Below are positions 1 to 64,000 of a stretch of DNA of 64,000 nucleotides, in pieces. Position numbers and translations under genes: made by a program. The notes below the pieces were generated by a model. The model saw only the letters and a program-made list of their open reading frames with translations. It did not search any database and was not told the origin of the DNA. The stretch is from Eledone cirrhosa (lineage: Eukaryota): contig OZ024747.1 in NCBI GenBank assembly GCA_964016885.1, positions 64,976,001-65,040,000 of the forward strand. Direction: 5' to 3'. The first letter of the stretch is position 1. Each line of letters begins with the position of its first letter.

Positions 1-15
1 TTATGAGAATGAAGG

Positions 16-40
<25 letters not shown>

Positions 41-52
<12 letters not shown>

Positions 53-679
53 TGAGGATGTCTGTCTGTGTGTGTCTGTGTCTGTGTGTCTGTGAGTTTG
101 AATTCCTAAAACTCAAGAAGCACCCAACCGATCTTTTTCAAACTTTACATGTGTATTACTTATGTTACAGGGAGTATTATGCACATAAAACAATTCAACC
201 TTTTGATCCCTAGGGCCCGCATTAGGTGAAAAACTGCGTTTTTTCAGCTTTTTAGGAGTTTTTTTAGACGCTACGTCAGGCCGATTTCCTTGAAATTGTA
301 ACTATGTATTAGTCCGTCTCTTCTTCATACCGTGAGCAAAGAAAATCCAACTTTTATATGGCCTAGGGCCTGCATTAGGTGAAAAACTTCATTTTTTTTC
401 AGCTTTTTAGGGCTTTTTTGAGGCGTTACATCTAGCCGTATTTCCCGAAATTTCAAGGCATATTATGTACATAAAAAAAAAAATTCATTTTCTTGATTCC
501 CTAGGGCCCGCATTAGGTGAAAACCTGCATTTTTCCTGCTTCATCGAGGAAAATCTTAAACATTATCCAGCCATCAGAGTATTCGGTTTATTTTCATTAC
601 AGGCATGAATTTTTTCCACGATTAGGTCTGTTGGCGGCCCGCGTTCCAAAATACCTTATCCCGTGCAACGCCGGGTACC
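41..679 (+). mobile_element. Non-autonomous Helitron-like element (3' CTAG not seen)
   Basis: Starts (TA)nAAAA followed by a GTCT/GT microsatellite and ACCGATCTTTTTCAAACTTT; three internal CCTAGGGCCYGCATTAGGTGAAAA subrepeats; ends CCGTGCAACGCCGGGTAC, matching the 3' hairpin of the Helitrons at 23.4 kb and 52.6 kb. Confidence 0.65.
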
Positions 680-881
680 ACAGAACACACTCATTGTTTG
701 GTTGGTTTTTGCTTCTGTATCTTTTATATCAGTTAATTTATTCGGTCCTCAATGTTTACCAACGGTCAAAATTACAGATAAAATATAGACACAAACATAT
801 ATATATATAGTCTAACAAACTTCTTTCGTTGCACATCTGCAACATCGTCAGTGGTGCTATTATGTTTCCTCCTGTTTTATG

Positions 882-937
<56 letters not shown>

Positions 938-979
938 TATATTTCGTATATATATATATTATATATATATATATATACA

Positions 980-1039
<60 letters not shown>

Positions 1040-1040
1040 C

Positions 1041-1078
<38 letters not shown>

Positions 1079-1387
1079 GTGTGTGTGCATATATATATAT
1101 ATATGCCAAGCCTAAAAACTTATAAAAGGGAAACTCCACCATCTCATATGCCATATCGTTAAGTGAGCATGCCTTCCACATTTTCTCCGTTTTTATGTGA
1201 TTTTCTTTAATGAATTATGTTTATTTGTATGCATTCCATTGAAAGGAATATTGATTAATGTATCATGGGCTCAACAGATGTTTCACTTATTACTTTATAG
1301 TGCAGTAGGATTGTACTCTTACCATGTGGTTGTGACATGAACTTTTTATATATACGACCACACAGGAACAACAACAACTACTACTAC

Positions 1388-1422
<35 letters not shown>

Positions 1423-1424
<2 letters not shown>

Positions 1425-1667
1425 CTGCCATGAAGTCAAAGTGATCCCGATTGTCATAGGCGCACTGGGGACTATCTCCAAAAGTTTCCAGGGATGGTTA
1501 AAGAAAATCGGCCCCTTCACGCTTTTTGGAACGCTTCAAAAGGCATGCTTGCTTGGAACAGCAAGAACCCTCCGATACGTCCTGAATATCTGAGGCTGCA
1601 GGTAGTGGCTTGATATTCAATCCAACGGACTTTCCAGTTAACCAACATCAATGACTGAGATTCAAGG
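1423..1667 (+). mobile_element. 5'-truncated R4/Dong-like LINE 3' fragment in a (TAA)n tract
   Basis: Homologous to the 3' end of the 13972-16154 element (encodes ..VIPIVIGALG..LQKACLLGTARTLRYVLNI*); (TAA)n-type repeats on both sides. Confidence 0.85.
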
Positions 1668-1864
1668 AATAACAACAATAATAATAATAATAATAATACT
1701 TCCACTACCACCATCACCACCACCACCACTAGTAACACTACTACTACCATCATCACCACCAGTAATACTACTATTATAATCACCACCATCACCACCACCA
1801 CTAATACTAATACTAATCCTAATACTACCACTGTTACTATTATTATTATTACTACTACTAGTAA

Positions 1865-2063
1865 GGCGGTGGGCTGGCACTATCGGTAGAGGGTTTGACG
1901 CCATGCTTTACAGCAAAGAGTTAAGGCCCTTTATGGTCTGAGTTCAAATCCCGCCGAGGTTAACTTCGTCTTTCATCCTTACGGGGTCGGTCGATAAAAT
2001 AAAGCACCAGTAATACACTGGAATTATTGCTGGCCTTGTGCCAAAAGTAGAAACAATTATTAT
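1865..2063 (+). mobile_element. tRNA-derived SINE, family A
   Basis: A box TGGCACTATCGG, B box GAGTTCAAATCC, central CTTTCATCCTTACGGGGTCG..TAAAATAAAG domain, GTAGAAACA(ATT)n tail. Confidence 0.85.
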
Positions 2064-2739
2064 TACTAGTAGTACTACTACTTCTACTACTACTACTACC
2101 ACCACCACCTTCACCACCACCACCACTACTAACACTACTACTACTAACACCACTACTACTGCTACTACTACTACTACCACCACTGCTACTACTATTATTA
2201 TTACTACTACTGCACCACCACTACTAGTTCCACTACTACTACTACTTACTATTCTACAAATAGCAATATTATCGCATGATAGTTATTAGCTTTTAAATCT
2301 GTAAAGGTTGTCCTCAGTTATAATAACACTGGTCAACAACCAAAATGCTTCTGAGACCAGAGTAGTCATTTCCAACTAATTCCAGGTCACTTATGAATAT
2401 CGTGGTTAAAACTGTTTGTTAGCTCGACTTTTCAACATAAATATACGTGTCACAGCAGACTCCAACAGGCTTGCAGCAGTGTGATTCTTACCACACTCAC
2501 AGCCCTACTGCCCTTCAGTATTATTCCAACAGTCATAGGAGGTGGTTGTGATGTGCAAGTGTATATATTGAGGTAGAAGGTAGATGATTTTCCTATCAAA
2601 CACTTTTAAAATTTATAATAAATATTCATTAAGCAAGCTATTTATATGCAAGTGAGGCATTTTATATTAATTTTATTTCCCTACTGAATGATATAATATT
2701 GATGAAGCACACTCCTCCATATCTCATAACACAAGGGGA

Positions 2740-3242
2740 ACTTGTCAGTGATCTACAACTATCTAATACAAAGGCTGCTAGGCTCTCGTCTTCAACAGTG
2801 GAATCTCCTAGCAACTGATATGAAGATTTCAGAATTTCGTGACCGTCAGCAGCAGTCCAACAATTTCCTCATAAAGGAAGGTGATTTATTGGCCTGCAAC
2901 AATATTAATTGTTTCTACTTTTGGCACAAGGCCAGCAATTATCCAGTACATTACTGGTACTTTATTTTATCGACCCCGTAAGGATGAACGGCAAAGTTAA
3001 CCTCGGCGGGATTTGAACTCAGAATGGCAAGGGTCTGCAACAATATTAATGGACAGATGGAAGCACTCGGTATTGAATACGAACCCAGTCACCTGAGGCT
3101 GTTCATAGATTCAGCAATAACTAGTCTGAAAGGTTTCTTGTTGCATAATGGTAATAGTGAACCATCAGTTCCTGCAGGCTACGCATTACATATAAAAGAA
3201 ACGTATGAGAATATAAAGCATATGTTGCAGAATATCGAACTG
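2740..3242 (+). pseudogene. Degenerate DNA transposase fragment (Chapaev-like), split by a SINE
   Basis: LLGSRLQQWNLL...ACNNIN / LRLFIDSAITSLKGFLLHNGNSEPSVP..H.KETYEN; reading frame rejoins when the SINE and one TSD copy are removed; family assignment from motif recall. Confidence 0.65.
2910..3034 (-). mobile_element. SINE family A, 5'-truncated, with 16-bp TSD
   Basis: TSD CTGCAACAATATTAAT at 2894-2909 and 3035-3050. Confidence 0.9.
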
Positions 3243-3365
3243 GTTCAGCGACCGAGTAGGGGGTAATGTAGAGTGTTTCGAGGATGGAGTGGGAGAAGAA
3301 ACCAAGTATTGATTAGCTCGGGATAAAGCGGGCTGAAGGACACGATATGGGTGACACACATACAT

Positions 3366-3440
<75 letters not shown>

Positions 3441-3445
<5 letters not shown>

Positions 3446-3760
3446 ATATGGGTGAGAAGAATACTGCTGGTTGCACATGGATAACATGTTATAAAATGAG
3501 TCCCTCATCAGTGATTTACCAAACGATCATGGGTATTTCATCGCATTAAAAATCATATACCTCACGTTGGAGCGATAATAACTAAAATAAGTTATTAGGA
3601 CAATAGAAACGCGTAAAGCGAGTGAGTCAAGTAAACAACACAGGAGGAAGCTAACCGAAGATGGAAATAAACACAAGCAACATAGTTATTCTTTCAGCAT
3701 AAGCTGTGTGAATATATGAGCGAGTCAGAAAACGGACCTTTCGCTAGTGAATCCGGTGTT
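3441..3760 (-). mobile_element. Unclassified (TA)n-flanked repeat, same family as 25011-25576
   Basis: Reverse complement aligns with about 25270-25576 (CACTGATGAGGGAC..CATGTTATCCATGTGCAACC..GCAGTATTCTTCTC). Confidence 0.7.
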
Positions 3761-4478
3761 ATATATATATACACAGATACCTGTATTTACATACATAATT
3801 TGTACAGAGAAGAAACTTGCACATGCATTGTGTACGTTTTATACATGCGTATATGGAGCTGTAATTGTGTATGTGTGAGCCCATTCCTCTCCAGTGCAGC
3901 AAATTTCTTCCAGAGAAAGATAGAAAATCAGAGAGAGGAAATAAGAAAGAGATATAGAGGAAGAATCGACGTCAGTGCTAGACTGGTACTTTTTTACCAG
4001 TCTAGTACTGGTACCTTTTTACAGAGATCCGGAACGAATACCATAAAGCATTCTATCCGACGTTCTAACGACTCTGCCAATTCGACGCCTTGTAATTGTG
4101 TATAGAATTGTTAATATTAAATGTACTTCTAAATTATACATCATGAAGTTACATAGAAAACCGACATGTTTTAAATATAAGCTGTACTGTTGCCAATCTA
4201 GTTTGTGAAAAGCTCTCACTGCTTCATAGATAAGTTCAAATAGTATAATGCTGTCGTCATTTCTCTTCGTTTAAAGCTGCCCAGAGCAGAGAGCAAAAAA
4301 AAAATAAGTATAAGTTAATATCTCGACAACAAAGCGGAAATTACGATTATGACAGTGGAACATGGTGGAGCGGAGCGTAAAAGAAATTGAGAGTGAAGAG
4401 CAGGAGATGAATAATATTAATACAATTGGTGAACCCTTGAAACATTTGAAGAAATTCCAACAATTTGAATTATCAATA

Positions 4479-4510
<32 letters not shown>

Positions 4511-5160
4511 CAAAGTAAGAGACATATATCATAAGAATAGAGGAGAAAGAACTATGATATAATATATTAGATGCATATAGCCGAAGAAAAGCTTGCTCGA
4601 TGCTTAGAGATGCAATTTTACATATTATAGTGGGGTTAATATTTAATGAGAGTTAAATGCAGAAGGTAAGCAGAGCGGGTGTAATCAAAAATATATATGG
4701 AGGAGAAAGCAAAACATTTAAAAACAAGATTTAATTCTTACACAGTATTTCGTCTTCAACTAAAATTTATAATACAGTCGGTAGACAGATATGTGTGTAT
4801 ATTTACTACAGTAGAGATGCACTAATAAGACACATCAGAGTAAAATTATTGTCTTTAAAGATGTTGTTGGAGGGAAAGTCAAATTCGTATGACAGCAAAC
4901 TAAGGCTACACATCCATGATACATTTATTCTTTCTGGAGGTGGTAATGGTGGTGGTGGTGGTGGTTGTTGTTGTTGTTGTTTTGGGTTTGTAGTGGTACC
5001 TTTGCCAGTTTATGGTGAAAACTAAACAAGATTTTTAGTTTGAAGAGTTTATAACGACATCATCATACATATTTACATGCACGCACAAACTCGAACACAT
5101 TCACACGGAGATATAAACGTGTGTATAGTATATACATATATGTATGGGTGTGTGTATATG

Positions 5161-5213
<53 letters not shown>

Positions 5214-5330
5214 TATGTATGTATATATATATGCATGTGTATATATATATATATATATATGCATGTGTATATATATATATATATATGCATGTGTATATAT
5301 ATATATGTATATATACTGTATATATATATA

Positions 5331-5526
5331 AGTGGAATTGTGGTAAGGAACCAGATGGACCATAACGCACCAAAGTACTCAAAACTTAGGGTAGTAGAGT
5401 GGGTAATAGGAACAAGTATGACCCCGACGGCAGAGCTCAAGCCGTTTCGACGGCTATTTCTGGACAAAAATCCCCAGAAATAGCCGTCGAAACGGCTTGA
5501 GCTCTGCCGTCGGGGTCATACTTGTT

Positions 5527-5529
<3 letters not shown>
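5331..5529. mobile_element. Fold-back PLE terminal-repeat derivative, family A
   Basis: About 57-bp inverted arms around a 10-nt loop (5464-5473), extra tail on the left arm, (TA)n on both sides; carries the hammerhead 3' half GAAACGGC..GCCGTC|GGGGT. Confidence 0.8.
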
Positions 5530-5561
<32 letters not shown>

Positions 5562-6092
5562 ATAATGTATATATATATAAATACGAAATACAAATAGTAA
5601 ATCCTAACCCGTCATATTACTTAACAGACTACTACAGATGTACCAACAGACCATACAATATTCAATTCCTGATTATATTTATTTAATATATATTACAAAT
5701 ATTAATGTCATATTTGTCATTCTTACTATTGTCAGTGTGTTAATTCGGCCATGTTGTTTTATAGTTGATAATATATTTCTTGTTTGTATAATTCTATTTT
5801 ATTTTCAGTAATATGTATTATTCTTTAATATGTTCTATTTATCGAATTCGATCCTATTCCTATAAATGAATAATTTCGTATTTGATTTTGAATTTTTATA
5901 AACTTTAAAATATATATCACAGAATCAACATACGAAAATAAATGTTTCCATATATGGACGTACTTTTTACTAGACAAACATTAGCAAGTCAAATATATTT
6001 ATGTGTATATGTGTGTATGTATGTATATATATATATATACGTACATACACGCATATTTTTTTTTTTAAATACACACACACTCACACACATAC

Positions 6093-6179
<87 letters not shown>

Positions 6180-6201
6180 ATGTATATATATATATATACA
6201 T

Positions 6202-6396
6202 AACGAAGAAATTGTGGTAAAGAACCAGATGGACAATAACGCACCAGAGTACTCAATACTTAGGGTAGTAGAGTGGGTAATAGGAAAAGATATGACCCCG
6301 ACGGCAGAGCTCAAGCCGTTTCGACGGCTATTTCTAGACTCTAGAAATAGCCGTCGAAACGGCTTGAGCTCTGCCGTCGGGGTCATATCTTTTCCT
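6202..6396. mobile_element. Fold-back PLE terminal-repeat derivative, family A
   Basis: Palindrome turning at TTTCTAGA-C-TCTAGAAA; left tail AACGAAGAAATTGTGG..; right arm ends TTCCT(AT)n. Confidence 0.8.
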
Positions 6397-6515
6397 ATAT
6401 ATATACATATATATATACGTACGTGGAGGCTCGTGGCCTAGTGGTAAAGGTGCTGAACTTACGATCATAATGTCGTGGAGAGAGAGAGAGAGAGAGATAT
6501 ATTATATGTATATAT

Positions 6516-6653
6516 AACGCACCAGAGTACTCAATACTTAGGGGAGTAGGGTCGGTAATAGGAAAAGATATGACCCCGACGGCAGAGCTCAAGCCGTTTC
6601 GACGGCTATTTCTAAACTCTAGAAATAGCCGTCGAAACGGCTTGAGCTCTTTT

Positions 6654-6656
<3 letters not shown>
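6516..6656. mobile_element. Fold-back PLE terminal-repeat derivative, family A (partial)
   Basis: Same sequence as 6202-6396 with a deletion in the right arm. Confidence 0.75.
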
Positions 6657-7268
<612 letters not shown>

Positions 7269-7269
7269 G

Positions 7270-7560
7270 TACGTGGAGGCACGTGACCTATTGGTTAGGG
7301 TGTTGGACTTACGATCATAATGTCGTGGGCTCGATTCCTGGGTTACGTGTTGTGTTCTTGAGCAAAACACTTCATTTTCACGTTGCTCCAGTATACTCAG
7401 CTGAAAATGCGTAGCAGCAAGTAGGTTTAACCCTGCAATGGACTGGCGTCCTGTCCAGGGGGGGGGGGGGGGTCTTGTGCTCTCAGTCGCTTCACGCCAT
7501 GAAACCGAGATAAGTACCGGCCAAATGAGCCTTCTGGCTTAAGACAGACTTTAGACTTTA
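7270..7560 (+). mobile_element. tRNA-derived SINE, family B
   Basis: tRNA-like head, GTGTTCTTGAGCAAAACACTTCATTT core, CCCTGCAATGGACTGGCGTCCTGTCCAGGGG segment, GACTTTA tail; homologous to 11930-12197 and, in its head and core, to 39652-39985. Confidence 0.75.
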
Positions 7561-7673
7561 GATATATACGTACACACACGTGTGTGTGTGTGTATGTGCG
7601 TGTGTATATATATATATATACTCTCACACACACACACACATATATATATACACGCATATATATATACATATAT

Positions 7674-7721
<48 letters not shown>

Positions 7722-9000
7722 GCATATATATATATACATATATCCATATATATATATACACACGCATATATATCCATATATATATATACATATACACACG
7801 TATGTGTGTGTGTGTGTTTGTCTAAAACCGAATAAAACACGTGATACTTAACGATTTTTATTATTATTATTATATACCTACCAATTTGATCGAAATTCCA
7901 CGTTTGTGCCTATGAAATGTTATTTTGTTGGCAGTGTGATTTGAGGGAACATAGCGTGTTTATATTATATCTAATTTTCTGAGACGTATTTTTCGTTTTA
8001 TGTTCCATGTTGTATTTTGTTTTTCTTCTAGTGTGTTGTAAAATATTTATAATATTGGGAAATAATTACAAACAATATATGATGTTTGAATTGAATTACT
8101 GAGTTCAATGTCTCTAATGTAATTTGTCTGCAGTAGCTATTTCTATTTTGAGATTGTATGTAAACATTTTACACATGGTAGGGAGTTTACATTTTGTCAA
8201 TGTTCTTCGTGTTTTGGGGGTTTTTTTAATGCAAATACAACAAATATTTATTGACACAGTTTTTACACAATAAAAACTATATTTTGCTATTTTTCACATC
8301 CCTATCTTGTATATTGGGGTTCTATCGAATTTCTGCCGATTATGTGTACAGTTTGAAGAGAAGATGGTTTTGCTGTAAGACATAGATGTTTCCCTGATTT
8401 AGTCCGTTTAGTATCCATACAATTGTCCCAAAATTAGTTCATTCTTGAGTATGTTTCGGTTTATTTCTTGTAGTTTCACTCATATTGTTGTACGCAGTAA
8501 ATGCTGTCATGTATTCAATACACAACTATTTTACTCGCTTGAATTCTAAATAGAATATTTATCTATTTGGTTTGTAGTTATTTTAAATAGTATATTTGCT
8601 ATGACAAGTATCAGCTGTTACTTGCTGGGATTTTAACGAACAATCTATATATTTGGTTGGTTATTATTCCTGTAAAATGTATATTTGGTAACTACTTGGT
8701 TTCATGTCTATCGTTGTTTGTTACATTCCTTTCTATCGCTCCATGTTATTATTATATATTATCTTATGCTAAAAAGACGATATAGAGTCGGAAAATATAA
8801 ATCTCAGATTGAGAGGCGGAAGAAGGATACAAGAAAAGTAAAACTTAATATTATTATTATTATTATTATCTCAAATTGTTAATGATGTCAACGTATTACG
8901 CATTTCAACTGACATATGTCAGCTAATCACTTCTACAACGCCATAGATAAAATATATCATCCTCATCATCATCATACACGCAAATATGTACACACATATG

Positions 9001-9038
<38 letters not shown>

Positions 9039-9145
9039 CATATGTATATACATATATATATATATATATATATACATATATATACATAAACTTGTATATG
9101 CATATACACACACACGTATATGTGTACTTTTATATAAATATATAA

Positions 9146-9231
<86 letters not shown>

Positions 9232-9234
<3 letters not shown>

Positions 9235-9578
9235 GAAGTTATATTTAATTTGTTAGGATACAACAAGCAAATATTTTTATAACTGATATAAAGCACTCAA
9301 CAAATTTTTGGAGTAAAAATACAATATATTAACAAATGGAAACTATATTTATAAAACCATATTTATTTCATTATACATATTTCAAGCGCACCAAAGCAAA
9401 TTATGGTGCGCTTTCATCAGATAAAATATAATAAAGATCAGTTTTATAAACAAATATTGACATACCCTTAAAGAATGCGATCATGTCGGTTGGAAGCTCC
9501 CGGATAGCTTTGGTGTCCTTGAAATATGTATAATGAAATGAATATGGTTTTATAAATATAGTTTCCATTTGTTAATAT

Positions 9579-9584
<6 letters not shown>
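9232..9584 (-). mobile_element. PLE terminal-repeat derivative with inverted short arm
   Basis: About 9319-9397 inverted at about 9507-9584; tail homologous to the 46050-46250 terminal repeat; (TA)n on both sides. Confidence 0.8.
9366..9426 (-). ncRNA. Type I minimal hammerhead ribozyme
   Basis: TTTTAT-CTGATGA-AAGCGCACCA/TGGTGCGCTT-GAAA-T-ATGT-A-TA|ATGAAA; 10-bp stem II. Confidence 0.85.
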
Positions 9585-9667
<83 letters not shown>

Positions 9668-10079
9668 GCTTGGGACTTGAACTAAAAGCCTGTTGAGAAA
9701 GTGACTTCCTTGTTCAATCATCTTACCAAAAGCTTAACATTATTTGTCTATGCGGACAGTACTTGATTTAGGAGTTGCAGAAACCCAAATGCTGGATATT
9801 TTACCAACCTTCCAGGGCTCCGGGTATAATTTTTGAATCATATTTTATTTATTTGAACCGAATTACTTGGTCGTTTCTATGGCTATGCGGATAATGGTTT
9901 AACCATCGTCTCAGTGTGTTTTGGCCTTTTAACTTATGTTGTAGCTCTAGTTCACTAGTTTCTATGGAGCGCTTGCCACACATCTCGGAAGTTGTTTTTC
10001 GCTAATTTCCAGTAGCCGAAATACGATTCTCGCTAATTTATATTTGTATATATATATATATATATGTATGTATACACAC

Positions 10080-10127
<48 letters not shown>

Positions 10128-10133
10128 GTGTGT

Positions 10134-10164
<31 letters not shown>

Positions 10165-10743
10165 CTTTCGTATATTACTTTAATACTTATATTTAATATG
10201 CATGCATGCAGGATACATATGTAGCTGTATATATGTATGTGTTTTACAATACCTGAAAAAATTATCTAAACATCATATTGTTTTATTTTATGAATATTTA
10301 GTTTTAGTTTTTTCGTTTGTGTATTTTTATTTTTATATTATATTTTATGTTTTTTGTGTGTTAATTACATCTTTTTTCTATGTTCTATTTTCAAGATAAT
10401 ATTTCATATGAGATAGATACAATAAATACACATTTCCATACATTCACACATGCTCATATACATACATGCTCATATACAAACACAGATGTACTGATGCCCA
10501 TATTCTTTATTTAAATATTTCAATTTACAATATGAAGAATATTTCATTTCTTCGTCCATTCTTTGCTAATTTTACATTTCTCAGTCACGTATCATGTATG
10601 TACCAACATTGTTTAAATGTAGTTGTATTGTATTTCAAGAAGCTAACGAGGAGTCATTATTCATCATTCAATGTATCTTGAAAAATATATATATATGTGT
10701 GTGTGTGTATATATATGTATATATATATATATATTTATTTATG

Positions 10744-10799
<56 letters not shown>

Positions 10800-10819
10800 T
10801 ATATATGTATATATATATA

Positions 10820-10876
<57 letters not shown>

Positions 10877-10931
10877 GTGTATATATATGTATATATATAT
10901 ATATATGTACCTATATATATATGTACCTATA

Positions 10932-10980
<49 letters not shown>

Positions 10981-11929
10981 GAGTAATTGTGCATGTGTGT
11001 GTATGTATATCTTTTGTTTATATGTTTGTGTGTATGTATGTGTGTGCGTATGTGTGTGTGTGGTTTTGTGTGTGAGTATATGTGTGTGTGTGCGTGCGTG
11101 TGTGTATGTGTGTGTGTATGTGTTTAATTTGTGTTATGATAGCGTTGTCCTAGATAACACAACAGCCGTTTGTTAAATTACAGATGGAATAGTGCAGACG
11201 AAAACTGAAAAATTAGGTCATACCAGAATTGCTAGATTTTATGTTATAGAGAGCACGTCAGTGCATACTGGTCTGAAAGATTGATGTCAACAGGAGAGAT
11301 AAGAGATCGATAGTCCAAAGGCCGGACATTTGTTGAGAATTGATTGGTTTGAGACGTTTACACGTTTTGACTATTTTGTTCGGCTAGGCATGTGAAAATG
11401 ATAAAATTCTCCTCGGGTTTATGGAATGTCATAGATTGGGGATGATTATTGGTTGTTTTAGACATGTTAGTATCGATGTACGTCCAATAGGCCGGTAAAT
11501 ACGGAATATCGTTATTAATAATTTAGCGTTAAATAATATATATTGCCACGAAAATAGCCATTTTAAAAAATCGCAGAAGATATTTACGATTCCACGAATA
11601 TGCAGTAGTTTCCACGAACAATTATTAGTTAGGTTCTAAGGAAAATTCCGTGGATAACCGAGACCGTGATTGCCGGGGCCGAAAATGTCCGAATGTCGGG
11701 GGTACACTGTATTTCCATATATAGGCAAATGAGAAAGGATTTTGAAGGGCAAGAAACAAGGTAAAAGACATATATTTTAACATTGATCTAAGTTGGAGTT
11801 TATAGCATGTCGGACGAACGTCTAGTGGTTTAAACCTCCTTTTAAAGTCTCAACTTGATAACTCAATCTCAGATATATGACAAGGAAATTATCCTCAAAC
11901 GCCACCTTACTCTCGTAAAAAGTCTATCT

Positions 11930-12197
11930 TAAGTCAGAAGGTGCGTTAGGCCGGTGCTTATCCCGGTTTCATGTCTTGAAGCAACTGAGAATAAAAGACC
12001 TCCTCCCCCTGGATAGGACACCAGTCCATCGCAGTGTTAAACTCCAGTTATTGCTGGTACTCATTTACAGCTGAGTATACTGGAGAAACGTGAAATGAAG
12101 TGTTTTGCTCAAGAATACAACACGCAACCCAGCCCAGGAATGGAACCCATGACATTATGACCATAAGTCCAGCACCCTTACGACTAGGCTACACGCC
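11930..12197 (-). mobile_element. tRNA-derived SINE, family B
   Basis: Reverse complement of the 7270-7560 family. Confidence 0.75.
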
Positions 12198-12209
12198 TAG
12201 TGGTAAGGG

Positions 12210-13300
12210 TGTCGTAAACTATGGGATGGCTTTGGATAATACAACTATTTCTGCAACCACTATTAGTTTTGTATTTTATCAATGCATGATGTCTTCCGGT
12301 GTTTTTTATGTTTTTTTAGCAACATCTTTTCTACTTCTGTTCTTGCTATAGCCTCTCAGGGTTCCAATGATACTGCGTTCTTTGAATTAAACAGCCTACA
12401 GCATTGTGATTCCTGAGCCACTTATATTTCCACTCAGAATTCTTGTTTTTTTTATTGTTGATGCTACTGCATTGGTTTCCATTTGAATTTTATCTGGTTC
12501 TTGATAAAACTGTCTTCAATTAAATCTTAAATGTTAGCTTGGTTTCAAGAATCGTTGTTACAAATAATTTCCTATTTAGTGAGGTTCTATTGTTTCTATA
12601 TTTAGCAAGAATATCTTGTTTCGTTATTTAGCGAAATTGTTTTATTTCATGTGATAGTTTCTTTTGTCATATTTTTGTAGTCTTTGTCTTTTTCCCTCTT
12701 TAACTGCAGTTTTGTCCTCTCAATATTCATTACATTAGGGATAGAGGAGGCCTTTTCTCTGTATATTTGTTTTCCATGTTGTATGCCTCGGCTTTGATAT
12801 TTCTATCTGCGGAGGTAGATCTAAGGGAGTCTCCAATTTCTTTTGAAATTACAATGGCTGCTGTATTTATTACTTTGTTTAACCTCGTAATATTGAAGTT
12901 TGTGTCTTTTTGCAGTATGCGAGGGATAGATTTGTGTTTATTTATTTTTGTTTTCTATTTCATGTTTGAGTTTTATCCATGGCAGTTACATTCTTCCGTC
13001 CATGGGAGGAAAGTTTTCTTTCGTTTTTAATTCTTTAATTATTTCTACCTTTAGAATGTCAAGTTCCAGGTTTTAACCTCGGATTCCTATTCATTAATAT
13101 CTATATCTGTATTTTTCTTGTCTGGGTTTTGTTGTTCAATATTCAGTAAGCGTTCCAAGGTTTTCTTTTTTGTGAAATATTGACTTATTTTTAATCATGT
13201 TAGTTCCATTTTCAGAATTTATGTTTTCTATGTTTTTTTAATATTTATTTTGTATTTTTTGTTTGTATCCTCGTTATTTATTCTTTCTGCTCGGTGTTTC
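12210..13300 (-). pseudogene. Possible highly decayed LINE remnant
   Basis: A-rich minus strand with fragments such as MLLKKHKKHRKTSCIDK that resemble the post-RT region of RLE LINEs; many stops. Confidence 0.25.
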
Positions 13301-13321
13301 TATTTCAATTTCTGATATATT

Positions 13322-13447
13322 AAGTTCAAATCCCGCCGAGGATGACTTTGCCTTTCATCCTTACGGGGTCGATAAAATAAAGTACCAGTAATGCACTGGG
13401 TAATTGCTGGCCTTGTGCCTAAAGTAGAAACAATTATTATTATTATT
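13322..13447 (+). mobile_element. SINE family A, 5'-truncated
   Basis: B box to (ATT)n tail. Confidence 0.85.
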
Positions 13448-13748
13448 AATAGGCCTACTCTGAGTGATGTGCCTGTAAATTGAAGGTGGAAAACTGGGAT
13501 AGGGCATTTGCCCTGGTGGTCAGGGTCGCCTTGGCTTTTTTTAATGGGCTTTCTCCACGATGGCCCTCGGAAGTCTCTCACCCACCCCCCACCCACCCAT
13601 TGGGGAATTTTTCATTGTTCTATTTTTGTTACATCCTCTGTTTTTTGTTTTTTTTTGCACGCAGAAATGCCCATTTGTACCGTCCTGTATTGTCCTGTAC
13701 TGTCCTTAATGTCTACTTTATGTAAACTCATGTGGTTAATAAAGAAAG

Positions 13749-13787
<39 letters not shown>
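13448..13787 (+). mobile_element. Tx1/L1-type LINE 3' end fragment with (ATT)n tail
   Basis: Homologous to 36078-36365 (stop codon region, 3' UTR, AATAAA, (ATT)n). Confidence 0.85.
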
Positions 13788-13788
<1 letters not shown>

Positions 13789-13971
13789 GAGGTAGAGGGC
13801 CGGACGCCATGCTTTGCAGCATAGTTACATCCCTTTACGATCTGAGTTCAAATCCCGCCGAGGTTGACTTTGCCTTTCATCCTTACGGGGTCGATAAAAT
13901 AAGTACCAGTAATGAACTGGGTATTTGCTGGCCTTGTGCCTAAAGTAGAAACAATTATTATTATTATTATT
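13789..13971 (+). mobile_element. SINE family A
   Basis: Family A head, core and (ATT)n tail. Confidence 0.85.
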
Positions 13972-16154
13972 CTTTGAGTCTCAGTCATTGATGTTGGTTA
14001 ACTTGAAAGTTTGTTGAAATGAATATCAAGCCACTGCCTGCAGCCTCAGATATTCAGGACGTATCGGAGGGTTCTTGCTGTTCCCAACAAGCATGCCTTT
14101 TGAAGTGTTCCAAAAAGCGGGGCGGGGTCAATTTTCTTTAACCATCCCTGGAAACTCTTTGTGATAGTACCTAGTGCGCCTATGACAATCGGGACCACTT
14201 TGACATCATGGCAGTTCCAAATCCTGTTTACCTCCCACTTTAAGTCCTGGTATCGGTTAATTTTCTCCCTCTCCTTCTCTTGCACTCTCGTGTCGAATGG
14301 GCAGGCCACATCCACAATCAGGCACGATCTTTTTTCTTTGTCCACAACCACCAGGTCAGGTCTATTGTGTTCCAGTTTCTTGTCCGTCTGTATCCTAAAA
14401 TCCCACAGCACCTTCACCTGATCGTTTTCTATCACTGACTCTGGCTTATGCTCACACTACTTCTCAGAATGTGGTAAATTGTTTACTTTGCATAGATGCC
14501 AGTGGATCACCCTGCCTATCACATCAAATCTCCAGCCTTTATAGTGAGTCTGGGCTAGGTGTTTACACTCGGATACAATGTGACCCACAGTCTCCTCTCT
14601 CTCTCCACAGATCCTACACAGTTGGCTAGCCTCCTCCTTGTAAATATGGTGTTTCACCCACTTCGTTCTGAGTGCCTGCTTTTGGGCAGCCATTAGCATT
14701 CCTTCTGAAGCCTTTTTAAGGTCTCCTCTTTTTAACCAGTTCCATGTCTGTGGATCTCTAAACTCAGTTTTCTTAAAGAAGGTACTATGAAGGGATTTTT
14801 CATGAAGGTTGCTCTTCCTCCTTGTTGTTATTTCCTCCTTGGACATCCCCTGGTCTATTGTCCTCTCCTTCAGTACAATTCTGAGCATTGGCTCCCTACT
14901 GTCAGTCACGTATTTGTGCAGGTTTTTTTTCTCCATCTGAACACAGTCCTCTATGGTGATAAGACCTCTTCCACCTTCAGATCTCTTTAGGTAGAGTCTA
15001 ACGACATCACTCCTCTTGTGGAACATGTTGTAGATAGTCAATAGCTTCCTAGTCTTCCTATCCATTCCTTTTTCTTCAGCAACATTACATTTCAGAATTC
15101 CCGCACTGTACCTAATAATAGACACAGCTCGGGAATTCACTGCACTTATGGCATTCCTACTATTTAGATGTGATTTTAATACGTTCCTTACTCTCCTTAT
15201 GTACTCACATCTTATCGATTCCTTCATTTTTTTGTTCTTGATGTCATCAGCCTCCAGAACACCTAAATACTTGTATACATCTTCAGTGTCAATTTCCTTT
15301 ATCATCTCACCTGTTGGTACCTGGATTCCGTTGCTTCTGCTCAATTTACCCCTCTTCATCACAAGGACTCCACACTTACTAATACCAAATTGCATACATA
15401 TATCATTGCTGAAAATACGGACAGTGTCAACAAGTACATCCAACTCCTTCTCACTCTTCCCAAAGAGTTTAAGATCATCCATGAAGAGGAGGTGGTTAAT
15501 GGTAAGCTCTCCTTTTCCCAACTTGTATCCTGCTCTCACTTTTCGCAGTATAATGGTCAGGGGTATCAGGGCAAGGACAAACAACAGAGGGGACAAACTA
15601 TCTCCCTGGAAGATATCTCTCTTGATCTTCACGCCTCCCAAGGATTCTCCACCCGATGTTAACTCTGTTTCCCAGGACTTCATACTTTTGCTCAACAACT
15701 GTCTGATGTTATCTGCCACCTTGAAGATCTCTAGGCCTTTGGTTATCCAAGAATGAAGAACCATGTCGAATGCCTTTTTGTAATCTATCCATCCCATGGC
15801 AAGACCAGTGTGTCTCCTCTTGCAATTCCTCATTACCATCTTATCAATAAATAACTGGTCTTTTGTACCACGGGACTTCTTTCGGCATCCTTTCTGTTCG
15901 TACGGTAACAAGTTGTTTATGTGGAGGTGATGGTAGATTTCCTCAGACACAATGCTTGTTAACAGTTTCCACATTACGGACAGACATCTGATAGTTCTAT
16001 AATTGGTAACATCATTACCCTTGATTCGGTCTTTCATTACCAGACTGTGGTACCTTTTGTCAACCACTATGGTACCTCACCCGACATCAAGCAGTCATTG
16101 AAGATGGTTGTCAGTTTCGGGGGGAGGGATGTTATATTTTTGTTCCAATACCCC
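13972..16154 (-). mobile_element. 5'-truncated R4/Dong-like non-LTR retrotransposon (RT + CCHC + RLE) in (TAA)n
   Basis: RT motifs [29 protein letters not shown]; CRIC..H...C zinc knuckle; RPDL..DV..EK..Y endonuclease; (TAA)n at both ends. Confidence 0.92.
14046..16067 (-). pseudogene. RT-RLE ORF with one in-frame stop at 14457-14459
   Basis: The 536-aa and 129-aa ORFs are in the same frame, separated by TAG at the expected W of ..EK(W)xEH. Confidence 0.85.
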
Positions 16155-16185
<31 letters not shown>

Positions 16186-16449
16186 GTTATTTTCTTTCAT
16201 TATTGTTTCTACGGGGTCGATAAAATAAAGTACCAGTAATGTACTGGGTAATTTCTGGCCTTGTGCCAATAGTAGAAACAATTATTGTTTCTGAAATATA
16301 TGCCGAGTGTCTTCCTGACACCTAGGGTAAATAAATTCATAGTGTTCATTGGTAAGCAGTTAATCAGCATATTGATTATAATAATAAAAAATAAAAAAAC
16401 AGTATACATATATACACATGTATTTACGTCCGATATTAATTTGTAAATA

Positions 16450-16640
16450 GGGCGGTGGATTGGCAGTATCGGTAGAGGGTCAGACACCATGCTTTCCAGC
16501 ATAGTTACGTCCCTTTACGATCTGAGTTCAAATCCCGCCGAGGTTGACTTTGCCTTTCATCCTTACGGGGTCGATAAAATAAAGTACCAGTAATGCATTG
16601 GGTAATTGCTGGCCTTGTGCCTAAAGTAGAAACAATTAAT
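16450..16640 (+). mobile_element. SINE family A, full length (3' fragment also at 16208-16285)
   Basis: GGGCGGTGGATTGGCAGTATCGG...GAGTTCAAATCC...GTAGAAACAATT. Confidence 0.9.
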
Positions 16641-16889
16641 TTGTGACAAATTTTTAGTGTAAAATTTAAAGATAGAGATTTTTTTCACTAACCAATTAAT
16701 TATTTGTTAAATATTATGTGGTTAAGTAGCGAATATTATCCGATATATCTGTATAATTATCGCATTAAAAGTAAGATGTTTACGTTATTAAGTTAAAAAA
16801 TAAATATATGAGATTCCATGAGAGTATATAGATGCATAGATTAAGAGAGAACTAATTTCGTATAAATGTACATATATATATATGGGGAG

Positions 16890-17594
<705 letters not shown>

Positions 17595-18044
17595 TTCCAT
17601 ATCTATACGTGTGTATATGCAGTTATTACATACTAAATTTCAGTAATGGTTTACATATATTTACAGTTCTGTGAATGAACTGTACTGGAATTTCTTAATT
17701 AACTCTGATGTTTCTGGTTCTATGAAACCCAGCTTTTTATACTATGTTAGTGCTATATCCCAAAGATCACAGGTATAAATCTAAAGATGTACTGAGATTG
17801 AAAAATCTGCAGGTTCCTCATTAGTTCGGCAACAATATCATCATTGCAATTCTGTTAGCAACAATGTATGTATGTAGGTATGGAAGTATGTTTGTATGTG
17901 CTGGGCCCATGGTACCATGTGACGACAAATGCAGAGAGATCTCCAGATATAAAGCAATGCCTGTGCCGTGAAGCTTTTATATATATACATTTGTATATAC
18001 ATATATATACATAATTTATATATATAAACCTCTATATAAAAGCG

Positions 18045-18086
<42 letters not shown>

Positions 18087-18461
18087 CGTGTGTGTGTGGA
18101 GCTTTTATTATTTTATATTTTATTCCCAATGTATATTTGTATATATATATTCACACACATACACATATATATATATTCACACACACACATACATACATAC
18201 ATACATACATACATACATACATACATACATACATACATACATACATACATACATACATACATACATACATACATACATACATACATACATCTGAAAAAGT
18301 AAATAGTAAATCTATAAATAAACCTGTATATCTAGCAATTTCTCTCTTTCTCTCTCCATATATATATATATATATATATATACATAGATACATACATATA
18401 TGTGTCGATGTGTATATATATATACATACATATCTATATATGTATGTTTATACATATATAT

Positions 18462-18565
<104 letters not shown>

Positions 18566-18756
18566 ATATACATACATTCATGACTCTATGCATTGCATGT
18601 AATTCTATTAGCAAGATAGTTCTCATTCAGATTTTTTTTCGGTTGAAAATGTCACGTTGCCATGGGCAAGAGATACCCGTATCATCTTATCATCGAATAT
18701 TTGCGTTTTCCTTATTTTCCTTCTTTGCCCCTTTCATCTATTTACGTCTTTTCCAG

Positions 18757-18876
18757 GAATCTTCTGGAAATGTTTATCTTTCATTTCTATAAACCAGTTC
18801 TATTTCAAATTCTGACACGGAATTGCTTGGAAGAGCAACATATTTTACGAAGTCTTAAAATAAACCTGGAGCAACG
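18757..18876 (+). other. Candidate 120-nt exon of an unidentified host transcript
   Basis: Long polypyrimidine tract ending TTTTCCAG (18756), consensus donor ACG|GTAAGT (18877), length divisible by 3, one open frame. Confidence 0.35.
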
Positions 18877-18883
18877 GTAAGTG

Positions 18884-18968
<85 letters not shown>

Positions 18969-19081
18969 GGGGGGGTGTATGTATGTGTGTGCGTGTGTGT
19001 AGGTGTGTGTGTGTTTGTGTAAATATACATACACATATATATTTACACACACACACACATCTATATATATATACATATATA

Positions 19082-19749
19082 TACAAGTTAATATAAATTA
19101 ATATATTTGATAAACACTAATACCAACATTACACGGCTCAGAAATACTTCTTTCTTTGAGCTATTTCATTGTAAAGGACTGTTAGAGTTTAGAACTCGCT
19201 ATTCATAGTATCACGGCTCCTTCTGTCGAGCTAATTTTTAGCGCCATAAAAAGGGCTGTTATTTCTAGCAGCACGAGTATGAGGCGGCTAGTCACTGGAA
19301 AAACCATGTGCGTTATTCAGTCTTCTTAAATATTTTGAAGTGAAACATACCAATGTTTCAGGGTACTTGCTGAAGAGATCTGAATTTGGTATTTTTTCAC
19401 TTTTTCATTTATCGAAACATATTTGGATTTTGAAGTTTAAACTTATCTACGGAGCAGGTTTGGATTTTGAAATTTAAATGTGTCCAAGTACCACGGCCAT
19501 TTGCCAATATGATTTGTTTTTATTGATTTATTATTTTAAATCGAGACAGGCAAACTATATTATTATAATTAGTATTTTTCAATCTAGCTAACTCAGTCAT
19601 TTACAATGCAAACACGTATATGTTGGTATAAGTGTTTATCAAATATATTAATTTATACTAACTTGTATTACACGGCTCATAAATACTTCTTTCTTTGAGC
19701 TATTTCATTGTAAAGGACTGCTTGAGTTTAGAACTCGTTATTCATAGTA
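19082..19749 (+). mobile_element. Hammerhead-bearing partial-tandem element (retrozyme/PLE-like)
   Basis: About 80-bp direct repeat (19129-19210 / 19669-19749, period 540) plus about 47-bp inverted segment (19082-19128 vs 19620-19668); (TA)-rich flanks. Confidence 0.75.
19362..19492 (+). ncRNA. Type I hammerhead ribozyme with long stem III
   Basis: GGTACTTG-CTGAAGA-GAT..ATC-GAAA-CATATTT..AAATGTG-TC|CAAGTACC; 8-bp stem I, GUC cleavage triplet at 19482-19484. Confidence 0.8.
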
Positions 19750-19776
19750 CATATACATATATATATATATATTATG

Positions 19777-19872
<96 letters not shown>

Positions 19873-20051
19873 AGAGAGAAAGAGAGAAATTGCTAGATAT
19901 ACAGGTTTATTTATAGATTTACTATTTACCTTTTCAGATGTTTATATACGTATGTATGTGTAGGAGTATGTTTGTACAAATGCATGTAATATATACATAC
20001 ATATAAACAAAGATATATACAAACATATATAAACAAACATATATAAGTATG

Positions 20052-20102
<51 letters not shown>

Positions 20103-20158
20103 GTGTGCGTGTAGACACAAACCAATTCACACACACACATACACACCCATATATATAT

Positions 20159-20370
20159 GATGTGAGAAAACCCACAGACCCTCCATCTCAACTCTACTTA
20201 TGAAAAGCAGAAGAACTGCGAAACCGGTAAAGAAACCAAATAAATATATATATATTTTTTTAAATAAGACTCCAGTTGCATTTTCGATTTCATCTTTTTT
20301 TCTTTATACTTTCACTCGTGTAGGATACCTCGGTTATTTTTCATTTTGTAAAAAAAACCTCACTTTCTAA
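20159..20370 (+). mobile_element. PLE terminal-repeat fragment (family C) with variant hammerhead at 20197-20232
   Basis: CTT-ATGAAAA-GCAG/CTGC-GAAA-CCGG-TA|AAG; homologous to the reverse complement of 47652-47796; (TA)n flanks. Confidence 0.6.
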
Positions 20371-20381
20371 TATATATATAT

Positions 20382-22400
20382 ATTATTCAAAATATTAACA
20401 AATGAAGATATTCACATAATCAAAATATATGCTTTATTATATATATTTCGAAGGTACTGTGTTGTTTTTTCAGTACCTCCTCGTCAGATGAAATATATGA
20501 TTTGATATATGACATACCTCTTCGGTCTTGATATTTCAATTCCAGTATTGGCAGTGAATTATTTCATCAAATCTCAACGTTTATATACCACAAATAATAA
20601 TATGATAAACATAAAGAAGAAAAGGACGTGGAGCGCATTAGAGAGGGTGTAAAGAGGAGGAAGGCAAGAAAAAAGAAAGAAAGAAAAAAAGAAAAAAGAA
20701 GAATAAATAACTAAATACATACATAAATATTTAAATGAATAAAAATAAATAAAAGGATGGATGAATAGAGGAAGAAGAAAGGAGAAATAACGACAAAAGA
20801 GAGGGAACATAAAATATATGTTAGGATATATAGAAAAAACCGTTGTTTTCAAATATTAGATCAATTGAGGCAACCAATCAATTACCATAAACCATTGAAT
20901 ATCTCTTGTATTTGATTATGGTTAAGCTAATTATACTTATATATTATATCAAAATTAGTCAATATACATTACTTTTAATAGCCGTTTATATTATTTTATT
21001 TAACTCATTATAAGATAATATTTTTGTATTTAAGTAATATATTCCTTAAGTATTTTAATTATTAAACATGCATTTAAAATATATATTAAAATACATGCAT
21101 ATATCACCATCAATATATATAATATATTAAGATCATTTTTTAGCCGAATTATTTTATTTGAATAGGATATTTACTTTATAAAATCATTTCTATTCTTTAA
21201 TTATCATATAATTACAGGATTAAATTGCAGTTATATTTACTCTCAAAAGTTTTATTCCGTTAATTTATATTTACTTCTGTAATTACATATTATTATAGTT
21301 TCCTTTTAAAGATATTCTTATATTATTAAACTACATAATTCATGTCAAATATAATTTAGTAAGCTATTCAAACAGAATAAAAATATTTACGAAGAATGTA
21401 AACAAAAGGAAGAAAACTCATTCACCATATGTGAACATTTAACTATTCTGAAATCTAGTGATAATTCTAAACCATAAATCAACAATTGTCAAGTTAAATG
21501 TTGAACTGTCCTAATCAAAACATAGGATACAAAGACTCTTAATGAAATTATTCTGATAAAACATCAATAAATTATTACCCCAGTAAGGCAAAAAATTAAA
21601 TATATATTTTTTTAAATTATTATTAATTGTCAATATTTTTTCGAAACTTGTACAATGCCTGGAATATGTTTACCGAATTTATGTTGGCAGCTGCTAAATA
21701 ATTCATTTTTCTTGTTAATTAAATTGTCATAATTTGTAATTATCAACAGAGTCTCAAGGTTGCAAAGATTTCAATTTAGCTAAATGGAAGCGTTCCGGTA
21801 GGAATTGGCATTCTTTAACCGAGTCCAAGAGATGGAGTATTTAATATTCTTGTCCTTCAAAGACCATATTAATTGTGAGAGTGAGGTTGAAAATTGTTTT
21901 ATCTGGATTAGAAAAAGAATTTTTATGACTGTACCAACGAACCTTAAATTTAGATGAAGTGGCACCAATGTAGTTGTATATATTATTATTTGTCTTAATG
22001 GTACATCTATATACTAGATTCTTGTCAAGGCAGTTATGTTGTAAGGGACATTCTGACTTCTTTCTACAGTTACATTTCTTCTCGATGTTATTTCCATACT
22101 CTAAACTATTCATATTATTATTATTATTTAAAGGTGTTCTACTATTATTTATATTTAAACTATTATTGTTATTCCCATAAACTAGTGTATTATTATTATT
22201 GTTGTTATTATCGCTATTTATATGCTGGTTCAAATTAAGATTTTTACTATTTATTTTTGCTATATTTTGAACAATATTCATAGTTGTTGAATAAGAGAGT
22301 TTAACTGTGTCTATTGAAGATAGAGTAATATTTATGTGATCTAAGGAAGCATTTATCCAAGGCTTTGAGAAATCAATGAACCATATTAATCTTTGGTTAT
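20382..22400 (-). mobile_element. 5'-truncated Penelope-like element (GIY-YIG C-terminus, long 3' UTR, terminal repeat)
   Basis: Coding remnant about 21640-22400: KLSYSTT..CNCRKKSECPL..CL..VY.C..YIGAT..FKVRWYSHKNSF..STSLS..W..LC.LE..IN.K.E....CQH; hammerhead near the 3' end; TA flanks. Confidence 0.88.
20433..20492 (-). ncRNA. Type I minimal hammerhead ribozyme
   Basis: TTCAT-CTGACGA-GGAGGTACTG/CAGTACCTTC-GAAA-T-ATAT-A-TA|ATAAA. Confidence 0.8.
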
Positions 22401-22546
22401 ATATATATAGGAAAGGGAAGTTAAAAATATGTTTTGAGTTATTAAGAAGGTTCTATTACCAATAACTTTACCGGTTTCACGTTTGAATGATTTTCAAAAG
22501 TGTATTGAAGTGTTCAAACCACTACCCTCTTACACACACTCACACT

Positions 22547-22648
<102 letters not shown>

Positions 22649-23070
22649 CAATTCTTGTTCATCTTTGCTGATTGAATGATTTTTATTTATTTTATTTTAT
22701 TTGTTGCTTGTTGTCAAGTCACACTTGATATTCCGACGTTGCAGGAAACAAAAGTAAACTATTTATACAGAAGGATACACACACAGAGACACATAAATAA
22801 TCTTTCTATACACTTAAAAATAATTGTGGAGGGCAGGGTTGGATTGCCACAAACAATTCTATAGACAAGCTTGATTACTTAACACAATAAAATAGACATG
22901 AATTAATTTAAAAATTGTCACTAGCCACGTTTACTCACTAAACCATAGCAATCCAAATCTATACCTAACCCCGTGATCTTCCACAACTAATCCAGCTGTA
23001 CTTAAAACCGATAGCATAAGAACGGAAAGAAAATTCCCGAAATATCAGCTGCTAAACACATCACAAATCC

Positions 23071-23279
23071 TATATCATAGAGATGTAACATTTTTGTGAG
23101 GTAGGCCGACTTTTCAAGGGAACACCTCAGCGAAAAATTTCAAAACAGTTCTGCATCGCGCGAGAGAATCTCGAAAAGGCGGGGGGGGACACTATCACGT
23201 GATACAGTGGTCAAGAATTGGGGTTAAATCTCTTGAAAAGTCGGCCTACCTCACAAAAATGTTACATCTCTATGATATA
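23071..23279. repeat. About 50-bp inverted repeat with 107-bp spacer (MITE-like)
   Basis: TATATCATAGAGATGTAACATTTTTGTGAGGTAGGCCGACTTTTCAAG and its reverse complement. Confidence 0.8.
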
Positions 23280-23377
23280 TGATATTTGCATAGTAGCCAC
23301 GAAACTGTACAGTCGGGAATTTGAAGAAAAAATGGATATTTATTTATGTCTAATATTTCTTCTTACTTTATAATATA

Positions 23378-24639
23378 CTAGCAGTAAAGCCCGGCGTTGC
23401 TCGGGGTCGCTCAGTATCTGTGTTAAAGTTACAATGTTAAGTTTCTTTTTTGGCTTAAAAACTGTAGTGTCTACTGTGCAGACCTGCATGTGGTGTTTTT
23501 GATTAATATTCCCTCAACCAACAATATGCCTTATGAAGTTAAGAAAACATAACGATAACCCGAATGTTATAACAAAAGAGGATGCTGGGGATAAAAACTG
23601 CACTGGTTATTTATTAACAAAGATCGAAAATGTAAACACTGCAACGCAGAGAAAAACATTAGCGTAACCAAATTATCAGTTATGTCTGTCTGCACGCCTA
23701 TATCACCTCTCTGCACGACTGTCTGTCTGCACGCGTATATCACCTCTCTGCACGACTGTCTGTCTGCACGCGTATATCACCTCTCTGCACGACTGTCTGT
23801 CTGCACGACTGTCTGTCTGCACGACTGTCTGTCTGCACGACTGTCTGTCTGCACGACTGTCTGTCTGCACGCCTAACGAAATTTACAGATACATATATTT
23901 TAAATAAACTTATATAATTTTTGCTTTTTTTTACGAAATATTTGCTTGTTTTACGTAGTCTTTAAATAGACTTGTTTTCAAGTAAAAATATTGTTTTAAA
24001 AGGCTTTTAAATGGAAATGAAGCAAAGCGGAAGCTTAGTGTTCGAACTGATGAATTTTGCAGGTCAAAATTTTGCTGGCTCGACAACTGTTCGTGTATTG
24101 TGTTAATGTCATTTTAAACGCTGAGAAAGCCAGCGTTTTTTTTTTATTTTTGCACGCAGAAAATGTAAACAGAACGTAAGACGCTCAATGTAAACAGAAC
24201 AAAGGGAAATAACTCGTCACTTACGCTCAAAAATCGATACATTAGATTCGATTTCGTCACATAGGGTGGGTCAATTTGAAATATTTTTTTCCGATGTCTT
24301 CGCTAGGGCTCAATGTACAAGTATAGCAATTTCGGTGCAATTCCGTCAGAGATTCTAAGAGGAGATGTGTGCCAAAAATCGATAGACAGACAGACAACCA
24401 CAGCTTTATATATATAGAACAAAGGGAAATAACTCGTCACTTACGCTCAAAAATCGATACATTAGATTCGATTTCGTCACATAGGGTGGGTCAATTTGAA
24501 ATATATTTTTTCCGATGTCTTCGCTAGGGCTCAATGTACAAGTATAGCAATTTCGGTGCAATTCCGTCAGAGATTCTAAGAGGAGATGTGTGCCAAAAAT
24601 CGATAGACAGACAGACAACCACAGCTTTATATATATAGA
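23378..24639 (-). mobile_element. Non-autonomous Helitron with duplicated 5' terminus
   Basis: A|TCTATATATATAAAG... to CCGAGCAACGCCGGG..CTAG|T; about 221-bp tandem duplication at 24196-24639; internal CTGTCTGTCTGCACGA minisatellite at 23683-23872. Confidence 0.85.
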
Positions 24640-24834
24640 TTACATAGCTCTGATATGGAGTCAATTTAATTATTCCTATTATCTTGTCTCTCATAATCAT
24701 AGAGCAACATTGGCACCATTGGTTAAGGTCGACAACACACAATCTCACATACTTTTGAAAAATGTATGTGTATATATGCATGTATATGTATGTATACACA
24801 TATATTGGTGTACCTCTCATTATTGTATATATAC

Positions 24835-24921
<87 letters not shown>

Positions 24922-25010
24922 TATGCATATGCATATATATATATATACATATATATGCATGTCATTTTCTTTGTTATTTCTGTTTACCTTTTGTATATAT
25001 ATATATATAT

Positions 25011-25570
25011 ATTTATTACATGTTATCCATGTGCAACCTGCAGTATTCTTCTCCCCATTTTTTCACATATATTTACCTAAACTGCGATTCTGTTTTTTTC
25101 TCTCTCTCTCTCTTACTGCTCCCTCGTTCTCTCTGTTTCTCTTACTTTCTTTCGTCCCCTCTGTCATGTCAGTTAACTCTTCCTCACACTTCCACTCACT
25201 CACTGTTTCTCCTCTTCTCACTTCACCCCGTTCGCGACGAAAACATTTTCTCTCCTTCTCACATTTGAATTCGTTCCCGAAAGGTCTTTTTTCTAAGCGC
25301 TCATATATTCACCTAGCTTATGCTAACAGAATAACTATGAAGCTTGTTCCCTTCCTTCTACGGTTAGCTCTCCTCTTTGTTGTTATCTTGTCTCACTCGC
25401 TTTACGCGTTTTAATTGTCCTAATAACTTAATTTAGTTATTATTGCACCGACGTGAGGTATATGATTTTTAATGCAATGAAATATCTATGATCGTCGGCA
25501 AATCACTGATGAGGGACTTATTTTATTACATGTTATCCATGTGCAACCTGCAGTATTCTTCTCCCCATTT

Positions 25571-25576
<6 letters not shown>
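25011..25576 (+). mobile_element. Unclassified (TA)n-flanked element with about 60-bp terminal direct repeat
   Basis: TTTATTACATGTTATCCATGTGCAACCTGCAGTATTCTTCTCCCCATTTTT at both ends (period about 510 bp). Confidence 0.75.
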
Positions 25577-25610
<34 letters not shown>

Positions 25611-25820
25611 TGCTTTCTCTCTAAACGTTTTTCGGTTCCTTCCTTTTCTTACAATCGTCTAACTTTCTATTTCTTCTTTTATCTATCATTCTCTCTATTG
25701 ACAGAGGACTGACATCCACAACGGTAAAGCTACCTACTCTCTCAATCGTTAAAGTTGTACTGTACATTTAACTGTGTCGTTTTCTTGTGTAGTTTATTCC
25801 TATACATAACGCATACATAC

Positions 25821-25863
<43 letters not shown>

Positions 25864-25867
<4 letters not shown>

Positions 25868-26047
25868 ACTATAAGTTTAACAAGGTTCAATGACTAAATT
25901 ATATCTATCAACATAGTCAAGGTATGTCAAGCATCAACTTATTTTATCTGATGAGGACATACTGTTGAAATAGGTCAGTATCTCTGAAATATGTATAATA
26001 AAATATATTTGATCACATGAATGTCTATATTTATTAATATTTTGAAG

Positions 26048-26050
<3 letters not shown>
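25864..26050 (+). mobile_element. Solo PLE terminal-repeat fragment in (TA)n
   Basis: Similar to the 20382-20560 terminal repeat; contains a hammerhead. Confidence 0.75.
25942..26003 (+). ncRNA. Type I minimal hammerhead ribozyme
   Basis: TTTTAT-CTGATGA-GGACATACTG/CAGTATCTCT-GAAA-T-ATGT-A-TA|ATAAAA. Confidence 0.85.
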
Positions 26051-26103
<53 letters not shown>

Positions 26104-26108
<5 letters not shown>

Positions 26109-26468
26109 AGGTGAGTTTTAATGTAGTACAATAAAGCAATGCAGATATCGGATAAGAAGCACTCTACAGTTTGTAGGACTGGAGTATACATAATATATAA
26201 GAACAAAAGATGGTTAAAAGAGTTCCATGTATTTTATTATGCACATTTCAAAAACAAATATCATCATGCAATAATATTTGTGTTTTCATCAGATAAAACA
26301 GGAAGATATGATATGAAGGTTAAAAAACACTATCCACAAGTGTTTTTTAACCTTCATATCATGTCTTCCTGTTTTATCTGATGAAAACACAAATATTATT
26401 GCATGATGATATTTGTTTTTGAAATGCGCGTAATAAAATACATGGAACTCTTTTAACCATCTTTTGTT

Positions 26469-26471
<3 letters not shown>
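26104..26471. mobile_element. Fold-back PLE terminal-repeat derivative, family D
   Basis: About 135-bp inverted arms, 7-nt loop at 26332-26338, about 90-nt tail on the left, (TA)n on both sides. Confidence 0.85.
26372..26438 (+). ncRNA. Type I minimal hammerhead ribozyme (mirror copy on - strand at 26232-26298)
   Basis: TTTTAT-CTGATGA-[stem II AAACACAAATATTATT/GATGATATTTGTTTTT]-GAAA-T-GCGC-G-TA|ATAAAA; palindromic loop III. Confidence 0.88.
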
Positions 26472-26537
<66 letters not shown>

Positions 26538-26539
<2 letters not shown>

Positions 26540-26752
26540 CGAAGGAAATGTGGTAAGGAGCCAGGTGGACCATAACGCACCAAAGTACTCAATACTTAGG
26601 GTAGTAGAGTGGGTAATAGGAACCAGTAAGACCCCGACAGCTGAGCTCAAGCCGTTTCGACGGCTAATTCTGGACTGTGTGTGTGTGTGTGTGCGTAGTC
26701 CAGAATTAGCCGTCGAAACGGCTTGAGCTCAGCCGTCGGGGTCTTACTGGTT

Positions 26753-26755
<3 letters not shown>
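26538..26755. mobile_element. Fold-back PLE terminal-repeat derivative, family A
   Basis: Arms share private variants (AATTCTGG/CCAGAATT, CCAGTAAG/CTTACTGG); loop is a (GT)n run. Confidence 0.82.
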
Positions 26756-26812
<57 letters not shown>

Positions 26813-26959
26813 TGTCTGTGTGTGTGAGTTGCTTCTATGCAGTTGTACATGTTTCAATTCCCGCAGATGGTGTCGTCTCATCATTTTCTATTAAATTTAC
26901 CTTACATATATATTTTATCATATATATATATATATATATATAAGTGTGTGTGTGTGTGT

Positions 26960-27052
<93 letters not shown>

Positions 27053-27147
27053 CAGATTAATGTTTAAGCAAAGAATCGAGCCCTCTTCGGATTTTAGTCA
27101 TCGTATTTATTAGTACAATCATTATTAATATATATATATACTATTAT

Positions 27148-53947: not shown

Positions 53948-54956
53948 CACACACACATTAACACATCCACATACATATTCACACGTACATATATCTATTC
54001 ACACAACCATATACATACACATATATTCACACATACACGCACACATTCACATATCCATATACATACACATATGTATATCCACACATACACATCCACAGAA
54101 ATATTCACATAGATACACACATCCACATGCGCATACATTCACACAACCACATACATACACATATAGATTCACACAAACACACACACACACACAGATATTC
54201 ACACTTATACACACATCTGCATACACACACATTCACACAACCACATACATACACATATACATTCACACCTACACATACACACAGATATTCACACTTAACC
54301 ACACATTCACACAACCACATACAAAAATGCATTGACACATACACACAGATATTCACACATACACATACATATTCACACATACACATACATATTCCCACAT
54401 ACACATACATTCACATGGTGGCTGCCAACTCGTTTTCGAGTACGGCCACTACTTTATATCCATGTAGGAGAACTCCTACCGATGCGCTGAACGAGTGTGA
54501 CTTTTTAGTCCAGCCTGCGACTTGAAAACTCTGGTACAAAGACTACACTTGTGACAATTATTGACACATAGTGCTGGGCCCATGGTACCATGTGACGACA
54601 AGTGCAGAGAGATCTCCAGATATAAAGCAATGCTTGTGCCGTGAAGCTTTTATAGTGAGCAAAGGCACTGCACAAAGCCAGTCCCACTCTCTTAACCAAG
54701 ATGATATTTACCAAAAAGAAGAACAAGTCAACATCATTGGATACCATCAGGGTTGCAGGTGTTATATCGGAGTTTTCCTTCTCCTAGAATTCTGCCTTGA
54801 CAAAGGCTAAGGGGTCATCTCTCCCGGTGATTTTGGATGGCCATTGACTCTTAAGAGCTCCTTTGCCCTTTGACAGGTTTTGTTTTTAGTCCTGCAGGAT
54901 GTCCAAAGTCACCCTCCTCACCAAGAAACATTGGTGGGGTTGCCAGTTTAGTCGCA

Positions 54957-55580
54957 ATGGGGTGGGATGGGGGGATGGGGGGATGGATGACAGGATGGAT
55001 AGCTGGTTGGATGGATGGATGGGGGGATGGGGGGATGGATGACAGGATGGATAGCTGGTTGGATGGATGGATGGGGGGATGGATGGATGGATCACTGGAT
55101 GGATAGCTGGTTGGATGGGTGGATGGGGGTGGGGGATGGGGGGAGGGGTGACAGGATGGATAGCTGGTTGAATGGATTGATGGATGGATGGATGGATCAC
55201 TGGATGGATAGCTGGCTGGATGGATGGATGAGGGGATGGGTGGATGGATGACAGGATGGATAGCTGGTTGGATGGATGGATGACAGGATGGGTGACAGGA
55301 TGGGTGACAGGATGGGTGACAGGATGGGTGACAGGGTGGATAGCTGACTGGCTGGATGGATGGGTGACAGGGTGGATAGCTGGCTGGTTGGATGGATGGG
55401 TGACAGGGTGGATAGCTGGCTGGTTGGATGGATGGGTGACAGGGTGGATAGCTGGCTGGTTGGATGGATGGATGGATAACAGGATGGGTGACAGGATGGG
55501 TGACAGGATGGGTGACAGGGTGGATAGCTGGCTGGCTGGATGACAGGACAGCTAGCTGACTGGCTAGATGGATGGATGGA
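54957..55580. repeat. GGAT-derived compound G-rich satellite
   Basis: GGATGGGTGACA and GGATAGCTGGTT units. Confidence 0.9.
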
Positions 55581-55874
55581 CAAATAGATAGAGAGATAGA
55601 AAGGGAGATGATAGCTAGAAATTGAAAGAGTGAGAAGGCTATTTACCATGATATATATTAACTACTGCGTAGAGTTACTTCTCCTGCACCAGAGAAAACA
55701 AAATAATAATAAAAATCGCAATAAAAATATATATTAATAAAGATACGACATTGTTTTAGTAATATCTTATGACGTTCTACAAGTCATACAACTCTGACTA
55801 CCACAGTCTACAACGTTGTCTCAATAATATCATATTTATGGTGATATTTCCTGACTACCGCAGACTAACTATAA

Positions 55875-56050
55875 TCTACTTTTTGACACAAGGCCAGCAA
55901 TTAATCCAGTACATTACTGGTACTTTATTTTATCGACCCCGTAAGGATGAAAGGCAAAGTTAACCTCGGCGGGAATTGAACTCAGGCTGTAAAGGGGCGT
56001 AACTCTGTGCTGCAAAGCATGGCGTCCGACCCTCTACTGATACTGCCATA
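55875..56050 (-). mobile_element. SINE family A (another copy on + at 56480-56648; older relative at 56785-56950)
   Basis: Family A head, B box and core. Confidence 0.82.
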
Positions 56051-56082
56051 TTGTCTTAGTGGTATCTTACGATGTTCTACAT

Positions 56083-56277
56083 CAGTGGTTCCTAACCTTT
56101 TTTAGCTCATGGCCCACTTTGAACCCAGAATTTTTCTGTGGCCCCTGAAATTATTATAGTGTAAAAAAAACTACTCCCATTTTACATAGAATTTGTAAAA
56201 TTTATAAAATTTATGTGGCCCGCCTGGAATTTGCCATGGCCCAGTTTAGCCATGTGGCCAGAGGTTGGAAAGTCTTG
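56083..56277. mobile_element. hAT-type MITE
   Basis: CAGTGGTTCCTAACC / GGTTGGAAAGTCTTG ends; perfect 8-bp TSD TTCTACAT at 56075-56082 and 56278-56285. Confidence 0.82.
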
Positions 56278-58949
56278 TTCTACATGACACGCAACTGTCA
56301 CATTTACTATGACTATCACAAATTAAGTATATCACTACCTCAGTATTATCTTACTTATGATGTTCTACATGACATCCTTCTCTAACTACCACAGACTAAC
56401 TACAACTTTCTCTCAATAGTACACTATGATGTTCTACAGGAACATCAAAATGTATTACATATATTATGTAGAACATCATAGAGGATCGGACGTCATGCTT
56501 TTACGCATAGAGTTACGGCCCTTTCTATTCTGAGTTCAAATGCCGCCGAGGTCAACTTTGCCTTTCATCCTTACGGGGTCGATAAAATAAAGTACCAGTA
56601 ATGTACTGGGTAATTGCTGGCCTTGTGCGAAAAGTAGAAACAATTATGATGTTCTACAATGTTTAAGTACAGCATTCGCTGATACTAAAACACGTCAGTG
56701 ACTTCCTTAGTGACCTTAGCTTGTAACTACGGCCGTCATCCACTTCACAATCGCGTATGACTTAGTGGCATATATTGTGTTTTATAAGCAGCGAATTGGT
56801 AGAGTCGTTAGAACGTCGGATAGAATGCTTTATGGCATTCATTCCAGCTCTCTGCTCTCCGAGTTCAAATCCCGTTGAGGTCAACTTTTCCTTTTATCCT
56901 TTCGAGGTCGATAAAAAAAGTACCAATCTAGTACTGAGGTACCAATCTAGTACTGATTCTTCTTCTAATATCTCTTTCTCATTTCCTCTCTCTCTCACTG
57001 TCTATCTTTCTCTGGAAGAAATCTGCTGTACTCAGGCCTGGAAAGGGATGGGCTCCGCCGGGCGTAAAATGCCCAAGAAACGCCATATGTCAATACGGCG
57101 CCCCTACGACTCTATCAGGAGTTACTGGACCATACATACATATACATACTGTGCTTTAGCTTAGTGTTTTTCAGTGCAGATTCGAGCCAACACAGACATC
57201 TTTTCAGCCCTCCCCCTTGATCCAGTAGAACATCCAACGCCGAAAGAATGAAAAGCAAACAAGACTGCCGCATTTTTTAAACTCAATATGACAATAAGTA
57301 ACTTGATATATACTGTGTTTTCTTGTAGAACTTAATTTAAACAAAATAGTTTAGTAAATATTATATATTTTACATAGATTGTATTTTTATAACTACGGTT
57401 TATTTTTCAAGTATTAATTATCTATTTTTTACTTAAACTGACTACTTATTTTATCTTACAAAAACCTCTTTCCTCCTCTCATTTCATATAGAATTCTTTT
57501 CTAAAATTGGACTAAATATTATCTATGGTGAAGCATTAAAACATGATACGTTCTATTCCGTAGAATTCTAATTTAGTTCTGTGACAGTTATTGCTGTGTG
57601 TTTAAACCAATGTCTTCATATATTGCAACAAGAAACATAGTTGGCCAATGAATTTGACAGAATTATTGTCTCGTTATCTTAGTATATTCTAAGGTTATCT
57701 TTCAAATAAAGCTATTTAGCTGTCTTCTATGATAGTCGACTGTTTCAAAACACTAGATAAATGTATATTTACTCTTCATCAACTTAACATTTTTAAAATT
57801 GATTATTTATTGATATTTTCTTTCTTGCTGAGAGGTTCTATCTTAATTTTATTGTTGACGTTTTTCTCTTTTACCTTTTCAAATTTTAATTACAAAGTTT
57901 TGCTAAAATTACTTTTTTCAAACTCTAACCCTTACCCTTGTAAATATATACATTAATATTCTCAATATTCACGAAGCTGGCAAATTGGCAGAAACAGACG
58001 ATCAGCTTAAAATGCAATGCAGTATATAGATTTAGAAACTTTTGTTTTATATATTATTTCAAATCTTGCCGAGATCCAGTTTGCCTTTCATCCATGGACT
58101 AAACAACGTCAACAGCTATAACTACGGCCAACTCTCGAGGTGACGTGTACATCGTCTGCCGATGTCTGAGAAATATCAACCAAGTATAATTTAGTTTACA
58201 ACTCATTGACTTACCCCACACACCCCACCTCCCACACACACAAATGACACCTTGTACAATGTGGTCTTAGATGAACTTTGTCTGAAAATAAAAATAAAAA
58301 ATAAAAAAATCAAAGTTAAAATGCCTTAAATTCTAAGTCTCCTTGTCATGGTTGACCTGGGATTAAACAACAACACAATAACTACATTCATGTCTCAAGG
58401 TGTGTTCAACGTTGTGAGTTGGTTTATATTTTGAGGACTAGCATCAAAATATAAACCAACTCACAATCGATTGAATCAAAATGGTGACACATTTTACAAT
58501 ATTGTCCTAGAGGAACTATGCCTGAACATAAAAGTTGGAATGGTAAATTTTGAAATGCTTTTGATCGAAGATCTACTCGATCAAAACTAACCTGCAGCTA
58601 AATATCAACAGATACAGCTAAATCTTCTAAATATAAACACGTAGATTTGATCTTTGGTACTTGTCATTTCTTTTTCTCTAACTTCCTTAACATTACTACT
58701 GCTACTACAACTACAGCTGTCACTCCCAATCTACTATGACCTGGTAGTTTTAATAAGATATCTCTAAGTGTTTTAGGTGTCCATGTAGTCGTGAACAGAC
58801 ACATTCGTGACTGGTGACCCAGATGAACACACAAGATGTGACATTTGAAAGGCAAAAGGGTAGCAGAAACAGCAACGGGCTAATGTTTTCTTTATTGATT
58901 CCATAAGGATGAACACAAAAGTAGAACTGAATAGGATTTGATATAACCT

Positions 58950-59547
58950 AATACCCTAAAAAATATCAGCGAAATTTGAGCGAAAAGGTGGTATTTTCGA
59001 ATATTTAAGCGGCTGCCACGCCGTTCCTGAACAAAAAATCAAAAATATAAAGCCTCTTTAAGACGTGAAATAATCAGATCTAGCGTAGTGTAAAATTTGA
59101 ACAAAGTGGCTTGATAATGTGGGAGCTAGAGCCGAAAAAGTAGAAATTTGAGTATAAAAGTGGTATTTTTTAATATTTAAGCGGCTGCCACGCCGTCCAT
59201 GAACAGCAAATGCAAAATATAAAGCCATTACAGGGTGTGCAATGATAAATTCTATTTTGCTTTAAAATTTGAACGAAATCAGTGACAAAATGTGGGGGCT
59301 AGAGCCAAAAATCTTATTTTTCCATACCTAAAAAAAGGTGACCCCTCTATCGATTTTTATCTGCAGAATGACCCCAGAATTTAAAAAAAACGATACGCTG
59401 ATATATATAAAACACTCCCCGATGACTAATCTATGAGCCTGTAAAGTTTCATGAAAATCGGTCGTAAGATGTAGGCCCCTATAGGTAATACACAGACACA
59501 CACACACACACAACACACACACATACTTAATTTTATATATATACAGA
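58950..59547 (-). mobile_element. Helitron-like 5' portion
   Basis: TCTGTATATATATAAAA + (GT)n + ACCGATTTTCATGAAACTTT; internal repeats of about 170 bp containing AATATTTAAGCGGCTGCCACGCCGT. Confidence 0.55.
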
Positions 59548-59952
59548 TATCTGTGTTCGGAAAATTGTTTCCTTGTGCTATTTTGATTATAAGGGACTAT
59601 TGTGAGCTTTTAACTCTATATTTATTTTTGATGTATATATATATATATATATACATCGGACTTGGAAGGATACACATGACGTTGAGCGCTTGAACATAAT
59701 TACATTAGTATTTATTGATTGCACTGTTGTAGATGCAACTCCAGTTAGTCTACATTTTATAACACAAATATAATCGTGTATTGGTGTGTGTGTGTGTGTG
59801 TGTGTCTATGTGTGTGTTCAAAAGTAGTATGAATCTATAAAGAAATATGCTAGTTTTTGGTGAAATTTCGAGTAGAATATATTAGCTTTTTAGAAATAAT
59901 GTGGTTGCTTTCATATATTTTTTATTAACTCTACTAACAATATATCTATCTA

Positions 59953-59983
<31 letters not shown>

Positions 59984-60348
59984 CTGTGTGTAAATAATTT
60001 TCATGAAAGGTGCTGCCATAATATAGCTGTCTTCTGCACACATCTATACGTGATTGGTATTTTGTTTCATTTGATTTAATTGAAAATAATGCTCTCTCTT
60101 TCTCTCACAATCTCTCTGCCTCTTTCCTTGTCTATATCTACCCATCCATCTATCTATCTATCTATCTATCTATCTCACACTTGCGGAAGGAGGCCCGTGA
60201 GGTGGAATGGCTAATACAATGAGTATGGCTAGCTGTTTTCCTTGATAGCACTTTCGTCATCTTATTCACCCAATAGCGCAGTTTAGAAACACCAACCAGC
60301 TAAAGGTACACACTTCTTTTTCCTTTTTCTTTTTAATTTCGTTTCAGT

Positions 60349-60810
60349 TTTTTTTTTTTGTTTTGTTTTTTCTAATTCAGATATAAACTTAGTAAATATA
60401 TAGTTACAGCCCCGGCGGACAGAATGGAGAAGGCGTTTCCCCGGAGGACGGCAAGGGAGACGCGCTGGAAAAGCCACTCCAACTCGCGAGTCTCACACCT
60501 GCGGCTGGCCAGCTCAGCGCCTATGGTGGTGAGTAAGGAGGTAGCCCTGGGGCCGAGGACACCAGACGTCTCCACTGCTAGGGGTACGACCGCAACTTGT
60601 CGGAGAGCGACCGGTATTTGAGGAGTTTGGCCTCCTCAGCCCGACGTGCAGCAGAACCAGGGTCAGTCGCAGACGGCACCAGGTTGCGGTTGCAGAAAGT
60701 GTCGGTGCAAGTGGCATCCCAGACGAGGGGTTTGCCACCGCGGAACGGGAAGATTATCATGCCATCTGGCCTTTTGCCGTCCTCTCGATCCAGCCCCACC
60801 GGCTCTTTTG
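60349..60810 (-). mobile_element. 5'-truncated CRE-like LINE (RLE domain) with A-rich tail
   Basis: EPVGLDREDGKRPDG..WDATC.DT..AE..K..KY / VETSGVLG..LFQRVSLAVLRGNA; one frameshift. Confidence 0.85.
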
Positions 60811-61265
60811 AATAAGAAGAATATTTATCTTATCTTGTACAAATTATAAAGTCATTTTAATAATCCAAAGATTGGATAAATATTGTATTTTATATTTATA
60901 TATTAAATGGAGAAAAATCTTGTTTTTGTTTTATGTAACGACTGTCTGACTATAGCCTTTATATATAGAAACTTAGTTGAAGTTATTAGATGAATTATTA
61001 ATGGGAATTGTAATGATATGCTTATAATAATATATATAGTTACTTCGTTGTTTTATTTTTATGTAGACTAAAAGTTTGTTGTCCTATCAATATGGCAAAT
61101 ATGTTAATTCTTTCGAGTACTTTATACAACGCTGATCAATATGGCCGAATAATTGAGGTTTAAAGGTGAAACTATAAACTCCATGGGGGAGACTGACCAG
61201 AATATGACTTTAGGCTGACTTAAAACAGTTTGGTAATAGTATGTGCGTATGTATGCATATATATA

Positions 61266-61313
<48 letters not shown>

Positions 61314-62078
61314 ATGTATATGCGTGTATATATATATATATATATATACATATGTGCATTTGTATATATACATATATATATGTATATAAATATTTATACA
61401 TGCATATGCATGTGTGAGTGTGCGTGTGTGTGTGTGTGTGTATGCGTGCGCGTGTGTGTGTGTGTCTGAGTGTGTGTAAGACTTACGTATTCGGGCAAGT
61501 TGCAGCAAGTTACGGATATACAGGTAAATATGTATGAGATGCTAAACATATAGAAAGGCTGATAGGGATAGAATAGCAAGTATCAACAAAATAACTAAAG
61601 TACAAAAACTTGCAATATATGAACTGAATTCTCCGCAGAGTCTACGAGTTTAGATAGATTACGTTTAAGGCGTCGAATTTCTGTGGCGAAAAATCTCCTA
61701 CGAAAGAAATGATTATTTATGAAGCTAGTTATATCTGATAAGCGAAGTGAAATAAGGATTTAAAGCAGAGCCCATGGTACAAGCTGGTACAGGCTAATTT
61801 AATATAGTAAAAAAAATTGCGTTGAGGGGATATTGGAAATTTTGTAAAGCTGACGAAGTATGTATATAAAACGAATGCACAGAATCAGAAAAACGGGTCA
61901 ATTCTTGGGAAATAAAGCTAGACGTTTTCGATAATACAGTATATCTGTGTGTGCGTGTGTGTATGTCTGTGTGTGTGTGTGTGCGTGTGTGTGTGCGTGT
62001 GTGTGTGTGTGTGCGTGTGTGCGTGTGTGCGTGTGTGTGTGTGTGCGTGTGTGTGTGTGTGTGTGTGCGTGTGTGCGT

Positions 62079-62130
<52 letters not shown>

Positions 62131-62666
62131 GTGTGTGCGCGTAAAAGGCAGACAGTAATAACAAATATAACAAAACAAACGACACAGTAGATGGAAGAAA
62201 TATATTGGTTTAACGATTGAAATAGCAGGAAGTGGGTCTTAACGTTTATATATACATGTGCGTGTATATTTATATATATATATATGTGTGTGTGTGTATG
62301 TGTGTGTGGGGGAGGGGAGTGTTTATATATATATAAACCCATATATATATATATATACATATATACTTACATACATACATACATACACGTGTTTGTATGT
62401 ATGATATGAATATGATTTATTAAATGAGCAAAGAAATCAATAAAAGAAACGAATTCATAAGAATGAATGAGAAAGGAGTGAAAATAGAGAAAACATATAC
62501 ACTCCCTAAATTACTGTCACATTTACACACTCCCACAATTAGACATTTCTTCAATTAATGTCGCAATATACAGTATAACAAAGTCGTTATATTCTGGATT
62601 AGATTTAAAATTATTATTGGTCACAGGCATCTAATAAATACTGTTATAATCACTATATATATATAT

Positions 62667-62753
<87 letters not shown>

Positions 62754-62891
62754 TATATATATATATATGTGTGTGTGTGTAAGTATGAATATATACATAC
62801 ATATATATATATATATGTAAATATATATATATATGTAAGTATATATATATATATATATATACACATACATATATATATATAAATATGTAAG

Positions 62892-62923
<32 letters not shown>

Positions 62924-63267
62924 GATAAATCTACCAAGAGTTTACGGTAGTGTCCAATCCGTATGAAGAACTCAATGTAATCCGGATATCATGGAAAGAA
63001 GAGATGCAATGAAAAATCACTTTCGGTGAAAGATAAACGGAATACAGAGTCAAGATAAAATATTTAAAAAATAATGAATAAAACAATGAAACAGTTCCTT
63101 ATATTAAACAAAAAAAGTTCATTATTTAACGATCGTTTCTAGGATATATATGTGTTAGAATTGGCATGCATATTCAACAGATCTATGTACAAAATTATAC
63201 AAAATTATACAAACTATCAAAATTAAATATACATACCAACACATATATATGCCGTCTTCAGAAATAG

Positions 63268-63415
63268 ATTATTTCTGAAGACGGCATATATATGTGTTGG
63301 TATGTATATTTAATTTTGATAGTTTGTATAATTTTGTATAATTTTGTACATAGATCTGTTGAATATGCATGCCAATTCTAACACATATATATCCTAGAAA
63401 CGATCGTTAAATAAT
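63268..63415 (+). ncRNA. Type I hammerhead ribozyme with about 115-nt stem II (mirror copy on - strand at 63123-63266)
   Basis: ATTATTT-CTGAAGA-[..ATATATATGTGTTGG / CTAACACATATATAT..]-GAAA-C-GATC-G-TT|AAATAAT. Confidence 0.75.
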
Positions 63416-63601
63416 TGTTTCTACTTTAGGCACAAGGCCAGCAATTACCCAGTGCATTACTGGTACTTTATTTTATCGACCCCGTAAGGATGAAAGGCAA
63501 AGTCAACCTCGGCAGGATTTGAACTCAGATCGTAAAGGGACGTAACTATGCTGGAAAGCATGGCGTCCGACCCTCTACCGATACTGCCAATCCACCGCCC
63601 T
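63416..63601 (-). mobile_element. SINE family A, full length, 17-bp TSD
   Basis: TSD AACGATCGTTAAATAAT at 63399-63415 and 63602-63618. Confidence 0.93.
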
Positions 63602-63676
63602 AACGATCGTTAAATAATGAACTTTTTTTGTTTAATATAAGGAACTGTTTCATTGTTTTATTCATTATTTTTTTAA

Positions 63677-63760
<84 letters not shown>

Positions 63761-64000
63761 GACACACAGACATACATACAAACATGCATATATATGGGTG
63801 TGTGTATGTATGAATTGTGACAATGAATGAGAATATAAGAATGTACAGAAAGGCTGTATGTTGCCGTGAGAATTTGGTTGGTCCGAGTGAAATTTATTTG
63901 GGCAAGTTGCCGCATAATGTCACACTCTTTCACGTCCTGGGTTCCAATCTCACCGATGCGAGCTTCGCTTTTCATCCTTACGGGGTCGATAAAAGAAAGT

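What the first reader, a model, noticed from the sequence alone, without database searches (positions are those of the whole stretch)
19082..19749. 540-bp partial-tandem, ORF-less unit with a full hammerhead: retrozyme/circular-RNA candidate
Seen: layout a'-b ... a-b, where b (about 80 bp) is a direct repeat with period 540 and a' (about 47 bp) is an inverted copy of the sequence just before the second b. A hammerhead with an 8-bp stem I, 8-bp stem III base and GUC site lies at 19362-19492. Established: animal non-LTR retrozymes are tandem type I hammerhead units that make circular RNAs and are thought to be mobilised by PLEs. Inference: about 1.15 monomers is what reverse transcription around a circular or tandem template would leave. 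The long stem III suggests monomeric rather than dimeric cleavage.
Basis: partly seen in the sequence, partly recalled or inferred. Interest (0 to 1): 0.75.

Follow-up and report, generated by a model that had tools for sequence, protein, structure and literature searches.

The report
Hammerhead retrozyme with Penelope insertion footprint
This is one copy of an abundant 539-base non-coding repeat that spells out a conserved hammerhead motif (predicted to be a self-cutting RNA) and was likely pasted into TA repeats by a Penelope-type jumping-gene enzyme starting at two fixed points on an RNA that may have been a circle, so it is a new family of a known kind of element.

Summary
In detail: period 539 (not 540), b 83 nt, a' 47-48 nt, type I hammerhead cutting after 19484. 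It is one copy of an abundant ORF-less family with at least four subfamilies (539, 559, 525, about 500 nt) whose hammerhead covaries, including a C3-G8/U3-A8 swap. Ends are not permuted. Copies end at two fixed sites 83-84 nt apart, and b is the Penelope-type 'tail'. Of 85 two-armed insertions, 70 have one tailed and one tailless end, 1 has two tailless, 0 have two tailed, 14 unclassed. Arms run through the cleavage site without pausing (1 of 75 unselected arms stops there), so cut linear monomers are not the main template. A circle or an uncut multimer remains; the genome cannot separate them, and I have no RNA data. No autonomous partner was found in 70 endonuclease loci. This copy has a single hammerhead and cannot release a circle by itself. 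It is a new member of animal non-LTR retrozymes (non-autonomous Penelope-like elements). The scan reported this layout before on other DNA of this genome.

The parts
19082..19128 (-). Inverted, 5'-truncated, tailless arm (a'): monomer 539 back to 493; its outer end is fixed start site 1
   Evidence: joins the direct arm with a 2-nt overlap
19128..19666 (+). One full 539-nt monomer (subfamily A), start of the 622-nt tailed arm
   Evidence: tandem period in other loci
19667..19749 (+). 83-nt 'tail' (second b): the stretch between start site 1 (19666/19667) and start site 2 (19749)
   Evidence: fixed ends at monomer 84 (A), 87 (B), 66-68 (C):
19128..19163 (+). Motif copy 1 (ACGGCTC...GAGCTA, small predicted hairpin) directly 3' of start site 1; repeated at 19667-19702
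   Evidence: sequence; kept in subfamilies A-D; role inferred
19210..19233 (+). Motif copy 2 (ACGGCTC...GAGCTA) directly 3' of start site 2; lies outside the tail
   Evidence: role inferred
19245..19252 (+). TATA-like motif after GAGCTA-T-run; the same order occurs in 3 of 8 Neptune-type pLTRs (putative internal promoter)
   Evidence: function untested
19362..19492 (+). Type I hammerhead motif, 8-bp stem I, 3-bp stem II, 28-bp stem III, predicted cut after 19484
19062..19081 (.). Left TA-rich target flank
19750..19870 (.). Right (TA)n target flank

Best explanation
This is a solo copy of a non-coding, hammerhead-bearing repeat family (a non-LTR retrozyme) that was likely inserted by the reverse transcriptase and GIY-YIG endonuclease of a Penelope-like element, most likely a Neptune-type one, copying an RNA that was likely circular. 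Shown: family, tandem units, conserved ribozyme motif, TA targets, two fixed outer ends, one of each per two-armed insertion, variable inner ends, no stop at the cleavage site. Inferred mechanism: loci with two or more hammerheads are transcribed from the internal TATA-like promoter or by read-through, cut into monomers and ligated into circles. The PLE protein, probably a dimer, binds two short repeated motifs on the RNA, nicks both strands of (TA)n and primes once from each strand, at site 2 (tailed arm) and site 1 (tailless arm). The two cDNAs stop at random and are joined by short microhomology. Here that left a 622-nt tailed arm and a 47-nt inverted arm. Odds: PLE-driven non-autonomous element about 0.85; within that, circle about 0.55 and uncut multimer about 0.45.
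For: Tail/no-tail pairing in 70 of 85 two-armed insertions, both tailless 1, both tailed 0, unclassed 14; with a tail-free query 7 of 10 tail/no-tail and 0 both tailless. This matches the PLE layout (PMC8557442 Fig. 2 legend) and the two internal start sites measured for Poseidon-Ac (PMC11167929). TA flanks. Junction overlaps of 0-8 nt in 43 of 70. Hammerhead covariation. 163 of 218 arms span a cut site, 34 span two or more, 2 end within 5 nt of it. In the unselected shorter arms the stop rate at the cut is 1.5 per kb against 4.7-6.7 elsewhere. No excess of indels at the cut. All units of one insertion share a haplotype: 0.0054 vs 0.030 differences per column at common variants in A, 0.0026 vs 0.025 in B. 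Tandem units of one arm are no more divergent than opposite arms (23 vs 24 of 47 loci, p 0.57). The genome has many C-terminal GIY-YIG PLEs with intact ORFs up to 1096 codons stop to stop.
Against: No expression, cleavage or circle data. No autonomous partner: 0 of 70 GIY-YIG loci carry the unit as pLTR, and the best pLTR alignment is z 3.0 among 24 comparisons. The active fold is predicted 4-7 kcal/mol above the minimum in A, B and C, and stem II probability is about 0; slow cleavage would favour uncut multimers. For Poseidon-Ac, unprocessed RNA was the dominant substrate in vitro. Shared haplotype could reflect one subfamily being active at a time; L112 has different haplotypes in its two arms. 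Few private variants are shared by all units (13 in 10110 columns in A). Samples are the top 40 hits per search, biased to young and long copies.
Confidence: 0.75

Rival explanations
1. Same PLE-driven insertion, but the template is an uncut linear multimer read from a tandem source locus; the hammerhead is a slow or protein-dependent pLTR relic and no circle is needed.
For: Predicted misfold hides the core; hammerhead mutants did not affect Poseidon-Ac insertion in vitro; 8 of 9 predicted Xenopus retrozyme dimers did not cleave; 22 of 135 loci have two or more whole hammerheads in tandem.
Against: Each round would shorten the array (5' truncation, internal promoter, and motif 2 lies beyond the tail), yet 3-4-mers persist in subfamilies about 75% identical. 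No long source array appeared among the scored hits, though only about 40 candidates were scored per search. Same-arm units show no extra divergence. Core and stems are under evident selection.
Confidence: 0.35
2. The inverted arm arises by fold-back self-priming of one cDNA and resolution at a fixed site, not by a second priming from the other DNA strand.
For: The two inner ends lie within 20 nt of each other in 15 of 70 insertions, against 5.3 expected; self-priming was proposed for Penelope palindromes (PMC3846280).
Against: Either arm can be the longer (48 vs 22 of 70) and the one-tail rule still holds; 55 of 70 junctions are not symmetric; Poseidon-Ac extends both strands.
Confidence: 0.2
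3. The copies are truncated pLTR debris of an unsampled autonomous PLE.
For: Same order of parts as Neptune-type pLTRs here (GAGC-motif, TATA, hammerhead, two ends). One locus, L027, joins a Neptune-type 3' UTR to the unit in the same sense. Only 70 of 10597 first-look endonuclease candidates were examined.
Against: Head-to-tail monomers with no ORF between them in three subfamilies. tblastn hit 6 of 84 and 2 of 40 family loci, none running from an ORF into the unit except the ambiguous L027. Stem III is long, unlike the minimal stem III in the autonomous families.
Confidence: 0.08
4. A DNA-level repeat (minisatellite or MITE) spread by recombination, with a chance hammerhead.
For: Inverted ends and tandem units; local tandem growth by unequal crossover is proposed for retrozymes.
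Against: Fixed 3' and variable 5' ends, inverted arms of variable length, strand-specific covarying ribozyme.
Confidence: 0.02

Closest known systems
Metazoan non-LTR retrozymes (Cervera and de la Pena 2020, PMC7229834, parts 2-4 of 6 read; Li, Clavereau and Pollet 2026, bioRxiv 10.64898/2026.07.22.740005, parts 1-3 of 5 read)
   Same: Non-coding, low-GC, dispersed and tandem units with one type I hammerhead each; co-occur with autonomous PLEs; length within the 51-972 bp range of Li et al.
   Different: Longer than the 170-400 nt of the 2020 paper; 28-bp stem III; RNA not shown; no matching autonomous pLTR found; this copy has one hammerhead and so is not 'active' by the Li et al. definition.
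Insertions of endonuclease-positive Penelope-like elements (Craig et al. 2021, PMC8557442, passages; Arkhipova et al. 2013, PMC3846280, passages; Frangieh et al. 2024, PMC11167929, parts 1-2 of 4)
   Same: Partial tandem, inverted 5'-truncated copy, tail at one end only, AT or (TA)n targets, hammerhead and TATA-like motif in the repeat, two start sites bounding the tail.
   Different: No ORF; tail 66-87 nt instead of 30-40 nt; extended rather than minimal stem III.
Non-autonomous Chlamys elements such as MRC1 (PMC8557442, passage)
   Same: ORF-less PLE derivatives with pLTRs and head-to-tail multicopy insertions.
   Different: Those generally resemble an autonomous family at the 3' end; no such match was found here; different clade and host.

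Membership tests
Non-LTR retrozyme | Type I hammerhead in each unit | tested here: met
   canonical or U3-A8 core in at least 64 of 78 A, 49 of 56 B and 27 of 28 C copies
Non-LTR retrozyme | Head-to-tail tandem units of a few hundred bases | tested here: met
   family level: up to about 4 units; 22 of 135 loci with two or more whole hammerheads; this copy has one
Non-LTR retrozyme | Non-coding, GC under 50% | tested here: met
   longest ATG frame 37 aa, GC 32%
Non-LTR retrozyme | No true LTRs, primer-binding site or polypurine tract | tested here: inconclusive
   The direct repeat is a tandem overlap, not an LTR pair; PBS and PPT were not searched for
Non-LTR retrozyme | Self-cleavage of the transcript | not testable with these tools
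   folding only: active fold 4.0 kcal/mol above the minimum
Non-LTR retrozyme | Expressed as linear and circular monomer RNA | not testable with these tools
   no RNA run was available to lay on it
Non-LTR retrozyme | Autonomous PLEs in the same genome | tested here: met
Autonomous EN+ Penelope-like element | ORF with RT and GIY-YIG | tested here: not met
PLE-type insertion (non-autonomous) | Fixed 3' ends, 5' truncation, inverted 5' copy, one-sided tail | tested here: met
PLE-type insertion (non-autonomous) | AT-rich or (TA)n target | tested here: met
PLE-type insertion (non-autonomous) | Sequence similarity to the pLTR of an autonomous partner | tested here: inconclusive
   none in 70 loci; best z 3.0 of 24; shared motif order only; sample small
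PLE-type insertion (non-autonomous) | Target-site duplication | not testable with these tools
   cannot be read inside (TA)n

The most novel reading that the evidence does not exclude
The family is a self-sufficient circular-RNA parasite of Neptune-type PLEs. A duplicated short RNA hairpin sets two reverse-transcription starts, one for each subunit of the enzyme dimer and each strand of the cut target, and both copy around the same 539-nt circle. Because motif 2 lies outside the tail, long tailed arms can come only from a circle or an internal repeat, which would make these insertions a genomic record of rolling-circle target-primed reverse transcription and a minimal substrate for the unsolved PLE cycle.
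Probability: 0.3. Interest if true: 0.65.

Novelty: new member of a known kind. Interest (0 to 1): 0.33.

Why it matters
The class is known, and the retrozyme-PLE link and circular templates are already proposed in print. What this family adds is countable support: strict one-tail pairing, no stop at the ribozyme site, one haplotype per insertion, and a duplicated motif behind both start sites. A 540-nt RNA with these marks is a small, direct substrate for testing how PLE tandems, inversions and tails arise, and whether retrozyme circles are really the template.

Tried and rejected
Rfam: nothing at gathering level in the window; 12 weak, unrelated matches at E<=10. RNA runs: no RNA holder listed, so no reads were laid. 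Partner search: blastn of 50 GIY-YIG loci and nhmmer with a four-subfamily profile on 70 loci found only 6 apparently independent insertions; local alignment to 8 pLTRs was not significant. Apparent chimeras: L092, L107 and L015 read as neighbouring or nested insertions; L027 is ambiguous because its other arm is cut by another PLE. A 'nearest other locus' test was dropped as a biased minimum statistic (within-locus closer in only 28 of 86 and 9 of 28 pairs) and replaced. Exact twin-priming geometry (tailed arm stopping at site 1), as in this copy, occurs in only 4 of 70 and is not the rule. Pfam on 19 window ORFs gave RT fragments without GIY-YIG, none linked to the element. Literature searches listed no paper on this family; Repbase and Dfam could not be searched and no supplements were read (bioRxiv ones are closed), so it may already be in a repeat library.

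Full report
Observation. The layout is as described. b lies at 19128-19210 and 19667-19749 (83 nt, 95%, spacing 539), and a' at 19082-19128 is a 96% inverted copy of 19620-19667. A motif scan of both strands of the window finds the type I hammerhead at 19362-19492 with stems of 8, 3 and 28 bp and a cut after 19484. Rfam does not detect it. The monomer has no ATG frame above 37 aa and 32% GC. Both flanks are TA-rich.

Family. The window lies in a 3.0-Gb animal-type genome rich in microsatellites. Earlier AI notes call it a cephalopod; I did not test that. The unit gave 3684 first-look candidates, of which 40 were scored. Diverged relatives gave subfamilies B (559 nt, about 75% identical), C (525 nt) and D (about 500 nt, short stem III). 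Six insertions in 372 kb of loci chosen for another reason suggest tens of thousands of copies, a rough figure biased to repeat-rich DNA. I parsed 135 distinct loci of A, B and C. I dropped loci that covered the same insertion, two duplicated segments (L156, L165) and L197 (same as L027); D was left out of the end counts because no full monomer was built.

Ribozyme. On 45 distinct copies, 94.5% of cells pair, 133 cells change on both sides (0 of 500 shuffles as high; the number of pairs with such a change, 10, was not above shuffles), and slid controls pair at most 52%. Stem I has 5 of 8 covarying pairs, stem II 2 of 3. The tertiary 3-8 pair is C-G in 27 and U-A in 16 copies, a swap already described in PLE hammerheads (PMC4209133, passage). 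Stem III is highly conserved but has little two-sided change (2 of 28 pairs). The circularised monomer folds well (z -5.8 sense, -3.6 antisense, 25 shuffles).

Ends. Endpoints are not permuted. Outer ends fall at the monomer end (site 1) or at the end of b (site 2: 84 in A, 87 in B, 66-68 in C), against TA runs. Of 135 loci, 85 are two-armed, 48 one-armed and 2 unparsed. Among the 85, 70 have one tailed and one tailless end, 1 two tailless, 0 two tailed, and 14 have one end elsewhere. A query without the tail gave the same picture in 15 new loci (10 two-armed: 7 tail/no-tail, 3 no-tail/other). Either arm can be longer (48 vs 22), junction overlaps are mostly a few bases, and inner ends coincide within 20 nt in 15 of 70 against 5.3 expected. 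This is the known PLE layout with a one-sided tail (PMC8557442; PMC3846280). In Poseidon-Ac the tail was shown to be the stretch between two internal start sites, both strands were extended, and a dimer was predicted (PMC11167929). So b is the tail and a' the truncated second arm. In A, B and C both start sites are directly followed by a copy of one short motif, ACGGCTC...GAGCT (degenerate at site 2 in C). Copy 2 lies outside the tail. Its role as a start signal is inference; it may instead be a promoter element, since a similar GAGC-T-run-TATA order occurs in 3 of 8 autonomous pLTRs.

Template. A cut linear monomer could yield arms of at most 266 nt (tailed) or 182 nt (tailless) ending at the cut. 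Instead 163 of 218 arms span the cut, 34 span two or more and 7 three or more, and 2 end within 5 nt of it (biased to long copies). In the 75 shorter arms, which the searches did not select, 34 pass the cut and 1 stops within 10 nt; the stop rate there is 1.5 per kb against 4.7-6.7 elsewhere. There is no excess of indels at the cut (7, 0 and 0 gap characters in 119, 63 and 31 segments). Units within an insertion share common variants 6-10 times more than units of different loci (L112 is an exception). Same-arm units are no more divergent than opposite arms (23 vs 24 of 47, low power). A circle explains all of this and also why arrays do not shrink over time. An uncut, young multimer explains it nearly as well. 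This copy has one hammerhead and cannot excise a monomer by itself; 22 of 135 loci have two or more.

Partner. The genome gave 10597 first-look GIY-YIG candidates. [quoted passage not shown] These families also end in TA, one shows two alternative ends about 36 nt apart, and they carry hammerheads with minimal stem III. None of 70 loci has our unit as its pLTR. L027 joins a Neptune-type 3' UTR to the unit in the same sense, which could be a template switch or a deletion. The partner is therefore inferred, not identified.

Comparison. It works like a non-autonomous PLE and meets every retrozyme feature that sequence can test; cleavage and circular RNA are untested. Retrozymes as PLE passengers and circles as more-than-unit templates are proposed in PMC7229834, PMC4209133 and the 2026 preprint. 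Searches listed no paper on this family; repeat libraries and supplements were not seen. The scan's earlier notes report the same layout for several families of this genome, one a 542-nt unit with paired ends. I read them after my own counts; they are unchecked and are not independent support.

Verdict. Real, well formed, and a new member of a known kind. Interest 0.33. The circle-with-two-starts reading has probability about 0.3 and would merit 0.65.

Noticed in passing
window 18291-18358 and 19870-19937: A 68-nt inverted duplication (1 mismatch) brackets the element 1.5 kb apart; a genome search found only these two copies. Possibly a local templated repair event in the TA tract; unexplained.
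   Followed up: partly
window 20159-20383: 3' end of a Neptune-type PLE (L061 family, 91-95%) with a U3-A8 minimal hammerhead-like motif.
   Followed up: partly
window 9420 (-), 25948 (+), 26292 (-)/26378 (+), 44086 (-), 46063 (+): Six more type I hammerhead motifs with short stem III, of other families; 26292/26378 form a head-to-head palindrome and 9420 has a small inverted 5' arm.
   Followed up: partly
window 6656-7167 and 46828-47364: Two-armed inverted 3' fragments of the L067/L079 Neptune-type family.
   Followed up: partly
window 14457-16076 (-), 27129-27962 (+), 33419-36108: RT fragments without GIY-YIG (RVT_1, zf-RVT), probably LINE-type; 33419-34495 (-) and 34954-36108 (+) give the same zf-RVT score and may be an inverted pair.
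   Followed up: no
L125 and L028: Very young subfamily-A copies: the three tandem units of L125 differ at 0 sites; best substrates for bench work.
   Followed up: partly
L126: Convergent (tail-to-tail) junction between two truncated arrays, the reverse of the usual layout.
   Followed up: no
L027:459-2119: Neptune-type ORF end and 3' UTR joined in the same sense to monomer position 337; possible template switch between partner and passenger RNA, n=1.
   Followed up: partly
L112: The two arms carry different subfamily haplotypes (13% apart): two templates or two insertions.
   Followed up: partly
L067 and L079 3' UTRs: The hammerhead-like motif of this Neptune-type family reads GCAA where GAAA is expected.
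   Followed up: no
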